Made by a program: the position numbers and the translations under genes
Notes under the pieces: model-generated
What the model was told of the DNA's origin: nothing
What the model saw: only the letters and a program-made list of their open reading frames with translations
Databases searched by the model: none
IMG/VR virus record: IMGVR_UViG_3300046450_001953
Location: 3,414 to 67,413 of that record
Strand: one strand, 5' to 3'
Source of the DNA: a virus
DNA: 64,000 nucleotides
Shown: positions 1 to 64,000 of the stretch, in pieces
Numbering within the stretch: the stretch's first letter is position 1
How the letters are laid out: every line of letters begins with the position of its first letter

Positions 1-350
1 TTTCTTTCGTAATCGTCTTGTACTCTGACGATATCATCTTCACCAAAATAAGTTCCTGTTTGAACTTCCACTAAAATCATATCTTCTGTATCACCTGGGT
101 TTGCCATGCGGTGCTTTGCTCCAAGTGGAATCAAAACAGTTTCACCTGGTTTGTAATCTTTAGTCACATCATCCAAAGTTATTCTTGCAACACCACTAAC
201 AACCGTCCAGGCTTCTTGTCGTTTGTGATGATACTGATAACTAAGTCGTTGTCCTGGTTTCACATAGATACGTTTAACTTTGCAGTAATCTGCATCCAAT
301 AGGATTTCGTAATTTCCCCAAGGTCTAATGCTTTCGTCTGTTTCACTCAT
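1..350 (-). CDS. Mannose-6-phosphate isomerase type II (cupin) domain protein, 3' end outside window
   Basis: Manual translation from ATG at 350: MSETDESIRPWGNYEILL...KVKRIYVKPGQRLSYQYHHKRQEAWTVVSG...KHRMANPG...EVQTGTYFGEDDIVRVQDDYER. Matches the RPWG/HHxRxE/GEDDIVR motifs of the ManC C-terminal PMI cupin. Absent from the ORF track because it is truncated. Confidence 0.9.
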   Translation of the reverse strand, partial: MSETDESIRPWGNYEILLDADYCKVKRIYVKPGQRLSYQYHHKRQEAWTVVSGVARITLDDVTKDYKPGETVLIPLGAKHRMANPGDTEDMILVEVQTGTYFGEDDIVRVQDDYER

Positions 351-355
351 AATTT

Positions 356-607
356 TTATCCCCATCTGTCAGACAAATCTTGAGAAGAAATGTCAGACTT
401 ATTATCTACTTTTTTAATCTCCAAGTCAAGTTCCAATGTATCAATGATACCATTTGCGGTGTTTACCAAATCTTCACATACTTGTTTTGGGTTTGACCAC
501 AATTTCAAATCATGCATCATGGTAATGTCATCTCCAATTCCGTATGTACGGAAATCAAATTTCAGAACTATCTGATCGTTTTCTATTTTAACATCTGATA
601 ACTTCAT
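356..607 (-). CDS. Hypothetical protein
   Basis: 83-aa ORF tightly packed in the leftward operon, with an AT-rich upstream region. Confidence 0.65.
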   Translation of the reverse strand: MKLSDVKIENDQIVLKFDFRTYGIGDDITMMHDLKLWSNPKQVCEDLVNTANGIIDTLELDLEIKKVDNKSDISSQDLSDRWG

Positions 608-641
608 ATAATTAAATATAGTAAATGATTACATTCCGTGT

Positions 642-1595
642 TTAACTTCCATATACTTCTTCAAATTTTTCAATGAAGTTATTTAACTCCGACTTGGGGA
701 GTTCGTTTACTCCAGCTGCTTTCTCCCGACCACCACCAGTTGGGAACTGCAATGCAAGTTTACTTGCTCCGTATGGATTTGTTTTTGGTGAACGAATGCT
801 TATGCGGTAGTTTCCACCACCCACCGATGTTAGTATGGCAAATGCCTCATCGGGACTATCGGTTGTTTGTTGGTTGCTATAAATACCCGAGTAACGAATG
901 GATGCTCTTGTGTTTGGTAACAAGATAACTTTACCGGTTTCAGATTCATGTAAAATTTCGGAAGAACTTAATTCTGCTTCGTCTGATTTCATGTGTGTAT
1001 GAATCTTGTTGTATGTTTCTGATTTGATTCTGTACTCAAACGGAGACTCATACTCTTTTAAATCAATATATACGTCCTTCGGGTGGGCAGTTAAATCCAA
1101 TTCCTCGTTACCATATCCGTTATAGTTTAGTGTTTCACCAACTTCCTTTAATTTGCTCATGGTGATTTCATCAAAACACGGATTGAATTTATCTGCTTGT
1201 TCGTGGAGGTTGTCGCCGTACATTCCGCATATTGTCCACGGACGATACAGACCATTCAAATACTCATCAACCAAGGTGTTTGTGCAACAATTTGGGTCAG
1301 TGTCTACCTTGATACTAAAGTTATCTCCTAGTTCCGTTTCTCCCGGTTCGTGGTGGTCAAACCACTTAACATAATTTCCGTTATCCAAGGTTGGTTTTAT
1401 ATAGTCTTCGTTGGAGAGCAGAGATATGTCAAACACAGTAAACACCGAATCTTTGACATCTATGCAATGACGCAATAATTTTACGTCACGTTTCACTCCA
1501 GTAAACAACTTGGTGTCTCTGGGGTAATGCATTCTATACTGATGTAAACTTATGATCCCATCCGCATCACCATTAAAGAAGTCGTAGTAATCCAT
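642..1595 (-). CDS. DHH/DHHA1-family phosphoesterase (NrnA/pAp-phosphatase-like)
   Basis: NGDADG, FDIS, FDHH and C-terminal SIRSP...GGGREKAAG motifs. Confidence 0.8.
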   Translation of the reverse strand: MDYYDFFNGDADGIISLHQYRMHYPRDTKLFTGVKRDVKLLRHCIDVKDSVFTVFDISLLSNEDYIKPTLDNGNYVKWFDHHEPGETELGDNFSIKVDTDPNCCTNTLVDEYLNGLYRPWTICGMYGDNLHEQADKFNPCFDEITMSKLKEVGETLNYNGYGNEELDLTAHPKDVYIDLKEYESPFEYRIKSETYNKIHTHMKSDEAELSSSEILHESETGKVILLPNTRASIRYSGIYSNQQTTDSPDEAFAILTSVGGGNYRISIRSPKTNPYGASKLALQFPTGGGREKAAGVNELPKSELNNFIEKFEEVYGS

Positions 1596-1598
1596 GAG

Positions 1599-2474
1599 TT
1601 ACTTGGTTTTCTTTTTAGTTTTTGTTTTTTTGGTTTCCGCGGAAACTGCACGACCTTTGTCGGCTGTCCAATCCTTCTCTGGCCGGTCGATTTCCTCGTT
1701 TCTTTTGATTACCGCATCGAGTATCGGGGTTTCTATTCCACACCCCGAGGCCACGACTGCGAGTGCGTTGGTGTCTTTTGGAAAACAAGTTCCACCGAAA
1801 CCCCGCTTTCCGTCATGTCCTGGTACTTTAGTGTGTCCTGTTCCTATTCGTTTGTCCTGTGTTGCTATACACCGAACGTTCTCGTAATCAATATCTAGTT
1901 CTGAGCATATAGATTCAAGTTCATTGAAGAACCCAACCTTAACACTAAGAAATACGTTTTTCAAATACTTTATCATCTCTGCCTCGGTAGGTTTGCACTG
2001 AATGATGTTCTTGTTCACCACAGACCCACCACCTTCGTTATATGCAAGTTCAAACATACGTTTCATTTTCTCATACAGAAAAGGATCAGTTGAACCGAGA
2101 ATCCATTGGTCACAATTCTTGAAGTCATCTTTCCAATTCTTTTCGGTTAAAAATTCCGGCATAAATGCTACGTCAAGTTCTTCGGATGTTCCGGGAGGAA
2201 CTGTTGAACGGAGAACAATATACTTGCTATCATCGATCTCCTGTATCTCTTCACAAACCGCACGAACAATATCAACATTACAACTTCCGTCTTTATTCAT
2301 TGGTGTCGGAACTGCAACGAAAATAATTTCGGACTCCTCCACAAATGTTTCAATATCCAGTGTCTTTGGATCTCTCTTTTCGGGAACGACGTCCCATACC
2401 AATACTTCTACATATGGGCTAAGCAATGTCATCGCATGACCCACGAACCCGTTACCAACAACTCCAATCTTCAT
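1599..2474 (-). CDS. ugd: UDP-glucose/GDP-mannose 6-dehydrogenase family protein (no C-terminal UDP-binding domain)
   Basis: GVVGNGFVG Rossmann motif, VPTP, RSTVPPG, PEFL, AEMIKY and catalytic GFGGTCFPKD. ATG at 2474 is preceded by GGAG. Confidence 0.88.
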   Translation of the reverse strand: MKIGVVGNGFVGHAMTLLSPYVEVLVWDVVPEKRDPKTLDIETFVEESEIIFVAVPTPMNKDGSCNVDIVRAVCEEIQEIDDSKYIVLRSTVPPGTSEELDVAFMPEFLTEKNWKDDFKNCDQWILGSTDPFLYEKMKRMFELAYNEGGGSVVNKNIIQCKPTEAEMIKYLKNVFLSVKVGFFNELESICSELDIDYENVRCIATQDKRIGTGHTKVPGHDGKRGFGGTCFPKDTNALAVVASGCGIETPILDAVIKRNEEIDRPEKDWTADKGRAVSAETKKTKTKKKTK

Positions 2475-2539
2475 AAAACACAATCTCCATAAATTTAAGT
2501 GTAATATAACCTTTTATTATAAATATAACAAAGGTGGGT

Positions 2540-3157
2540 TTATTTATGTGTTTTAACTTGATATCTGCGAATTAACCAGAAAATGTATACGGCAAACTTG
2601 GGTACTCTAAATATAACACCGGGCCCATTGACCTTGGGAGTTTCTGAATACAACCTCCTTGAAATTAGTTGTTTCCACCAAGATACATTCTTAAACTTGC
2701 AATTTGAAATCAATATGTTTTTTGTTTTGGGTAGGTTGTCCACATCATAGTCACTCCAATTCCCCAAGTCGACAAACGCACCGTCTATAATCGTGCGGAA
2801 ATCGTTAATAAAAACACAATCAACAATCTTAATGTCATCAACCATACATTTAATGGTAAAGTGGTGCTTGGTGTTTTTTGAAATAAACTTACACTTGAGA
2901 AATGTAATATTCCCCCCACGAACTATATCAACACAATCCTCAAACCCACCAATGATTGTGCTGTTCTTCACTATAACATCGTGACAGTATGATAATTTCA
3001 GACCTTCTGCAACGGGACCTGCATCAATGGTGCAATTTTCTATTAGGATGCTTTGTTTCGGCATTCCCGGTCTCCACATAAATCCAAGAGCATTACTGGC
3101 TTTCCCTCGGGTAATATCACCTTTAAAAGTTTTACCTTTTATTGTGATGTGTTTCAC
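2540..3157 (-). CDS. Right-handed parallel beta-helix (pectate-lyase-like) protein
   Basis: Repeating I-x-I-x-N/D-C-x-F/I coils (ILIENCTI, VIVKNSTI, ITFLKCKF, IKIVDCVF, ILISNCKF) and an EDCVDI motif. Confidence 0.7.
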   Translation of the reverse strand: MKHITIKGKTFKGDITRGKASNALGFMWRPGMPKQSILIENCTIDAGPVAEGLKLSYCHDVIVKNSTIIGGFEDCVDIVRGGNITFLKCKFISKNTKHHFTIKCMVDDIKIVDCVFINDFRTIIDGAFVDLGNWSDYDVDNLPKTKNILISNCKFKNVSWWKQLISRRLYSETPKVNGPGVIFRVPKFAVYIFWLIRRYQVKTHK

Positions 3158-3960
3158 TTGAAGTTTCTTTTGATTCTATCTATTGCAGATTTATCGGATG
3201 TGTTGGTGGAATTTCCTAATGAAGAACCAAAAATATTAAGAATTTCACTTTTGCTAAGTTTTTTATCATCATCAACTGAACGAATTTTTTCCTTGGCATC
3301 GTGGACTCCTTTGATAATGTTTGATGTCATTTTACTACTTGTTATTCCAACCCAACCTATTAATCCAGGTAACTTACCAACTAACCAAGCAAGTATTTGG
3401 CCAAAAACTGGTATCAATGCAGGTCCTGCTATAACGCATATTGCAACTGCTCCAAGCAATCCGAATGTTCCTGTTAACCACATCCATAACGAAGAGAAAA
3501 ATCCATCTTTATCTTCCTGTGCTTTTAATTCACCAAGACTTATTAGTTTTTCTTCGGTATCTTTTAGGTCGTGTCCTAATAATTCTTTTCGTCTGCTTAA
3601 CTTAATAACATCGGTATCTCTGTCGGTTAAGTTTTCAATAGCAACTTCGTTGCTTGATATAACATCTTCTATGTGAATCTTGTCACCTGGTTGTGGGAGT
3701 CCCACAATTTCTTGTGCTTTTTGTGCTAGGTTAAGTGCAACCAAATCTTCTTTTGATTTATCTTTTGATAAAGATAACGCATCAACTGTTCCCGATACAA
3801 ATGCTTTTGTGTGACGATTTAATTCTCCTTCCTTTCTGTCAATTTCTCCGGCAATCTCTTGTCGTTGTTCTTTCAGACCCCATGATACGTTAAAGCACCC
3901 GGTCGAAAATAAAACGGTGGAGAGCAGGAGTGAGCAAACTACTATTTTTTTAACTTCCAT
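3154..3960 (-). CDS. Lipoprotein with C-terminal transmembrane segments (unimolecular spanin-like architecture)
   Basis: Start at ATG 3960 gives MEVKKIVVCSLLLSTVLFSTG-C (lipobox), then a helical charged region, then hydrophobic FFSSLWMWLTGTFGLLGAVAICVIAGPALIPVFGQILAWLVG. Confidence 0.6.
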   Translation of the reverse strand: MEVKKIVVCSLLLSTVLFSTGCFNVSWGLKEQRQEIAGEIDRKEGELNRHTKAFVSGTVDALSLSKDKSKEDLVALNLAQKAQEIVGLPQPGDKIHIEDVISSNEVAIENLTDRDTDVIKLSRRKELLGHDLKDTEEKLISLGELKAQEDKDGFFSSLWMWLTGTFGLLGAVAICVIAGPALIPVFGQILAWLVGKLPGLIGWVGITSSKMTSNIIKGVHDAKEKIRSVDDDKKLSKSEILNIFGSSLGNSTNTSDKSAIDRIKRNFK

Positions 3961-4834
3961 TGTTATTATATATATTGGACTGAATTCTTTTTTTAAAAAA
4001 ACTAAGTTCGTCATAAAATATACTATTGCAGTTATCTCTGAAGTTAATGTTATTTTTAAAAAACAAACGATTCTTTTTAATTAAGGTTCGGTCTTCACAC
4101 ACCACCCACCCACTTTGTATGTATTGTGTTACATTCCAACCCAATCTCTTTAGGTGCTTGCAACACTCCATCATGAATGTGTCATCGGGCCCGTACCCAA
4201 CAAACTTGGACGGAATTCCGATCAACTTTGCGAGTTTAGATGATATGCACGTAAACCACCCACCTGCCCACTTAAATGTACTAAGTTTGGTTAACTTACA
4301 ACATCCATATGTTTCAGATGAATAGTGTTCTGGTATTATAGTGTCACAAAACCTAAGTGGTTGTTTGATGAAACGTTCATTGACTAAACAATCCCACGTG
4401 GTGTCCCACAACCGGACGCACTGTGGGGTTAGTATAAAATAGTCTTGTTGTTCATGTAACTTAGTTGCGTTGATCAGTGTAGACATTAAGAGGTCTGAGT
4501 GGAAGTGCAAATCAGAATCTATAAAAATTAACATATCTTCATCCGATGATTCGTTAATACACGTTCGTCTGTGTTCGTTAACCCCCGCAATGTTTGTGTC
4601 TAGATTTATAGTCGGAATTACATTTAGGTCACTGTATGAGTTTATCTTTTTAAACTCATATGTGATTTCTGCGCGGGGATCATTAATAACACACACATCC
4701 TCATTTAGATTCAGGCAACTCAAAATCTGCACCTCACACACATCCACGACAAGCTCGGTGGTATTTAACTGATGAATTACTCGTTTGTATTCAATCAGTT
4801 CGTGTGGGAATATGTGTATAATGATTTTTATCAT
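3950..4834 (-). CDS. GT-A fold (family 2-like) glycosyltransferase
   Basis: LIFIDSD (DxD), GGWFTCIS and FVGYGPDDTF motifs. Confidence 0.75.
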   Translation of the reverse strand: MIKIIIHIFPHELIEYKRVIHQLNTTELVVDVCEVQILSCLNLNEDVCVINDPRAEITYEFKKINSYSDLNVIPTINLDTNIAGVNEHRRTCINESSDEDMLIFIDSDLHFHSDLLMSTLINATKLHEQQDYFILTPQCVRLWDTTWDCLVNERFIKQPLRFCDTIIPEHYSSETYGCCKLTKLSTFKWAGGWFTCISSKLAKLIGIPSKFVGYGPDDTFMMECCKHLKRLGWNVTQYIQSGWVVCEDRTLIKKNRLFFKNNINFRDNCNSIFYDELSFFKKRIQSNIYNNNGS

Positions 4835-7083
4835 TTTAATAGGTGGTGGAATGCCCGACTTACCATGAACTCCTCTCCCTCGATGGATCGTTTCATGTTG
4901 TTTAGTATTTGTGAGTAATAGTTAACTGGGTGCTTATAAATCTCGTTTCGGGTTACTATAAAGTTTCCACTTTTTAGATACATTCTTCTGTGATCATATT
5001 CGTGTTTTGTGTTTTCTTTCCACCAAATCCGCATAGATTTATAGTTTTTAACTATGGTGTGTTGGTCTATTGCTATTTTTGTATATTCACCGACTATTGG
5101 TTGTGTTGACCTCACCTCGGATATATTATCTATTACATTGTTTAATATGCGGACATAATCTTTGTTTCCAATACCCTCGTTAACAAATATACAATACTCA
5201 GGAAGTTCTTTGTAAAACATAACTATGAAACTTAAATAAATTCCATATATACCCATACCAGCAGAATGTGTATGCGAGTTGATACTCGGACGGCCGGATG
5301 TGTCCACCACCACCTTGCACTTGGAAGAAACTCGTTCAATTGAAAACTTTTTTTCAGAACACTTACCAACAACTATTACATGGTTGCTGTTCTTATTTAG
5401 TTTAAAGTTTTTTAGTTTCCGTGGTGTATAGTTTGATATGAGTGAGTGTGTGGTTTCTTTTACAAACTTTAAATTTTTTGTTGTGGACATCTGATATACC
5501 GTGTCCGCGTTTGTAATCTCGGCAGGGGTTAAGTGGGAATCCTCATCTCTCTCTGAGAAGTACATTTTTATTGCTTTCTCAAGTTTCGTGTTCGTAAGTT
5601 CATATAATCCGGTATTCGTTTTTATTAAATCGTGTGTTGGGTTAAATGCACACTTCTTGATTATGTTTTCTCGTGTTCTATATTTTCGGTTATTAATAGT
5701 TCCGTGTGGATGTACCTTGATTTCCACATTGGCATACCCGACACCGTATTGCAGTTGTTTGTTTCTAAGTGACCACTCTTTAAATGAATTGAAGAAATCT
5801 TGTGTGGTGTTGATAAAAAATCTATCATTTTTAATCAGTTCCAAGTTATCCGGATTACAATACATTCCAAGAAGATTTGCGATGTCACCTGCACCCACTA
5901 TGGCCTTATCAAACAATAAATTCTGTTCCAAGAAGCTGCGGTGGTAACAATATCCATATCCAGGTTCACCTTGTCTGGCCAGTATACCATCTAAGTCAGT
6001 CCGTGAGTTTCCCGTGAAGTAATAGCAAGTTGACATCTTTTCATTTTCTAAACATTGCGTGATATCCTTGGTAGACTTTTTAAATATTTGAGATACTCCA
6101 TAGAACTCAGCCGAACGAGTAATGTGTTCTAACCAATCGTTTGTTAAAAATTCTATGTCAGCGTCAACCCACATGATGTATTCATAATTTTCTTTCAAGA
6201 GGTGGGTTATTCCTGCGTTTAGTAGTGATTCTTTTTGCCAATACACAGAATTACATTTCAGTGAAATTGTATTGTCTGAGAAGTTGTTAATTCGGTATGA
6301 TGATGAATCTGTGTATGCCTCTACTACAAGTGGGGTGACTCCACACGATTTTAGGTGGTCTATGAATTTGATAAAATTAATGAACTTGCTTGTATAATTG
6401 CATGGGTTAAAGTAGCAACACACGATACCCACACGGGAATCACTTACAAGTTTTTTCTTCAGTTCTCTGTATTTTAAGTTATTTCTTATTTGGTTTTGTA
6501 ATTCTTTGGTGTGTGTTAGGTAATGACCACTGGTCTCTGATAATTTTTTCATGCCACGATGACCGTGTATCTGTTCATGCACCGAACCAACCCAACTTAA
6601 TCGTTTTGAATTTTTATATATCCGACCTTGATAATCAGGAAAGTTAAGTCTCCCATCACGCTCTTCACGACAACCCCATTCCTTTATTATTTTTGGTGTT
6701 ATTCCCGTTATGTAATTACATCTGGGTAACGCAAAGAGCTCTATGTTGGGATTTGTTTTTAATATAACTTTCAGTTGCTTTAATAGTTTACTGGACGGAA
6801 TTTCATCTGCATCTATATTGAATATGTAGTCTCCCTTGCATATATCAAAAAATAGATTTTTATGAGATGCGTAGTCACCGAGTAACTTTTTTGACACAAG
6901 TGTGTCTGCTCTGAGTAGTTGCTTCTTGGTAACTTCGTTTGTGGCAAAGTCATTTATTATTACAATCTCATCTATATCATCTTTATGTAACTTAATAGCA
7001 TCTAATAAATCCGCTAAAGATTGGGTTTCGTCCTTTACGCATATAGCATAGCTGATTTTAAGTCTTGGATGCATTGAAGTCAT
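4831..7083 (-). CDS. Multidomain glycosyltransferase (two GT-A domains plus a DUF3431-like C-terminal domain)
   Basis: Domain 1: ISYAICVKDE...FNIDADE...FPDYQGRIYKN...VHE. Domain 2: WQKESLLN...MWVDAD...GAGD. C-terminal region: YLSFIVMFYKELPEYCIF...FIVTRNEIYKHP. Confidence 0.8.
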   Translation of the reverse strand: MTSMHPRLKISYAICVKDETQSLADLLDAIKLHKDDIDEIVIINDFATNEVTKKQLLRADTLVSKKLLGDYASHKNLFFDICKGDYIFNIDADEIPSSKLLKQLKVILKTNPNIELFALPRCNYITGITPKIIKEWGCREERDGRLNFPDYQGRIYKNSKRLSWVGSVHEQIHGHRGMKKLSETSGHYLTHTKELQNQIRNNLKYRELKKKLVSDSRVGIVCCYFNPCNYTSKFINFIKFIDHLKSCGVTPLVVEAYTDSSSYRINNFSDNTISLKCNSVYWQKESLLNAGITHLLKENYEYIMWVDADIEFLTNDWLEHITRSAEFYGVSQIFKKSTKDITQCLENEKMSTCYYFTGNSRTDLDGILARQGEPGYGYCYHRSFLEQNLLFDKAIVGAGDIANLLGMYCNPDNLELIKNDRFFINTTQDFFNSFKEWSLRNKQLQYGVGYANVEIKVHPHGTINNRKYRTRENIIKKCAFNPTHDLIKTNTGLYELTNTKLEKAIKMYFSERDEDSHLTPAEITNADTVYQMSTTKNLKFVKETTHSLISNYTPRKLKNFKLNKNSNHVIVVGKCSEKKFSIERVSSKCKVVVDTSGRPSINSHTHSAGMGIYGIYLSFIVMFYKELPEYCIFVNEGIGNKDYVRILNNVIDNISEVRSTQPIVGEYTKIAIDQHTIVKNYKSMRIWWKENTKHEYDHRRMYLKSGNFIVTRNEIYKHPVNYYSQILNNMKRSIEGEEFMVSRAFHHLLK

Positions 7084-7756
7084 CGTTGGTTTGGTCTGTG
7101 TTTGGTGACTCTGAGTAGTTTTCTAGATCTTCTAAGATTTCATAAAATGAGGCCATACTTCCAAATCTTTCGTTTATCAACTTTTTGAACCGAGCATTAT
7201 TCAGTGTCCCAATGTCACTTTTTAAAATCTCGTTTAATATTCTACGACTACGGGCAATCCCCACCAAGGTTTCGTCTTTATCAATTAATACCGGTTTTTT
7301 TGTGGTGTTATCAAACAACCGCAACTGTCTCCAATTCAACATATAACACGTGGGTTGTTTTATTTCGTACAATTTATATGTGCGGTAGCAATCATACTCC
7401 AATAGATTTGGTTTTATATATTTAACATAAAATGTCTTGGGTCGGTCAATTAACTGAGAAAACGGACCTTTTATTTCATACTTTCGTTTTATCAACGACA
7501 AAGTATCCTTTATTATTACCCTTTTTAAAAATACATATAACTTATCATGTGGAATGTGTTCTAGATTTAGACCATGTAATAACATACCCCCACCTTTATT
7601 GAACTTTCCCAAAATTAAAACCAAACGATTTATCCGTCTCCTCGTAGTTTCTGATCTATATCTGAATGAAACTATATGGCCCGGTTCAAGTTTATTCCTT
7701 GATATTGCCAAAGTACCACCAATCAATTTCTGTAAATACTTAGCATAGTAACTCAT
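7058..7756 (-). CDS. Phage protein, T4 gp2 (DNA end protector)-like
   Basis: The PGHIVSFRY...LLHGLNLEHIP...CYRTY pattern resembles gp2-like proteins. Confidence 0.45.
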   Translation of the reverse strand: MSYYAKYLQKLIGGTLAISRNKLEPGHIVSFRYRSETTRRRINRLVLILGKFNKGGGMLLHGLNLEHIPHDKLYVFLKRVIIKDTLSLIKRKYEIKGPFSQLIDRPKTFYVKYIKPNLLEYDCYRTYKLYEIKQPTCYMLNWRQLRLFDNTTKKPVLIDKDETLVGIARSRRILNEILKSDIGTLNNARFKKLINERFGSMASFYEILEDLENYSESPNTDQTNDDFNASKT

Positions 7757-7768
7757 AACATAATAATA

Positions 7769-8947
7769 TTATAAATATGAGTCTAATAGTTGTTTGTACT
7801 TATTGAATATAGAATTCTTGTTATATTTTGATGTGAGCTGCTTGGAGATTTCTTGAATTTCCAATTGATATTTTTCTATTTCTGAAAAGACATCCAGTAT
7901 TTTTGTAGACGCACTGCTTGTATCTACATCAAACCAATTCCCACCTTTAATGAAACTACCATCTACCTCGGGATTTTCTACCAACCTACCACCGATGTGA
8001 AATAGATCGTTCGGTAAATAATCAAGTGGGCCTGACCAACTTGGTATTAGTATGGGTTTATTTGCAAGTATGGTTTCTAATATAGGGCGGCCGAAGCTTT
8101 CACCATGTGACATATTTAATCCACATTTTATTTTATCGTGACTGTATAGACTTTCCAACTGACCAGGTGTTAGGTTTCCGTGTAGTAGATATATACTCGG
8201 TGTTTTTATGTGAGAATCCTTGATAATAGTTTGAATGGATTTGTATATTTTAGTATAATCCGATTCACTAAAATTTCTATTATGGGTTTTTAGTACAAGT
8301 GCGGGTTTCTCGTCAATATCCTTAAATGCATGAATGAATGTTCTGATTAACGTATCAACATTCTTTCTGTCTGTGGTGTGATCCAGATCCCATGCTCCGT
8401 TGTACAAATAGCAAAACTCTTCATCAACCCCCTCCATAAAGTCAGAAACACTACGTGAGTCATGTGTGGTAGTTGGTTGTGATGTATAGTATACACACTC
8501 TGGTATTATGTTTATCGAAGTCTGCGCCGGAATACTATGATGGGAATAACTATCCTCTAATGTTGTTTTGCTGAACTCAGACGAAACAATGACTTGATCC
8601 ATTTTATTACAACCATGTAAGAAGGAATCGTGACACAATGTAGACTCCACCACCGCACTAATTCCAATATTATGCCTTCCTATCTTTTTAAACTCAGACG
8701 GAGAACCAAGTTTTATATACACATGGATATCACTCACATCGTCATCGGTTAGTTGTTTATTAAAGATTCTAGTTATATCCGAATCATTGAATTTCATAGA
8801 CTTTTGGGATGTTCCCCACCGAGAGTCTACAAAGTATATATCAAACTCAGAATCCATCTTAATTAAATAAGATGCAATTTCACGTGCGTGTTCACCACAT
8901 CCTGATAGTGATGTAATGGGTGACTCAAAGACGAGTAAGTTTTTCAT
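7769..8947 (-). CDS. GT-B fold (family 4) glycosyltransferase
   Basis: SGCGEHAR N-terminal motif, RKN, and E-x7-E motif GESFGRPILE. Confidence 0.85.
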   Translation of the reverse strand: MKNLLVFESPITSLSGCGEHAREIASYLIKMDSEFDIYFVDSRWGTSQKSMKFNDSDITRIFNKQLTDDDVSDIHVYIKLGSPSEFKKIGRHNIGISAVVESTLCHDSFLHGCNKMDQVIVSSEFSKTTLEDSYSHHSIPAQTSINIIPECVYYTSQPTTTHDSRSVSDFMEGVDEEFCYLYNGAWDLDHTTDRKNVDTLIRTFIHAFKDIDEKPALVLKTHNRNFSESDYTKIYKSIQTIIKDSHIKTPSIYLLHGNLTPGQLESLYSHDKIKCGLNMSHGESFGRPILETILANKPILIPSWSGPLDYLPNDLFHIGGRLVENPEVDGSFIKGGNWFDVDTSSASTKILDVFSEIEKYQLEIQEISKQLTSKYNKNSIFNKYKQLLDSYL

Positions 8948-10203
8948 TCCACGAATACCTTTGTAAATTTAAATTGGTCTCTGGGTGTAAACGTCTCTAT
9001 TGTATGATGTATACCTTGGCCAATGGATTTACACATTTGTCTGGTTGTAAATTTATTAGTTTCCAAAAAATTGTCAGAATCACTCATGTCAATGTCACCA
9101 CAAGAAATCCGTGAATACATTTGGCCAATGGCCGCCGATATATCAATGGATGAGCATATATCCGAATATATATACGGAGTTTTCTGCGTACCAGATAATA
9201 AGCGAATCGTGGGTTCTATCTTTTCTGCCCATCGTTTATCATATTGGTCCTTTAACCCCCCTGTGTGTGATATTATTATAGGAGTTTTCGCAGCGACTGA
9301 TTCAAGGGTTGCTAAACCAAACCCCTCGGCCGATGCAACATTTATAGTGCAATGTGCCAGGTTGTACATATTATTTAAAACGGACTCGGTGACCGTTTCA
9401 CTTGATAGAAATACGGGTAAGTCGGGAAATAAATCATCAAGCAAGCAATTTATGTCGGGACCAGTCGGTGAGTCTGGGTTGGTGTGCAATAACAAAGCAA
9501 CTCCTCCCTTATCACACTCGGATACGGAATTTTCGTAGAATACAGAAAACCCCTCAATTAAATTTGCAAGTTGTTTACGTGATGTGTTAGCATTATTACA
9601 GAACAAAACAAACTTATAGTCTTGACCAAGGAAATCTATTCTATTGTGTATTATTTGTTTATCGGGTTGTTGATGATATATTTTTGTATTAACTCCGTGA
9701 GGTACAAGTGTGTAGTTTGTATGCTCTGGACATATTTTTTCAATACATTTTTTTGTAGTAATGCTTATACATCCAACCCAGTCGCAACTATTGTATATTG
9801 ATTTTAAAAACTTTGGATATGGGTCGTTGTCCCACACATGATAATATAATAATGGACAAACGGTTCTAACTTCATGTTCTATTTCAAATAACCAACCATA
9901 ACGATGTGGGTCCGTCATAATAACCACCGCGTCAGGTGATTCCATAAGCAATGTGCTTCTAAGTTGATCAGCTGAAGAATATCCGTTAGTTTCATGTAAT
10001 CGGACCGATGAGTTGGTATGACCTGTAATTTTTGATACAGATTCGGATACATCTACTATACTTGGATTTGTTCGTGATTTCCCACACGCAAGTTGCACGA
10101 AATCGAAGTCAGATACTAAATGAAGTATGATTTGTTTTAAGATGTTTGCCACACCGGTCGTGTGACGTATATCGTCCCCAATTAATAAAATCTTATTTTT
10201 CAA
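8944..10203 (-). CDS. GT-B fold (family 4) glycosyltransferase
   Basis: DDIRHTTGVA, VPHGVN, RKQ and AEGFGLATLES motifs. Confidence 0.88.
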   Translation of the reverse strand: MKNKILLIGDDIRHTTGVANILKQIILHLVSDFDFVQLACGKSRTNPSIVDVSESVSKITGHTNSSVRLHETNGYSSADQLRSTLLMESPDAVVIMTDPHRYGWLFEIEHEVRTVCPLLYYHVWDNDPYPKFLKSIYNSCDWVGCISITTKKCIEKICPEHTNYTLVPHGVNTKIYHQQPDKQIIHNRIDFLGQDYKFVLFCNNANTSRKQLANLIEGFSVFYENSVSECDKGGVALLLHTNPDSPTGPDINCLLDDLFPDLPVFLSSETVTESVLNNMYNLAHCTINVASAEGFGLATLESVAAKTPIIISHTGGLKDQYDKRWAEKIEPTIRLLSGTQKTPYIYSDICSSIDISAAIGQMYSRISCGDIDMSDSDNFLETNKFTTRQMCKSIGQGIHHTIETFTPRDQFKFTKVFVE

Positions 10204-10209
10204 ACACTC

Positions 10210-10238
10210 ATACTATTAAACAAAATAATATAAGTCAA
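10210..10238 (-). promoter_or_regulatory. Sigma70-like promoter TTGACT-N17-TAGTAT
   Basis: On the minus strand, -35 at 10238-10233 and -10 at 10215-10210, 6 nt before the TTG start at 10203. Confidence 0.5.
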
Positions 10239-10243
10239 CTATT

Positions 10244-10441
10244 TTAATACTTCGGGTCGTTCTCAAATATTTTCACAGCATCAAGTTTCTTTTCAAACGA
10301 GTCATCGTTTAAGTATTTTTCAATTGCCCGATTGACAAGCTTTTGCAGAGTCATTTGGGAATCAATTGTTTTCAACTTAAACTTGGAGTAGTTTTCAGAA
10401 AGCACCTTAACGGTAGTTAACTTGTAGTTTGCATCATTCAT
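10244..10441 (-). CDS. Small ribbon-helix-helix-like DNA-binding protein
   Basis: KLTTVKV beta strand followed by two amphipathic helices (SENYSKFKLKTI; TLQKLVNRAIEKYL). Confidence 0.6.
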   Translation of the reverse strand: MNDANYKLTTVKVLSENYSKFKLKTIDSQMTLQKLVNRAIEKYLNDDSFEKKLDAVKIFENDPKY

Positions 10442-10503
10442 TGTAAATAAATATACACAAGCTCAAAAAAAAATTATAAAAACTATAAAAACTTTGGGAT
10501 ACA

Positions 10504-10863
10504 TTAGGATTCACTTGTCCACTTCGGTGGAGTTAGTGGACATTTGCTAGTTGCAAGTAACAACTTACCACTACTGCACCCACATTTTGCACACTTAGCT
10601 ATTTTTGTTTTTTTAAACTCTCGCCAATACTCACACCCTCTACATATTGATAATCGTCTATTCCATTGCTCACTTGTTACAACGGGACGTCCAGCTCGTT
10701 GCCAATCAACAAGAGCCCTCGTTAAATTATTAGCCAAATCAACAAACCCGGTGGGTTTATCTGAAGTTGGTTGATTATCTGGTTCTGGGTGATGTGGTTG
10801 GGGTGAGTTTGTTGCGCCCTCATCATCAAGTTTCTTGTATCTTTTGAAAAATCGTTTTGTCAT
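10504..10863 (-). CDS. Cys-rich small protein (DUF6171-like)
   Basis: RRLSICRGC...KCAKCGC...K......CP...KW pattern. Confidence 0.65.
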   Translation of the reverse strand: MTKRFFKRYKKLDDEGATNSPQPHHPEPDNQPTSDKPTGFVDLANNLTRALVDWQRAGRPVVTSEQWNRRLSICRGCEYWREFKKTKIAKCAKCGCSSGKLLLATSKCPLTPPKWTSES

Positions 10864-10901
10864 TTCTAAATAATATTATTGTTTTAAATATACTTATAGA
10901 T

Positions 10902-11216
10902 ATGGGTAATAAAGTTTTTAAAATTCCAAATGATAACCAAATTCTAAAAAAAGATATTGCAAAACGGAAATCAGTATATATGTTACATGTATACGAATGT
11001 TTCAAGCAAATAACAGAAGACGGCATACCCAGCAAGATAAATGTATTTAGTTTTAATGACACTAATTTGGAAGTCATCATAAAAAAAGAAAGTTATACAG
11101 TTAATTTGAAAAACCTCATAAAATATTTTACTGATATTGAAGAATATGAAATCTGTACAGTACTATCGAATAAGCTTAAAGCGCTTAATAAAAACAGTAA
11201 TAATAAAGACTTATAA
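10902..11216 (+). CDS. Hypothetical phage protein (UVR-like C-terminus)
   Basis: ATG at 10902. C-terminal YFTDIEEYEICTVL resembles EeYE.C helical-hairpin motifs. Confidence 0.6.
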   Translation: MGNKVFKIPNDNQILKKDIAKRKSVYMLHVYECFKQITEDGIPSKINVFSFNDTNLEVIIKKESYTVNLKNLIKYFTDIEEYEICTVLSNKLKALNKNSNNKDL

Positions 11217-11257
11217 GTTATAACACACTTTATAAGCCATAACGCGGAGAAAACACG

Positions 11258-12007
11258 ATGTCAAGGAAAAAAACAAAAACGGTAAACAAGAATCTCTTGG
11301 CTAATGCCCACATTGAATCAGAAATTCACGGCAACCAACTAGCCAGACCAATAAAGGTAAAGGCAAACAAACCGTTCACAGACAAGCAAAAGCACTTCAT
11401 CTCTATAGTTATGGACGAGGAGACTAAGCTTATATTTGTAGACGGACCGGCCGGTACGGCAAAAACATGGCTAAGTGTGTATTGCGGACTGCAACTATTC
11501 CAAGAAAGTATAATAGAAGAAATGATATATGTAAGAAGTGCAGTTGAAAGCTCCGACTCGAAACTTGGATTTTTACCGGGAGCTCAAGATGATAAAATGG
11601 CCCCGTATCTAGAACCATTTAAAGATAAACTAGAAGAATTACTTGATCCAATAGATATTAAATATTTACAAGAAGAAGAACGGATATATGGGATTCCTGT
11701 AGGTTTTCTCCGTGGTGCAAGTTGGGAAAACAAGTTTATTCTAGTAGACGAGGCACAGAACCTATCTGAAAAGGAATTAATAACCATTATGACCCGTATA
11801 GGTGAAAAGTGTAAAGTATTTATATGTGGAGATGCCATGCAAAGTGATATTGGCAACCGCAGTGGGTTTAACAATATTCTGGATTTATTTCACGATGAGG
11901 TGTCAAAAACACACGGAATACAGACATTTAAGTTCACAGAAGACGATATTGTACGCAGTCAATTGGTAAAATTTATAATTACTAAGTTAAAAAGTTTGTC
12001 GAAATAA
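11258..12007 (+). CDS. phoH: PhoH-family ATPase
   Basis: GPAGTAKT, LGFLPG, FLRG, DEAQN, TRIGE, GD..QSD and DIVRS motifs. GGAG RBS upstream. Confidence 0.95.
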   Translation: MSRKKTKTVNKNLLANAHIESEIHGNQLARPIKVKANKPFTDKQKHFISIVMDEETKLIFVDGPAGTAKTWLSVYCGLQLFQESIIEEMIYVRSAVESSDSKLGFLPGAQDDKMAPYLEPFKDKLEELLDPIDIKYLQEEERIYGIPVGFLRGASWENKFILVDEAQNLSEKELITIMTRIGEKCKVFICGDAMQSDIGNRSGFNNILDLFHDEVSKTHGIQTFKFTEDDIVRSQLVKFIITKLKSLSK

Positions 12008-12043
12008 TATTTATATATCATATAAGAATATATGTATATTTAT
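12007..12043 (+). promoter_or_regulatory. Two copies of the ATATTTAT motif (putative phage-specific late promoter)
   Basis: ATATTTAT at 12007 and 12036. The same octamer recurs on the sense strand upstream of many genes (see findings). Confidence 0.55.
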
Positions 12044-12071
12044 AGATTCAGTAGATCTCCCCACTTTACCA

Positions 12072-13949
12072 ATGGCTAACCAGAAAATAACCGACCTAAA
12101 TAGATTAAACAAACTTGAACCAGAAGATTTGTTTATTGTGGTGGATACAGACTCCAAATCTAATTCAGCATCACCCACCGGAGAGACCAAAGGAATATCC
12201 GCAACATCACTTGCCTTGGAACTAACCAAGATAGCAAATAACGAAGTTGGTATTGATTTTAAAAACCTACGAGACGTGCCCGATACCTACGAAGAAAATC
12301 GTGGTGGTTATATCAAAATAAGAAACGATGGATCGGGCATCGAATTTACAGACTCACCAGGAGCCTCCGAACAATCATTTGCAGGAAACTATTTACAAAC
12401 CCATGTTAATGGTGAATTACAAACATATGAAGTTGGTGACATTTTATATGCATCGAGTTCAAATAAATTTGCCAAAGCAACAAGTACATCCCTAGACGAA
12501 GCTGAGGCCGTGGGTATTATCCGCAAGGTAAAGCTCTCGGAGAATAGCACACAAAAAAATCCACTAATTGAAAAATTCAGTTTAGTGTTTAATGGTTTCA
12601 TAAGTTGGGAGTGGGACGAAGAAACTATTGGTGGTCCACTTTCTATTGAAAAACGACCCATTGACCCCAACGATACCCAGATGACCAGAATTTATAAAAA
12701 TCAATTATTAATTCCTGGGTTGACATATTTTCTGGGCACGCGTGGCACTCTTATTGAATTTGACCCCAGTGATTTTCTCCAAGATGCAGTTGTAGTCTCC
12801 AAACCCATGTTGATTGCATCTTCCAAAACATCAGGTGTTCTTGTAAACTATCGTGGGTTGGTATGCAACTCAGATGAACAGGCCTCGAAGTTTGTTGTAT
12901 ATGAACCATCCGCATGTAATAGCATAAAGACAGGTGATGTACTTCGGATCAAGCGATCATCCGTCCGCACGAAAATTGATAACTTTACTACCACATCAAC
13001 ATATGACACCTCACTTATAGAAGAATCCGTGTTACCAAACTTCCTCGGTCGGGAAAGTGGAACTACACAATATGCGTTATGTAACTCAGCTGCTCAGATG
13101 AAACTCACAGGTGACGATGCTCCCGTTGAAGACGATAATTATGGATGTGATATGTTGGGTATTGTAATAAACTCAACTAGTGACTTTTTTGAAATACAAA
13201 CCAGTGGCATGGTTGAATTCGCACCGCCTTCATACGAGGCCCGACTCACCACCGAAAACGACAACGGTACCAAGACGACCCGCACCGAAACCCATGTACT
13301 CGACCAACTATTTTTAACTGGGTACACCTATTATATAGAATCGTTCCCAATCAACGCAGACCAATTGGCTGCCACGAACCAAACAACGGAACTTAGAAAC
13401 TCTATCTATGACTACTCGGCCGAGGAAATCGGTGGTTATATTATGAAAGAAAATACACTGATTACCACGAAGCTAAAACCATTGATGAACGGGACCTCCC
13501 CATTTAGGAACACAGCCGCAATCAGTCCGTTTTCACGATCACATACTTCAGGTCAGGTCTTGGCGTATGCAAAACCGGCATTTTATGCGGTGTCACCAAC
13601 CAAGATACTTATACTTAATCAACAAGCATATCCAAATCCAAAGGATGCTTGTAATTCAATTGACCCCACAAGTGGGAGTCCGTGTACACCACACAGACAA
13701 CGACATGAACAGAGTTTCACCGTAAACCGCAGTAGGTTATTTACTGGTCAAACCGAACTTGAGAGTTTTTCAAGTAAGTTTCTAAATGTTGCTTGGCCAA
13801 GTGCGAGTACACACGATAAAAGCATAATAACCTTTATATTTGAATACACACAGGACGGAGAGCAACACGAACAATTTGAATCACATGAGTATGTAAAAAT
13901 GGATGCAACCGATGGTTCATTTTGGACATATGTAAGGAAAATTTCATAA
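12072..13949 (+). CDS. Virion structural protein (fibre/decoration-like)
   Basis: N-terminal KITDL...DLFIVVD...TKGI motif typical of phage fibre N-termini, plus two copies of a GDxxY...A.GI...G..Y(F/Y)...KP module. Confidence 0.65.
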   Translation: MANQKITDLNRLNKLEPEDLFIVVDTDSKSNSASPTGETKGISATSLALELTKIANNEVGIDFKNLRDVPDTYEENRGGYIKIRNDGSGIEFTDSPGASEQSFAGNYLQTHVNGELQTYEVGDILYASSSNKFAKATSTSLDEAEAVGIIRKVKLSENSTQKNPLIEKFSLVFNGFISWEWDEETIGGPLSIEKRPIDPNDTQMTRIYKNQLLIPGLTYFLGTRGTLIEFDPSDFLQDAVVVSKPMLIASSKTSGVLVNYRGLVCNSDEQASKFVVYEPSACNSIKTGDVLRIKRSSVRTKIDNFTTTSTYDTSLIEESVLPNFLGRESGTTQYALCNSAAQMKLTGDDAPVEDDNYGCDMLGIVINSTSDFFEIQTSGMVEFAPPSYEARLTTENDNGTKTTRTETHVLDQLFLTGYTYYIESFPINADQLAATNQTTELRNSIYDYSAEEIGGYIMKENTLITTKLKPLMNGTSPFRNTAAISPFSRSHTSGQVLAYAKPAFYAVSPTKILILNQQAYPNPKDACNSIDPTSGSPCTPHRQRHEQSFTVNRSRLFTGQTELESFSSKFLNVAWPSASTHDKSIITFIFEYTQDGEQHEQFESHEYVKMDATDGSFWTYVRKIS

Positions 13950-14344
13950 TGGGATCACTATACGACATAGGAAATTTTAGGTATAAGCATTTTACCTTCT
14001 ATTCATGCAAACAAACAGACGGAGGTGATTCGTGCGCTGGGTCTCCTCCAATTAGCATCGATGCCGAAGGAAATGAGGTGGACGAAATAATAAACTTTCT
14101 GGATAGAACCTGGCCACACAAAGGTCTTTTTATAGGGGATAGTTCAGAGGGTGACTATAGTTTTGTTACATATGTATCCCAAACCGCAGAGAAACTTGAG
14201 GTGGACCAGATATACATATACAAACGAGTTAGGGCAATCAATGTGGCAGGTAGTTCAAGCACAGAAACAAAGTATCATCTGGTTTGGGAACGGGTAATAG
14301 ACCCTGTCAAATCACTTAAACCAGGAATAACACAGAATATTTAA
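13949..14344 (+). CDS. Hypothetical structural protein
   Basis: TAATG coupling to the upstream gene. Shares an FL..xWP...D...T...Y.K...W module with the C-terminus of 12072-13949. Confidence 0.6.
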   Translation: MGSLYDIGNFRYKHFTFYSCKQTDGGDSCAGSPPISIDAEGNEVDEIINFLDRTWPHKGLFIGDSSEGDYSFVTYVSQTAEKLEVDQIYIYKRVRAINVAGSSSTETKYHLVWERVIDPVKSLKPGITQNI

Positions 14345-14354
14345 GGAAACGGTT

Positions 14355-16511
14355 ATGTCAAATTCAGCATTTAATATGTCAAAGTGTGGTTCGGGTGGAG
14401 GATCTGGATCATCATGTAATTCAACCGGGTGGACAGAAATACAACCCACAGACGGCAACGACATCACTGTTGTGTCAACGGACAAATTACGAGAAGCACT
14501 CCGGGAGATTTACTTGGAAGACAAGCAAGACCACATAACTCAAGTCGCAGACATCGTAAAGTTGGTATACGATTGCCCAAAGGAAGGTGACGCAGTATTT
14601 TACAACGCAACTAAGGGTGGTTATGATTTAGCATCTGCTGAGATTGACAATTCAAACTACTTTAAGGATCCAGAACACTTAATCGAATCTCTTGCGATAG
14701 TAGAGAAGGTCAGAGTTACTTGCCAAGACGGCCAAGATGTCCCCGACGCCGGATATACCGCAAAGGTGGTATTTTTCGGCAAGATAACATTTTCAGAGGA
14801 CTCTCCTGAGTTAGATCCGGGTATGGTATATTATCTTGCGAATCAAACGGCCATACTGAATACCGCAGGATCCAAGTTCAAACCAGTCGGGTCAAATGCG
14901 GTTCATGCGTTTTTTGAACCTACAATCAGCAAACCATTGTTTGTATCCACCGGAACACACACCGCAATAGTGACAAACTACCGACCGTTAACGGGTTCAC
15001 CGACAGGTGGACGTGAAATACTAGAGGAATATAGTCTAAGAATCGATCCCCATGTCTATAACGACTCAGATGGAAACTTCATCTCCACGGGATGGAAAAT
15101 CAGAGTTGATAACACAGGTACCGTTTCGAGTCGCAACCACTTGCTTCTTCAAATTGAGTACAACAAACTTGAGGGCCCTCAATCTACATCACATGAGCAG
15201 CTAATAGGATCTGAAACATATGTGCATCACATTGATATCGGAATTCTGCATAACGAAGCTGAGGCGGGAGTAAAGGATGATGACGAAATTGAATACTTCA
15301 AAATAATTGACTTCAACAAAGCCTCCACCGAGTATTGTACAGGGATAGGTGAAGTTTCTGTAAAACTCAAGGTCATAACACAATCTACTGCAAATATAAA
15401 TATTAAAGATAAGTTAGCTTCCCCCGAGGTTCTTCTTACAAATGCCGATGATATAAAGGCAAGTAGAATAGTACCAACACTTGAGTGGAGAGGTAGTTGT
15501 GCAGACAACCTTGACAATGACAACGACATATTTGTTAAAGGGAATCAAAAGCACTCCGATATAGAATATGAAGAAGGTTCGGTGTTTGAAGTAAAACTGG
15601 TAAACTCAGTAATCGACGCAGTTGGTGGAGATGACCAATATCAATTTAAGGTAGAGATGCCGTACAACATAGGATTCAAGGTGGATGCTCTGATTGAAAA
15701 CTCCCAAGGAGAATATGAATCAGACCCCGAGTGGAGTCCTATTACAAATTCATTCGGACTTTCACTGCCAGACAAGGAACTCATAGAAATCATACCAGTT
15801 TCCTCGGCCGGCACTACGATAGTGGAAAAGAATCTTCGTATTTCTGCAACAAAAATTAATGGCGATGAACTACCCGACACACACTGGGCAAACATTTATT
15901 CGGCCACAAAACTTAGTAACAATCGTGTACTTTGTCTTTCAAACTCATGTTGCATTGACGAATACGAACAATTTATACCAGAGAATTCAAACTCTATTGA
16001 CAAATCGATTACATCAATATTAACCGATGGAGACTCCGCACTTATTAACAACAAGGATGGCGCAACATTCCATAGCAAGGGAGTAAATAGACCATCTTGG
16101 TCAGGGTCTAAATCATCAACAGGAACTGCAATGGGACTGTCATGGAAGAATTGCAGAGAAAATACGATATTCTGCTACCCACCGACCAACCAAGGGACTA
16201 CCGCATCCTTCATGACAATTTACGCAGACGAGGCCCGAGTCATAACGGATATAGTAACACATGAGAAGGTGGATAACGAATCGCAGTTTTATGACCCACG
16301 ATACACTCTCATGGAAATAGGCGCACAAAACACACTTGATGGCCACCATGTTAGACTAACGGTAAACTCGGGTTCATCGGTGGTAGGTGCAAAAGAAACT
16401 TGTTATGTATTTAAGTTCAACGGAAGTAATCTTGGGACCCACTTCACACTGGAAGAATTAAGGCAACTTGATCCATCTTTTTCGGAACGGGAAATACAAA
16501 GTTCTGAGTAA
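14355..16511 (+). CDS. Virion structural protein with a C-terminal copy of the SWKNxRE repeat domain
   Basis: N-terminal module is paralogous to 12072-13949. C-terminal LSWKNCREN...FMTIY...EIGAQNTLDG...GTHFTLEEL. Confidence 0.7.
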   Translation: MSNSAFNMSKCGSGGGSGSSCNSTGWTEIQPTDGNDITVVSTDKLREALREIYLEDKQDHITQVADIVKLVYDCPKEGDAVFYNATKGGYDLASAEIDNSNYFKDPEHLIESLAIVEKVRVTCQDGQDVPDAGYTAKVVFFGKITFSEDSPELDPGMVYYLANQTAILNTAGSKFKPVGSNAVHAFFEPTISKPLFVSTGTHTAIVTNYRPLTGSPTGGREILEEYSLRIDPHVYNDSDGNFISTGWKIRVDNTGTVSSRNHLLLQIEYNKLEGPQSTSHEQLIGSETYVHHIDIGILHNEAEAGVKDDDEIEYFKIIDFNKASTEYCTGIGEVSVKLKVITQSTANINIKDKLASPEVLLTNADDIKASRIVPTLEWRGSCADNLDNDNDIFVKGNQKHSDIEYEEGSVFEVKLVNSVIDAVGGDDQYQFKVEMPYNIGFKVDALIENSQGEYESDPEWSPITNSFGLSLPDKELIEIIPVSSAGTTIVEKNLRISATKINGDELPDTHWANIYSATKLSNNRVLCLSNSCCIDEYEQFIPENSNSIDKSITSILTDGDSALINNKDGATFHSKGVNRPSWSGSKSSTGTAMGLSWKNCRENTIFCYPPTNQGTTASFMTIYADEARVITDIVTHEKVDNESQFYDPRYTLMEIGAQNTLDGHHVRLTVNSGSSVVGAKETCYVFKFNGSNLGTHFTLEELRQLDPSFSEREIQSSE

Positions 16512-17233
16512 TGAGCATTGGTATTGTAATACCAACTTACAAACTCTGCAAGTATAGGTTAGAAAACCTTGCATTCAACCTCCGCCACATGGTTGCATCG
16601 GGAATTCCCAACATCTATGTGGTTGAACAACTCTCCGAAGATGAATCGGTAAGACGCGTCCTAGAATCCTTTCCCCGTGTTCGTTATATCACCAAATCTA
16701 TCGAAGGGGGGGTATTTAATAAGTCTAAGTTGATTAACTACTCAGTAAATGAATTGCAGTTTGAGTATATATGGATATATGATGTTGATGTATTTATGGA
16801 TACCAAGTTTGTAATCCGTAGTATACCCGACTCAGTTGATGTAGTTCGTCCGTTTGAGAAGATAATAATGCTAAATGAAACCGAATCAGAAAAACTTAAA
16901 CGCACCGATTTGATATATTTGGATAAACGAAGTTATGACGGATATAATAGCTTTGGTAAGTTTTCACTTATACTAAAACGAGACATATTTGAAAAAGTTG
17001 GAGGATACGATGAAACTTTCCAAGGTTGGGGATTTCAAGACTTGGATTTAACTCAACGCATACCCAATGGTTGCTATGAGGGGTATATGACTAACACTGG
17101 ATTCCATATGTGGCATCCCCGGCCATCAACTGAATTTTATCAAACAAACAAGACCTCGTTTACAAAACGGCACTCCGGTGTAACTAAACCACCAAGAAAA
17201 AAGAAAAAAAAGAATTTGCTTGATAGTTTCTAA
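16511..17233 (+). CDS. GT-A glycosyltransferase (family 2 / galactosyltransferase C-terminal type)
   Basis: FNKSKLIN, IYDVD, GGYDETFQGWGFQDLD and HMWH motifs. Confidence 0.85.
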   Translation: MSIGIVIPTYKLCKYRLENLAFNLRHMVASGIPNIYVVEQLSEDESVRRVLESFPRVRYITKSIEGGVFNKSKLINYSVNELQFEYIWIYDVDVFMDTKFVIRSIPDSVDVVRPFEKIIMLNETESEKLKRTDLIYLDKRSYDGYNSFGKFSLILKRDIFEKVGGYDETFQGWGFQDLDLTQRIPNGCYEGYMTNTGFHMWHPRPSTEFYQTNKTSFTKRHSGVTKPPRKKKKKNLLDSF

Positions 17234-17248
17234 AAATATATATATTAT
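17220..17248 (+). promoter_or_regulatory. Sigma70-like promoter TTGATA-N17-TATTAT
   Basis: The -10 element ends 7 nt before ATG 17256. Confidence 0.5.
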
Positions 17249-17255
17249 ATATTAT

Positions 17256-17927
17256 ATGAAAAATTATACGGAATCTCAACTTGAAGAAAACTACAAGCAG
17301 TTTTTAGACTTTATTGAAAAAACCTTTACGGGTGAACGGCAGGAAAAGCTGCTGTATATGTATGGAACTGATGATGGGTGTCTAGGTCTTCGTGCGTTAA
17401 CATCACCCGCAAGTAGCATAGATAGGTTTCACAACGCATACGATGGTGGTTATATTGACCACGTCCTTGGGGTATGTAAGACCGTAAGGGGAGTCAAGGT
17501 CTTATTGCAGAGCATAGGGGCCCACATCGACTTCACCGATGACGAAATGATGTTCGCTGCATTCAACCACGACTTAGGAAAACTTGGGACACCCGATGGG
17601 GAACAATATGTACACAACGAAAGTGAGTGGCATAGAAAAAACCAGGGCAAGTTATACAACATCAACCCAGACATTCACTGGATGACCGTTACAGATAGGT
17701 CGGTCTGGTTACTTCAACACTTTGATATTAAAATAACCGAAAAGGAATTCATCGGGATCAAGTTATCCGATGGTATGTATGATGACTCAAATATTCAGTA
17801 CCTAAAATCCTTTTCAAAAGAGGTCGGACTAAAGACCGAACTACCCAGAGTAATTCATTGGGCAGACCACATGACCTGTCTTGCAGAGAAGTCAACTATG
17901 GATGATATTATGAAGTTCACTCCATAA
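17256..17927 (+). CDS. HD-domain phosphohydrolase
   Basis: PAS...HNAYDGGYIDHV...NHDLGKLG...HWAD motifs. Confidence 0.85.
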   Translation: MKNYTESQLEENYKQFLDFIEKTFTGERQEKLLYMYGTDDGCLGLRALTSPASSIDRFHNAYDGGYIDHVLGVCKTVRGVKVLLQSIGAHIDFTDDEMMFAAFNHDLGKLGTPDGEQYVHNESEWHRKNQGKLYNINPDIHWMTVTDRSVWLLQHFDIKITEKEFIGIKLSDGMYDDSNIQYLKSFSKEVGLKTELPRVIHWADHMTCLAEKSTMDDIMKFTP

Positions 17928-17931
17928 AATT

Positions 17932-17962
17932 TGACATATTTAGGTTTATATAGTATATTTAT
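17932..17962 (+). promoter_or_regulatory. Overlapping sigma70-like (TTGACA-N17-TATATT) and ATATTTAT promoters of hsp20
   Basis: TTGACA at 17932, TATATT at about 17954, ATATTTAT at 17955. Confidence 0.55.
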
Positions 17963-17968
17963 ATTATA

Positions 17969-18017
17969 GAGCAACGCTCAATTGAGGTTGCTTGCTGGAT
18001 GCCCACATCGGGGTTCA
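17969..18017 (+). promoter_or_regulatory. Structured 5' leader of hsp20 (two hairpins)
   Basis: GAGCAAC-G-CTC-aatt-GAG-GTTGCTT and TGGAT-G-CCC-acatc-GGG-GTTCA. Confidence 0.55.
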
Positions 18018-18038
18018 TAACCATAACAGGACATAATA

Positions 18039-18533
18039 ATGAAAAAGTATATAGGAAAATCCACCGGAGCCGGATTTAATAAACAGGTTCCCAATTTAAG
18101 AGATGAATTTTTAACACCATTCGACTCGTTGTTTGACAAAGTAGTCAATCAGGCATTTCCAACATTCAGTCAAGAGTTTGGGGTGAATTTCTTCGGAAAT
18201 AGTTCATACCCCCGTGTAAATGTTGCCGACTTAAAGAACGAAGTTCTTATTGAGGCCGAAATTGCGGGTCTTAGCAAAGACGATGTCTCGGTTGAATATG
18301 CAGACGGAATGCTCACCATCTCGGGTGACAAAAAAACTGAACTTGATGACGCAGATATAAGATATGTTTACAAGGAGTTAAAGAGATCTTCTTTCAAACG
18401 TTCGTTTCGAGTTGATGAAGTGACCCTTGATGTAGAAAATATTACTGCAAAATTTGACAACGGAATATTGAATGTCATTATCCCAAAGAAAGAAGTTATT
18501 GAAACCAAGTCAAAAAAGGTAAAAATCCTTTAA
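18039..18533 (+). CDS. hsp20: Small heat-shock protein (Hsp20/alpha-crystallin)
   Basis: YPRVNV...IEAEIAGLSKDDVSV...LTISG...FKRSF...AKFDNGILNVIIPK. Confidence 0.95.
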   Translation: MKKYIGKSTGAGFNKQVPNLRDEFLTPFDSLFDKVVNQAFPTFSQEFGVNFFGNSSYPRVNVADLKNEVLIEAEIAGLSKDDVSVEYADGMLTISGDKKTELDDADIRYVYKELKRSSFKRSFRVDEVTLDVENITAKFDNGILNVIIPKKEVIETKSKKVKIL

Positions 18534-18560
18534 ACTTGGTTAAAAATACTTCAATAATTC

Positions 18561-18590
18561 AAGAGGGTACAAACTTTACCTTCTTTTTTT
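18561..18590 (+). terminator. Intrinsic terminator after hsp20
   Basis: AAGAGGGTA-caaactt-TACCTTCTT hairpin running into a T tract. Confidence 0.7.
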
Positions 18591-18658
18591 ATAATTATAT
18601 TATATTTATCTAAGAGTGCGACGAATGTGTAAAGCTTAACTAGGAGATATATATTATT

Positions 18659-19759
18659 ATGAAGATGTTTACGGCAATTTTAGGCCTTTTGGCCCTTGCG
18701 GTTGCAGGAACCGCAGCTTTCTTTTCGGTGTGGGGTATTAGTTTATTATTCGCAGGAGCATCCATTGCCGCGATGATAATGGCAGGTGTACTTGAAGCAG
18801 GAAAGTTGGTGATGACATCGTTTCTGTATCGTTATTGGGAAAGAATCCCAAAGTTGTTGCGAATATATTCTACCGTGGCGGTGGTAACTCTAGTTGCTAT
18901 CACCTCACTTGGTATTTATGGGTTTTTAAGTGACGCATACGATGATACACGTGCAAAGGTTGAAATGCACGAACATACCATCACGCAGATAACAAAAGAG
19001 AACGCACACATTGAAGCAGAGATGGTATCCTTGAAAAGTTCATCAGCCACAGTTGACACAAAGTCCACCGAAACCATAGCAGGTTTCCAAAAGATATATG
19101 ATGATTTTGTGTCAGACAGGCGATCAAGACAAGATTCCCTTGCAGACAGACATAAGTCAGATACCACATCCAGGTCGCTGAGAAGACAACAACTATTGGA
19201 TAGACTTGCCACATTGGATAAATCAAGAAGTGATCTTGAATCTTCCGGCGGGGGTATATTTTCAAGCAAGAAGAAAAAACTTGAAGAGTTGGCAAAGGCA
19301 CAGGCACCAGAAAGAACCTCTACCGCAGAATCTATGAAGAACATTGATGAAGACGAGTCATCCGCAATAACTTCCTACGATGAACAAATAAAGAAGATTG
19401 ATGCGGAGATAGAGGCAGAGTATCAAGTGTTCGTTGGGAAGGTTAATTCCTTAAGAGATGAGTCTAATAAGATAGATAATACATCCGATATTGAAGCAAA
19501 CTATGCTAAGTTGCGAGCAAACGAGCAAAGAATTCTTGAGAATAAGGATGCAATTCGTGACACGGATATAGGAAGTTTTAAATTTATAGCTCAGTCTTTT
19601 AATACACCATTGGATCAAGTGGTAAAGTGGTTTATCATCATAATAGTGGTAGTGTTTGACCCACTTGCAATTGCATTGGTGCTTGCATATAACATTGCAA
19701 GTAGTGGACGGCTGACTCTTGGTGATGAGCCAGATGCTCCGAAAAAAAAAATTGGATAG
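18659..19759 (+). CDS. Membrane protein: three N-terminal TM helices, long coiled coil, C-terminal TM ([12 protein letters not shown])
   Basis: Hydrophobic N-terminus with LEAGKLV and [11 protein letters not shown], coiled-coil middle, [19 protein letters not shown] upstream. Confidence 0.85.
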
Positions 19760-20439
19760 ATAATCTTCCGTTTGCCGAGAGGTTTCAAGAAGAGAGTGAG
19801 TTCGTAGTAGACGAACCTACCGAAGTTACTCCAACTCCAACTCCGAGTCCAACTCCAACTCCAACTCCGAGTCCAACTCCAACTCCAACTCCGAGTCCGA
19901 GTCCAACTCCAACTCCGAGTCCAAGTCCTACCCCGACTCCGAGTCCAACTCCTACCCCAACTCCGAGTCCAACTCCGAGTCCAACTCCAACTCCGAGTCC
20001 AAGTCCTACCCCGACCCCGACTCCGAGTCCAACTCCAACTCCGAGTCCAACTCCAACTCCGAGTCCAACTCCAACTCCGAGTCCAACTCCAACTCCGAGT
20101 CCAACTCCAACTCCGAGTCCACTACCAACTCCTACCCCGGTGATTAAACCAACACCAACCGATGACAATGTTATATCAACACCCCTATATGACACATCAG
20201 ACACCGATCCAACTGATCCCGACTCTCGTGGTCCCTACTATGTACCTTGGAAAAAAACATCAATGGATTTGTATAATAAAATACACAGACCCGATGAGGA
20301 CAGTAGTTATTGGGCAGAGACTCGTTACAAATCCCAAGACGGATATATATCAGGAAGCACACTCGGTAATGTGCCAACAAAGAATGATAATACCAAAGAA
20401 AATTCCGATGATACCACGGACAAAAACGATAAAAAATAA
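19750..20439 (+). CDS. -1 frame extension of the upstream membrane protein (Pro/Thr/Ser-rich linker plus acidic C-terminal segment)
   Basis: Frame open 19729-20439 with no ATG/GTG/TTG before 20140. Entered from the A10 run at 19742-19751 it reads [34 protein letters not shown]... Confidence 0.65.
19828..20160 (+). repeat. Coding hexamer tandem repeat (CCAACT/CCGAGT; Pro-Thr/Pro-Ser)
   Basis: About 50 consecutive PT/PS dipeptide codon pairs. Confidence 0.95.
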
Positions 20440-20455
20440 CTATTGTTGTTTTATG

Positions 20456-20484
20456 TTGACATATAAATAATAATATGTGATAGT
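20456..20484 (+). promoter_or_regulatory. Sigma70-like promoter TTGACA-N17-GATAGT
   Basis: Perfect -35 at 20456. The -10 element ends 7 nt before ATG 20492. Confidence 0.55.
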
Positions 20485-20491
20485 AGTAAGT

Positions 20492-20782
20492 ATGTTTAGT
20501 ATACAATTCGACCCAACTCTTTTATCTTATGGATTTATTATATATACACTAGTTCTGTGTATTGGTGTATACATTTTAGTTAATTTATATAGAAAGGTAA
20601 AAATATATGAAAACTGGTCACTTGGTATACGAGAGCAAATAGAGAAACTTCAACGAGATGTAAAGGAGATAGATGTCCGTGAAATCTTCAAAAGTGATGA
20701 TGATGTGGGGTTTATATATGGTGACATATCGGACATAATAAAAAACATTGATCACGGGGTTAACCCAGAAAATACAAAATGA
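20492..20782 (+). CDS. Small single-pass membrane protein with coiled coil
   Basis: N-terminal TM helix and F.SDDDVG motif. ATGA overlap with the next gene. Confidence 0.7.
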   Translation: MFSIQFDPTLLSYGFIIYTLVLCIGVYILVNLYRKVKIYENWSLGIREQIEKLQRDVKEIDVREIFKSDDDVGFIYGDISDIIKNIDHGVNPENTK

Positions 20783-21501
20783 ACGATCAAATAAAGAAAA
20801 AAAGAAAAAAGAAATCAAAAATATATTTTGGAAAAGATACTGAAAACGCAATAATTGAATATAATAAAACCGAGTGTGTAGATAAAAGAAATCAGATATA
20901 TAATGAGGGCATATCATATGCGTTTGATAAACTAGCTGAGAATATATTAAATACATTTAAGTTTTCGTATTTTCAATGTAGTCACATGGAGGTACAACAA
21001 GAGGTTGTTAGTAACTTGGTAAGTCAGATACATAAATATAAACCAGACAACGGCAAGGCATTTTCATACTTCAGTATCATTGCAAAGAATTTTTTAATAT
21101 TATATAACAATGGTAATTATAGAAAATTCAAGAAACATGTGAGTGTGGATGACGAAGAGAGTCCAAATGTAGATTTGGAGTTAAGTTCACTTCCCACAAA
21201 TCCTACGAACAAAAAGGAAATATCCGAGTTTTTTAAACTTATGCTTAATTATTGGGACGGCAATATAGAAAAGTTTTTCAAAAAAGAAGCTGAATTAAAA
21301 ATCGCATATGCAGTCCTAGAGATATTTAGAAATTCTGATAGAATAGAAAACTTTAATAAAAAGGCCCTGTACCTATATATCCGTGAGATGACAAATTGTA
21401 AAACTCAAAATATTACAAAGGTTGTCAATAAGATGAAGGATATGCAAAAGAAAATTCAAGTTGAGTATAAGGAAACCGGTGATGTAAAAAATGATTATTA
21501 G
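20779..21501 (+). CDS. Phage-encoded sigma-factor-like protein (T4 gp55-like late sigma)
   Basis: KLAENI...F.Y...QEVV...HKYKPDNGKAFSYFSIIAKN resembles sigma region 2 (x.F.YF..I). Confidence 0.6.
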   Translation: MNDQIKKKRKKKSKIYFGKDTENAIIEYNKTECVDKRNQIYNEGISYAFDKLAENILNTFKFSYFQCSHMEVQQEVVSNLVSQIHKYKPDNGKAFSYFSIIAKNFLILYNNGNYRKFKKHVSVDDEESPNVDLELSSLPTNPTNKKEISEFFKLMLNYWDGNIEKFFKKEAELKIAYAVLEIFRNSDRIENFNKKALYLYIREMTNCKTQNITKVVNKMKDMQKKIQVEYKETGDVKNDY

Positions 21502-21540
21502 TAACTTCTATAAAAAATATGTATATTCATATTTATATTT

Positions 21541-21954
21541 ATGGACACTGATAAAGAAATTTTCGCCGGAAAAACATTTGCATCATTAGCAAAGGATATA
21601 TATTTTAACTCATCAAGGAAATCAGCACAGATCGATCAACTAATCAAGGATCTGAGGCAGATGATAAAGGATGCAGGAAGTGCAACCGTCATCGCCCCCA
21701 TGATAAAGGATTATATAGATGTGTCTATTAAAAACGATGATCAACTGGTTAAATTGTCAGCCGTCTTACAGAGATATCTGAGTGGTGGTGCTGGGGGTGA
21801 CCCTTCGGCCGATGGAGCGGGTTCTGGGTTAACCGATTCCGAAAAAGAAGAACTACTTAATAGTGTAAAACTGGAAGTAGACGAACTTAAAAAAGCAGAG
21901 TCTGAAATTATTGTTGACCTAGATAGTTTGCAAAAAAAGAAGAGCAATAAATAA
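21541..21954 (+). CDS. Conserved hypothetical phage protein
   Basis: Helical 137-aa ORF directly after an ATATTTAT motif. Confidence 0.75.
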   Translation: MDTDKEIFAGKTFASLAKDIYFNSSRKSAQIDQLIKDLRQMIKDAGSATVIAPMIKDYIDVSIKNDDQLVKLSAVLQRYLSGGAGGDPSADGAGSGLTDSEKEELLNSVKLEVDELKKAESEIIVDLDSLQKKKSNK

Positions 21955-23046
21955 ATGGCGTATACAACCAAACAAACTAAGACGAATACCCGTGAAACTT
22001 TAAAAAGTGAGCTCACCACATCTCGTAAGTCTCACTTAACCAAACCAGATGCAAGTTTTTTCTATGAACTTGAGGCCGCCGTGGTAGTTGATGTTATTCG
22101 CGACGAAACACACCCCGTCTTTACGGCAATGGGTCCAATATCACCGACCGTGGAGCGATCAACCTGGCCAGACGGATATAACAACCCCAACACACCAGAC
22201 TATTCTTGGATAGGTCGTGCCAGGGTCAGATTGATAAATAGTCAAGAACAGACCCCCGTTGACCACCTTGATTGGGTAACTCCGGGAGAAACCGGTATAG
22301 TTGAATATCCACTTGTAAATGAAGTTGTCATAATTTCACGTTATATGGGTAGATTTTATTATACCCGTAGATTAAACTCTCGGAATTTTATTAATAATAG
22401 TGCAGACTTCCAACACGAACATAGATACGGGATGCAAAACGGAGTAACGGCCGAAACAAGTCCTGGATCACTATCAGGTGCACTAAATAAATCAGATCTG
22501 TGGCCTGACACAAACCAGTATGGTGGTTCTGACGGCTCCAAACCATACTTAGGAAAATACTTCAAGGCAAACAACAAGGTTCGACCTCTGAAACACTTTG
22601 AGGGGGATACGATTATTCAAAGTAGACATGGAAGTAGTATAAGGTTCGGGTGCTTCGAAAACGATCCGTCAATTGATGTTGGAACTGACCTCGGATACGG
22701 GGAGTCCTATGCCGACAATTTGGGAAACCCCAGTATATTGATTAGAAATCGTCAACGTAAAACAACAGAACCAGAAAAAGCATTTCAATATAATATACTG
22801 GAACACATAAATGAAGATGGGGGTTCTATTGAACTTACATCCGGCCGAACTGTTTCAAAGTTCGTGTCAACAGTAACTCACACATATGATAATGTAAGTT
22901 ATCCGAGACGTGGTTGTGTTTACAAAACATTTGGAGGTCTGGAATATTTACGACAAAGCAAGGTGGGTATTGGAAGTGATCCAAACTATGTACGAGTTGA
23001 CTCTGCTACACGAATCGCAAGACCAGGTGAGGGAAGAATTAATTAG
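21955..23046 (+). CDS. Baseplate hub/spike (gp5-like), N-terminal part
   Basis: IGRARVRL...YPLVNEVVII OB-fold-like region and FEGDTIIQSRHGSSIRFG. Located upstream of gp25/gp6. Confidence 0.6.
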   Translation: MAYTTKQTKTNTRETLKSELTTSRKSHLTKPDASFFYELEAAVVVDVIRDETHPVFTAMGPISPTVERSTWPDGYNNPNTPDYSWIGRARVRLINSQEQTPVDHLDWVTPGETGIVEYPLVNEVVIISRYMGRFYYTRRLNSRNFINNSADFQHEHRYGMQNGVTAETSPGSLSGALNKSDLWPDTNQYGGSDGSKPYLGKYFKANNKVRPLKHFEGDTIIQSRHGSSIRFGCFENDPSIDVGTDLGYGESYADNLGNPSILIRNRQRKTTEPEKAFQYNILEHINEDGGSIELTSGRTVSKFVSTVTHTYDNVSYPRRGCVYKTFGGLEYLRQSKVGIGSDPNYVRVDSATRIARPGEGRIN

Positions 23047-23048
23047 AT

Positions 23049-25739
23049 ATGTCAAAGAAAACTTCAGATTGTAAATCGTGTGAAGAGAACCGCAACAACT
23101 CTCTTCCGCAACGAGATGTAGCATCATATGCATCCTCGGGAAACATATCAGGTGCACTCACCGCATCCTTCGGTCTTGCGGTAGACCCCAATACGGCCGG
23201 CAAACTAGGAACTCGTCTTGGTGGCAAACCTGCTGGACAACTAATGTCGTTTATAGAAACTCCGGGTAGCAACAAACAAAAGAGATCAATGTCAGACACT
23301 CAGAAAAAGAAACATTTAATCAACTCGGTTGGGTTGGGAAATTTTTCATTAAATTCTACATTTGAGTCCGGCCTCGTCAGTTCTATTTCCGGAGCAAGAG
23401 GAGAGTCTTCGGGATTTCTGGGTAACAACAAGACAGGTGCATCGTTAATGGCCGCATCTGCTCTTGGTATTGATGTTCCGGGTGGAGATATGCTCGGCAT
23501 AGGCCCTGGTGATTCTTCGATGTTTAAGGTATTTAAGTTGGCTGCATTTGGACTAAAACTTTTGTGTGCGGGCCTAAAAGGAACTAAGCGGGGCCCTGGA
23601 GGATATAACTCGGATACAGAAGAGTCACTAGGTTTATTGTTGACCCTTGGTATAAATTTAGATTTATTTGATAGACTAAAGTCAATATTTGACAAACTGA
23701 AAAATCTTAAATTTAATTTTTCAAGTTTTGATTTGGGTGACCTAAATATAGCAAATGTTTTATTTAACTTGTGTGATTGGGTGGAAAACATGGAATATGG
23801 TTCGAATACAATTGATACCTTTAGAAAATCCTTTGCCGGTGGTTTGACGAACAAGGCCCTGACTGAGTCGGTTGGTAAGAAGTTAATAGGGGCCGGCACA
23901 TACGACACACACGCCAGAAATGACTTCGGGTTTGACCAACAATTTAAATCAATCGCAGGTGACATTGGTGCGTTAAAGTGTGATGCATGTAATTTAGGAA
24001 AAACCGATATAATCATTGCCCAAGGAAACAAAGATTTGGTTAACCTTGAGTTTGATGCAAGGACGGGGCTGCAAAGAGAAACCGGCTGGGACAAGAACAC
24101 CACAACCAAAACACCAATTTCTGAAGGGGAGATCAATAAAATATCAGACACAGAGAAATCTCCGTTTAACCAACCCGTCACACAAAAAGAAATTGATGAG
24201 TATGTTCCCTCTGCGTCAGAGCAGTCCGTGTTAAAGGATTTATCCTCACGAGAAAAAAAGAGTTTTATTAAAGAAAATGTCCGTGCTAAAAAACAAATAG
24301 AGCAAATGAAGTCGAAACGGAAATCGTCTACCAAACCCAAACTTGGTGTAGCAGACAACTTAACAAAACCTGTCCTCGCCGGAGCAGACACACTTCAAGT
24401 AAATGATCCAACGCAGTTTTGGGAAGGGTCCTGGTCAGTGCTTGACGAAGGAACGGCCGCTGAAGAATGCATCGAGAGAGATGGGTATGGTTCACTAAAA
24501 CTTAAAAATCCACTCCAAAAAAATCATGCAGCGGGTTCGACACTGTCACCCCCGTCCTTAGATTGCCAATTGTCAAGTGATATAAAATCTGATTATTCTA
24601 AAAAATCAATATCTACGCAAGTAGATGATATAAAGAATAAAGTAGACACCCCATCCGCGGATACAATAACCAAACCAAATATTAAATCCGTAGAAGACCA
24701 CCTCGGCATAAAAAAAGAAGAACAGCTGGCACAAATAGAATCATCCATGTCGGAAATGAAGACTAAACTTCCAACTGAACAAATGTCAACCAAGTTCGGT
24801 AAGAAACCAACAACAAGTTCAGATCTTCAATCTCAAATAAAAAACGATGCCAAGGCTTCCCACGATTTTACGGAATCAACGAGCAAACAGATTGGAACTC
24901 CGGGAGTTTCATATGAAACGGAAAACAAAAGTATAGTTTATGACACGTATACTGACGAAGATGGTAGTATAAAAGAAGATACCTATGAACAAAATGAAAA
25001 TAAAGAGTTTGAAAAAACTAAAAGCAAAACAAAATTTAAGAAACCAGTGGGAGGTCCACCCGCCGCAGAAGATGCGGATGAAGTAACCTCGTTTCACACA
25101 GGAGAAACTATTACGAAAGAAGAATTAAAAGGAACTGTCCTTGAAGGTGCGGACTTAAATGCAGTGAGTTTATTACACCCCAACGATCTTGAGAATTTAA
25201 AAGACACAGAGGAGGTTAACAAAGTACTTGCTGATGCAGACAAAGTCCATACCGAAAAATTTGAAACGGAGATAGAAAAGACGGAAAACAAGGTACTGGA
25301 ACAACAGAGTGGTGGAATAATATTCGGAGTGCAACTTCCCACGACATTAAACGGTAATCAAATCGTAATGAACTCGGAGAGGATACTAATTTCAGCAAAG
25401 ACACAAGAAATGGGTTTATTTTCCAAGAGAAAGTTTTTTATTACAACGGATGATGAGATAACAATGAATTGCAAGCAACGATTTGTTGTAAAATCAGACC
25501 GTCATGCATCGTTTGAAGCACCAACTGTACATTTGGGTCTATACACCACAAGAAACCACCCAACACTAAAAGGAGATTGTACAAAGTGGTGGTTGGACGA
25601 TTTATGCGATTGGTTGGCCGGCCATTCACACAATGACCCCTACGTAACGACAGGAACTCCGGTTCAACAGGGAAGCTTAGCAGCTTTAAAAGCAAGAACC
25701 CCAACTTTATTGAGTGAACGGATATTTATATCTGGATAG
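23049..25739 (+). CDS. Baseplate spike (gp5-like), C-terminal part with a large N-terminal extension
   Basis: C-terminal GNQIVMNSERILISAK beta-helix-like region, HPTLKGD, and an HxH (HSH) spike-tip motif. Confidence 0.6.
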   Translation: MSKKTSDCKSCEENRNNSLPQRDVASYASSGNISGALTASFGLAVDPNTAGKLGTRLGGKPAGQLMSFIETPGSNKQKRSMSDTQKKKHLINSVGLGNFSLNSTFESGLVSSISGARGESSGFLGNNKTGASLMAASALGIDVPGGDMLGIGPGDSSMFKVFKLAAFGLKLLCAGLKGTKRGPGGYNSDTEESLGLLLTLGINLDLFDRLKSIFDKLKNLKFNFSSFDLGDLNIANVLFNLCDWVENMEYGSNTIDTFRKSFAGGLTNKALTESVGKKLIGAGTYDTHARNDFGFDQQFKSIAGDIGALKCDACNLGKTDIIIAQGNKDLVNLEFDARTGLQRETGWDKNTTTKTPISEGEINKISDTEKSPFNQPVTQKEIDEYVPSASEQSVLKDLSSREKKSFIKENVRAKKQIEQMKSKRKSSTKPKLGVADNLTKPVLAGADTLQVNDPTQFWEGSWSVLDEGTAAEECIERDGYGSLKLKNPLQKNHAAGSTLSPPSLDCQLSSDIKSDYSKKSISTQVDDIKNKVDTPSADTITKPNIKSVEDHLGIKKEEQLAQIESSMSEMKTKLPTEQMSTKFGKKPTTSSDLQSQIKNDAKASHDFTESTSKQIGTPGVSYETENKSIVYDTYTDEDGSIKEDTYEQNENKEFEKTKSKTKFKKPVGGPPAAEDADEVTSFHTGETITKEELKGTVLEGADLNAVSLLHPNDLENLKDTEEVNKVLADADKVHTEKFETEIEKTENKVLEQQSGGIIFGVQLPTTLNGNQIVMNSERILISAKTQEMGLFSKRKFFITTDDEITMNCKQRFVVKSDRHASFEAPTVHLGLYTTRNHPTLKGDCTKWWLDDLCDWLAGHSHNDPYVTTGTPVQQGSLAALKARTPTLLSERIFISG

Positions 25740-25754
25740 AAAGGTTATATATAC

Positions 25755-26168
25755 ATGAAAAAATTAGAATTAGTTAAAATAATAAGGTCCGCCGTTCGGC
25801 AGGAACTAAACGCGTCGTTACCCAAGATAGTGGCGGAAATATTATCATCGTCTCTCGGGCCCAATGAGTCCAGTCCAGTAGAACTTGTAAAAGAAGCTCT
25901 TCGGACTGAAACCAAGGTGTCTCCCGTAAAAAAGAAACCTGCGACCAAACGATATAGTAATCACGAAGCACTAAACCAAGTATTAAACGAAACTGTGGGT
26001 GGAATTCCTACAGAGGGCCCACGGGTAGGTGAAGAACCCCAACTCACCGATCTCCAAGGTCAGGCGGTTGATGCCGACTCGTTGCCAGACCACCTAACAG
26101 CTGCACTAACACGAAACTACTCAGATGTTTTAAAATTAGTAGATAAAAAACGAGGAACGGTTGCATGA
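25755..26168 (+). CDS. Hypothetical phage protein
   Basis: MKKLELVKIIRSAVRQEL...LNQVLNET...ALTRNYS. Preceded by ATATTTAT at 25722. Confidence 0.75.
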   Translation: MKKLELVKIIRSAVRQELNASLPKIVAEILSSSLGPNESSPVELVKEALRTETKVSPVKKKPATKRYSNHEALNQVLNETVGGIPTEGPRVGEEPQLTDLQGQAVDADSLPDHLTAALTRNYSDVLKLVDKKRGTVA

Positions 26169-26551
26169 ACAGAGATGTTCCAGTAGGGATAATGCTTCCA
26201 TATACCCGCGGCAACTCGGGTTACTTTCAACAGACATATTCCGACATCGAGCGCGCTCACACAAATCTAAAAATGTTATTAATGACTGCAAAGGGTGAGC
26301 GTCCCATGATGCCCACCTATGGAAGTGATTTAAGAAGTCTTTTATTTAATCCGGGTGAAGATGAGTATGATGGACTCCTGGTGGATGCGGTACATGAGGC
26401 AGCGGACAAATGGATGCCTGAGATATCAGTTATTTCGGTTAGTGTCGATAGAGAGATAGATACTGCACCAAACACCGCGGTTTTATATATTACATTTATT
26501 ATTTTATCAATTCCCGGATCACGGGAAGAACTTGAACTGGAGGTTTCATAA
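26165..26551 (+). CDS. gp25: Baseplate wedge subunit, gp25/GPW family
   Basis: NLKMLLMTAKGERPMMPTYGSDL..LLF...WMPEI motif. Confidence 0.92.
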   Translation: MNRDVPVGIMLPYTRGNSGYFQQTYSDIERAHTNLKMLLMTAKGERPMMPTYGSDLRSLLFNPGEDEYDGLLVDAVHEAADKWMPEISVISVSVDREIDTAPNTAVLYITFIILSIPGSREELELEVS

Positions 26552-26552
26552 A

Positions 26553-28523
26553 ATGGCCAATGATTTATATACAAATTCTGGTGTGGGTGGAAAAGATATA
26601 AATTACACAGGTAAGGACTTCAATTCCTTTCGTGAGAATTTAATAGAATATGCCAAGTCGTACTATTCATCCACATATAAAGATTTCAGTGAAAACTCAT
26701 CCGGTATGATGTTTATAGAACTGGCCAGCTATGTGGGAGATGTTCTGTCCTACTATATTGATCATCAGTTCAAAGAGGGGTTTCTACAATATTCATCCGA
26801 ACGAAAAAATATAATCAACCTTGCAAACTATCTGGGGTATAAGATAAGAACTTCGGTGGCCGCAACAACCGAAATTGAAGTGTTTCAACTGGTTCCGTCA
26901 AAAATAGGAAAATCCTCCCATGCCGAACCCGACTTTAGGTTTGCATTAAACATACAGGAAGGCCTCGAGATTTCATCAAGTGATGGCCAGTCCCCTCCGT
27001 TTAGAACAACTAAGCAAATAAATTTTAACGAAACGACTGACTTTTCTCCGCGGGAGGTGAGTGTATATGAAAGAGACGACGTCGGCCAACCAACGTTTTA
27101 CTTGCTCAAAAAGACTGCACTTGCAAGTGCAGGAACACTACAAACCAAGACGGTAACTGTTGGTGAATCAAGTGAGTTTTATGAAGTCACCCTCTCCGAC
27201 ACGAATGTAATAGAGGTCTTGTCGGTAACAGACTCCGATGGAAATATATATTATGAAGTCCCCTATCTGGCTCAGGACACGGTTCCAGTAGAAGAATCAA
27301 ATAATTACAAAAACAACCCCATTTATTCAAAATTTGCCGATTCGGTCCCCCACATACTTAGATACATAAAAACATCTCGTAGATTCATAACAATTGTAAA
27401 CCCCGACAATACAACTACACTGGAGTTTGGTGCTGGTAGTGATAAGTTCGATGACGAAATAATAATTCCCAGTATAAATAATTTGGGAAAGACTTTACAC
27501 ACATCAAAAAACTTTGAGAATGCCATAGATCCAAGCAACTTCCTCAAGTCGAATAGTTATGGTTCGGCCCCATCAAACACAAATTTAACAATTAAATATT
27601 ATGTGGGTGGTGGAATTGAGTCAAATATCTCAGCAAATACACTAAATACAATTCAATCAGTAGTTTTCTCAGAAAGTACCGAGTATCTAGACATATCCGA
27701 AAGAAAAGCATTTGATACAATAAAAAGTAGTCTCCGTGTAAACAACCCACTTCCTGGTATAGGTGGTAAATCGGCCGAGACGGATGAAGAAATCAGACAA
27801 AACGGACTCGCTTCATTTTCATCACAACAACGTGCAGTCACTCGGGATGACTATGTAATCCGGGCAATGTCAATGCCCCCCAAATTTGGAAGCATTGCCA
27901 AGGCGTATGTTTCCAAGGATGGAATACTTGACACCCGATCCCAGACTAATATTTTCAAGCAAGCATTTGCCGATGATGCGAAAGTCACTCCTAATGGAAT
28001 GAATGTGGTTTATGGAGAACTCAACAACCCACTTGCTATCAATTTATATGTATTGTCATATGATAACAACAAATACTTAATTCCCCCCAACGAACTTATT
28101 CTTAAGAACCTAAAGACTTATCTAAGTAAATACAGAATACTCACAGATGGTGTTAATATAACAAACGCATTCATCATAAACTTTGGTATTAATTTTGAAA
28201 TATCAACATTTCACAATTTTAACAAAAAAGAAGTATTGCTTAACTGCATCACGCAACTTTCTGATTTGTTTACTATTGATAAAATTTCAATAATGCAACC
28301 CATAGAAATTGGTGAAATTGAATTGACATTATCAAATGTTGCAGGTGTACGGTCGGTTGTTGATGTTGAGGTTATAAATCGTAATATAGAAGATGGGGAA
28401 TATTCTGAAAACGAGTATGACATCACAGGAGCAACTGTTGGAAAAACAATATACCCATCTATGGACCCGTCCATATTTGAGTTAAAATATCCCGACAGAG
28501 ATATAACTGGGAGAGTAATATAA
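26553..28523 (+). CDS. gp6: Baseplate wedge subunit, gp6/baseplate-J family
   Basis: DFNSFRENLIEY...DFSENS.GMMFIEL.SYVGDVLSYY, NLANYLGYK, LEFGAG, YYVGGG..SN and QQRAVTRDDY motifs. Confidence 0.92.
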   Translation: MANDLYTNSGVGGKDINYTGKDFNSFRENLIEYAKSYYSSTYKDFSENSSGMMFIELASYVGDVLSYYIDHQFKEGFLQYSSERKNIINLANYLGYKIRTSVAATTEIEVFQLVPSKIGKSSHAEPDFRFALNIQEGLEISSSDGQSPPFRTTKQINFNETTDFSPREVSVYERDDVGQPTFYLLKKTALASAGTLQTKTVTVGESSEFYEVTLSDTNVIEVLSVTDSDGNIYYEVPYLAQDTVPVEESNNYKNNPIYSKFADSVPHILRYIKTSRRFITIVNPDNTTTLEFGAGSDKFDDEIIIPSINNLGKTLHTSKNFENAIDPSNFLKSNSYGSAPSNTNLTIKYYVGGGIESNISANTLNTIQSVVFSESTEYLDISERKAFDTIKSSLRVNNPLPGIGGKSAETDEEIRQNGLASFSSQQRAVTRDDYVIRAMSMPPKFGSIAKAYVSKDGILDTRSQTNIFKQAFADDAKVTPNGMNVVYGELNNPLAINLYVLSYDNNKYLIPPNELILKNLKTYLSKYRILTDGVNITNAFIINFGINFEISTFHNFNKKEVLLNCITQLSDLFTIDKISIMQPIEIGEIELTLSNVAGVRSVVDVEVINRNIEDGEYSENEYDITGATVGKTIYPSMDPSIFELKYPDRDITGRVI

Positions 28524-29965
28524 TGATAAAGTTTATATATCCAGATAAAGATTGTACAATTTATAGCAACTCCACCCGACTAAATACGGGTGCAGATGAG
28601 ATTGTGGAAATAACGGCTGATTTCACCCCAACCCATGGACCAATCATATCAAGAACCCTCATCAGTTTCCAACAAGAAGATTTAGTAAAATTCAAAAAAC
28701 TCGGTGCGAGGTTTGTTTTAAAACTCAAGGTGGTTAGTAGTCTTGAACTGGATCATGTATGCGAAATAGAAGCATATCCAGTTTCCGAGAGTTGGCAAGA
28801 GGGCAAAGGCCGATTCGCGGATGCCGAGCATACATATCCGGGTGCAACATGGATACATAGAAATGAAGCTCAGACGAGGTGGAGTGTTGACAAAGCAATT
28901 GAAATAGCCGGCGGTGGTGGTGCGTGGTTTTCGTCAGTTAAAAATACAGAATCTGGGGAAGATGTTACTATAAGTAAATCCCACAAACTTAATAAGGTCA
29001 CATCCGATGTGGAACTTGATATAACGACATTTGTACATTACTGGATCTCTGGTTCAATTGAGAACCACGGAATTTTATTAAAATTTAAAGATGATACAAA
29101 ATCTAGATCAGGAAATATTAAGTTTTTCTCATCAAACACAAACACGATATATTCACCATATGTTGAGGTGGCGATATTTGATTATGAATTTAATCCATAT
29201 ATTGAACAACCGGTGACAATTAAGTCCCTGACCCCCGATTCTCTTGATACTACGGGTTCTCTTGACACCGGTTCTCTTGATACTACGGGTTCTCTTGACA
29301 CCGGTTCTCTTGATACTACGGGTTCTCTTGACACCGGTTCTCTTGATACTACGGGTTCTCTTGACACCGGTTCTCTTGATACGGGTTCTCTTGATACGGG
29401 TTCTCTTGATACTACGGGTTCTCTTGATACTACGGGTTCTCTTGACACCGGTTCTCTTGACACCGGTTCTCTTGATACGGGTTCTCTTGACACCGGTTCT
29501 CTTGATACGGGTTCTCTTGACACCGGTTCTCTTGATACTGGCTCTCTAGAGTCAACATCGGTGGAAACTATATTATCACCCGACTTAATTCAACTGAACT
29601 CGGAAAATATATCAATGTCAATTGGTGATATTAAAAACAAATATCCAAAAAATCAAATAGAAAAAATGAGAGTGGGTATCCGGGATATGTTTCCAAAAAA
29701 GAAGTTTTCCAACCGAATGAGATATGCTTCAAATAATTTTGTAGAGGAATCCCTATATTACTCCGTCAGAGATGCAGAAACTGAGGAGGTAATCATAGAC
29801 CACTCTGAATATACAAAAATCTCATGTGATACCCAGGGGCATTACTTTATATTTGATTTCAGTTGCTTGAGTCGCGGCCGCCTGTATAAATTTTTATTAA
29901 AATACCGAGGCCTCGGCGTAGAAAAGACATTCACAGACGATAGAACTTTTATGATAGTGAGTTAA
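28523..29965 (+). CDS. Virion structural protein with internal SLDT(T)G repeat
   Basis: KDCTIY...NTGADEI...SRTLI.F...SWQEGKG...NHGILLK...KFFSSNTNTIYSPY. Lies in the baseplate operon. Confidence 0.8.
   Translation: MIKFIYPDKDCTIYSNSTRLNTGADEIVEITADFTPTHGPIISRTLISFQQEDLVKFKKLGARFVLKLKVVSSLELDHVCEIEAYPVSESWQEGKGRFADAEHTYPGATWIHRNEAQTRWSVDKAIEIAGGGGAWFSSVKNTESGEDVTISKSHKLNKVTSDVELDITTFVHYWISGSIENHGILLKFKDDTKSRSGNIKFFSSNTNTIYSPYVEVAIFDYEFNPYIEQPVTIKSLTPDSLDTTGSLDTGSLDTTGSLDTGSLDTTGSLDTGSLDTTGSLDTGSLDTGSLDTGSLDTTGSLDTTGSLDTGSLDTGSLDTGSLDTGSLDTGSLDTGSLDTGSLESTSVETILSPDLIQLNSENISMSIGDIKNKYPKNQIEKMRVGIRDMFPKKKFSNRMRYASNNFVEESLYYSVRDAETEEVIIDHSEYTKISCDTQGHYFIFDFSCLSRGRLYKFLLKYRGLGVEKTFTDDRTFMIVS
29240..29551 (+). 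repeat. Coding tandem repeat of 15- and 18-nt units (SLDTG / SLDTTG), 19 units
   Basis: Units TCTCTTGACACCGGT, TCTCTTGATACGGGT and TCTCTTGATACTACGGGT. Confidence 0.95.
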
Positions 29966-29967
29966 TT

Positions 29968-30537
29968 ATGAACACCAACATCCCAAATTACATAAAAGTA
30001 TACGACCTAGATCAGTCCGATTTATTGGATGTGCTTGCGGGTGGAGATATAAATGAAAATATTGATTCCACTGGTAACCATATCATAGATGCCAGTAAAG
30101 ACGACATCTCCAATTCTCTAATAAAAATAACACAATCTCGTATGGAGTTCGATGATGGTAAAATTGAACAAAACTATAACACAATGTTCACGGAATTCAC
30201 AAACAACCTTCCGTCAGCGGACCTTGATTTAATGATTGAAGATGACATTCAGAGTGTAAGTGACAATCAACTTCGGAGAGAGGCCGTTCTGGAAACTCAG
30301 ATTGATGAATTATCCAAGATTTTGGAACAGGAGGCACATCAGAACACTAAGGTAAAAGAAGATGCCGAGGAAACTTACAACGCCATGCGGGCCGTTATAA
30401 TTGAGCAAAGAATTAAAAACAACGAAGGAAGCTCCGAATCCGACTTCACCGGTGCATTTCCGTTCTTACCAAAAGAAGCACCCTCGGCACCTGACACCTC
30501 ATACGATCCCGCACCATTCGCGGCAAAACCTACATAA
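29968..30537 (+). CDS. Hypothetical structural protein (coiled coil)
   Basis: 189-aa ORF in the structural operon. Confidence 0.75.
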   Translation: MNTNIPNYIKVYDLDQSDLLDVLAGGDINENIDSTGNHIIDASKDDISNSLIKITQSRMEFDDGKIEQNYNTMFTEFTNNLPSADLDLMIEDDIQSVSDNQLRREAVLETQIDELSKILEQEAHQNTKVKEDAEETYNAMRAVIIEQRIKNNEGSSESDFTGAFPFLPKEAPSAPDTSYDPAPFAAKPT

Positions 30538-30550
30538 AAAATAAAGGGTT

Positions 30551-33500
30551 ATGGAAACATTTTTTCAGCATACATACGCATCGAATGTAGATACCAAAAC
30601 AAACTCTCTCCGTGGAAGTTTGATCCCAACCCAAGATTTTCAAAAAATTAGGGATGTTGAGCAACCTGGTATCAAGTTTGGTAAGAACGCGAAGGATGTT
30701 ATAGAATTTTCTGTGTTTTCCCCTCGGAATGAAATTTTCGGTTGGAAACTTGTAGAACAAGCACCCAACTATATAACTAAGCAGTTTTCGTATAAAACAC
30801 CAGCAGGAGAACTTAATACCAGAACCATATCTTATTTAGATACCTTGTACCCAACAACATCCGACCGCGGTATTTTAATATCACCGAAACACGAACTAGG
30901 ACAATTGGGTGTAACGCAGGGTGAATTTAAGATTAAAATATCATATAGAAATGATATAGTTGGTTCTTTTGATAATCCATATAAGTTTATAATAAAAGAC
31001 ATATCTAGTTCTAGAACTGAAATTCGTGCATTCCCCCAGTCATTAAAAACTACACAAAACCCAGATCAGGTAGCATTCAATTTTGAATATAATAATTTTC
31101 TTAACAAACAAGTTGTAGTTGGTTCACTTGTGGACCGTGTCGGTGATTTATTGAAAACCGAGTTATTTACATCTGAATTAGAAACAAAGAAGTTTAGTAG
31201 TAACACATCCGACTACGACTCTTACATTAAAAAGATAGAGAAATCATTCTCCATATCAGAAATTGAACTTCTGAGGGAGTTGGATCAACTTTATATTTCA
31301 CTTAGTGATTTCTATAAAAATTTTATATTTGGTAGTTCTAATTCTGTATTTAACAAAGAAAAATTTTACTTAGAATATATAAATTCAATTGACTTTACGT
31401 TGAATAACTTTTCACGTTTTTTACAAGAACCAAATGAAGATATAAAAGTATTCTATAAATATATGCTACTTCAAATGTTTGACTCTGCCTTGTTGGATAG
31501 TATTTTTTATGAGAAGTTCGATAAATATCTGGCCAATTTATTAAACTTAGGAAACGGAATAAGTGTACCGATTTTAAAATACACAAATTATACGGACGAG
31601 TCACTTGGTAAAAGTGCCAACGATGTTCTTTTAATTAAGCTCCTCACTCCACTCGACGAAGCAATTACCGAGGAAACGCAGTTTTACATATCACAGAACT
31701 TATATTCAGATGATATTATTAAAAACATAATCCTCAGAACAACACCAGACGATTCATCCCGTACATTTAAGTTAAGAGGCCCGGATATTTCTCAAAAAAT
31801 AACAACCGACACCACAAAAAAATATACCCTACACGGAGATACAGATGGTCTGTTGGATGAAGACATGGGTTCGGCTGAAAAATATTTTAAGACAACAAAC
31901 GATGAAGTGTCAAATCTTAATATAGACTACACGGATTTCAAAAATTTTGTAAAGTTTTCCTCCGCTCGTGCAAGGGTTGATAATTTTGTTTTAAAACTAA
32001 CTAAAATTTCTAAAATAAAAACAAGAATAAACGACTATAATAGAAAAATAAACTCAATTGATAATAAACTATCTATGGGTGAGGTTGAAGAAACAACAGC
32101 ACTGGATTCGATATCAGTAATGAGAACTGGTGATATTAAAAAACTATACTCTGAGATTTATGATATAATTTCAACATTTACACCATACGAAAAATATTTG
32201 TATTATGATAGTAGTGAGACTTCCTGGCCTCGGGAAACATCGTTTAGTTTATATGGTTTTACAAACGCAGTTTCACCGGCAAATGGTGTGTATAAATTAC
32301 GAATGCATAGGAAATATGATCTAGATAAAGTTTTTACAAACGAAGTAGACCGAGCATGGAAGATCCAGTGGGATTCACTTATAAGTAAGTGGCAACTCTT
32401 TAATGAAGAGCTGGGTTTTCATATATACTCAAATACACAAAATTTAAGCTCTGGGTTTACATCAAACGAATCCGACAATAAATCAGAGGAAACAACAAAG
32501 AATCACGTTGGATTTGATAGACAAGAATCTGCGTTTAGTAGAATCTACATAGATGCGGAGTATAAAGACAAAGTGGCTATTTTTCCACCCGAACATATAC
32601 CCACGGATATGAGTGACTTTAAGCAAACCGATGGGTTTGCTTGGTACAAGAAAACCGCGGCAGCTGCTGAGTTATATGACAAGCACAATGACGATTCCTT
32701 GAGAAATAGCATTCCTGAGTTTTTGGTAAGAACAAATGAAAATGATGACTTTACTTCATTCTTAAACATGATAGGAGAGCAATTCGATATTCTGCTCGTT
32801 TATATCGAGGCCATGACGGACATGGCAAGTGTAAGAAATTCATACTCAAAGGGAGTACCCAACCAACTTGTTTGGTTTGTAATGAACTCATTCGGAGTTA
32901 AATTTACAGGACGAGCGGTAGATGAATTGTCAATCAGTAAAATCTTTGAAGAAAATAGAAATACCGTCTGGAGGAGAATATTAAACAACCTGCCATATAT
33001 TCTAAAAAGTTCGGGAACAGAAGAGTCACTTAGGGCGTTGTTTCGTTGTTATGGTATACCAGATTATCTATTTAGTATACGTGAATATGGAGGTATGAGG
33101 CACGGCACAGACGCCACCGATGACGATGCTACATTTAGAATTGACACCCATGATTATGCACTTAAATTTACCGAACCCGACCAATATATAGAAGTTCCTC
33201 TGCAACCCGATAAAGTTAACGAGGGTGCGGTGTCAATTGAACTCCGTGTCAGTATTGATACTGACGTGTTTAAAACTGCCAAAGAATATACATCATTTAA
33301 CCCGGTGGAAGCCGGTAAGATACCAAGCAACATGGGGTGGGAGAAACCAATTGATAAGATTATAGAAGAATCTGATTTTCTAATTGGAAGCAAACGACCA
33401 AGATTTTATAGCAAGAGAGAATCTGATAATTCATATATACACCCCGGATGGGATGTCAATTCCGACATAGCACTTTCTTGGAAAAACTTCCGAGAGGGTG

Positions 33501-36500
33501 TGTCATTTTCTTATCCCAAAGTCGCGTCCGGTAATATACCCGCGTTTATGACAATTTATTCGGACGAGGCCAAGTTAGGAACGAATCACGGAGATTCACG
33601 TGACTACGACCCCATACACACTCTTGCAGAAATTGGAGCTCAAGAAACTTTAAATGGTCAAGTGGTCCGGTTGTTATTTAACCAAGGATTAAGTAATCAC
33701 CAAAACACAGACAACAAGAGGAATCAGGATTTTTATATAGACTTCATGTTTCGGGGAACCACCGCAGGGGTTCACATGACGATATCCGAACTCAGAGAGG
33801 GTGGTTCACAAGAACTCCGGTTTCAGGGTTATTTCCCCATAATACACACCCCTGCGTGGGAGTTTGGTGTATACAGAGATGAGAATAATTATCCCGATGA
33901 ATACGGAAAATTTTATTTCAATTTGAACAATTCTGACGGAACCTGTATGTGTCCTTCAACTTTATCAAATCCCATTTATTTTGGTGAGAATAAAGAATAT
34001 GATATTTTAATAACCAAGTCCTCAGAAGACCACCACAGGGATTCAGAATTGAAACTTGTGGTTAAGAGAGTTTATGACGCCGACATATTGTTCGAGGACT
34101 CCAACTCGATTTTAATCTCAAGTTATTCAAGCAGACGAATTATGGAAACAGAAAAGTTTACACTTGGAAACTTCTATGAAGGTTCGTTTTTAGGAACACT
34201 TGATAGACTCCGGGTATACGCAGAAGAAATAAGTGAAAGTAGATTCACTAACCATATAAATCACAATCAGGGTTACGATATTGATGATTCGTTGAATTTA
34301 AAGGATAACTTGATCGTTAAGGTTAATTTTGATTACCCATATGACATTCACGGTGATATAGACAGTCCGGGTAAGATTAAAAATTATATCTTGGACGATG
34401 ACGAATCTTATATAAGTGCAGTCAACTTCACGACCACAGATTTCCCATATGATTTTACTGGAAAGAGCAGACGGGAACATACTCGGTTGCCAACCTTCGG
34501 AGCTCAGGTATTTAATAACAATAAAATAAGAATTGAAGAGCAAACTAAGATAGCACCCCTTAGTCCCTTCGGCCGCTCAACCAAGAAAGCAAAGGATAGA
34601 CATTCAGTAGATACAAATTCACTTGGGGTCTATTTTAGTCCGTCTGATATAATTAACCGAGAGATTATACGATTTATGGGTAACTTTGATTTGGGTAATT
34701 TAATAGGTGACCCATCTGACACCCACGCAACTTCGTATAGAAAACTAGAGAGCTTCAAAAAAATATTTTTTGATAATGGATTTGGTAATCTGGACATACA
34801 GAGATATTTTAATTTGATAAAGTCTTATATTGATCCATCTTTGTTTGAGAATATGGAAAAACTTATCCCTGCCCGAGCAAATCTTATTTCTGGGTTGTTG
34901 GTAGAACCCACTTTGTTGGAGAGAAACAAAATCATACCACCTCGGATTAGTTCACATTCATGGATTGATGAGAAAAAGAAAAAAAATAACAAGGAGTATG
35001 TAACTAATATTTTAAGTGTGAATTTTGACATATTGTCAACGAAGTCTAAAAATAAAAACATATCCAGTTTTGCAAACGAACGGAGTTATATCAAGTCATC
35101 TGGTGATGATTTCAAGTTAATGCACGAAGCTAACATCAACTCTTATGATAAAAAACAGAGTTATACATACGACTACAATTTTGGTGGATCGTTTATAGGA
35201 GAACATGAGTCGGATAAAACACGGGATGTCTTCGCTGTACATGGGTGTGTAGATATTAACAACACTCTATATAAGATTGAAAAGACCAAAACAATATTAC
35301 AATTAGGTTCTGAGTATGGTGGTAGTCGGGTAGACTATGATGTGTTATTTAATGATGGAATACAGATAAGTGGATTCACCGATGGGATGGAATCTGCCAA
35401 TGGTGTATATGAGTTTAAACTTCGGGGCAGTTCTGGGTTACCTGTGTTTACAAACGAGACCAGAAAGTGGTGGGTTTTCTATTCTAACTACATGGGTTCT
35501 TGGATAATTGCTTCGGATAATACTATTGGTGGTGGAAAGAAACTGGCCCTCGGAAAAACCAAAAATTATAAAAACTATACATGGATTTCCGGTAACAAAC
35601 TTACAGATACTAACACAAAGACACCCGACTGGTTTAGCACCGGGTTTCGCCAATCACTCCCATCAGACAACCTCCCCGAAAAAAACACAGACTACTTTGC
35701 CCGAGTAAATTTCATATCAACATATGACAGATTTATAGATGTAGACGCATATTTGCAAGGTTGGGTCAATGTGGAAATGGTCGGAATATATCAGGGTACA
35801 TACACAGAACGAACGACTGACTCCACCACAAACACCATATCAGACAACGTCTACCCCAAAGATCAATATGTGTTCTCTGGATCCAATGTGTATGCCTACC
35901 TTAACGGTACATTCAGAGGAAAGTTGCAAAACGGTTGGGTTGGTGGTGCAAGTGTCAATGAAACCGATGCAGATAAGGTTATCCGGATAGTTGGTGAGTT
36001 CAATGGAGTTAAATACGAGTCGTGTGAAAACCCACATTACACATCGGGTAACATCAACTCACTTGTGAGTTTTGCCAATCGCGATAAATTGGTTTTTGAT
36101 TTTAGAAATTACGAAAGTGACACGGTTACATTTACACCCAAAGAATTTGATTCGGTTAATTTGGTTAAAATTCCAGAAGAACTGATCAGTAAAAATAAAA
36201 TAGATTTTAAATTTCTAGGAGACTTCAAGGTAGAGTTATCGGGGACGTCCGACTCAGACAACTTTAGCAGTGGGGAGTATGCTAACACTCATGTGTATCA
36301 GACCACAGACACATTTCACTCTCCTGTTATATATGAATGTGATGTGAAGTTCGGTATAAGCATGAAATCGTCTGCTATTCTAGATGCAATACCCCTTGCT
36401 CAGAATATTGCCTTCAAACCACAAAAGAAACACCTCTCCAAAAAAGTAAACAACTCAATCCTTGGTCTAAAGTTTTCCCCCAACGGTAAGATTGAGGGAG

Positions 36501-39500
36501 TGGAAATATTAAATGTAGGTGGGAATTTTGTACCCGGTTATATATACAACGAATCGGGTAAACAAGAAACAAACAAGATAGTTGATTTTATGTCTGATAT
36601 AGAGTCTAATGTAAATACGGAGATTCTGAATTCAACTGTAGATACAATCCAGCATTATATAGATACCGACGTACACTTTGGAATTGTTGTGATTGGTGGA
36701 AGCACAACCGACTTTGATGTAGCACTTTTAGTCTTGTTTGAAAAGAATACTTCATTCACCAACAAGATATGTAGTAATTTAAACTTAAATAAAACAAGAA
36801 CAACAAAAATTAAGGAAGCAGTTTCATTTGAAACAACTTCTATGCACGTAGGTAAACTCCCACAATACATAAAAGATATAGAAATACTCACCTCGGGTCG
36901 TGGGTATGTGGGAACAGAGCAAGTCGTAATTGGAGGAACAAAACCAGACAATTGGAAAAGTTCATGGCCACAACGGGCCACCGTATCTGAGTTATTCATA
37001 TTAGATGAAACAGATGGATCGATAGTTAGGGTGAACCCACACCACTATATGCTCACCGGAATAAATTGGTCATCCGATAACACTGTTACGTTTTCATCTA
37101 CACCAACGATAACTATAAATAAACCAGACTTGAGTGACGATGAAGATCAACCACTCCCCAAACTTGCCCACGCCCGATGCATCACCGGAGAACCTACTCC
37201 CTTGGTAAATGTTAATGTGGATATTTTAAATTTTGGAAATTTACAAGTTGGTGACGAGATCGGCCGACCGTTAGATTCCGGAACGTCTATGTTTTTTAAG
37301 ACCCAGTCAATGCTTAGATATGACACCGGGTTGGTACACTCTAAGCAAGTAAACATTCAAACAACAGACCGACCAACCGACTCAAAACTTGATATGTGCA
37401 GTGTAGTGTTGTTAACCAGCAATTCACTTACCGAATTTGAAGTTTATGTAGACACTAAATTAAAAGAGGTAATGCGAACGGATATGTGCGGAAACAACTC
37501 ACCAGTCTCCTCAGATACCTATGACATCCAGGTATTAAATTTCGGCGAGGTCCACGAACCTGAACACGACATCACCTATATCAATAGTGGAGTCCCCGTG
37601 AATAATTTCTTTTTAATGACAAACGAATACGAGGAAGCTGAACTCCAAGGGAGTCTGGGCGATGATCAGTATGTAGATAAACTTTCCGCGGATTATACAA
37701 ATAGAACTTCGACCGGGTTTCTTAGAATTTCTGGTTTTTATGGATTGGCCTCCTCCGCAAACGGTATGTATCAAATGAAAACCGATGTTGCATATTGTGA
37801 TTCACCAAATACGAACAATCAAACACCAATTCCAACATATGTAAACGAAGGCATGGACTGGATTCTTGAATATGACGAACACACAGCCCACTGGGTTCTT
37901 AGGAATGTTAAAAACTTAAACTATATAGTATCAAGTACAAAATATATAGAAGATGGTTTCCTTGCCACCACCGATAATAATACTGGATTTTTTAATGGAG
38001 ATGAACTCATAATATTGGATGACTACACCGTTGATCGTAACGGGGTGGTCTTTGATGAGGATATGAATATAATCGGCCATGAGTTTCAACATGCAGATGT
38101 TAAGGTTCATAATCGGTTTAAGATCACCCCAAACAAACTATTTTTTGAACTTAACAAAGGAAAGTTTAATAACTTTTTGATTTGGAAACTCAGAATTCAA
38201 TCTCGCAAAAATGCTTCGTTTATATATGACATTCCTATTGTGTATATTAATACCGATTTTGAAGATGCATCCTTTTTAAGCAAATATGATCAAGTGCAAA
38301 CCCGACTAAAAACACTTAACATCATACAATACCAAGAAACCAGTATATGTGAGTTGAATTTCCAAAACGCAGTTGATTGGAAAATTTCAGTTCCTGAGAC
38401 ATCATATGGGGTTTTCTCCAATGATGTTGAAATTAAAACCCACGGAAAAACTTTATTGTCTGCGGGGGTGTGTACCAAACTGAAGTCGCACACCAATACG
38501 GCCGGTCCGTATTATTATGTGGGTGGTGATATAGTGAACAAGTTCAATTCTAAAATAATGTTCTCTGATTATTATTCTAATTGGAAACTTGTATCGGGTA
38601 GTAATGAGGATACATTGCTTAGAAGCAAAAACTACCCCGCGGTGGGTATATACAAAACAACCACCAAAAACATAATAGGGGTGTGTAAATATGAAACCTA
38701 TGGGTCTGAGTTGGTGGTTTCTGTGTCTAGGTTTGACCAAGAGTATTCTGATGCGAATGGTATATATCGAAGTGTCGGATATTTGTCCACGGGGGAGTAT
38801 ATGTTCCGAAACGAAAACAATTGGATATTTTTCACAACCAACAACGGAGACAACTGGACAATCCAAGACTCAACTAGGTATCCATCTTATATAATCAAAG
38901 AGGAAAACCAAGTATCTCAATCAGGAGTATACACAGATACATCGGGGTTGGTAAAGGTCTATGTTAATTTCGGAATTAAATTTGAATTTGAGAATAGTAG
39001 GGATTTTATAGGAGTCAATACCGACAACCTAAAATTAACTAGTCAGACCAATAGTCTCATGGTGTATACTCCAACTGGGTTGGAAAAGACCAATGTAGAT
39101 GATGTCTCCCTTGATATTAAATTTGAGTGCATATACGCACAGACCAAAACGGATTATTATCAAACCATACCATGTGAGTCCCGAGCCAGTCATTTAGACC
39201 TCAGTCGGTATGGTGATTTAATATTTAATTCAAACTTAGAGATAGTTAATAACGATGAAACTGAAGTATTGAGCATAGAACTTGTTTCATCCAAAACTGA
39301 TAATTTAAATAAAGAGAATAGTTCTATGCAAGTTTTGCTCTCTGATGATATGATAAGCAACGGAGTTATTAATGAAGATTTTTATTCTAATAGATTTGAT
39401 TCTAATAAAAAATACTACATAGATGATTTGGTATATTACAATACTAATATGTGGAAGTGTAAAAAAGAAACTCCTGACAACCGCAGTGTCGTACCGGGGG

Positions 39501-41692
39501 TCGATTTTGATCATGATAGATATTGGGTAACCAACGACTCAAACTATTTTGTTGATATGAAAATCTCCATGCAAACCTCCACGAAAAAAGAAACCTACAA
39601 AACAACCAAAATCATACAGAAGCACTCCAAGACATACAAAACACCATTTGTTGAATTTTTCGAATCCAGAAGTTCTATTGAGTCTGGTGTAGATTTACCG
39701 ACTGAGTGTTTTATTAAAAAATCATATGATATTGAAAAAGAATATCAACCGCATGATATATCTGCAATTGGAACTGGGGCGGATGTATTGGAATTCGGCC
39801 GACAAACAAAACATACAAACAACGGATATACAAGAAATACTAAAATTTCCGTAAACGGAGAAGACACCACTGTTAGCCAGTCGGGGTATTTGTGTAAGAA
39901 GCCTGCGATTGTCAGAACCCCAAAACCCCGTCAAAATAGTGGAGGCGTGGAGTTTGGTGACTCATTTTGGTTCAATCAGGATAAAGCACATTCTATAATA
40001 GAAACCAACACAGACTTAATGTTTGAGAAACCTGAAAATGACCCAATCGTTTCTTTTACATTTGAGGAGTACAACTTGGTAGATGAGGTCACACTTGTGG
40101 TAGACCGACTTGCAGGAGAACATATAACAGGTGCGAATGGAGAGTACACGAAGACAGATAGATCATATAATAATAATAATGTGTTTGTGAAGGGTGGGGT
40201 GTGGTTTATTTACAAAGATACATCTTGTTGGATATTAACAAATTCACAGAGCTTTGTAGACCCCGACACACTAAGTGCTTCTGATAGTGCATGGACTACT
40301 ACGAATTCCGAACGAATTGATAGTGATTTAAACGGAAATCACGGAAGCAGTTCAGAGTTTATAAATGAACGAGGTGTGGTAGATGTTGTGTGCAAAACAT
40401 CAATAACCCCCACCCCCGATCCCGAACCAACCCCAACTCCCGAACCAACCCCAACTCCCGAACCAACTCCAACCTCATGGGAGTCACCATCCACACCCGT
40501 CCCAGTGCTGACCCCAACCCCCTCAACTGACATCGGAGTGACACCGACACCAACACACACACCAACCCCAGAACCCGAAGAACCTACAACTACACCAGGT
40601 CCGTTTTTATTTGAATTTGATAACTATGCAATAACACGTGAACGATATGATCTATCAAACGAGGATTCCACACAAGTCGAGGCAAAAATTAAAGAAGATT
40701 TGTTTAATACCAACTATAATGTTGACTCAATTGCAACCGTAGAGGATTTACTTGAAGACGAATCACTTCTTGGAAAAATACCCGACGAGATAAAAACATT
40801 TAATATAAAAGTGGCAAACTATGTAAAGTTGGTAGGAGGTGATATCAAAGAGGGTTCGGTATCTAGTTATGCTTGGAACCCAGACGGAATATTGAAAAAC
40901 GGTACACATAGATCATTTTATATGTCAAAAAGGCAAGGAGGTCGCCAACACACGTATGATAACCAATATCAGTTTGATGAGTATGGATATTATATAAAAA
41001 GTTGGTTTGGTCCCCGCAACGTATTGGTTAAACTAAAAAACCAAATTGAACGAGTTAAATACCCAACTGCAAGTTCTGGACTGCACGATGGAATTTTAAT
41101 TAAATGGAAAGCATCTCCCAATGCAGATTATGTTAGACTAGAAAAGAAGGTCGGTGAGGAATGGGAAACAGTAGAAGATAAATTATCTCAAGTATACTCA
41201 GTTTCTGGATACATGGATACTTCCACATCCGAATCTCAGAGTGTGGAATATAGAATTATCGCAGTTGGTTCATCAAAAACCGAAGCAAACTCGGACTCAT
41301 TTTTTGGATGGAAACTTGGAATGCCAACAAAACCTTCTCATATAAGTGCTTCTTATATGGACTTTTCTGATAAAATAAAAGTTGATTGGGATGTTTCTGG
41401 TATGACAAATACATTTAATAAGACAGCCGATTTTACAATATTGAGATCAGAGACAAATAATTTTGACGAGTATTCCAAGTTCACAACAATTGCCACAGGG
41501 GTAACTAAAACTCCATACTATGATATGTTCACCGAGTCAGATTTCGATGATAGGGTATATTGGTATATGGTTGTTGCAAACAACGCAAAATCCAATAACC
41601 TGAGTTCAAGTGAATATGAGGAAAAAAGTAACTGGTCAGATTCCGTGTCGGGCCGTCTAATCGAAGGTTTTAATTTCAGTCAGGAGGAATAA
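30551..41692 (+). CDS. Giant baseplate/tail-associated protein (3713 aa) with LamG-like, SWKNxRE, CBM5/12-like, PT-linker and two FN3 domains
   Basis: Baseplate-like core ([16 protein letters not shown]...LRAL..CYG), LamG-like [19 protein letters not shown]...WKC module (~39395-39530), and C-terminal FN3 pairs (I.W...Y.D...YRI.AV). Confidence 0.8.
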
Positions 41693-41693
41693 T

Positions 41694-42584
41694 ATGAGCA
41701 CTATTCATAAAATATTTTCAAAGACACCCGATACGGTCGATGGTGTCTTGTATAATGGAAAGATAGTAAATGCGGGTGATAATCGGAATTTTAAAACTGC
41801 ATTATTTTTTAATAATGAATCCACTAACATAGATAAACCCGTATCTTATGTTGATGTTAATTGTACCTCGTTCCGTTCAAATGAATTATCTTTATCTTTG
41901 TGGATGTACCCAAAGAAGACCAGTTTACCAAATGCCCCCATATTTGTAAATGAGAATGAGAATAATTTTACAGGGGTGTTCTATAACTGCGGTGAAAACG
42001 AAGGAGAACTTGGTGTGATGTGGAACGAAGACAAAAACAGCACTCCGACAAAAACTGGGATTTTAGTATCAGCTACTGGGTGGATACATTTGGTTTTTGT
42101 ATTTAATGCAAATGGCAAGGTGAAATTGTTCGGCAATGGTGTTTATTTGAAGCAAATTGATTTGGGTAGGAGTCTTGATAAGGTAGATTTCTCTGGGATG
42201 AAACTGGGTGGATTCTGCGGCTGGGTAGATGATTTTAATTTGTATACGGATAAATTAAAATACGGAGGGGTGAATGTCGGACAATCTGCTCTGCAAAATA
42301 TTGCCTATTTGTTTAATATAAATCGCATAACTGGGGACTTGGTTACACCTGTCGACATTTCGTCAGAAGAAAATAACGAACCATTCTACTACATACAACC
42401 TACAAAATACACGGATGCCTATAAAAATTACAAGTTACAGAAGATGTATAATCATGAGTATTATGAGGAAGAATCCTTGTATGAAATTGACGACGATACT
42501 AATTCTGGTGAAAAGAGAGTGGCAGACGGTTCATTTAGAACATTTTTAGGAAAGATAGTGGATAATCCCCTCACAGATAAATAA
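41694..42584 (+). CDS. LamG/concanavalin-A-like domain protein
   Basis: LSLSLWMYP...GWIHLVFVF...KLFGNG...FCGWVDDFNLY. Confidence 0.8.
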   Translation: MSTIHKIFSKTPDTVDGVLYNGKIVNAGDNRNFKTALFFNNESTNIDKPVSYVDVNCTSFRSNELSLSLWMYPKKTSLPNAPIFVNENENNFTGVFYNCGENEGELGVMWNEDKNSTPTKTGILVSATGWIHLVFVFNANGKVKLFGNGVYLKQIDLGRSLDKVDFSGMKLGGFCGWVDDFNLYTDKLKYGGVNVGQSALQNIAYLFNINRITGDLVTPVDISSEENNEPFYYIQPTKYTDAYKNYKLQKMYNHEYYEEESLYEIDDDTNSGEKRVADGSFRTFLGKIVDNPLTDK

Positions 42585-42641
42585 AAAGTCTTATATATAA
42601 ATATTTATATGAAATAATTCCCCAACCAAATATATATTACT

Positions 42642-43313
42642 ATGGGTTATTTAAATAATGAAACAATAACTGTTCATGCGGTTTTAACGAGAAAGGGACG
42701 AGAACTCTTAGCATCTGAGAACGGATTGAACATCACAAGTTTTGCGCTTGCAGACGATGAAGTAGATTATACACTCTATGACCCCAACCATCCAGAGGGG
42801 TCTCAATATTATGATTCTGCGTTAAGAAGCATACCTGTATTTGAACCACTCACAGATGAAACTCAGTGTTTGAAGTATAAACTTGTTACATTGCCCCCTG
42901 GAACAGAATACATACCCACAATTAAACTGGGTCAACAGAATATTATTATTGATAAAACATATAATGGGGTGATAAATATTACACCAACAACAGAACCTGT
43001 GTATAATACTACACTTGGATATACTGCGGTTTTGTCAAATAGAAATGTTGGAACACTGACGGGAACTGGACTAGATATTGAATCGTCTCAAACCGCATCT
43101 ATATTTCTAGGTGACTCCTCAAGTGAAATGGCAACAACGGAAGTCGGATTTTCATTCACATTTAAACCAAATAAGAGCATAACAACGGATCAACGAGCAA
43201 CCCTCACAATTATAGGAAACGAAAGTGGTGGTTCAACGTCAATTCCAGTTATAGTAACTGTGGTATCGTCTGATGAAAACTCCGAACAAGATTTAATGAA
43301 AAATTTCCTATGA
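42642..43313 (+). CDS. Conserved virion structural protein
   Basis: MGYLNN...VLTRKGRELLA...ITSFALADDEVDY.LY. Preceded by ATATTTAT at 42601. Confidence 0.8.
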   Translation: MGYLNNETITVHAVLTRKGRELLASENGLNITSFALADDEVDYTLYDPNHPEGSQYYDSALRSIPVFEPLTDETQCLKYKLVTLPPGTEYIPTIKLGQQNIIIDKTYNGVINITPTTEPVYNTTLGYTAVLSNRNVGTLTGTGLDIESSQTASIFLGDSSSEMATTEVGFSFTFKPNKSITTDQRATLTIIGNESGGSTSIPVIVTVVSSDENSEQDLMKNFL

Positions 43314-44719
43314 GCATATACAGAGAAATTGAAGAAACTGATAAAGTTTTCGGCCGAGTAAGAAAAGTCTCGGCCGGATTATTTTCCACTGGGTTTGAGT
43401 TAACAGACTTTCACTTTGATAAAACTGAAATAAAAAGCAGTATATCGGGGTGGGTACAACCGGATATAGATAATACAGATAATCCGTCTGTTCATATTCA
43501 ACCAGAGATAAATGAATTTGGTAATACAACCAACTATCCAACGGATAATTCTTCCGATGAGTCGGAAACCACTGAAATCAACAAAGAACACTGGAACAAT
43601 GTATCCTTTGGTGATTACTATGTAAATGTATATAACGAAGAAACATACAAGGATGGTGTTCCAAACGACAACTCGTCCTCTCAATTTTCAATATCATATG
43701 GAAATAAAAACGGATATGGTTCTTTAAACGAAAGTAAATCAACATCGGCAACACAGGCCGTATATAATCAATATAAAAATATCTTATTGGGCCCTGGTGA
43801 TTCTTCGTGGACATTTGCATTAGATTCTGCAACTGCCAATTTTAAAGACAGAGATTCTATTTATGTAATTAATTTTTCATCTGCAAACTTAAAAGAAAAG
43901 TTTGATCCGGGTAATTTAGAATTTAGGTTGTCGGTAAAGCACGGTGATATAGTAGAAACCGAAACATTCAGAGATGATAGTAGATTCTCTTCATCAAATT
44001 CATCAAGAAATCCATCCACCGGAAAAGTTTATCAAATCGTGCGAGGTGCAATTGTAGACGAATTTAGTGAAGACGCTAGATACGCAACCGGAACGGGGGA
44101 AGGTTCTGGGGAAGGTTTTGGATTCGCATATCCAGATTTGGGAATACTCATATTAAATCCATTTGCATTGTCATGTCATTTTGGAACGAGGATTGAAGAA
44201 CGGCTAGTTGAGTTGGGTAACTCTCAAGAAGCATCCACGAAAACCAACACAGGTCGTCAGTTATCTTGGTATGGTAATGTGGACCCGAGTGAGTCCAGTG
44301 ATGAAGATGGTTCTTCGGACTTGAGATATGGAACGGAGAGGAATCACCAAAACTTTATGAAGTTATTTGGTGCAATTAAACGTGGCTCGTCTTTCAAGTC
44401 TCGGAGCACAGAATATGTTCCATCTAAGCATTACTTTATACGAGTTAAAAATACAGATTTTAATTATAGCAACAACCCGTCTTTTGTTTATGGTGGTAAA
44501 GAAGCAACGCAGCTACACGAAGAAGGAAACGGACCTAACCGAGATTATTGGGTTGGCCGACTAAGACACGAAGACTTCATAGATGATCCGAAATCATATA
44601 TAACAACCATCGGCCTGTACAATGGGGACAACGAACTCGTCGCGGTCGCGAAGCTGAGTGTTCCTGTTTTAAAAAGTTTTGATACCGAAACTCTTATCAA
44701 AGTTAAATTAGACTTTTAA
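43310..44719 (+). CDS. Virion structural protein (baseplate/tail-collar-like C-terminus)
   Basis: FNYSNNPSF...SYITTIGLYNGDNELVAVAKLS.P C-terminus, paralogous to the C-terminus of 44762-54589. Confidence 0.8.
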   Translation: MSIYREIEETDKVFGRVRKVSAGLFSTGFELTDFHFDKTEIKSSISGWVQPDIDNTDNPSVHIQPEINEFGNTTNYPTDNSSDESETTEINKEHWNNVSFGDYYVNVYNEETYKDGVPNDNSSSQFSISYGNKNGYGSLNESKSTSATQAVYNQYKNILLGPGDSSWTFALDSATANFKDRDSIYVINFSSANLKEKFDPGNLEFRLSVKHGDIVETETFRDDSRFSSSNSSRNPSTGKVYQIVRGAIVDEFSEDARYATGTGEGSGEGFGFAYPDLGILILNPFALSCHFGTRIEERLVELGNSQEASTKTNTGRQLSWYGNVDPSESSDEDGSSDLRYGTERNHQNFMKLFGAIKRGSSFKSRSTEYVPSKHYFIRVKNTDFNYSNNPSFVYGGKEATQLHEEGNGPNRDYWVGRLRHEDFIDDPKSYITTIGLYNGDNELVAVAKLSVPVLKSFDTETLIKVKLDF

Positions 44720-44761
44720 AGATAACGTATAAATATTTAGATATAAATATATTTATATGTT

Positions 44762-47700
44762 GTGATAAAGATATTAAAATTATCAAATAAGTCTGTTAGA
44801 AGATTTACCACCAACAAAGAGTGGAAGTATAGTACACTAAGTTCTGATGACTCGTTGGTACTTGAACAGGGTGACGATATACCAATATTCCTAGATTCGG
44901 AGACTCAACTTGCAACCGAACAAAACAAAGCCGACTTTAAACTGAACATAACGCACGGTAAAAATATAAAGGGAACTTTCTTTTCCAAGGATAGTAAGTA
45001 TTTTGATGAGAAAACTGAACCACTGAATTACGACGGGTCATATCAGAGGGTAGTGTACAATTCTATGAAGCACCTGTTCTACAATGAATATGGTCTAGCT
45101 GGAAATATAAAATATGATAAGTACTACAAAAACCCACTGAATGTATTTGGGGGAGAGTCGGGAAAATACACACCCCTCGATTTTAAATCAGACATAATTG
45201 GTCAAGACGATGATGGTGAACGTCGAGTTCTTGGTGACGAGGTAACTGTGTTGGAAATACCCACCCATGTGTTTGGTGAGAAGATCAAACCCACTTCGTT
45301 TAAGATAACTGATTATAGTTCTCCGTATGATGCAATAGAGATAACCGATGACGGAAACACAAATTTGGTAGTTGGTTCTAAGACATTCAATGAAATATCC
45401 GAAGTAGGTTTAAATAAATTTATAATTGCGGATACCGAAACTTCCTCGGCCGACAAAAAGATCAACATAGATTACACAGACTTAACCTATGGATATGTCG
45501 TAGCCTCTTCTGATGATTACTTTATATCCGGAGCCCCTATTTTAACAGACTCTCCCTCGGAACTTCAATCCGGCCGTGCGTCTTTGCATAAGTACGATAA
45601 ATCAACAAAGAGGTTTGAACTCTTGCGTGAATTCTATTGTCCGTTTACTCAAAGTGGTATTGCCCACGAAACGGCGAACGATAATTGTCAGTTCATATTA
45701 ACTGAACTTGGAAATATTGTAACTTCTGAAAATTCATTAATAAATGATAGCTTTGGAAAATCCGTTGAGTTGTGTGGGGATATATGTGCAGTTGGATCAC
45801 CCAACTCTCATATAACAGGAAGAAACAGTGACCAAGCAACTGGTCATATTTTTGTGTATGATAAAAACAAAGGCGGGTCTGATAATTGGGGGATAGTAAA
45901 TGTGTTTGAGGGTGATCCGTCTTCCGAGTTTGGTACATCAATTTCGGTTGATGGTGATTACATGGTGGTCGGAGCTCCTAATTTAAACGATGGTAACGGT
46001 GGAGTATATGTTTTTAAGAAAACGAAAAGAACCAAATCCCACCCGTGGATTAAGACATCAACCATATATGAATCATATAAGTGGAACGATGTCATCAAAA
46101 AATATGAAGGCCTACCAAAACAAGATGATGAAGACTACATCAAGTATCTGCGTAGACGTGATGTTATAGTTTCTAAAAAAATATTAAAAAATAGAGAACA
46201 TTTACAAGAAAAGAAAGACTTGGGGGAAATAACCGAAGAAGAATACATTGACAATTTAACTACACCCGATGATTACAGTCAAGTGTTCCCGTTTAACTAT
46301 TTGTACTCCCACGGGGATGATTGTTCTGAGGTTGCTGGCATTGAAAATATGTGGTACAAACATCGGTATTGGAATGCAAAAACACACCCAAGTGTAAAGT
46401 GCAAGATTTCGGAGGATAACAACTATTATCAAAAAGCAGTATGGCCCGGATATATTGCAGACGAGAATGATGGCAGTTATATACCAAACCCCGATCACGA
46501 ACAAAATAAAGAAAATAAGTGGGCGTATCGTTGGAAAGTTCAAAATGTTTCTGGTGATAACACATCCCTTGGGTTATTTGAAGAGGATGAATTTGATTGC
46601 AACGATGAGGGTGTGTCTATGTTTTCGGGTCCAACTGTGAATACATTTGGAGATGCGAATAAGTATCCTGTGAATGAATATACAGAATCCCCAACAGGAT
46701 CACTTGGAGATACTACATTTGATTTGATTGGAATGGTTCTCCCACCAACTAAATCAATACGTCGTTTTGGTGAGAATGTGAAATTGAGGGGGGATAATTT
46801 ATATACATCAAATCCATCTACATCAACACCACGTTGTTATGCATATAGTAAACAAACTAACAAGTATGGGTGTGAGGTGTGGGAACTAACGCATACGTTA
46901 TCCGATACAGGAATGATGGGTCATTCTACAAAAGAACCAACACTAACTCCATCTATCAATTCCGTGTCAATCAATTATTATGATTCTTATGTTGAAGTTG
47001 AGTTGTGTCCATCTATTGAGGATTATGCTACATGGGTATGGAAGTTGGACAGTGCATTGGTTGACGAACACAAAACAACTGGATCAAAAAAGATAGTTGG
47101 TGGTTCTCGGGTTGAGAAGTGTGACTCAATTTGCCCCCGTGATATAAATTATTTATTTCATGCAAGATATGATAAAATCAACAACAAAGACGCAGGCCAG
47201 ATTCCTTCAAATTACGGAACATCAACGGATTTAAAATTTGAGTTTTTCCCATCCTACATCAAGGTTGATACACTTAATGTAGATTATGCCCACACCACCG
47301 ACATGGGTGAAGTAAAAGTAATGTTTACAGTTGAATTATCAGAAACCAAGTCGTGGAAATATCAAATATCGGGCAATCCAATTATACATAATATGCTCGT
47401 CCAAAACGAAGGAGCAGTTACATCAGCTGAGTTTATCACATCACCTGGTGAATATACACTCACGGTATGGGCAATTGATTCCCCTGCACCACCCACATCG
47501 AATTATTCTAGGGATAAACGATTTTTTCGGATACATGAACCAACTGCAACCCCAACCCCAACACACGCACAGACCCCAACCCCCATACCAACAACCTCCA
47601 CACCAGAACCAATCATAGTTGATCTCACACACCGAATCTCCGGTAGAGACCGATACATTCGGGACCACGACGATTGGGTTGACAGATCACCGAAGACATC

Positions 47701-50700
47701 ACCTAAGTTTTTCAGCAAAGCAAGACTTTCAAACTCATTCTATAAGATAGATTCAATCGGTTCTCCAACTTCAACCCCTGATACTAACACAACCCCAACA
47801 CCAGTCCCTGCGACAAACATCAGTCCAATTGGTTTGTCATGGAAAAACTTTAGAGAAAATATTTCATTTGTATACCCCAATGTCAAAGCAGGAACCAAAC
47901 CTTCGTTTATGACAATATACTCGAATGCAGGAAAGACAAACGTTGGAAAATATGATCCGATACACACTGTTGCAGAAATCGGAGCACAAGAAACATTAAA
48001 CGGAGAATTGGTTCGTTTAATTTTCAACGTCGGCCAAGGTGAATCTGAGTTCTATTATGAGTTTTTGTTTATGGGTTCTGTTGAAGGAACACACTTCACT
48101 TTAAACGAACTCACAAATAAACTTGATTATCAATATACCTTACCTGCCAATTTAGGTAACCACATATCAATTTCATCCGCATCTTTTAGTGACACATTTC
48201 TTGATAATAAATCTAACGCCAAGTTCTTCAGTAAAGGTGAGACTGGATTGTCTTATGTAGATTCAAGTGCTGATGATAATACAATTGCATTGTCTTGGAA
48301 AAACTTCCGAGAGAATGTTTCGTTTTCGTATCCAAGTGTCAAAGCAGGAACAAAACCTTCGTTTATGACAATATATTCAAACGAAGCAAAAAACTCTGAT
48401 GGTAGTTACAACCCAATTCACACTTTGGCTGAAGTCGGAGCTCAAGAGACATTAAATGGAAAGAAAGTTAGACTCACATTCAACACCGGATCTATCGGTG
48501 GTGATGAGTTTTACTATGAGTTTTTGTTTAGAGGTTCTGTTGAAGGGACTCACTTCACTTTAAATGAACTTAGGGATAAGTTTGATTATGAATGCACACT
48601 TCCACCAAACCAAGGACATATCAAGTCTATTGCAGATGAGCAGTTTGATGACTTTTTATCGGCCCACGCAGCTGCAAAATTCTTTAGTAAAGGTGAAAAT
48701 GAACTATCTTATGTAGAACCACACACAGACGATGATACACTTGGATTGTCGTGGAAAAACTTTAGGGAAAATGTTTCGTTTTCATACCCAGCAGTAAAGG
48801 CCGGAACAAAACCCTCCTTTATGACCATCTATTCAAATGAAGCACGACAAGAAGACGGGGGTTATGATCCAATTTATACACTCGCAGAGATTGGTGCACA
48901 AGAAACTCTCAATGGAGAGACGGTTAGACTTACGTTTAATACAGGGTTTGTGGGTGGTGATGAGTTTTACTATGAGTTTATATTTAAAGGAACTCCAACG
49001 GGTACTCATTATACTTTAAGTGAGTTGAGAGATGTTGTAGACGATATGCCGGAACTTCCTGCGAACCTGGGAGTAATACGAAAGATAAGAGACTTTAGAA
49101 CGAAAGATATTTTTAAGAAGTGCAGACAACCCAAGTTCTATTCCAAGGGTGAAAATGAATTGTCGTATGTGGATCCCTGGTCAACCACCGGAACAATTGC
49201 GTTGTCTTGGAAAAACTTTCGGGAAAACATATCCTTTTCCTACCCACCTGTAAAGGCAGGAACCGAACCTTCCTTCATGGCAATTTACTCAAATGAAGCA
49301 AAGCAAGATGATGGCAGTTATGACCCACTTTATATGCTTGCCGAGATAGGGGCTCAAGAAACACTCAATGGACAAACCGTAAAATTAATCATAAACGCAG
49401 ATAATTGCGAGGCCGACAAGACTAAATATTATGAGTTTATGTTCCGCGGATCGCATGAAGGCACTCACTATACTTTAAATGAACTTGTCACAGAACTTGA
49501 CTACGACTGCACACTACCACCGAACATAGGAACTTACGTATCTATCGATGAATTCTCCGATGAGAATGCAAAGTTTTTTAGTAAAGGTGTGAATGCGTTG
49601 TCTTATGTAGAACCCTGGTCAGCTGCCGATACAATTGCATTGTCTTGGAAAAACTTCCGAGAGAATGTTTCGTTTTCGTATCCAAGTGTCAAAGCAGGAA
49701 CAAAACCTTCGTTTATGACAATATATTCAAACGAAGCAAAAAACTCTGATGGTAGTTATGATTCTATGCACACACTTGCTGAAGTCGGAGCTCAAGAAAC
49801 TCTCAATGGAGAGACCGTTAGACTTACTCTTAATACGGGGTCTGCTGGGGGTGCTGAAGTTTATTATGAGTTCATGTATATTGGTTCAATTGAAGGCACT
49901 CATTTTATATTGAATGAGTTAAAGGATAAGTTTGAGTATGACTGCACACTTCCACCAAACTTTGGAAGTTATGTTTCATCCGATGATAAAAAATTCTTTA
50001 GTAAGGGTGTGGGAGGAATACCATATATAGAACCTTGGTCACCAACTGGTACTATGGCGGTGTCTTGGAAGAACTTCCAAGAGAATGTTTCATTCTCGTA
50101 CCCAGCAGTCGACACCGGAACGGTAACAACGACCATGAGCATTTATTCTAACGATGCAAAGCAACCTACCGGCGGATATTCCCAATTAAAGATACTTGCT
50201 GAAATAGGTGCACAAGAAACTCTAAATGGAGAGAAGGTTAGACTTACTCTTAATACTGGGTCTGTTGGAGGTGATGAGTTTTACTATGAGTTTATATTCA
50301 AGGGTTCTGAACTTGGTACACATTTTACATTAAACGAACTCAAAGATAAGTTTGAGTATGAGTGTACACTTCCACCAAACCTTGGTGGGTATGTAGAGTT
50401 GGGTGGTCTTGATTTTGAAGATTTCTTACTGAACAGGAGTGAGGCAAAGTTTTTTACAAAGACCCCGTACCAAGACTCGTATTCAGAATCAACTCTTTCT
50501 GACGATACCATATCCTTGTCTTGGAAAAACTTCCGAGAGAATGTTTCGTTTTCGTATCCAATTGTCAAAGCTGGAACAAAACCTTCGTTTATGACGATCT
50601 ATTCAAATGGAGCAAAATTAAAAGACGGTAGTTACGATCCACTTTATACCCTTGCAGAAATAGGCGCACAAGAAACCCTCAATGGTCAAAAGGTTAGACT

Positions 50701-53700
50701 TACTCTTAATACGGGGTCTGTGGGGGATGACGAATTTTATTATGAGTTTACGTTTGACGGAGATGTGGACGGAACACACTATACATTAAATGAACTTATC
50801 GACAGAGATGATGAACACTTTCAATTGAATCGTGGGACTCATTTGGAGAAGATCTATATCGATGCACTGAAACCCAATAAATCATCTCATATTCAAAAGC
50901 AGAGGATTGAGTTTGTTACAGAGCAATATGCTGAAAAACTAACAAGAGAATATACCGAGCAACTTATTGGAGTAAAGTCGTTTGGATGCCTTCCGGCAAA
51001 CAAAGGTACCCCGACAAAAAACAACATGTCCCGAGTACCTGATGATATGCTTCAAAGTGGAGCAGATGCCCAATGGTATTCACGGAACGAAGACCTGTGG
51101 TATAAAGAAAATTCAAATCTTCAAAACGAGATTGAAATTAGTTGGAACAATGTTAGAGAAAATGTATCGTTTCACTACCCAACAAAGGTCGCGGGTGAAA
51201 CCCCGATCACGATGAAAATTTATGCACCGAATCACAGACTGAAGCAAGCATTGCCTGCTTCTGGCCGAGACTCACAAGTACATATACCAGACTATATACT
51301 CGCAGAGATAACTGCAACTGAAACCCTAAACGGAGAGGTTGTACGACTAACTTTTAATACTGGGATGGACACTGAGTTTTTCTACGAATTCCTTTTTGAC
51401 GGAACATCAGAAGGAACACAATATACACTCGATGAATTATCATGGAAACCATCCCCACGACTTAAAACACCGTTATTAATAAGGTCTCCTGAATTTGAAC
51501 ATTGTAAGATTAGAATTGATAAGGAATCTATTGGTTCTGGGTTTCATGTGTTACACTTGGCACTTGTGGATGCTAATAACATACCCATTGACGATGAATC
51601 CACACTTGGATTTTTTAATAACCCCACATTGTATGACACGCAACCCAGACAGATGTTAGTTAACAAGACATTTAGGTATGGGGATATAAAGTCGGAATTC
51701 GGAACTGCACTCGATGCTTCGGATGAGTATTTAATAATTGGAAACCCATCCGACAGAGAATACTCACCACTAAGTGACCAAAGAAAGGAATATGAAGCTG
51801 GTGCGGTTTTTGTATTTAGGTTGAGTTCAAGTGGTGGGATCGATTTTTTCAAAAAGGTATACGGAGAATCAGACTCTGAGGTATATTTTAATTTCAGATT
51901 TGGGTGTGATGTGTCCTTACTCGGAGACAACTTTTTAGTTGGAGGATATGCAGATGAGTATTCGGACATAAGTATAGTAGAGTCAGGTTCCGAAAAGAAA
52001 GTGGAGATAGAGGATTTTATCTTTGGTGCATCAAAATTTACAGATGACTCATATGCAACAACTGAAGTACTTATTACAAACTATCAACACGACTTGAATT
52101 CAGAATTCGGTGATGTGGTCATTAAAATTGATATAGGTTCACTTGATATTGATAGAACTAAACTATCTGATATTGAAGTCCGAGCAGATTTCATCGACAC
52201 CGGCCGTGACACTATCCGAATAGAGGAAGTCCGTGGCCACGGTACAGATGGTATAAATGGTGTGTATGTGAAAATGAAGAACCCCATTAATGTTAAAGAT
52301 GGGTGTGATATAGAAGGTAGTGAGAGCAGCCGTGTTTATATGAGTAAGAACGGTTGGTCGATTTATTGGGAAGACATACGGGACACATGGGTATTGACAG
52401 ACACACCAAACACTTCGCATGAGTATCAAGAAACATTTGCGTGGAAAGATTACCACCGGGCATTTGACCTTTCTGTTGGTCTTGATGAGTTTGATATACT
52501 ATCAACGGAGAATCTGTCTAAATTGTTTGAACTATATGAGGTTACGGACTCCACCCAAACCAACACATGGAAATCTCGAATACAGAACGTATATCCAGAA
52601 AATAAACTTCTTTACATTGATTTGATTATTGAACTTGAATCAATTGGTACATTGGATATCACAGAAGATGTGGTAAAGAAGTTATTTAGTTTATATAGAC
52701 TCCACTCGGTCAAGAGAATCGGTTCTGATATAGAGGCCCGGTGGTTGGGGTCTATGGAAACGACCAAGAGCATCTTACCAATAATAAATGAACTAAACGC
52801 AGTTAATTCAATTTATGTGAATTTTGAGTTGCTAAAAAGAACTATTTTCGAATTATATAAGATTTCCGATGGTGATGTGATGATATCATGGGCCAAGAGA
52901 CTTGGGTATAATTACACATTGACTGATGTATTATCCGAAGTCAGACCCACGTACTATGACAAAATAAATAAACGGAACTTAAATATATTATTCAAAATAC
53001 ATGGTGTACCCGTTGGGGAGTTCCGTGATAAATGGGAATCTCGTATAAATCTTGGGTTTTTATTGTGTGACGTATATAGTGAAATAACTAATCGTAATAC
53101 CATCAATTTCTCGATGTCATCCCAATCATCGTCGATGGATATGCCAACCAAATTCACACATGGGTTCGGTAGTTTGGAAAACTTAAACATAAAGGTTACT
53201 TCTAACAACGACACCACCGGCCAGAACGGTTCACTTGCATGGGGAATATACCGAGACGAAACAAGAATAGTGGGCTCGCAGATTCATATATATGTTAATA
53301 TGTTGGATAGTATAGACTTTCCAGATTCAATCATATTTGTCTATAATTCTATTAAGAATGCGGTTAATGGATACGCATATTATTATAGTATACATGAGGG
53401 TGAATGTAATCGTGTAAAAAGACTAAAAACGAACAAAGGAAAATATACGTGTAAAAAGCAATATGGTCACTCGGTTTCGTTGAGTAAGGATTTCCTATAT
53501 ATAGGTTCACCCATTCTTGGTAATTTTAATATAGATAACTTGGTGACATTTGGTTTCTCCCCGATTGTGTCGTTCGGAACTTCGGATAAAATGTTTCTTG
53601 AATACGATGAAATTCATCCAAAATATATAAATGATTTGAATAAAAACGTAGTTGGTTCTGTTATATCATATGACCACTCTGCACTACGAGATGATAAAAA

Positions 53701-54589
53701 ATATTTTCTTGGGAATGTTTTTTACAAAAATGGAATTATATCACTTACTGATACTGATGGTTATTTCTCTAACATATTAACTAACAGTGGTTCGTCTGGG
53801 TTTGAATTGGAGTTTAAGTCAACTCAAACTTTATATGAAAATGAAATAGTGTGTAAAGTAGACCCACATGAATTCAATTTTAGTACAAACCCAACTTCAT
53901 TGGTGGGTGGAAGCATTGAGTTTGATGTAAACGAAGATGGCAAATTTGACATCGCTGACGTGACTTATATATTCAAGTATATCATGGGAGGGTTGACGAT
54001 TAGTGATGTGGACCAGCAACTCATAGATGAAGAAAACAAGTCAATCGCTGTAAGTGCCACATCTCGCAACTGGCCAACCGAAGACATAGTTCTAACAGAA
54101 TCCGAGGATGTTTTGTTAATGGATTTGTTTATGAACTCCGATTTGAATACGAATGGGCCCAACTATAATAGAATTGTTGCGAAACTAAAGAAAATGTATT
54201 CCGCAGGCGAATTTGATATAGATGGAGATGGTGTAACGTCGACAGCTGACGCAAAACTCTTAATGAGATATTTTATAGGAAGAACGGGTCTCCAACTTAC
54301 CCGCGGGTTAGTAGATGGTTATGGGGATGCCACCCGATACAAATCAGCTGATATTATCGAGTATTTAAACGAGAAGACTGGAAAAAACATAGGAAGACGC
54401 ATACTGTCTGATTTTAGGGACTATGATGAAAACGACAAGAAAGACTCCCTTGGAAGTTATCTAGCACCGTATGCGACCACTGTGGGGTTGTATAGTGGTC
54501 TTGAGTTGGTTATGGTTGCTAAACTAGGCAAACCAATTAAGATACTTCCCAACTACCCTATAAACTTTTTGATAAAATTTGATAGTTAA
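44762..54589 (+). CDS. Giant virion adhesin-like protein (3275 aa): FG-GAP propeller, 8 SWKNxRE repeats, dockerin-like motifs
   Basis: Seven FG-GAP blades, eight ~135-aa repeats, two DxNxDG/DxDGDG motifs, and C-terminal PYATTVGLY...VAKLGKP. Confidence 0.85.
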   Translation: MIKILKLSNKSVRRFTTNKEWKYSTLSSDDSLVLEQGDDIPIFLDSETQLATEQNKADFKLNITHGKNIKGTFFSKDSKYFDEKTEPLNYDGSYQRVVYNSMKHLFYNEYGLAGNIKYDKYYKNPLNVFGGESGKYTPLDFKSDIIGQDDDGERRVLGDEVTVLEIPTHVFGEKIKPTSFKITDYSSPYDAIEITDDGNTNLVVGSKTFNEISEVGLNKFIIADTETSSADKKINIDYTDLTYGYVVASSDDYFISGAPILTDSPSELQSGRASLHKYDKSTKRFELLREFYCPFTQSGIAHETANDNCQFILTELGNIVTSENSLINDSFGKSVELCGDICAVGSPNSHITGRNSDQATGHIFVYDKNKGGSDNWGIVNVFEGDPSSEFGTSISVDGDYMVVGAPNLNDGNGGVYVFKKTKRTKSHPWIKTSTIYESYKWNDVIKKYEGLPKQDDEDYIKYLRRRDVIVSKKILKNREHLQEKKDLGEITEEEYIDNLTTPDDYSQVFPFNYLYSHGDDCSEVAGIENMWYKHRYWNAKTHPSVKCKISEDNNYYQKAVWPGYIADENDGSYIPNPDHEQNKENKWAYRWKVQNVSGDNTSLGLFEEDEFDCNDEGVSMFSGPTVNTFGDANKYPVNEYTESPTGSLGDTTFDLIGMVLPPTKSIRRFGENVKLRGDNLYTSNPSTSTPRCYAYSKQTNKYGCEVWELTHTLSDTGMMGHSTKEPTLTPSINSVSINYYDSYVEVELCPSIEDYATWVWKLDSALVDEHKTTGSKKIVGGSRVEKCDSICPRDINYLFHARYDKINNKDAGQIPSNYGTSTDLKFEFFPSYIKVDTLNVDYAHTTDMGEVKVMFTVELSETKSWKYQISGNPIIHNMLVQNEGAVTSAEFITSPGEYTLTVWAIDSPAPPTSNYSRDKRFFRIHEPTATPTPTHAQTPTPIPTTSTPEPIIVDLTHRISGRDRYIRDHDDWVDRSPKTSPKFFSKARLSNSFYKIDSIGSPTSTPDTNTTPTPVPATNISPIGLSWKNFRENISFVYPNVKAGTKPSFMTIYSNAGKTNVGKYDPIHTVAEIGAQETLNGELVRLIFNVGQGESEFYYEFLFMGSVEGTHFTLNELTNKLDYQYTLPANLGNHISISSASFSDTFLDNKSNAKFFSKGETGLSYVDSSADDNTIALSWKNFRENVSFSYPSVKAGTKPSFMTIYSNEAKNSDGSYNPIHTLAEVGAQETLNGKKVRLTFNTGSIGGDEFYYEFLFRGSVEGTHFTLNELRDKFDYECTLPPNQGHIKSIADEQFDDFLSAHAAAKFFSKGENELSYVEPHTDDDTLGLSWKNFRENVSFSYPAVKAGTKPSFMTIYSNEARQEDGGYDPIYTLAEIGAQETLNGETVRLTFNTGFVGGDEFYYEFIFKGTPTGTHYTLSELRDVVDDMPELPANLGVIRKIRDFRTKDIFKKCRQPKFYSKGENELSYVDPWSTTGTIALSWKNFRENISFSYPPVKAGTEPSFMAIYSNEAKQDDGSYDPLYMLAEIGAQETLNGQTVKLIINADNCEADKTKYYEFMFRGSHEGTHYTLNELVTELDYDCTLPPNIGTYVSIDEFSDENAKFFSKGVNALSYVEPWSAADTIALSWKNFRENVSFSYPSVKAGTKPSFMTIYSNEAKNSDGSYDSMHTLAEVGAQETLNGETVRLTLNTGSAGGAEVYYEFMYIGSIEGTHFILNELKDKFEYDCTLPPNFGSYVSSDDKKFFSKGVGGIPYIEPWSPTGTMAVSWKNFQENVSFSYPAVDTGTVTTTMSIYSNDAKQPTGGYSQLKILAEIGAQETLNGEKVRLTLNTGSVGGDEFYYEFIFKGSELGTHFTLNELKDKFEYECTLPPNLGGYVELGGLDFEDFLLNRSEAKFFTKTPYQDSYSESTLSDDTISLSWKNFRENVSFSYPIVKAGTKPSFMTIYSNGAKLKDGSYDPLYTLAEIGAQETLNGQKVRLTLNTGSVGDDEFYYEFTFDGDVDGTHYTLNELIDRDDEHFQLNRGTHLEKIYIDALKPNKSSHIQKQRIEFVTEQYAEKLTREYTEQLIGVKSFGCLPANKGTPTKNNMSRVPDDMLQSGADAQWYSRNEDLWYKENSNLQNEIEISWNNVRENVSFHYPTKVAGETPITMKIYAPNHRLKQALPASGRDSQVHIPDYILAEITATETLNGEVVRLTFNTGMDTEFFYEFLFDGTSEGTQYTLDELSWKPSPRLKTPLLIRSPEFEHCKIRIDKESIGSGFHVLHLALVDANNIPIDDESTLGFFNNPTLYDTQPRQMLVNKTFRYGDIKSEFGTALDASDEYLIIGNPSDREYSPLSDQRKEYEAGAVFVFRLSSSGGIDFFKKVYGESDSEVYFNFRFGCDVSLLGDNFLVGGYADEYSDISIVESGSEKKVEIEDFIFGASKFTDDSYATTEVLITNYQHDLNSEFGDVVIKIDIGSLDIDRTKLSDIEVRADFIDTGRDTIRIEEVRGHGTDGINGVYVKMKNPINVKDGCDIEGSESSRVYMSKNGWSIYWEDIRDTWVLTDTPNTSHEYQETFAWKDYHRAFDLSVGLDEFDILSTENLSKLFELYEVTDSTQTNTWKSRIQNVYPENKLLYIDLIIELESIGTLDITEDVVKKLFSLYRLHSVKRIGSDIEARWLGSMETTKSILPIINELNAVNSIYVNFELLKRTIFELYKISDGDVMISWAKRLGYNYTLTDVLSEVRPTYYDKINKRNLNILFKIHGVPVGEFRDKWESRINLGFLLCDVYSEITNRNTINFSMSSQSSSMDMPTKFTHGFGSLENLNIKVTSNNDTTGQNGSLAWGIYRDETRIVGSQIHIYVNMLDSIDFPDSIIFVYNSIKNAVNGYAYYYSIHEGECNRVKRLKTNKGKYTCKKQYGHSVSLSKDFLYIGSPILGNFNIDNLVTFGFSPIVSFGTSDKMFLEYDEIHPKYINDLNKNVVGSVISYDHSALRDDKKYFLGNVFYKNGIISLTDTDGYFSNILTNSGSSGFELEFKSTQTLYENEIVCKVDPHEFNFSTNPTSLVGGSIEFDVNEDGKFDIADVTYIFKYIMGGLTISDVDQQLIDEENKSIAVSATSRNWPTEDIVLTESEDVLLMDLFMNSDLNTNGPNYNRIVAKLKKMYSAGEFDIDGDGVTSTADAKLLMRYFIGRTGLQLTRGLVDGYGDATRYKSADIIEYLNEKTGKNIGRRILSDFRDYDENDKKDSLGSYLAPYATTVGLYSGLELVMVAKLGKPIKILPNYPINFLIKFDS
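47700..51450 (+). repeat. Array of eight ~400-bp coding repeats (SWKNFRENVSFSYP...[11 protein letters not shown]...GTHFTLNEL)
   Basis: Copies begin near 47700, 48220, 48675, 49130, 49570, 49990, 50445 and 51065. 48279-48408 is identical to 49629-49758. Confidence 0.95.
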
Positions 54590-54655
54590 ACAAAATTATC
54601 TTATATTTATGTAGAAGAACTTATAGAACTTAACTATTAACCGAGGAAAAATATT

Positions 54656-55258
54656 ATGGCCGCACCAGACCCAGCTGCATCAAACGCAAGAGCAGAAACA
54701 CTTACCAATCCAGCAGGACGCTGGTCAATCAAACACGCCAAGGGCCTCGAAGATTTATACAAGAACGCCGCTGGAAGTATTTATACTTGCATGGGTGGTG
54801 GAAATCTACCTGGTGGAGCACAATCCCCTGGTTTGAATGAACAAATTGGTTCGGGTATGAATTGTTACGGCAAAACGCAAAGTTTCTTCGGATACGGCCG
54901 CGGCAATGATTCCAAAACCTCGGACGGAAAGAATCGTGGTGTTAAAGGTGGTGAAGGAACGGAAAACGTTGCCGGTAAAGGCAGAAACCAAATACCAAGA
55001 CAAAAGGGATCAATCGACATCAAGGGATTTACAACACACAGAGTACCAATGACAGACCATGATTACGGAGCAAATGCAGGTGCCGTTCAGTCTTTGGCCG
55101 AATCAAGTTGGTACACTACAGGCTTGACCTCAGCCACCGTAAAATATGGCACTTCGATGACAGGTCTTGACGGCCGTTCGGCCAGCACCCGCGGTATCAA
55201 CAGTGCCAGAAAGACGCATGACGCCAAGGGAATGGGTAATAGTTCCAACAAGTACTAA
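54656..55258 (+). CDS. Gly/Ser/Thr-rich, probably disordered phage protein
   Basis: 200-aa ORF with GAGG RBS and ATATTTAT at 54603. Few hydrophobic residues. Confidence 0.75.
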   Translation: MAAPDPAASNARAETLTNPAGRWSIKHAKGLEDLYKNAAGSIYTCMGGGNLPGGAQSPGLNEQIGSGMNCYGKTQSFFGYGRGNDSKTSDGKNRGVKGGEGTENVAGKGRNQIPRQKGSIDIKGFTTHRVPMTDHDYGANAGAVQSLAESSWYTTGLTSATVKYGTSMTGLDGRSASTRGINSARKTHDAKGMGNSSNKY

Positions 55259-55266
55259 TTAAAGTC

Positions 55267-55305
55267 TTGCGTTTCTTGCGTTTGTGGCATAACATTAAGT
55301 TATGC
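55267..55305 (+). promoter_or_regulatory. Sigma70-like promoter TTGCGT-N17-TAACAT overlapped by inverted repeat GCATAAC-N5-GTTATGC
   Basis: -35 at 55267 and -10 at 55290, 6 nt before ATG 55302. Confidence 0.5.
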
Positions 55306-55823
55306 AAAAAAAATCATATTCCTTGGGACTTGATATAAGTTCAACGGTTGTTGGGTATTGTGTATCAACATCTAAGAAAAATATAACTGAAGCAGGTTAT
55401 ATCGATATCCACAAAGAACCCACTATTAGGGACAAAGCACATAAAGTTGCCCAGACTCTGGAGAACTTGGATGGAGTTCCTGATATAATAATCATTGAAG
55501 AAAGTTTAAGTGGTTTTGGTGGAGGACGAACGAGTCAGCAGACTATTGTAAAACTCGCAAAGTGCAACGCAGTAGTAAGTTATGTAGTTGAAGCAATTTA
55601 TGAGTGTGATATTGAACACGTAAATGTATCCACTCTCAGAAAGGCCGTTTTCGGCAAAAGTCGTGAGAAGGATGTTGATAGCAAGCAGTTCGTACGTGAA
55701 CAACTTGAGAATATGCTTGATTTATCTGAGTTTGTTGTCTATAATAGTAGAAAAAATTATGATAAAAAGAACTATGATATGTTGGACGCGACCGTAGCAT
55801 CTCTTTATCACTGGTATAAATAA
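55302..55823 (+). CDS. ruvC: RuvC-like Holliday junction resolvase
   Basis: LGLDISS (D), IIIEE (E) and YDMLDA (DxxD) catalytic motifs. Confidence 0.8.
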   Translation: MQKKSYSLGLDISSTVVGYCVSTSKKNITEAGYIDIHKEPTIRDKAHKVAQTLENLDGVPDIIIIEESLSGFGGGRTSQQTIVKLAKCNAVVSYVVEAIYECDIEHVNVSTLRKAVFGKSREKDVDSKQFVREQLENMLDLSEFVVYNSRKNYDKKNYDMLDATVASLYHWYK

Positions 55824-55827
55824 CACG

Positions 55828-56754
55828 ATGGGGATTTCCGAGCAGAAGTTGCTCACACTATTACAAAAAGTTCTAGGTGAGGGCAAAATGGTTTCAAAAG
55901 ATGAGGCAATGTTTGTGTGTCCGTTTTCCCACCACAGAAAACCCAAGTTGGCAGTAAATCTAACCACACAATATTGGCAAAGTTGGATTGATACGAATGC
56001 CAAGGGAAGAAGCATCTATACGTTGTTTAAGAGGTTACAGGTTCCAAGCAATTATTTTGCGGAACTTTCCAAGATTGTAAAACTTCCCAAGAGCATGAAG
56101 TTGGCAGATACTGAAAAACAATACGTATCATTGCCTTATGAGTTTAAAAGATTAACCGAAACACATAAAGATTTTTCTTACACAAAGGCAATGAACTATT
56201 TGAAAAATCGTGGCATTAAGTCATATGACATTGAACGTTACGACATTGGATATTGTTCGGGTGGAGATTATGGTGGCAGAATTATTGTTCCGTCATTTGA
56301 TGTGGATAACAAATTAAACTATTTTTTAGCAAGAGATTTTACTGGTTCCGCATATCTAAAATACAAAAACCCACCCGTTAGTAAGGATGTTGTTGTATTT
56401 GAGAATCAAGTAGACTTCTCCGAACCACTTATTTTCTGCGAAGGAGTATTTGATGCAATTGCCATTCGCAGAAATGCGATTGCGTTGTTGGGAAAGAACA
56501 TCCCAAGTAAATTAAAAATGCGACTGATAGAACATGGAGTAAAAGAAGTCAGTATTGTATTAGACAACGATGCCTATAAGAATGCATTGGCCATGTCCGA
56601 GTCGTTGATGAACGACAACATCCAAGTTAGATTGATTAAAATGGGAAAAGAAGATGCCGCGGACTTGGGATTTAATAAGATTATTCACAGACTCAAACAT
56701 ACAAATCTACTTGATTTTGGTGAATTAATGAAACAAAAATTATGCATGAACTAA
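55828..56754 (+). CDS. DNA primase (DnaG-like, TOPRIM)
   Basis: YLKNRGI, RIIVPS, KYKNP, CEGVFDA, ALLGK and LDNDA motifs. Confidence 0.9.
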   Translation: MGISEQKLLTLLQKVLGEGKMVSKDEAMFVCPFSHHRKPKLAVNLTTQYWQSWIDTNAKGRSIYTLFKRLQVPSNYFAELSKIVKLPKSMKLADTEKQYVSLPYEFKRLTETHKDFSYTKAMNYLKNRGIKSYDIERYDIGYCSGGDYGGRIIVPSFDVDNKLNYFLARDFTGSAYLKYKNPPVSKDVVVFENQVDFSEPLIFCEGVFDAIAIRRNAIALLGKNIPSKLKMRLIEHGVKEVSIVLDNDAYKNALAMSESLMNDNIQVRLIKMGKEDAADLGFNKIIHRLKHTNLLDFGELMKQKLCMN

Positions 56755-57446
56755 AATCTGATCTGAAGAATGTTGAGAAAGTATATCATTTAGCAGACAT
56801 TCACATAAGAAACGTAAAACGACACACCGAGTATGTAGGTGTATTTGAAAACTTTTACAACCAAGTAAAACAGGACAACTATGACAACGCATTGATTTTC
56901 ATTGGTGGGGATATTGCTCATGCCAAGACGGAAATGAGTCCTGAGTTAATTAAGCAAATTTCTTCATTTTTACGGGAGTGCTCCAAATTACATCCAACAA
57001 TCGTCATTGCGGGAAATCACGATTGTAATCTAAATAACCCAGACCGATTGGATGTTATATCTCCAATTATGGATATGATGGATGACGATGATTTGTTCTA
57101 TCTGAAGGATAGTGGGGTGTATAAAATCGGAGATGTTGCGTTTGGGGTATTTGGTATATTTGATGATCCGGCAGAATATGTCAACGGTCAAGATATTGAC
57201 GATCCTGAGATCACAACAAAGATTGCAGTTTATCATGGTGCAGTAAAGAGAAGCATGACGGACATAGGATATGTCGTGATGGGTGGTGACATAGAATTGC
57301 CTATGTTCAGTGGATATGACATTGTTATGCTTGGGGACATCCACAAATATCAAGAATTACAAGAATACCAAACTGAACATAGATTCATTTCAGAGAATGC
57401 GGTAGACGAGTATAAACTTGAAGGGTGGTATGTGGCAGATGAGTAG
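56742..57446 (+). CDS. sbcD: SbcD/Mre11 (gp47-like) nuclease, N-terminal part
   Basis: HLADIH, GGDIAH, IAGNHD, YHG and LGDIHK motifs. Lacks the following YxGS motif. Confidence 0.9.
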   Translation: MHELKSDLKNVEKVYHLADIHIRNVKRHTEYVGVFENFYNQVKQDNYDNALIFIGGDIAHAKTEMSPELIKQISSFLRECSKLHPTIVIAGNHDCNLNNPDRLDVISPIMDMMDDDDLFYLKDSGVYKIGDVAFGVFGIFDDPAEYVNGQDIDDPEITTKIAVYHGAVKRSMTDIGYVVMGGDIELPMFSGYDIVMLGDIHKYQELQEYQTEHRFISENAVDEYKLEGWYVADE

Positions 57447-58368
57447 AGTTTTAATTAGATGTAGGAATATTGAAATAGGAGATATTCTATTTGCAAGTAG
57501 TATTGCCAAAAAACTTAAGGAAGAAAATCCAGAATACTCAGTTGATTTTGATTTGAATTACTTGCAACCGATTGAACTACTTCAGAATAATCCTTATATT
57601 GATAACGTTTATTACAAGGAGAGTGTTGGGCCATATGATGAAACATTTGAACTTACGGATGACCCCCGTACACTAGACCCATACAAATCAGCAGTATCTC
57701 AGTTTCAACAAATGTGTAATATAAAAGATCCCGACGATACATTTGAAATTTTCACAAACACATCAGAAGACTATGCCATCGGCCGAAGCATGGGGGAGTT
57801 GATCAACATAGGTGAATGGCAACCTAACTTTATTAAAGTCTGTTATGTCATGGATTGGGAACGAAAGAGTTATTTGCTTTCTGAGGAAGAAGATGAACTC
57901 GCACCCGGATCTCCAACAGGAACTGGATCCGGAAGAAGTCCCCGGAAGTTAGATGATATATTGAAACCTTTATATAAACCAAATATCATGTTGTTTGCAA
58001 TTGGGATTGAATCCAAACTTTCCAAAGCATTCCCTAGTATAAATTCGTCAAGCAAGTTTTCATTCACCGCAAGTTTGATAAAAAACTCCAACTATGTCAT
58101 AGGTCCTGAGGGATGTTTAACAAATATGTCGTCTGCACTCGGAGTTCCGACAATCATAACCACGGACTACATTCATCAGCTGATCACCTCCAAAGGCTTG
58201 GAGTGGCCACAAGATGAAGCAGCTAATTTAAATAATTTAAAATGCAGGCCTCCGTTTCTGGGGCCCTGTCAATATTTCCCAAAAGCAAATCATGTTCATT
58301 TGAATCCTTTTTTAAGTGATACCAAGGTGGGTGAGAAAATTTTAGAAATTGTAACAGATGGAAGATAA
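57439..58368 (+). CDS. GT-B family 9 (heptosyltransferase-like) glycosyltransferase
   Basis: IGDILFAS, ELLQNNPYIDNV and ASLIKNSNYVIGPEG..TNMSSALGVPTI motifs. Confidence 0.8.
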   Translation: MSRVLIRCRNIEIGDILFASSIAKKLKEENPEYSVDFDLNYLQPIELLQNNPYIDNVYYKESVGPYDETFELTDDPRTLDPYKSAVSQFQQMCNIKDPDDTFEIFTNTSEDYAIGRSMGELINIGEWQPNFIKVCYVMDWERKSYLLSEEEDELAPGSPTGTGSGRSPRKLDDILKPLYKPNIMLFAIGIESKLSKAFPSINSSSKFSFTASLIKNSNYVIGPEGCLTNMSSALGVPTIITTDYIHQLITSKGLEWPQDEAANLNNLKCRPPFLGPCQYFPKANHVHLNPFLSDTKVGEKILEIVTDGR

Positions 58369-60958
58369 AACTACATATATAAAAGTTAAACGGCACAACG
58401 CAAACAAACCGGTTGTGGTCTATTCGGGAAGCATGATTCAACAGAATCATGGAGAAAAACCACATGGTCATGGATATGTGTTGTGGGATTTACCTAAACG
58501 GAAACATACCCATCACGAAGTTCATAATGAATATGGATATTATACAATAGAAGTTAGAGATGGTGAATGTGTAAGTGACTTGACCCAACTACCAAACAAA
58601 GCTAGATTGCGTGTTAAAGTCTATAACACAACGGCCACGGAAACCAAAGAGATTATCGCCGACATCCGCAAGAGAACAAGTATAAGTGACTTGAATGTTA
58701 CACGATGCGATGCAATCTCCGAGGCAAAGAAGTATGATCGTGAGAATAAGTTTGATTTCGGTGATATATCCTTACTGCAGGTTCAAAACGATTTGATAGA
58801 AGATTACCTCCGCAGAAACTTCGTGGTGGATGACGATCAAGTTAAAACTGCACTTGATATAAACAAAGAAGTAAATGGCAAGTTGATTGTAAAGGAAGTC
58901 ATTAGAAATTGTATATGGAAACCAAAGAAATTTGAATTTGGAAATATGTTTAGCTATGGACCTGACAATGTAGTTGATTTTACCAATATGAAAAGTGTCC
59001 TCGGTTTGTTTGCATCAAATGCTAGTGGTAAGAGTAGTGTGATGAGTGCGTTGAGTTTTTGCCTGTTTGACAAATGTGATAGAGCATTCAAGGCCTCTCA
59101 TGTACTCAATACATTAACTGATTCCTTTTATTGTAAACTTAATTTTGAGATTTCTGGGGTAAATTACTTTATAGATAGAACTGCATCCACTAAAAAGAAT
59201 GGTGATGTAACAGTGACCGTTGATTTTTGGAAAATCGATAGTGAAGGAGACCGAGTTTCTTTAAACGGAGAGCAACGTTCGGGCACGAATGCGATGATCC
59301 GTGATCATGTTGGTTCATATGATGACTTTGTGCTTACTACATTAAGTTTACAAAACAACAATGCAATTTTCATAGATAAAAGTCAAAGTGAACGAAAAGA
59401 TCTATTGGCTCAGTTTATGGGGATTGATACATTTGATCAATTACACACTACCGCATCGGAGGACATTAAAGAAATTAACGCACTGTTGAAAAGATTTAAT
59501 CGTGAAGACTTCGATCAGACTCTGGACGCAATTCAGACAAAACTAGAGGAAGTAAACAACAACTACTCCACGCAGGACAATAAGACAAACATAGCACTAT
59601 CTCAACAACAGAAGTTAAATAAACAACTTGCGGATACAAATTCTCAATTTAAGAACTGCACATTTGACGAGTCTTCGGTTGATATAGATAAACTGGAGTT
59701 CAATAAGAAGAATTTGAAAGAACGACACGTGGTAGCAAATAATAACAGGGACGATGAATCTGATAGAAAGAAAAACCTCGCAACCAAACGGAAAAAAAAC
59801 TCAGTTGAACTTGTTGAACTTGCTGGGGTTGAAGAGAAGTATGTTAATGTGCTTAGAATTCGTGAGGATATAACGTTGGTTGAAAAGGATTTGGCAGTTT
59901 TGCGAACCTCTGTTAATGCAAAACTTGATAAACTGAAGCACTACGATAGTCACGAATATGACCCCAACTGTAAATTTTGCGTAAACAACTCAAAGAACCT
60001 TATCGCGAGTGCAGCTCAAACGAAGGAGGAGTTGGACAAGGATAAAGCAGCTGCCGATGAGTTAGTAACTCAGAAAATCGCACTTTCCAAAACACTTGAT
60101 GAATATAAAGATGTCGAATCCGACTATGGAAAGATGGGTGAGTTAAAAACAGAAACAACCCAACTTACTTATGCAGTTAATGAAGCAGATTCAAAAGTTC
60201 TTGCACTATCTTCTATGATAGAATCTCTTGAAAAGGATGTAGTTATCAACGACAAGAGCATCAAAGAATATTACGAATGTAAGGATATTATTCTATTCAA
60301 CAAGGAGTTGCAGATTCAAGTAGACGAACTTGAGGTAAACTTGTTAAAAGTAAACGGAACGGCAAATACAGAAACTGAAAAATTACAAACCTTGTTCGGT
60401 GAAGTTAAAATTATTGAAAAAGAACACGAAGACATCGTCGCATCAATAGAAGAAGCCAAGACATACGAAAGAAAAAAACGTGGTTACGAGTTATATCTTG
60501 ATGCAGTAAAACGAGATGGTATTTCATATGAACTTATATCCAAGACAATTCCAAGCATTGAAAGTGAAGTTAATAATATTCTTTCTCAAATCGTTGATTT
60601 TGGAATGCAACTTGAAATGGACGGAAAGCATATCTATTCAAAGATTACATATGAAGACCGTCATTGGCCACTTGAAATGTGCAGTGGAATGGAACGATTC
60701 ATCAGCAGTATCGCAATGAGAGTCGCACTTATCAACGTAAGTAGTTTACCACGTTCTAATTTCCTTGTTATTGACGAAGGATGGGGTTCGTTGGACGGAG
60801 ACAACATAAGTAGTGTATTTAACCTGTTCACCTATTTAAAGGGGCAGTTTGAGTTCGTAATGGTTATTAGTCATTTGGACGTAATGAGGGATATGGTAGA
60901 CGAAATTATAGAAATTCAAAAAGACGGTTCTTTCAGTAAGATAAAATACGAAGCATAA
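58358..60958 (+). CDS. sbcC: Fusion of the SbcD C-terminal part with SbcC/Rad50 (gp46-like) ATPase
   Basis: N-terminal VYSGSMIQQNHGE...GYVLWD, then Walker A NASGKSS, zinc hook CKFC, signature CSGMERF, Walker B IDEGWGSLD and ISH. Confidence 0.92.
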   Translation: MEDKTTYIKVKRHNANKPVVVYSGSMIQQNHGEKPHGHGYVLWDLPKRKHTHHEVHNEYGYYTIEVRDGECVSDLTQLPNKARLRVKVYNTTATETKEIIADIRKRTSISDLNVTRCDAISEAKKYDRENKFDFGDISLLQVQNDLIEDYLRRNFVVDDDQVKTALDINKEVNGKLIVKEVIRNCIWKPKKFEFGNMFSYGPDNVVDFTNMKSVLGLFASNASGKSSVMSALSFCLFDKCDRAFKASHVLNTLTDSFYCKLNFEISGVNYFIDRTASTKKNGDVTVTVDFWKIDSEGDRVSLNGEQRSGTNAMIRDHVGSYDDFVLTTLSLQNNNAIFIDKSQSERKDLLAQFMGIDTFDQLHTTASEDIKEINALLKRFNREDFDQTLDAIQTKLEEVNNNYSTQDNKTNIALSQQQKLNKQLADTNSQFKNCTFDESSVDIDKLEFNKKNLKERHVVANNNRDDESDRKKNLATKRKKNSVELVELAGVEEKYVNVLRIREDITLVEKDLAVLRTSVNAKLDKLKHYDSHEYDPNCKFCVNNSKNLIASAAQTKEELDKDKAAADELVTQKIALSKTLDEYKDVESDYGKMGELKTETTQLTYAVNEADSKVLALSSMIESLEKDVVINDKSIKEYYECKDIILFNKELQIQVDELEVNLLKVNGTANTETEKLQTLFGEVKIIEKEHEDIVASIEEAKTYERKKRGYELYLDAVKRDGISYELISKTIPSIESEVNNILSQIVDFGMQLEMDGKHIYSKITYEDRHWPLEMCSGMERFISSIAMRVALINVSSLPRSNFLVIDEGWGSLDGDNISSVFNLFTYLKGQFEFVMVISHLDVMRDMVDEIIEIQKDGSFSKIKYEA

Positions 60959-61001
60959 AACATATTTAGATATATATTTATTATGTACCTAACGTGTATT
61001 T

Positions 61002-62060
61002 ATGATCAATTCCGAAGAAAATCAAGAAGTCCAAGAAGAAAGTCTTATCAAGGCTGGTCTTCGAAAAGGATATTTTACTCTCGTAGAGGGGGTATATGAT
61101 CCTGGTATTTTAAAAGCAGTATTTTTAGCAGGTGGTCCTGGTGCAGGTAAATCGGCGGTAGTAGATACCGTTTTTAATACAACACCCGAAGTAAAGTCAT
61201 TAACTTCAACTGGATTAAAAATTGTAAATAGTGACAGTTCGTTTGAGCATTTGCTAAAAAAAGCAGGACATAGTTTAGACTTGGGTTCACTTGATGATGA
61301 TGTATTTCAAAAAATAACAAGTGATGATCCGAATTCAATTCGTTCACGTGCCAAAAATATTATGCTTAAACAATACGAGCATTATAAAAATGGCAGACTT
61401 GGTGTCATCGTTGATGGAACAGGTGATGATTATGCTAAGATATCAAAACAAAAGAAAGAGTTGGAAAAACTTGGATATGATTGTTATATGGTATTTGTTA
61501 ATACCACACTTGAAGTTGCACAACAAAGAAATGCGTTTCGTGCAAGAAAACTTCCACGTAAAATTGTGGATGCTATATGGAAAGATGTTCAAAAGAATTT
61601 GGGAAAATTCCAAAGTTCATTCAAGCAGAATTTTACGATTATCGATAACTCAGAAGATTTAAGAAGCAAATCGAAATCGGGTAAACTTAATCTTGCTCCC
61701 TTTATATTAAAAGCAACCGCAAAGTTCATCGGAAAACCAATTAAAAATCCGATTGGTAAACAATGGATTACTTTGATGATGAAGCACGATAACATGACCA
61801 AGAGTGGTGACAAGAAAAATAGAATGACCGAAGAACTTGATATGGTTTCAATGGAGGATGTGGTTTTGCCAATGGATTTGGAGAGGCACCTGAGTCGTTC
61901 TATTTTCGTTATCAAGAAGTTTAAGTTAAACGAGAGAAGAAATCTTGCGGTTTTATCTCGTCTGGTGGAGAGTTTGGAGTTAAGCAGAAATCAAATGGTC
62001 AAGTATTTCCACCACATTAGAACTTTAAAATTTAAGGGGGAGAAGAAGTCTGATGTTTGA
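61002..62060 (+). CDS. P-loop kinase (zeta-toxin/AAA_33-like)
   Basis: AVFLAGGPGAGKS, VNSD, IVDGTG and R..R.R lid motifs. Confidence 0.8.
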   Translation: MINSEENQEVQEESLIKAGLRKGYFTLVEGVYDPGILKAVFLAGGPGAGKSAVVDTVFNTTPEVKSLTSTGLKIVNSDSSFEHLLKKAGHSLDLGSLDDDVFQKITSDDPNSIRSRAKNIMLKQYEHYKNGRLGVIVDGTGDDYAKISKQKKELEKLGYDCYMVFVNTTLEVAQQRNAFRARKLPRKIVDAIWKDVQKNLGKFQSSFKQNFTIIDNSEDLRSKSKSGKLNLAPFILKATAKFIGKPIKNPIGKQWITLMMKHDNMTKSGDKKNRMTEELDMVSMEDVVLPMDLERHLSRSIFVIKKFKLNERRNLAVLSRLVESLELSRNQMVKYFHHIRTLKFKGEKKSDV

Positions 62061-62403
62061 TAAAATCATAGATGAACTTCTCCAAGAAGATAAGTTGGGA
62101 GAAACTTGGAAACTTGAGATGGCCCCAAATCATGCACGATATAGTTTTTCATCCAATAAGTCGGGAAATGAGAATTGGGCAAAATCTCTTGCCACCAAAC
62201 TTGTAAACAAGGAACAGGAAGATTATAAATTCATTGGAATATTTAGTGAAGGGGAATCATCTGAGGGCCCTATCGTAGATGGATATGTATTTCATTGTAC
62301 AGAAGAATATTTAAGCAAAGCACCACATATGCATCACGATAAAAAGAAAGCATGTAAACAACATATCAAAACTGGCAAGATCATCGAGTATCTTGAGGAC
62401 TAG
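62053..62403 (+). CDS. Hypothetical phage protein
   Basis: 116-aa ORF overlapping the upstream stop, with an upstream purine-rich RBS. Confidence 0.7.
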   Translation: MFDKIIDELLQEDKLGETWKLEMAPNHARYSFSSNKSGNENWAKSLATKLVNKEQEDYKFIGIFSEGESSEGPIVDGYVFHCTEEYLSKAPHMHHDKKKACKQHIKTGKIIEYLED

Positions 62404-62406
62404 CAC

Positions 62407-62931
62407 ATGAAACTAAAAGAGTACACTAAATACAAAGGTGATCCGATTTGGATGAAATCAAAATATGACGGAGTTTCTGGGGAGCAACGTCTCCCAACCG
62501 ACCGAAGAATGAGAGCGGGTGGAGAGAAGTTTAAACAGGGTGATGAGATTTTATTCTTTCCAAAGGGAAAACTAATACTGGTGGGGAAACAAGCAGAGCG
62601 ATCCTGGAGAGATTTCCAAGCAGCTGCTCAAGACGAAGATTTTTATATGTCTCAATACGAGGAATCAAAAATGGAAAAAACAAATGAAATAAAACTAACA
62701 GGCCCAGAATACAAAAAAGCACTAAACTTTATGTCCGGATTGCATTCAAGTATACTGAACGCAAAAGATAAAGTTATCAAATTTCTGAAAAGAAAAGGAT
62801 TTGACGATATGGCAGATGAATTGTCCGGGATGTCAAAGGGTCAGTTTAGTTCGTTCGTGACAAGTAAAGTACATGAACACAAACTCAGAAAACACATCCG
62901 TACAATTCTTTCGGAGTTACTTGAGAAGTAA
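62407..62931 (+). CDS. Hypothetical phage protein
   Basis: 174-aa ORF in the operon, ending KLRKHIRTILSELLEK. Confidence 0.7.
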   Translation: MKLKEYTKYKGDPIWMKSKYDGVSGEQRLPTDRRMRAGGEKFKQGDEILFFPKGKLILVGKQAERSWRDFQAAAQDEDFYMSQYEESKMEKTNEIKLTGPEYKKALNFMSGLHSSILNAKDKVIKFLKRKGFDDMADELSGMSKGQFSSFVTSKVHEHKLRKHIRTILSELLEK

Positions 62932-64000
62932 ATGGCACAACTTAACACAGAGTTTGGTACAAAACTATCCGAACTGTTAACAAACGACATTGAGTTGTTC
63001 CACGCAGATTCAGCTGAAGAATGTGAAGTTATCACAGACACACCGATAAAAGAATCACTTGCGAATTATATAACCGAAGAGACTAAGACGATTTTTGAAG
63101 ATTCGGCAATCACACAGGTGATAGGAATTTACCCAGGTAGATTTCAACCAGCTGGTTTACATCACTATAAAACTTACAAGTGGTTGGCCAAACAATTTGA
63201 CGAAGCATGGGTCGCAACAAGTAACAAGACTAACGCAACGGATAGTCCTTTGGATTTTAGGGCAAAGAAACTGGTGTGGCAAAAGCATGGCACAAAGAAT
63301 GTAGCTCAGGTTAAAAACCCATACAAGGCAGAAGAGATATTGAAGAAGCACGACCCCGAAACAACGGCCGCAGTATTTATGGTTGGCAAAAAAGATGCGG
63401 ATAGATTGAAGGGTAAGTTTTTTCATGAGTGGAAAGGTAAGGCCGAACTTGGGTATCGCGAAGGTGCATATCTGTTAATTGCCCCACACGTCAGTATCAA
63501 GGTACTTGGTAAGGAGATAAGTGGAACACGCATCCGTGAGTTATTGGGCAGCCCTGAACACAGTAAGGACGTGAAGATTCAAGCATTTGAGGAATTGTTT
63601 GGTTGGTACGATGAAAAGATTTTTAATTATCTGACCAAGAAGTTCGCCACGCTGTTTGAAAATGTGGAAATATTTGAAAGTTTCTTGGACGAATATCCTA
63701 AGTTTGAAAAACTTGTTGATACACTTCCAACTATTTTAAGTGAAATAAGTACCACCTTTATATCCGGTGAATCATTGGTGGATGACGGCCCGGCTGCGTT
63801 TTACCCAAATAAATCTTATGAACACAATACTCAAAAAAGAGCAAGTCAACTTGGATATGATTTACTTGATTTTGTAGTTGGAAAAAATGGACTAGGAAGA
63901 AACGCAGATTACAGAGAGTGGGGAAAGTACTCCGGCCCTGTAAATGCCGTCTCCTTTTACCCGGCCGGCGTAGCTGATAACCAAACACCAATGAATCAGG
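62932..64000 (+). CDS. HIGH-superfamily nucleotidyltransferase (cytidylyltransferase-like), 3' end outside window
   Basis: Manual translation from ATG 62932: IGIYPGRFQPAGLHH...SP.DF..K...KNPY.A.E...VGKKD..R...ISGTRIR. Open to the window end. Confidence 0.8.
   Translation, partial: MAQLNTEFGTKLSELLTNDIELFHADSAEECEVITDTPIKESLANYITEETKTIFEDSAITQVIGIYPGRFQPAGLHHYKTYKWLAKQFDEAWVATSNKTNATDSPLDFRAKKLVWQKHGTKNVAQVKNPYKAEEILKKHDPETTAAVFMVGKKDADRLKGKFFHEWKGKAELGYREGAYLLIAPHVSIKVLGKEISGTRIRELLGSPEHSKDVKIQAFEELFGWYDEKIFNYLTKKFATLFENVEIFESFLDEYPKFEKLVDTLPTILSEISTTFISGESLVDDGPAAFYPNKSYEHNTQKRASQLGYDLLDFVVGKNGLGRNADYREWGKYSGPVNAVSFYPAGVADNQTPMNQ

Follow-up and report, generated by a model that had tools for sequence, protein, structure and literature searches.

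An invariant A10 run as a probable recoding site in a membrane-protein gene of uncultured marine T4-like phages

How might a long reading frame be translated when it has no start codon of its own and opens within the last codons of another gene? The question arises on the + strand of the window, by which we mean the whole 64,000-nt stretch of viral DNA that was analyzed. There, a gene (18659..19759) encodes a 366-aa protein in frame 0 and ends ...GCT CCG AAA AAA AAA ATT GGA TAG. The run of ten adenines near its end (A10, 19742..19751, read as AAA AAA AAA A(TT) in frame 0) is the proposed slip site. It precedes the frame-0 stop by 5 nt (TAG 19757..19759, two codons 3' of the run) and, from reading of the sequence, includes the heptamer A_AAA_AAA in the frame-0 register (19744-19750). 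In the -1 frame an open stretch begins at 19729, directly 3' of a TGA at 19726-19728, and continues to a TAA at 20437-20439. No ATG, GTG or TTG occurs in this frame from the upstream stop up to GTG 20140, which is codon 130 of the extension, and the sole ORF with a start codon in this downstream frame is GTG 20140..20439. Re-reading the + strand and its frames confirmed the initial annotation in its description of the gene end, the A10 coordinates, the extent of the -1 frame with its upstream TGA, and the lack of a start before GTG 20140. The third (+1) frame reaches a TAA at 19761..19763, so the product of a one-base deletion would also end at once, as ..KKKLDR*.

A consensus scan placed a terminator-like hairpin and T-run at 18561..18595 (+), 3' of an Hsp20 gene and 5' of the frame-0 gene, and the same kind of scan found no terminator-like site between the frame-0 stop and 20439. 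The 37-nt spacer between the extension and the next gene (20477-20782) holds a TATAAATA motif at 20462..20469 (+), which we take to be the T4-type late promoter motif; a motif count gave 21 matches in the window vs 5.95 expected.

The 366-aa protein is predicted to be an inner-membrane protein with four membrane helices by hydropathy, two within residues ~1-52 and the others at 63-93 and 314-349. An AlphaFold2 model (60 sequences, mean pLDDT 80.1) placed an antiparallel coiled-coil hairpin between helices 3 and 4, formed by a helix at 65-195, a turn at 196-203 and a helix at 204-300. From the positive-inside rule we tentatively suggest that both termini and the loop joining helices 2 and 3 could be cytoplasmic, with the ~15-nm hairpin in the periplasm. 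Nothing in Pfam passed the threshold for this protein (best E = 0.039), and neither it nor the extension matched a significant family in Pfam or PHROGs. The best named family for the 366-aa protein, the Rz-like spanins (phrog_739), was rejected at E = 0.073 with a match to the coiled-coil part only. Foldseek against the PDB returned generic long coiled coils, none at E ≤ 0.001, and the ESM Atlas returned unnamed "hypothetical protein" viral clusters alone. The cultured-phage collection contained 14 distant records with at most 43% identity over about one third of the protein, all hypothetical or unannotated. The neighbors of the distant relatives were unrelated auxiliary genes, and lysis genes were absent among them. 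Two loci, L004 and L019, carried an insert of ~110 aa rich in Cys and Trp that had no match in Pfam.

Read from the Asn codon at 19750, the -1 extension is 229 aa long and has three parts, all on the + strand. Its first 26 codons (19750..19827) carry a conserved junction motif, beginning NW(I/V)D(N/D/K)LPF in 38/38 sequences. A linker of 104 Pro/Thr/Ser residues follows (19828..20139; P52 T34 S17 L1), with 38 PT and 17 PS dipeptides, which Tandem Repeats Finder reported as an 18/24-nt repeat. Linker length and make-up varied among relatives, and in L014 the linker was broken in frame. The last part (20140..20439, stop TAA 20437-20439) comprises a conserved C-terminal module and an acidic, Lys-rich tail. 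An alignment of 19 sequences (18 distinct loci plus the window) had 16 invariant columns in the module, which was also visible by eye in L026, L027, L032, L038 and L081, outside the module alignment. AlphaFold2 modeled the module with low confidence (pLDDT 59.1). A match of the extension to phrog_15511 (E 8.4e-5) was discarded as it fell on the repeat region.

First-order Markov simulations of the 64-kb window gave an expectation of 1.4 runs of at least ten A per strand, and a single A10 run is therefore unremarkable alone. What goes beyond chance, as judged by comparison of sequences, is the invariance and position of the run among relatives. Our set consisted of the window and 39 viral loci, and the run was exactly A10 in all 40, L062 and L081 included, and in 26/26 distinct sequences. 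All 37 viral loci that covered the gene end (61-83% protein identity) had A10 followed by TAG at the same place. Pattern searches that permitted A8 to A12 recovered A10 in 34/34 matches in the viral collection; the metagenome search gave 43 matches, 28 of which were the slip-site gene, all with A10, and 15 of which were unrelated DNA.

The run was also more uniform than its protein sequence requires. Its three Lys codons were AAA in 29/29 distinct genes. Of 154 columns in which the amino acid did not vary, only 10 used a single codon in all 29 genes, and the AAA codons of the run accounted for three of these 10. Of the invariant Lys columns elsewhere, nine of 10 mixed AAA and AAG, and an internal KKK stayed interrupted by AAG in 27/29 genes. 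(The first residues of L029 looked out of frame in this analysis, the effect of which is only to lower the number of invariant columns.) Within the window, Lys was encoded by AAA 602 times vs AAG 363 times, and across 21 ORFs one of 14 KKK triplets was written AAA AAA AAA. On this codon evidence, the A10 run is selected as nucleotides, beyond what the protein needs.

Substitution patterns separated the two frames at the run. In the 26 distinct sequences, minor-base counts by frame-0 codon position were 95/97/251 5' of the run and 16/115/40 3' of it, where the peak of variation corresponds to the third position of the -1 frame. Further downstream, variation in the C-terminal module was 196/140/380 by -1 codon position. 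Variation concentrated at third positions of the -1 frame indicates purifying selection there. Judged by these counts, the coding frame switches from 0 to -1 exactly at the A10 run. The +1 frame had a stop at its fourth codon in 37/40 sequences, perhaps as a side effect of the Asp-Asn codons in the -1 frame.

We propose that the A10 run is probably a programmed recoding site that works mainly through RNA-polymerase slippage, perhaps with some -1 ribosomal shifting. The most likely outcome is two proteins, the 366-residue form and a 593-residue form with the Pro/Thr tether. Unshifted reading would give the 366-aa inner-membrane protein that stops two codons 3' of the run. Some expression events would instead shift the frame by -1 within the run, and the N-terminal 364 residues would continue into the 229-aa extension (364 + 229 = 593 aa), that is, the junction motif, the 104-aa tether and the conserved C-terminal module. 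T4-like phages use the host RNA polymerase. The main cause would be stuttering of this polymerase on a run that matches its RNA-DNA hybrid in length, adding one A to some transcripts, and ordinary translation of these transcripts would produce the long form; ribosomes slipping by -1 on A_AAA_AAA may also contribute. With low confidence, we suggest that the long form could use its flexible tether to present the short peptide module to a partner. We infer the slippage itself, its rate and the machine that slips from the run, the frame layout, the strict conservation and the selection on both frames, all of which were observed directly. The initial annotation had likewise suggested isoforms of 366 and 593 aa through a -1 change at A10, a reading that gains support from the invariant run, the frame switch, the conserved junction and C-terminal motifs, and the lack of both a conserved start and a fused homologue (see below).

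The strongest competing explanation is mainly translational, with the mRNA remaining A10 while ribosomes slip -1 on A_AAA_AAA (A_AAA_AAG in a distant clade) or slide on poly-A; we consider it possible but rather unlikely. It would yield the same protein as the polymerase route, the heptamer lies in the correct frame-0 register, and the distant clade has a dnaX-type A_AAA_AAG with a frame-0 stop within 0-5 codons. The shift in E. coli dnaX is stimulated from both sides, by a Shine-Dalgarno-like element upstream and a stem-loop downstream, and neither is conserved at the phage site. RNAalifold on 18 sequences found no conserved RNA structure at the site, neither a stem-loop nor a pseudoknot (consensus fold -1.39 kcal/mol, no covariation), and no convincing hairpin on either side of the run; the fold included a weak AU/GU hairpin starting directly 3' of the run, in which one pair had a double change. 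A Shine-Dalgarno-like GGAG occurred ~15 nt upstream of the run in a single subclade of 66% identity, and was absent from the window, L003 and L004. A -1 ribosomal cassette combines a heptamer X_XXY_YYZ in register, which is present here, with a conserved stimulator (either a Shine-Dalgarno-like element upstream or, 5-9 nt downstream, a stem-loop or pseudoknot), which is not. Furthermore, seven bases would be enough for a ribosomal shift, yet the shifted clades all keep 9 or 10 A. A_AAA_AAG is given as the most shift-prone heptamer in E. coli and A_AAA_AAA as less so (PMC5009743), which favors a ribosomal shift in the distant clade and weakens it for the heptamer of the window. Phages often use -1 frameshifting, as in the lambda G/GT tail chaperone, and nine consecutive A or T are enough for efficient slippage by bacterial polymerase (PMC5009743). 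Ribosome sliding on iterated AAA codons is also reported (PMC4363877). Every shifted clade had a run of at least 9 A, and this run length, together with the lack of a stimulator, gives polymerase slippage a weak preference.

Much less probable is that the extension is never joined to the membrane protein, being instead either an independent gene that starts in an unusual way or what is left of a formerly in-frame tail now in decay. Gene callers do call pieces of it from internal ATG, GTG and TTG codons. A HMMER profile of the C-terminal module searched against 1.84 billion representative proteins gave 18 hits, of which 17 were fragments of 37-251 aa and one was a weak match (E 1.4e-4) to five stretches of a 911-aa protein. 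The broken linker of L014 could likewise point to decay. Nevertheless, the conserved first residues precede any start codon, and the first start codon within the extension lies anywhere between codons 11 and 232, with none conserved. An independent start in homologues, which would have undone the initial annotation's proposal, was thus not found. Many of the fragments that gene callers predict start only at profile position 13, within the conserved module. Upstream of the run, the -1 frame had no start codon in 35/40 sequences and a non-conserved GTG 39 codons upstream in 5/40. Decay is also at odds with the purifying selection in the -1 frame and with a frame that remained open for 181-357 codons in 29/30 complete cases.

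Genomic phase variation, in which replication slippage toggles A10 and A11 so that a given genome encodes only the short or only the long form, is marginally less probable again. Runs of 10 A are hot spots of replication slippage, and the sequencing runs were compared as assembled Logan contigs (three RNA runs, X13, X16 and X17, and one DNA run, X4), which hide rare variants, so low-level heterogeneity could go unseen. At the consensus level the switch, which the initial annotation had offered as an alternative, was unsupported: none of the 40 viral-collection sequences and none of the 28 metagenome matches had A8, A9, A11 or A12, and the differences in run length among assemblies that mark a phase-variable contingency locus were therefore missing. 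Fused forms were not found either. None of 34 protein clusters (≥61% identity) was fused or longer than 379 aa, the HMMER search of 1.84 billion representatives returned no in-frame fusion, and a homologue search with the C-terminal module for longer proteins, a weak test, also found none. A homopolymer assembly error hiding a true A11 and a single 593-aa ORF has next to no probability, since although homopolymers are error-prone on some platforms, the length was the same in contigs of many assemblies and in the independent DNA run X4, which comes from a sample not flagged as a possible source of the window and whose contig crossed the A10 run with 0 gaps at a depth of 9, and no fused protein was present in the databases searched. 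The check proposed at the outset, a conserved A-run and -1 ORF in homologues, had a clear result (A10 in 40/40, -1 frame open in 29/30), and the A11 form that would have implied a single fused gene did not appear. Contigs from the RNA libraries (X13, X16 and X17) matched the window perfectly at 18900-19173 and 19411-19648, with ends at 19612 or 19648, 5' of the run; presence of the gene in RNA libraries does not prove transcription.

Polymerase slippage at poly-A is already a known device, and by analogy the phage gene resembles the tssM1 case. Citrobacter rodentium tssM1 and Yersinia pseudotuberculosis tssM undergo transcriptional frameshifting at a poly-A tract, and the A11 run of tssM1 gives ~20-25% long form, with both forms and their ratio reported to matter (PMC4256274). 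Like the phage gene, tssM1 is an inner-membrane gene that ends soon after a long A run, with a C-terminal domain in another frame without a start, and with short and full-length forms. In contrast, tssM1 is a bacterial secretion-system gene that encodes an unrelated protein, the tssM extension is in the +1 frame rather than the -1 frame, its stop follows the run by 28 nt rather than 5 nt, and slippage was demonstrated experimentally in tssM and is inferred for the phage gene. Thermus thermophilus dnaX (PMC5009743) has a hybrid-length run (nine) where its isoforms diverge and nearby stops in the other frames, but its long form is in frame and slippage makes the short one, which is the layout of the A9 sister clade L082-L086 described below and not that of the window. 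E. coli dnaX uses a Lys-codon heptamer as its slippery site, precisely the A_AAA_AAG of the distant clade, but its shift shortens the product where the phage-gene shift would lengthen it (PMC5009743). Lambda G/GT is a conserved phage recoding event with a fixed ratio of short to C-terminally extended product, but in another gene with another slippery sequence, purely ribosomal, and in soluble chaperones, not membrane proteins (PMC5009743). Finally, in Shigella spa13 and related type III secretion genes transcriptional slippage gives 25-30% of the product a C-terminal extension needed for function, although spa13 is a bacterial plasmid gene and slips early in its ORF (PMC5009743). The phage locus has three of the features of a transcriptional slippage site: a homopolymer of at least nine at the point of divergence, a run conserved beyond protein need, and a start-less ORF under selection in the other frame.

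Other clades of the family had related layouts. In a distant clade of ~30% identity, helix 4 was followed by xxA AAA AAA AAG and a frame-0 stop within 0-5 codons. This A9G clade had its own -1 extension, in which a Pro/Thr linker was accompanied by a conserved tail of another kind; the C-terminal modules of the A10 and A9G clades are unrelated. The heptamer A_AAA_AAG was present in L099, L106, L110, L111 and L113, and in each of the three lineages of the clade the first A of the run fell on a third position where it is synonymous (TTA or ATA), a point in favor of polymerase slippage. The sister clade L082-L086 had A9 and was in frame. A quick tree placed the out-of-frame state in two clades (A10 and A9G) on opposite sides of the deepest split. 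Since a Lys cluster is expected after a membrane helix and AAA is the commoner Lys codon, A9 can arise without selection, a point against the recoding reading that the in-frame sister clade may illustrate. A tentative, broader reading, which we hold to be possible but doubtful, is that the A-run at the junction of the last helix and the tail is a recurrent device that sets the ratio of untailed to tailed isoforms across a widespread phage family. One-base changes would toggle between mostly short and mostly long states, tails could be swapped behind a constant slip site, and the in-frame A9 sister clade would make mostly tailed protein with some untailed.

A full-text literature search found no description of a slip site in this phage membrane gene family. 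Gene callers read the 366-aa protein and then fragments or nothing, and consequently the predicted proteomes of these uncultured marine T4-like phages, an abundant group, lack a conserved tail of 181-357 residues (229 in the window). Should the slippage prove real, this gene would add a natural and well-conserved example of recoding at poly-A in double-stranded DNA phages. Because it contains natural in-frame and out-of-frame variants, the family is convenient for studying how isoform ratios depend on run length and context, and it is also suited to asking what role a membrane anchor that bears a long Pro/Thr tether would have during infection.

The gene for the 366-residue membrane/coiled-coil protein (18659–19759, + strand) ends GCT CCG AAA AAA AAA ATT GGA TAG, with ten adenines at 19742–19751. 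The −1 frame is closed on its upstream side by TGA at 19726–19728 and open from there to TAA at 20437–20439, and its first ATG, GTG or TTG is the GTG at 20140, codon 130 from Asn 19750. The initial annotation had reported this A10 run, the frame layout and the start-less −1 ORF, all of which were borne out on the window sequence. The extension (Asn 19750 to the stop at 20437–20439, + strand) comprises 229 residues: a 26-residue head, a 104-residue linker (52 Pro, 34 Thr, 17 Ser and one Leu, with 38 PT and 17 PS dipeptides) whose DNA consists of 18/24-nt tandem repeats, and a 99-residue end. The predicted product of a slip within the run has 364 + 229 = 593 residues, and we consider recoding of some kind at the run very probable. 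A10 in 64 kb is unremarkable alone, as Markov simulations yield 1.4 per strand. Other long runs in the window are an A9 at 10465–10473, between divergent genes (one ending at 10203, the other starting at 11258), and an A8 at 17204–17211, in a KKKKK close to the end of a glycosyltransferase gene (16511–17233) where it overlaps the next ORF (17220–17927).

Variation around the stop (−120 to +45) in 26 distinct sequences fell mostly at the third codon position of the upstream gene's frame before the run (95/97/251) and mostly at the third position of the −1 frame after it (16/115/40), with all ten columns of the run invariant. The extension started NW(I/V)D(N/D/K)LPF in 38/38 sequences, and 29 of the 30 extensions that reached their stop were 181–357 codons long. 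In the remaining one (L014:3583-3990) the Pro/Thr linker goes out of frame midway (PQLLHRLLHPRKLQ...), the C-terminal module is still found beyond by tblastn, and the break reflects either misassembled repeats or a copy in decay. The C-terminal module, at 20140–20439 in the window, had 16 invariant columns among 19 aligned sequences (..N.V.STP.Y...GPY.VPWK...M...Y...S..GN..) and varied 196/140/380 by codon position. A substitution of ATT to ACT at the junction, which changes Ile to Thr in frame 0 and is silent in the −1 frame (AAT to AAC, Asn), is telling for −1 coding.

The initial annotation had also raised an independent start for the downstream ORF, and no conserved one was found in the homologues. 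Between the upstream stop and the run, the −1 frame lacked a start codon in 35/40 sequences, the other five having a non-conserved GTG 39 codons upstream of the run; start codons within the extension were scattered from codon 11 to 232. An exhaustive HMMER search of 1.84 billion representative proteins with the module profile gave 18 matches, none fused to the membrane domain. Seventeen were fragments of 37–251 aa, many starting at a Met within the conserved STPMYD motif; the other, a weak match in five stretches of a 911-aa protein, was taken as low complexity. A word-based search, which is weak evidence, found no longer proteins with the module. In sum, the tail is a conserved sequence that never lies in the upstream gene's frame and has no entry of its own.

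Codon use indicates that the run is under selection as nucleotides. Among 154 columns of invariant amino acid in 29 distinct genes (Met and Trp excluded), only ten used a single codon throughout, and the run's three adjacent AAA codons are among them; nine of the ten other invariant Lys columns mixed AAA and AAG. The middle codon of an internal KKK (alignment columns 205–207) was AAG in 27/29 genes, so that its A stretch stays short. The 21 long ORFs of the window use 602 AAA and 363 AAG codons for Lys, and the A10 site alone among their 14 KKK triplets is AAA AAA AAA. At the hairpin tip of the coiled coil, a conserved KKKK (19268–19282) is encoded AAG AAG AAA AAA, with AAG retained in relatives and a longest A stretch of six, the opposite of the terminal KKK.

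A large viral family shares the membrane domain, with 2336 of 8000 scored candidate proteins reaching E ≤ 0.001. A sister clade at 43–44% identity (L082/L083, L085, L086; also L042–L044) carries an A9 run at the equivalent position, behind the final membrane helix, followed in frame by a Thr-rich linker, KVHVQW..DTD and EKIVEVEK repeats. A clade at ~30% identity (L099, L106, L110/L111, L113) has xxA AAA AAA AAG with a frame-0 stop within 0–5 codons, and its −1 extension combines a Pro/Thr linker with another conserved end (..W..LP...NF(I/L)(K/R)I(I/T)DNTP..). In a quick maximum-likelihood tree of 50 sequences, the A10 (16 rows, support 99), in-frame A9 (3 rows, 99) and A9G (4 rows, 97) clades each formed one group, and the other 27 sequences had no long run, their tails being in frame or absent. 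The deepest split of this tree, a long one, separates the two shifted clades, A10 and A9G; therefore, the out-of-frame design arose twice, or is very old and often lost.

The product would be the same (..APKKK-NWID..) whether polymerase or ribosome slips. Given recoding, we regard RNA-polymerase slippage in the run as about twice as likely to be the main cause as ribosomal shifting. The shifted clades all keep at least nine A's while a ribosomal shift needs only seven, which favors polymerase. In the A9G clade the first A occupies a third codon position, where change is synonymous, in each of its three lineages, and there was no conserved RNA structure at the site (consensus fold −1.39 kcal/mol, no covariation), both of which we count for polymerase; an upstream GGAG was confined to one subclade. 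The literature points the same way: runs of nine A's or T's are efficient slippage sites for bacterial polymerase, and in E. coli ribosomes shift less readily on A_AAA_AAA than on A_AAA_AAG (PMC5009743). A ribosomal −1 shift, the lesser candidate, is favored by an A_AAA_AAA heptamer in the correct frame-0 register and by the classic dnaX heptamer, with a stop close behind, in the ~30% clade. The closest documented parallel to the proposed slippage here is tssM1 of Citrobacter rodentium, an inner-membrane protein gene which, like ours, has a long A run (A11) directly before a premature stop; there, transcriptional slippage is reported to yield the full-length form as ~20–25% of product, and both forms to be needed (PMC4256274). 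The A10 site would be a further case of this known kind of recoding. Full-text searching of a limited literature collection found no paper on recoding in this membrane-protein gene family.

A phase-variable switch, the other possibility proposed initially, predicts ON/OFF variation in run length, and none was visible at consensus level in viral and metagenome contigs. Scanning viral contigs with the protein as guide recovered 39 loci at 61–83% identity, and all 37 that span the gene end had exactly A10 with TAG five bases on, as did two loci from a profile-guided scan (L062 and L081). A pattern search accepting A8 to A12 between conserved flanks found A10 spacing in 34/34 viral contigs and in all 28 metagenome contigs representing the membrane gene, at least seven of which equal counted viral contigs in length and are probably the same records. 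The other 15 of 43 metagenome matches had unrelated flanks and were not the membrane gene. An A11 misread as A10, hiding a single fused gene, is excluded as far as contigs show, because A10 was constant, a contig from DNA run X4, a sample not flagged as a possible window source, spans it without a gap at depth 9, and none of 34 protein clusters ≥61% identical to the short form exceeded 379 aa (32 terminate in PKKKIG or PKKKTG, and the other two, P0025 and P0031, are truncated). Separately, a tblastn match of 1097 bases (L029:300-1396) is no multiple of three and its first residues translate out of frame, probably from a one-base indel near the gene start.

Genes in the window, bases 3414–67413 of a 67,413-base record, include those for PhoH, Hsp20, glycosyltransferases, baseplate wedge proteins (one of them gp25-like) and two giant proteins (3713 and 3275 aa), which identifies it as part of the genome of an uncultured T4-like myovirus. 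Sequencing runs containing its sequence were seawater and marine metagenomes. The cultured-phage collection contained no close relative of the 366-aa gene: matches came from 14 records, all with less than 80% query coverage, and reached at most 43% identity over the N-terminal third (Flavobacterium phage immuto, several jumbo phages and Pelagibacter phage Mosig). Gene order was constant in the close clade: glycosyltransferase, HD-domain phosphohydrolase-like protein (PHROGs match), Hsp20 and the membrane gene, followed 3' by a 101-aa membrane protein and proteins of 240, 137 and 363 aa. The window has 21 copies of TATAAATA (20462–20469 and 20 others; 5.95 expected, 0/100 shuffles reaching 21), some directly upstream of genes (e.g., 20462, 42596, 44728–44749), which we take to be compatible with a T4-type late promoter motif. 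Pro/Thr-type repeat DNA recurs at 40408–40473 (G000:C1:43821-43886, locus L002), 76% identical to part of the linker and within the 3713-aa ORF (30551–41692); therefore, the phage has this type of linker in a giant protein as well, presumably a structural one.

Comparisons of family, fold and neighboring genes (Pfam, PHROGs, ESM Atlas, Foldseek against PDB) indicated no function. The AlphaFold2 model (60 family members in the input, mean pLDDT 80.1) predicted two N-terminal membrane helices, a third continuing as a single helix (65–195), a turn (196–203) with nearly invariant G198, G199, F201 and S202, a return helix (204–300) and, after a short amphipathic helix, a fourth membrane helix (318–348). 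Two close relatives (L004:3592-4467 and L019:3592-4662) have an extra Cys/Trp-rich domain of ~110 residues between junction motif and linker, absent from the window and without a Pfam match (..ICVSKT(E/D)D.F.YSGEY.LD...WQGKPAWVKRCEGSCSDEY(I/V)GMENERW(I/V)FW..); the tail therefore tolerates inserted modules. Strong positive charge marks the loop between helices 2 and 3, the hairpin begins with an acidic stretch, and helix 4 is followed by Arg and Lys. The positive-inside rule would place both ends of the short form in the cytoplasm and the ~15-nm hairpin in the periplasm, which would make the tail a cytoplasmic tether; with the opposite topology, it may be a periplasm-spanning linker like that of TonB.

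What the first reader, a model, noticed from the sequence alone, without database searches (positions are those of the whole stretch)
56742..60958. SbcD/Mre11 nuclease split inside a small inserted domain, with its C-terminal half fused to SbcC/Rad50
Seen: the first ORF carries the phosphoesterase motifs up to LGDIHK, then ends with TEHRFISENAVDEYKLEGWYVADE. The normally adjacent YSGS motif appears ~920 bp later, after MEDKTTYIKVKR, at the start of an ORF that continues into a complete SbcC ATPase. The two appended peptides read together like a single beta-alpha-beta-beta mini-domain (xxI-ExxxxxYxxxGW-xV...turn...IxxKR) cut at its hairpin turn. Inference: the halves reassemble non-covalently by beta-strand complementation. 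This would be an intein-free split-enzyme zipper that makes the break a tolerated landing site for cargo genes.
Basis: partly seen in the sequence, partly recalled or inferred. Interest (0 to 1): 0.8.

Follow-up and report, generated by a model that had tools for sequence, protein, structure and literature searches.

The report
Phage Mre11-Rad50 gene in pieces
A marine phage's fused Mre11-Rad50 repair-nuclease gene is cut in two inside a small clasp-like loop, with a sugar-transferase gene sitting in the cut; this is a variant of the already described "fractured genes" that homing endonucleases make in phages.

Summary
Three overlapping + strand ORFs in three frames encode the SbcD/Mre11 N-half (56742-57446), a 309-aa insert (57439-58368), and the Mre11 C-half fused to SbcC/Rad50 (58358-60958). 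The two appended peptides are one small beta-alpha-beta-beta element. It occurs unsplit in rare homologues, and AF2 folds it confidently with the break at its hairpin turn. A complex model pairs the two strands (ipSAE 0.89, best control 0.00).

The SbcD-SbcC fusion is ancestral: about 1050-aa proteins, mostly with a 19-27-aa linker. In other phages the same loop is split with no insert (ATGA-type stop/start overlaps). Elsewhere it holds TnsA-like, Vsr-like or HNH-like endonuclease genes, or their decayed remnants. It is therefore best read as a homing-endonuclease hot-spot.

In the window's clade the occupant is instead a GT9-like glycosyltransferase. This holds in all 35 IMG/VR contigs and all 17 informative metagenome loci.

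Dassa et al. 2009 already reported one SbcD-like gene fractured by a Vsr-like gene, with tails of 25 and 9 residues. Crona et al. 2011 showed that such tails are essential in Aeh1 NrdA. I call it a new variant of a known kind, of moderate interest.

The parts
56742..57446 (+). ORF1: N-terminal piece of SbcD/Mre11 (234 aa) with all five metal-binding phosphoesterase motifs up to GDIH
   Evidence: PF00149, E 1.1e-7; phrog_100, 1.5e-13; motif positions. The start overlaps the end of the primase ORF (55828-56754).
57345..57443 (+). C-terminal tail of ORF1 (residues 202-234): first strand, helix and GW of the clasp mini-domain
   Evidence: Absent from the short-linker fused homologues (114 of the 120 listed have 19-27-aa linkers). 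Present unsplit in P0124-type proteins. pN/pS is 0.20 against 0.18 for the core. It lies in the modelled interface.
57439..58368 (+). ORF2: inserted 309-aa GT-B fold, GT9-like glycosyltransferase (cargo)
   Evidence: No Pfam or PHROG hit. There are 130 homologues. The AF2 model has pLDDT 86. Foldseek top hits are GT9 heptosyltransferases: 3tov at 2e-9, then 1psw, WaaC and TibC. Distant homologues sit in glycan gene clusters.
58358..60958 (+). ORF3: C-terminal piece of Mre11 fused to SbcC/Rad50 (866 aa)
   Evidence: It aligns from residue 18-20 onward to the unsplit 1066-aa protein of Microcystis phage Mel-JY01.
58358..58411 (+). N-terminal head of ORF3 (residues 1-18): last strand of the clasp (YIKVKR) and the lead-in to YSGS
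   Evidence: residues 5-14 in the interface. pN/pS is 0.24. It corresponds to strand 227-234 of unsplit P0124.
58412..58912 (+). Remaining phosphoesterase strands (YSGS, QQNHGE, HGYVLWD) and the capping region of Mre11
   Evidence: The tightest modelled contacts are ORF3 19-22 and 40-45 with ORF1 195-197 and 13-16.
58913..60955 (+). SbcC/Rad50 ABC ATPase with coiled coil and CKFC zinc hook (59969-59980)
57439..57446 (+). 8-nt overlap of the ORF1 stop with the ORF2 start (ATGAGTAG)
   Evidence: An ATG (GTG in L021) sits 8 nt before the end of the ORF1 stop in the clade's 30 distinct junction sequences, read from the rows printed. The script's own tally picked earlier in-frame ATGs in 17 of the 30.
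58358..58368 (+). 11-nt overlap of the ORF3 start with the ORF2 stop (ATGGAAGATAA)
   Evidence: The overlap is 11 nt in 24, 14 nt in 4 and 8 nt in 2 of 30 distinct junctions.

Best explanation
This is a 'fractured' (genes-in-pieces) version of a phage SbcD-SbcC (Mre11-Rad50) fusion protein. The gene is broken in the surface loop between the GDIH strand and the YSGS strand of the phosphoesterase fold. The break lies exactly in the hairpin turn of a small beta-alpha-beta-beta clasp that extends this loop.

The two products are translated separately from one operon with coupled, overlapping stop and start codons. They are inferred to reassemble non-covalently. The C-piece supplies the missing strands of the phosphoesterase sheet, and the clasp adds a strand-to-strand latch.

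Across phages this loop is a hot-spot for free-standing homing-endonuclease genes. Such a gene is the likely maker of the break, and the tails make the break harmless. In the window's marine clade the slot holds a GT9-like glycosyltransferase instead of an endonuclease. This is most likely a later capture or replacement that uses the slot as an expression site.

Shown: the anatomy, conservation, unsplit and empty forms, the different occupants, and the predicted folds.
Inferred: reassembly and activity, that an endonuclease made the break, and that the glycosyltransferase came second.
For: (1) The family is ancestrally fused and unsplit. There are 3294 longer hits, and 114 of the best 120 have a 19-27-aa GDIH-to-YSGS linker. 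Mel-JY01 has one 1066-aa gene.

(2) The clasp exists unsplit. It is seen in P0124, P0162, P0179 and P0195, in further representatives and in L358, which is 1 of 80 loci of that clade. AF2 of P0124 folds it as strand-helix-strand-turn-strand with pLDDT 88-93.

(3) Complex model of ORF1 with ORF3 residues 1-190:
- ipSAE is 0.89 in all three runs and the best of 3 controls is 0.00.
- That mark was reached by 58 of 80 solved complexes and 2 of 110 mismatched pairs; these counts hold only roughly because my own alignments were used.
- The runs agree in at least 91% of contacts, and the partner's pLDDT is at least 73.
- The interface includes ORF1 189-206 and 210-234 and ORF3 5-14, 17-27 and 39-46.
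- Caveat: the halves of a known fold can pass by likeness to solved Mre11 structures.

(4) Purifying selection on the tails. pN/pS is 0.20 for the tail, 0.24 for the head and 0.18 for the core, from 31 distinct sequences.

(5) The same loop is split elsewhere.
- With no insert and ATGA, GTGA or TTGA overlaps, or short spacers: 12 loci.
- With a TnsA-like gene: L002, 27.2 bits against a cut-off of 26.5; and L239, sub-threshold, with a ROS/MucR finger.
- With a Vsr/DUF559-like gene: L210 and L211, sub-threshold.
- With a NUMOD3/HNH-like gene: L263. NUMOD3 is sub-threshold and the HNH motif was seen by eye only.
- With decaying remnants: L175, L174 and L267.

(6) Split alleles have short-linker relatives with N-halves 80-93% identical, for example L224 and L242 at 92.6% and L210 and L219 at 88.9%. 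DNA alignments show clean cassette boundaries.

(7) The ORF2 family otherwise lives in glycan clusters, in 39 loci without SbcD or SbcC nearby. In the window it is therefore cargo.

(8) Print precedent: Dassa 2009 and Crona 2011.
Against: - No endonuclease or remnant is seen anywhere in the window's own clade: 35 IMG/VR contigs and 17 metagenome loci all carry ORF2. An endonuclease origin for this particular break is therefore by analogy only.
- Unsplit clasps and empty splits allow the opposite order: clasp first, then a split by a simple stop and restart, with the inserts arriving later.
- The clasp tail is less conserved between distant lineages (mean identity 0.29) than the core (0.44) in 146 pairs. 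This gives no support for recent lateral spread of one cassette.
- Most endonuclease domain calls are below Pfam's cut-offs.
- Activity and binding are predictions only.
- The survey loci were fetched with split queries, so the proportions are not population frequencies.
Confidence: 0.68

Rival explanations
1. Clasp first. The mini-domain arose as a loop decoration of the unsplit enzyme and made the loop splittable. The split arose by a small frameshift or a stop and restart. The intergenic slot so created was colonised only later by endonuclease genes and, here, by a glycosyltransferase.
For: - Unsplit clasps occur in several lineages.
- Twelve loci are split with no insert, and their stop and start overlap by 1-4 nt or are separated by 2-40 nt.
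- Different endonuclease families occupy the same slot, as expected for a safe harbour.
Against: - Clasp and split appear together, as a replacement of about 10 nt by about 100-130 nt, in alleles whose flanks are 80-93% identical to short-linker alleles. Unsplit clasps are rare (1 of 80; 4 of 120).
- L174 and L175 show endonuclease decay leading towards the empty state. Empty sites can therefore be the end of the cycle rather than its beginning.
Confidence: 0.25
2. The halves are joined after transcription or translation (intron splicing, protein trans-splicing, ribosomal bypass), so that one polypeptide is made.
For: Inteins do occur in this gene family at another site (P0145, P0248 and P0331).
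Against: - The three ORFs are in three frames, and the insert is a conserved protein-coding gene with 130 homologues.
- There are no Rfam hits at E up to 1 in 56500-59000.
- ORF1 and ORF3 have no intein domain, and tails of 33 and 18 residues are too short for a split intein.
- An RNA-library contig is colinear with the genome across the ORF1/ORF2 junction (57210-57477), and no joints were seen in 3 RNA runs. This is weak evidence, because contigs may include DNA carry-over and none crosses 58358.
Confidence: 0.03
3. The split gene is a decaying pseudogene and the phage relies on the host's or another nuclease.
For: None was found beyond the break itself.
Against: - Both pieces keep all motifs.
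- pN/pS is 0.18-0.24.
- The same arrangement is conserved over ORF1 identities from 66 to 98% in more than 35 contigs.
Confidence: 0.04

Closest known systems
SbcD-like fractured gene with a Vsr-like endonuclease ORF (Lake Gatun GOS locus; Dassa et al. 2009, NAR, PMC2677866; passages read)
   Same: It has two ORFs equal to the N and C halves of an SbcD-like nuclease, an ORF between them and no intein. There are extra residues at the break (25 C-terminal and 9 N-terminal) that are absent from other SbcD-like proteins. The 3' end of the insert overlaps the downstream start.
   Different: Here the insert is a GT9-like glycosyltransferase, not an endonuclease, and the downstream piece is fused to SbcC. 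The paper describes one locus and does not discuss a folded mini-domain, unsplit forms or empty sites. Its Supplementary Figure S2 could not be seen, so whether the tails are the same is unverified.
Aeromonas phage Aeh1 NrdA-a / MobE / NrdA-b (Crona et al. 2011, NAR, PMC3045599; abstract, introduction and discussion read)
   Same: An essential enzyme is split between two adjacent beta strands of its catalytic fold by a free-standing endonuclease gene. [quoted passage not shown]
   Different: The enzyme is different. The NrdA tails are oppositely charged peptides needed for dimerisation of heterodimers, not a folded clasp known in unsplit form. It is a single phage, not many lineages.
T4 topoisomerase gp39/gp60 with mobA (as discussed in Crona 2011; the 50-nt bypass cassette is recalled and also appears in the listing)
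   Same: An endonuclease-associated split of an essential DNA-metabolism gene, with tail-like extensions.
   Different: T4 adds a ribosomal bypass. No such element is indicated here.
Fractured genes with split inteins (Dassa et al. 2009)
   Same: The same gene order: N-piece, free-standing endonuclease gene, C-piece.
   Different: No intein parts are present here, so the pieces would stay separate polypeptides.
Unsplit SbcD-SbcC fusion, e.g. Microcystis phage Mel-JY01 WWT39521.1
   Same: It has the same domain order and the same neighbourhood (primase upstream). It is 35.5% identical to ORF3 over residues 20-865.
   Different: It is one 1066-aa protein with a short linker, no clasp and no insert.

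Membership tests
Fractured gene / genes in pieces made by a free-standing homing endonuclease | One gene of relatives is two same-strand, same-order ORFs here | tested here: met
Fractured gene / genes in pieces made by a free-standing homing endonuclease | The break lies inside the conserved catalytic domain, between adjacent motifs | tested here: met
   The break is between GDIH (ORF1 198-201) and YSGS (ORF3 22-25).
Fractured gene / genes in pieces made by a free-standing homing endonuclease | The intervening ORF is a homing endonuclease | tested here: not met
   ORF2 has a GT9-like fold and no nuclease domain. The feature is met only in other lineages: L002 above Pfam's cut-off, and L239, L210 and L263 below it.
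Fractured gene / genes in pieces made by a free-standing homing endonuclease | Extra tails at the break that unsplit homologues lack | tested here: met
   114 of the 120 listed unsplit homologues have 19-27-aa linkers. The tails add about 35 residues. Rare unsplit homologues keep them.
Fractured gene / genes in pieces made by a free-standing homing endonuclease | The 3' end of the insert overlaps the start of the downstream piece | tested here: met
   The overlap is 11 nt in the window and 8-14 nt in all 30 distinct junctions.
Fractured gene / genes in pieces made by a free-standing homing endonuclease | The pieces assemble into an active enzyme, and the tails are needed | not testable with these tools
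   Only a model is available: ipSAE 0.89 against a best control of 0.00.
SbcD/Mre11 (calcineurin-like phosphoesterase) | Metal-binding motifs DxH, GD, GNHD/E, H and GxxH, plus a family profile match | tested here: met
   PF00149 at E 1.1e-7 and 33 bits against a cut-off of 21.5. The motifs are located and are invariant in alignment A2.
SbcC/Rad50 ABC ATPase | P-loop N-lobe, long coiled coil with a CxxC hook, signature motif and Walker B C-lobe | tested here: met
   AAA_23 at 46.7 bits against a cut-off of 27. phrog_77 at 1.1e-41. CKFC, SGME and DEGWG are located.
Intein / split intein | In-frame splicing domain (about 130 aa or more, or N and C parts) with conserved terminal blocks | tested here: not met
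   ORF1 and ORF3 have no intein family hit, although the same scan finds inteins in P0145 and P0248. The tails are 33 and 18 residues, and the insert is in another frame.
Group I / II intron | A ribozyme structure flanking the inserted ORF | tested here: not met
   There are 0 Rfam matches at E up to 1 in 56500-59000, and there is no non-coding flank because the ORFs overlap.
GT9 glycosyltransferase (ORF2) | Family profile match (Pfam Glyco_transf_9) | tested here: not met
   No Pfam family matches at E up to 0.1.
GT9 glycosyltransferase (ORF2) | GT-B two-Rossmann fold closest to heptosyltransferases | tested here: met
   Foldseek against the PDB gives 3tov at E 2e-9, then 1psw, WaaC and TibC, with TM about 0.5. 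The model has pLDDT 86.

The most novel reading that the evidence does not exclude
The beta-alpha-beta | beta clasp is a portable 'split adapter' that travels with free-standing homing-endonuclease genes. It lets them settle inside an essential catalytic domain without any splicing. It survives as a scar after the endonuclease decays, giving first empty splits and then re-fused unsplit clasps. It also leaves a translationally coupled slot that phages reuse to express unrelated cargo such as the GT9-like glycosyltransferase seen here.
Probability: 0.3. Interest if true: 0.7.

Novelty: new variant of a known kind. Interest (0 to 1): 0.5.

Why it matters
- It adds a widespread natural series to the two or three known cases of tail-assisted 'genes in pieces'. 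The series runs through short linker, occupied split, decaying insert, empty split and unsplit clasp.
- The series makes the open question raised by Crona et al. testable by comparison and at the bench: do the assembly tails arrive with the endonuclease gene?
- It shows that such a break can be taken over by a non-selfish cargo gene and kept in an abundant marine phage clade.
- The 35-residue clasp is a candidate natural module for splitting enzymes without inteins.

Tried and rejected
- blastn of the region against phage records found no match.
- tblastn of ORF2 against phage records found no match.
- Pfam and PHROGs gave nothing for ORF2. Its identity came from the fold only.
- The related-loci scan with P0294 found nothing.

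**Tree of the N-half** (FastTree, 146 rows, 202 columns). The clasp and split states need 15 changes, and 5-6 of these are forced by well-supported branches. This is a quick tree of a short domain, it is unrooted, and no AU test was run. P0248 and P0331 were left out because of their intein inserts. It shows patchiness, not direction.

**Lateral spread of the clasp.** The 20 residues ending at GW are on average 29% identical in 146 lineage pairs whose cores are 44% identical. This gives no support for lateral spread, and I dropped it as evidence.

**RNA check**. Only Logan contigs of three RNA libraries were available.
- One contig bridges the ORF1/ORF2 junction colinearly, with 31 nt beyond the ORF1 stop.
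- None covers the ORF2/ORF3 junction.
- The uncovered parts mean nothing.

**Rejected readings:** intein, intron, pseudogene and assembly artefact (see the rival explanations).

I did not examine promoters or terminators, nor the host of the phage. The supplements of Dassa 2009 are closed, so I could not compare their SbcD-like tails with these.

Full report
**What is there.**

On the + strand, three ORFs in three different frames follow a primase-like ORF (55828-56754), and each overlaps the next.
- ORF1 is 56742-57446 (234 aa).
- ORF2 is 57439-58368 (309 aa from the ATG).
- ORF3 is 58358-60958 (866 aa).

ORF1 is the N-terminal part of an SbcD/Mre11 phosphoesterase. Pfam PF00149 matches at E 1.1e-7 and the PHROG SbcD-like family at 1.5e-13. 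It holds the motifs DIHIR, GGD, GNHD, YHG and GDIH, the last at residues 198-201. It then runs on for 33 residues, with GW at 228-229, and stops.

ORF3 begins with 21 residues that include YIKVKR. It then has YSGS (22-25), QQNHGE and the rest of the Mre11 fold. From about residue 186 it is a complete SbcC/Rad50, with AAA_23 at 7.7e-12 and the PHROG SbcC-like family at 1.1e-41, a CKFC hook, SGME and DEGWG.

**The fusion is ancestral and the split is derived.**

Microcystis phage Mel-JY01 encodes one 1066-aa protein with the same order of domains, a short link between GDIH and YPGS, and a primase upstream.

A search for longer relatives of ORF1 gave 3294 proteins, mostly about 1050 aa. Among the 120 listed:
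- 114 have a GDIH-to-YSGS stretch of 19-27 residues;
- 4 have 56-57 residues;
- 2 escaped my pattern and look like the 26-residue type.

**The two peptides are one mini-domain.**

The four long-linker proteins (P0124, P0162, P0179, P0195) carry, unsplit, a segment that matches the window's tail followed by its head. Further unsplit and split versions are among the 50%-identity cluster representatives. One unsplit case is confirmed on DNA: L358, 1 of 80 loci of that clade, while the other 79 have 19-26-residue linkers.

AF2 of P0124, with a 40-row alignment, predicts the following elements with block pLDDT of 88-93:
- strand 198-205;
- helix 206-214;
- a two-residue strand at 218-219;
- a turn at 220-226;
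- strand 227-234.

The window's break maps to that turn.

**Do the halves fit together?**

I ran a complex prediction of ORF1 with ORF3 residues 1-190, each given as a 16-row alignment.
- It scored ipSAE 0.89 in all three runs, against 0.00 for the best of three controls.
- That mark was reached by 58 of 80 solved complexes and 2 of 110 mismatched pairs. These counts hold only roughly, because my own alignments were used.
- The runs agree in at least 91% of contacts, and the partner's pLDDT is at least 73.
- The interface lists ORF1 210-219 and 227-234 against ORF3 5-14, which is the clasp.
- The most confident contacts are ORF1 13-16 with ORF3 40-45, and ORF1 195-197 with ORF3 19-22. These are the split phosphoesterase sheet itself.

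Because these are halves of a fold with solved structures, the pass may partly reflect likeness. It shows plausibility, not binding.

The tails are under purifying selection like the core (31 distinct sequences):

| Segment | Codons | pN/pS |
|---|---|---|
| Tail | 28 | 0.20 |
| Head | 15 | 0.24 |
| Core | 184 | 0.18 |

**How widespread it is in the window's clade.**

All 23 close IMG/VR relatives of ORF1 that span the site (77-87% identity; one further locus is a fragment) have the same three-ORF layout. All 35 loci found through ORF2 at 54-68% identity have primase-ORF1-ORF2-ORF3. Together these make 35 distinct contigs. Of 25 metagenome loci, the 17 from this clade that span the site all have a 1013-1076-nt gap. 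No empty or endonuclease-bearing variant of this clade was found.

The junction overlaps are conserved. The 8-nt ATGAnTAR overlap sits at the first junction. At the second junction the overlap is 11 nt in 24, 14 nt in 4 and 8 nt in 2 of 30 distinct junctions.

**What ORF2 is.**

ORF2 has no Pfam or PHROG match and 130 homologues of 170-330 aa. Its AF2 model has pLDDT 86. The best PDB matches are GT9 heptosyltransferases (3tov at E 2e-9, then 1psw, WaaC and TibC) with TM about 0.5.

The 39 loci with distant ORF2 relatives (28-38% identity) have no SbcD or SbcC nearby. They sit among these genes instead:
- methyltransferase/GT7-like genes (26 loci);
- NAD-dependent epimerases (13 loci);
- GT2 genes (9 and 7 loci);
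- FkbM methyltransferases (11 loci).

ORF2 is therefore a glycan-type glycosyltransferase that is cargo here.

**The same loop in other phages.**

I built profile models of the N and C halves. With them I classified 304 loci, which were fetched mostly with split queries, so the proportions are biased. The classes were 218 unsplit with short linkers, 79 split, 6 partial and 1 with neither half found. Outside the window's clade the split forms fall into four groups.

- **No insert (12 loci).** Stop and start overlap as ATGA, GTGA or TTGA, or lie 2-40 nt apart.
- **An insert of about 300 aa (5 loci).**
  - L002 has a TnsA-like nuclease domain (27.2 bits, cut-off 26.5).
  - L239 has the same domain below the cut-off, plus a ROS/MucR finger.
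  - L210 and L211 have Vsr- and DUF559-like matches below the cut-off.
  - L263 has a weak NUMOD3 match and an HNH-like motif that I saw by eye only.
- **Decaying remnants of a Vsr-like gene (3 loci).** L174 is L175 with an internal deletion.
- **L027 and L028.** These are split right after GDIHKYQEF, without the GW tail, and hold a 102-aa ORF.

Several split alleles have short-linker relatives whose N-halves are 80-93% identical. DNA alignments show about 10 nt of the short allele replaced by about 100-130 nt, or more with the insert, between well-aligned flanks. A quick tree of the N-half scatters the clasp states.

Inteins with LAGLIDADG domains interrupt the N-half at another site in P0145, P0248 and P0331. 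The last two also end in the clasp tail.

**Reading.**

This pattern of several endonuclease families, decay, empty sites and patchy distribution among close relatives is what a homing-endonuclease hot-spot looks like. The tails then play the part that Crona et al. showed experimentally for Aeh1 NrdA.

Dassa et al. 2009 already reported one SbcD-like gene fractured by a Vsr-like ORF, with 25 extra C-terminal and 9 extra N-terminal residues and an overlap of the insert's end with the downstream start.

The following are new here, as far as my searches show (only the papers named were read):
- the tails form a folded clasp that also occurs unsplit;
- the slot is shared by several endonuclease families and can be empty;
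- in an abundant marine clade the slot holds a glycosyltransferase.

Whether the clasp came with an endonuclease or preceded the split is open. The clasp is not more conserved than the core between distant lineages (0.29 against 0.44). I therefore cannot claim lateral spread of one cassette.

**Splicing.**

I found no evidence that the halves are joined by splicing:
- There is no Rfam match in 56500-59000 at E up to 1.
- ORF1 and ORF3 have no intein domain.
- The three ORFs lie in three frames.
- In contigs of three seawater RNA libraries, one contig runs colinearly over the ORF1/ORF2 junction and several lie inside ORF2, with no joints. This is weak evidence, because contigs can hold DNA carry-over and none crosses the second junction.

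**Verdict.**

The structural inference is supported by models. The 'landing site' idea is partly supported, but its likely cause is reversed and it has clear precedent. I rate it a new variant of a known kind, with moderate interest.

Noticed in passing
P0145, P0248, P0331 (database proteins, homologues of ORF1): Inteins with LAGLIDADG-like domains interrupt the N-half near residues 100-400, close to the GNHD region. P0248 and P0331 also end in the clasp tail, so they carry two selfish-element footprints in one gene.
   Followed up: partly
L061, L065-L102 (IMG/VR loci): Distant ORF2 relatives lie in phage glycan-synthesis clusters. Their neighbours are a methyltransferase fused to a GT7-like domain, NAD-dependent epimerases, GT2 genes, FkbM methyltransferases and DUF6165.
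   Followed up: partly
L174/L267 versus L175: The Vsr-like insert is caught in decay. L175 keeps a frameless remnant, and L174 is the same with a further internal deletion that leaves only the last part of the gene.
   Followed up: partly
L027:5221-9764 and L028: In a 265-kb contig the same linker is split directly after GDIHKYQEF, without the GW tail. A 102-aa coiled-coil-like ORF of no known family lies in the gap, and a 254-aa ORF lies between the primase and SbcD. L445 is a short-linker relative.
   Followed up: partly
window 61002-62060 (+): The ORF just downstream of ORF3 matches the Zeta_toxin (5.1e-11) and AAA_33 P-loop kinase families. Its function here is unknown.
   Followed up: no
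window 55302-56754 (+): A 173-aa ORF has an N-terminus that looks RuvC-like by eye (no significant Pfam hit). It is followed by a primase-like ORF with Toprim and DnaG-core matches below Pfam's cut-offs, whose end overlaps the ORF1 start by 13 nt. Primase, ORF1, ORF2 and ORF3 therefore form one overlapping chain.
   Followed up: no
L001 (Microcystis phage Mel-JY01) 1632-2144: A GIY-YIG superfamily gene is annotated just upstream of the primase and the unsplit SbcD-SbcC gene. It may be another free-standing endonuclease near this locus.
   Followed up: no
window 56742-58900 in public runs: The stretch is held at 0.62-1.00 of its sampled words in ten seawater or marine metagenome runs, and partly in seawater metatranscriptome libraries. 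The phage seems common in seawater. Four of the runs may be the window's own source.
   Followed up: partly
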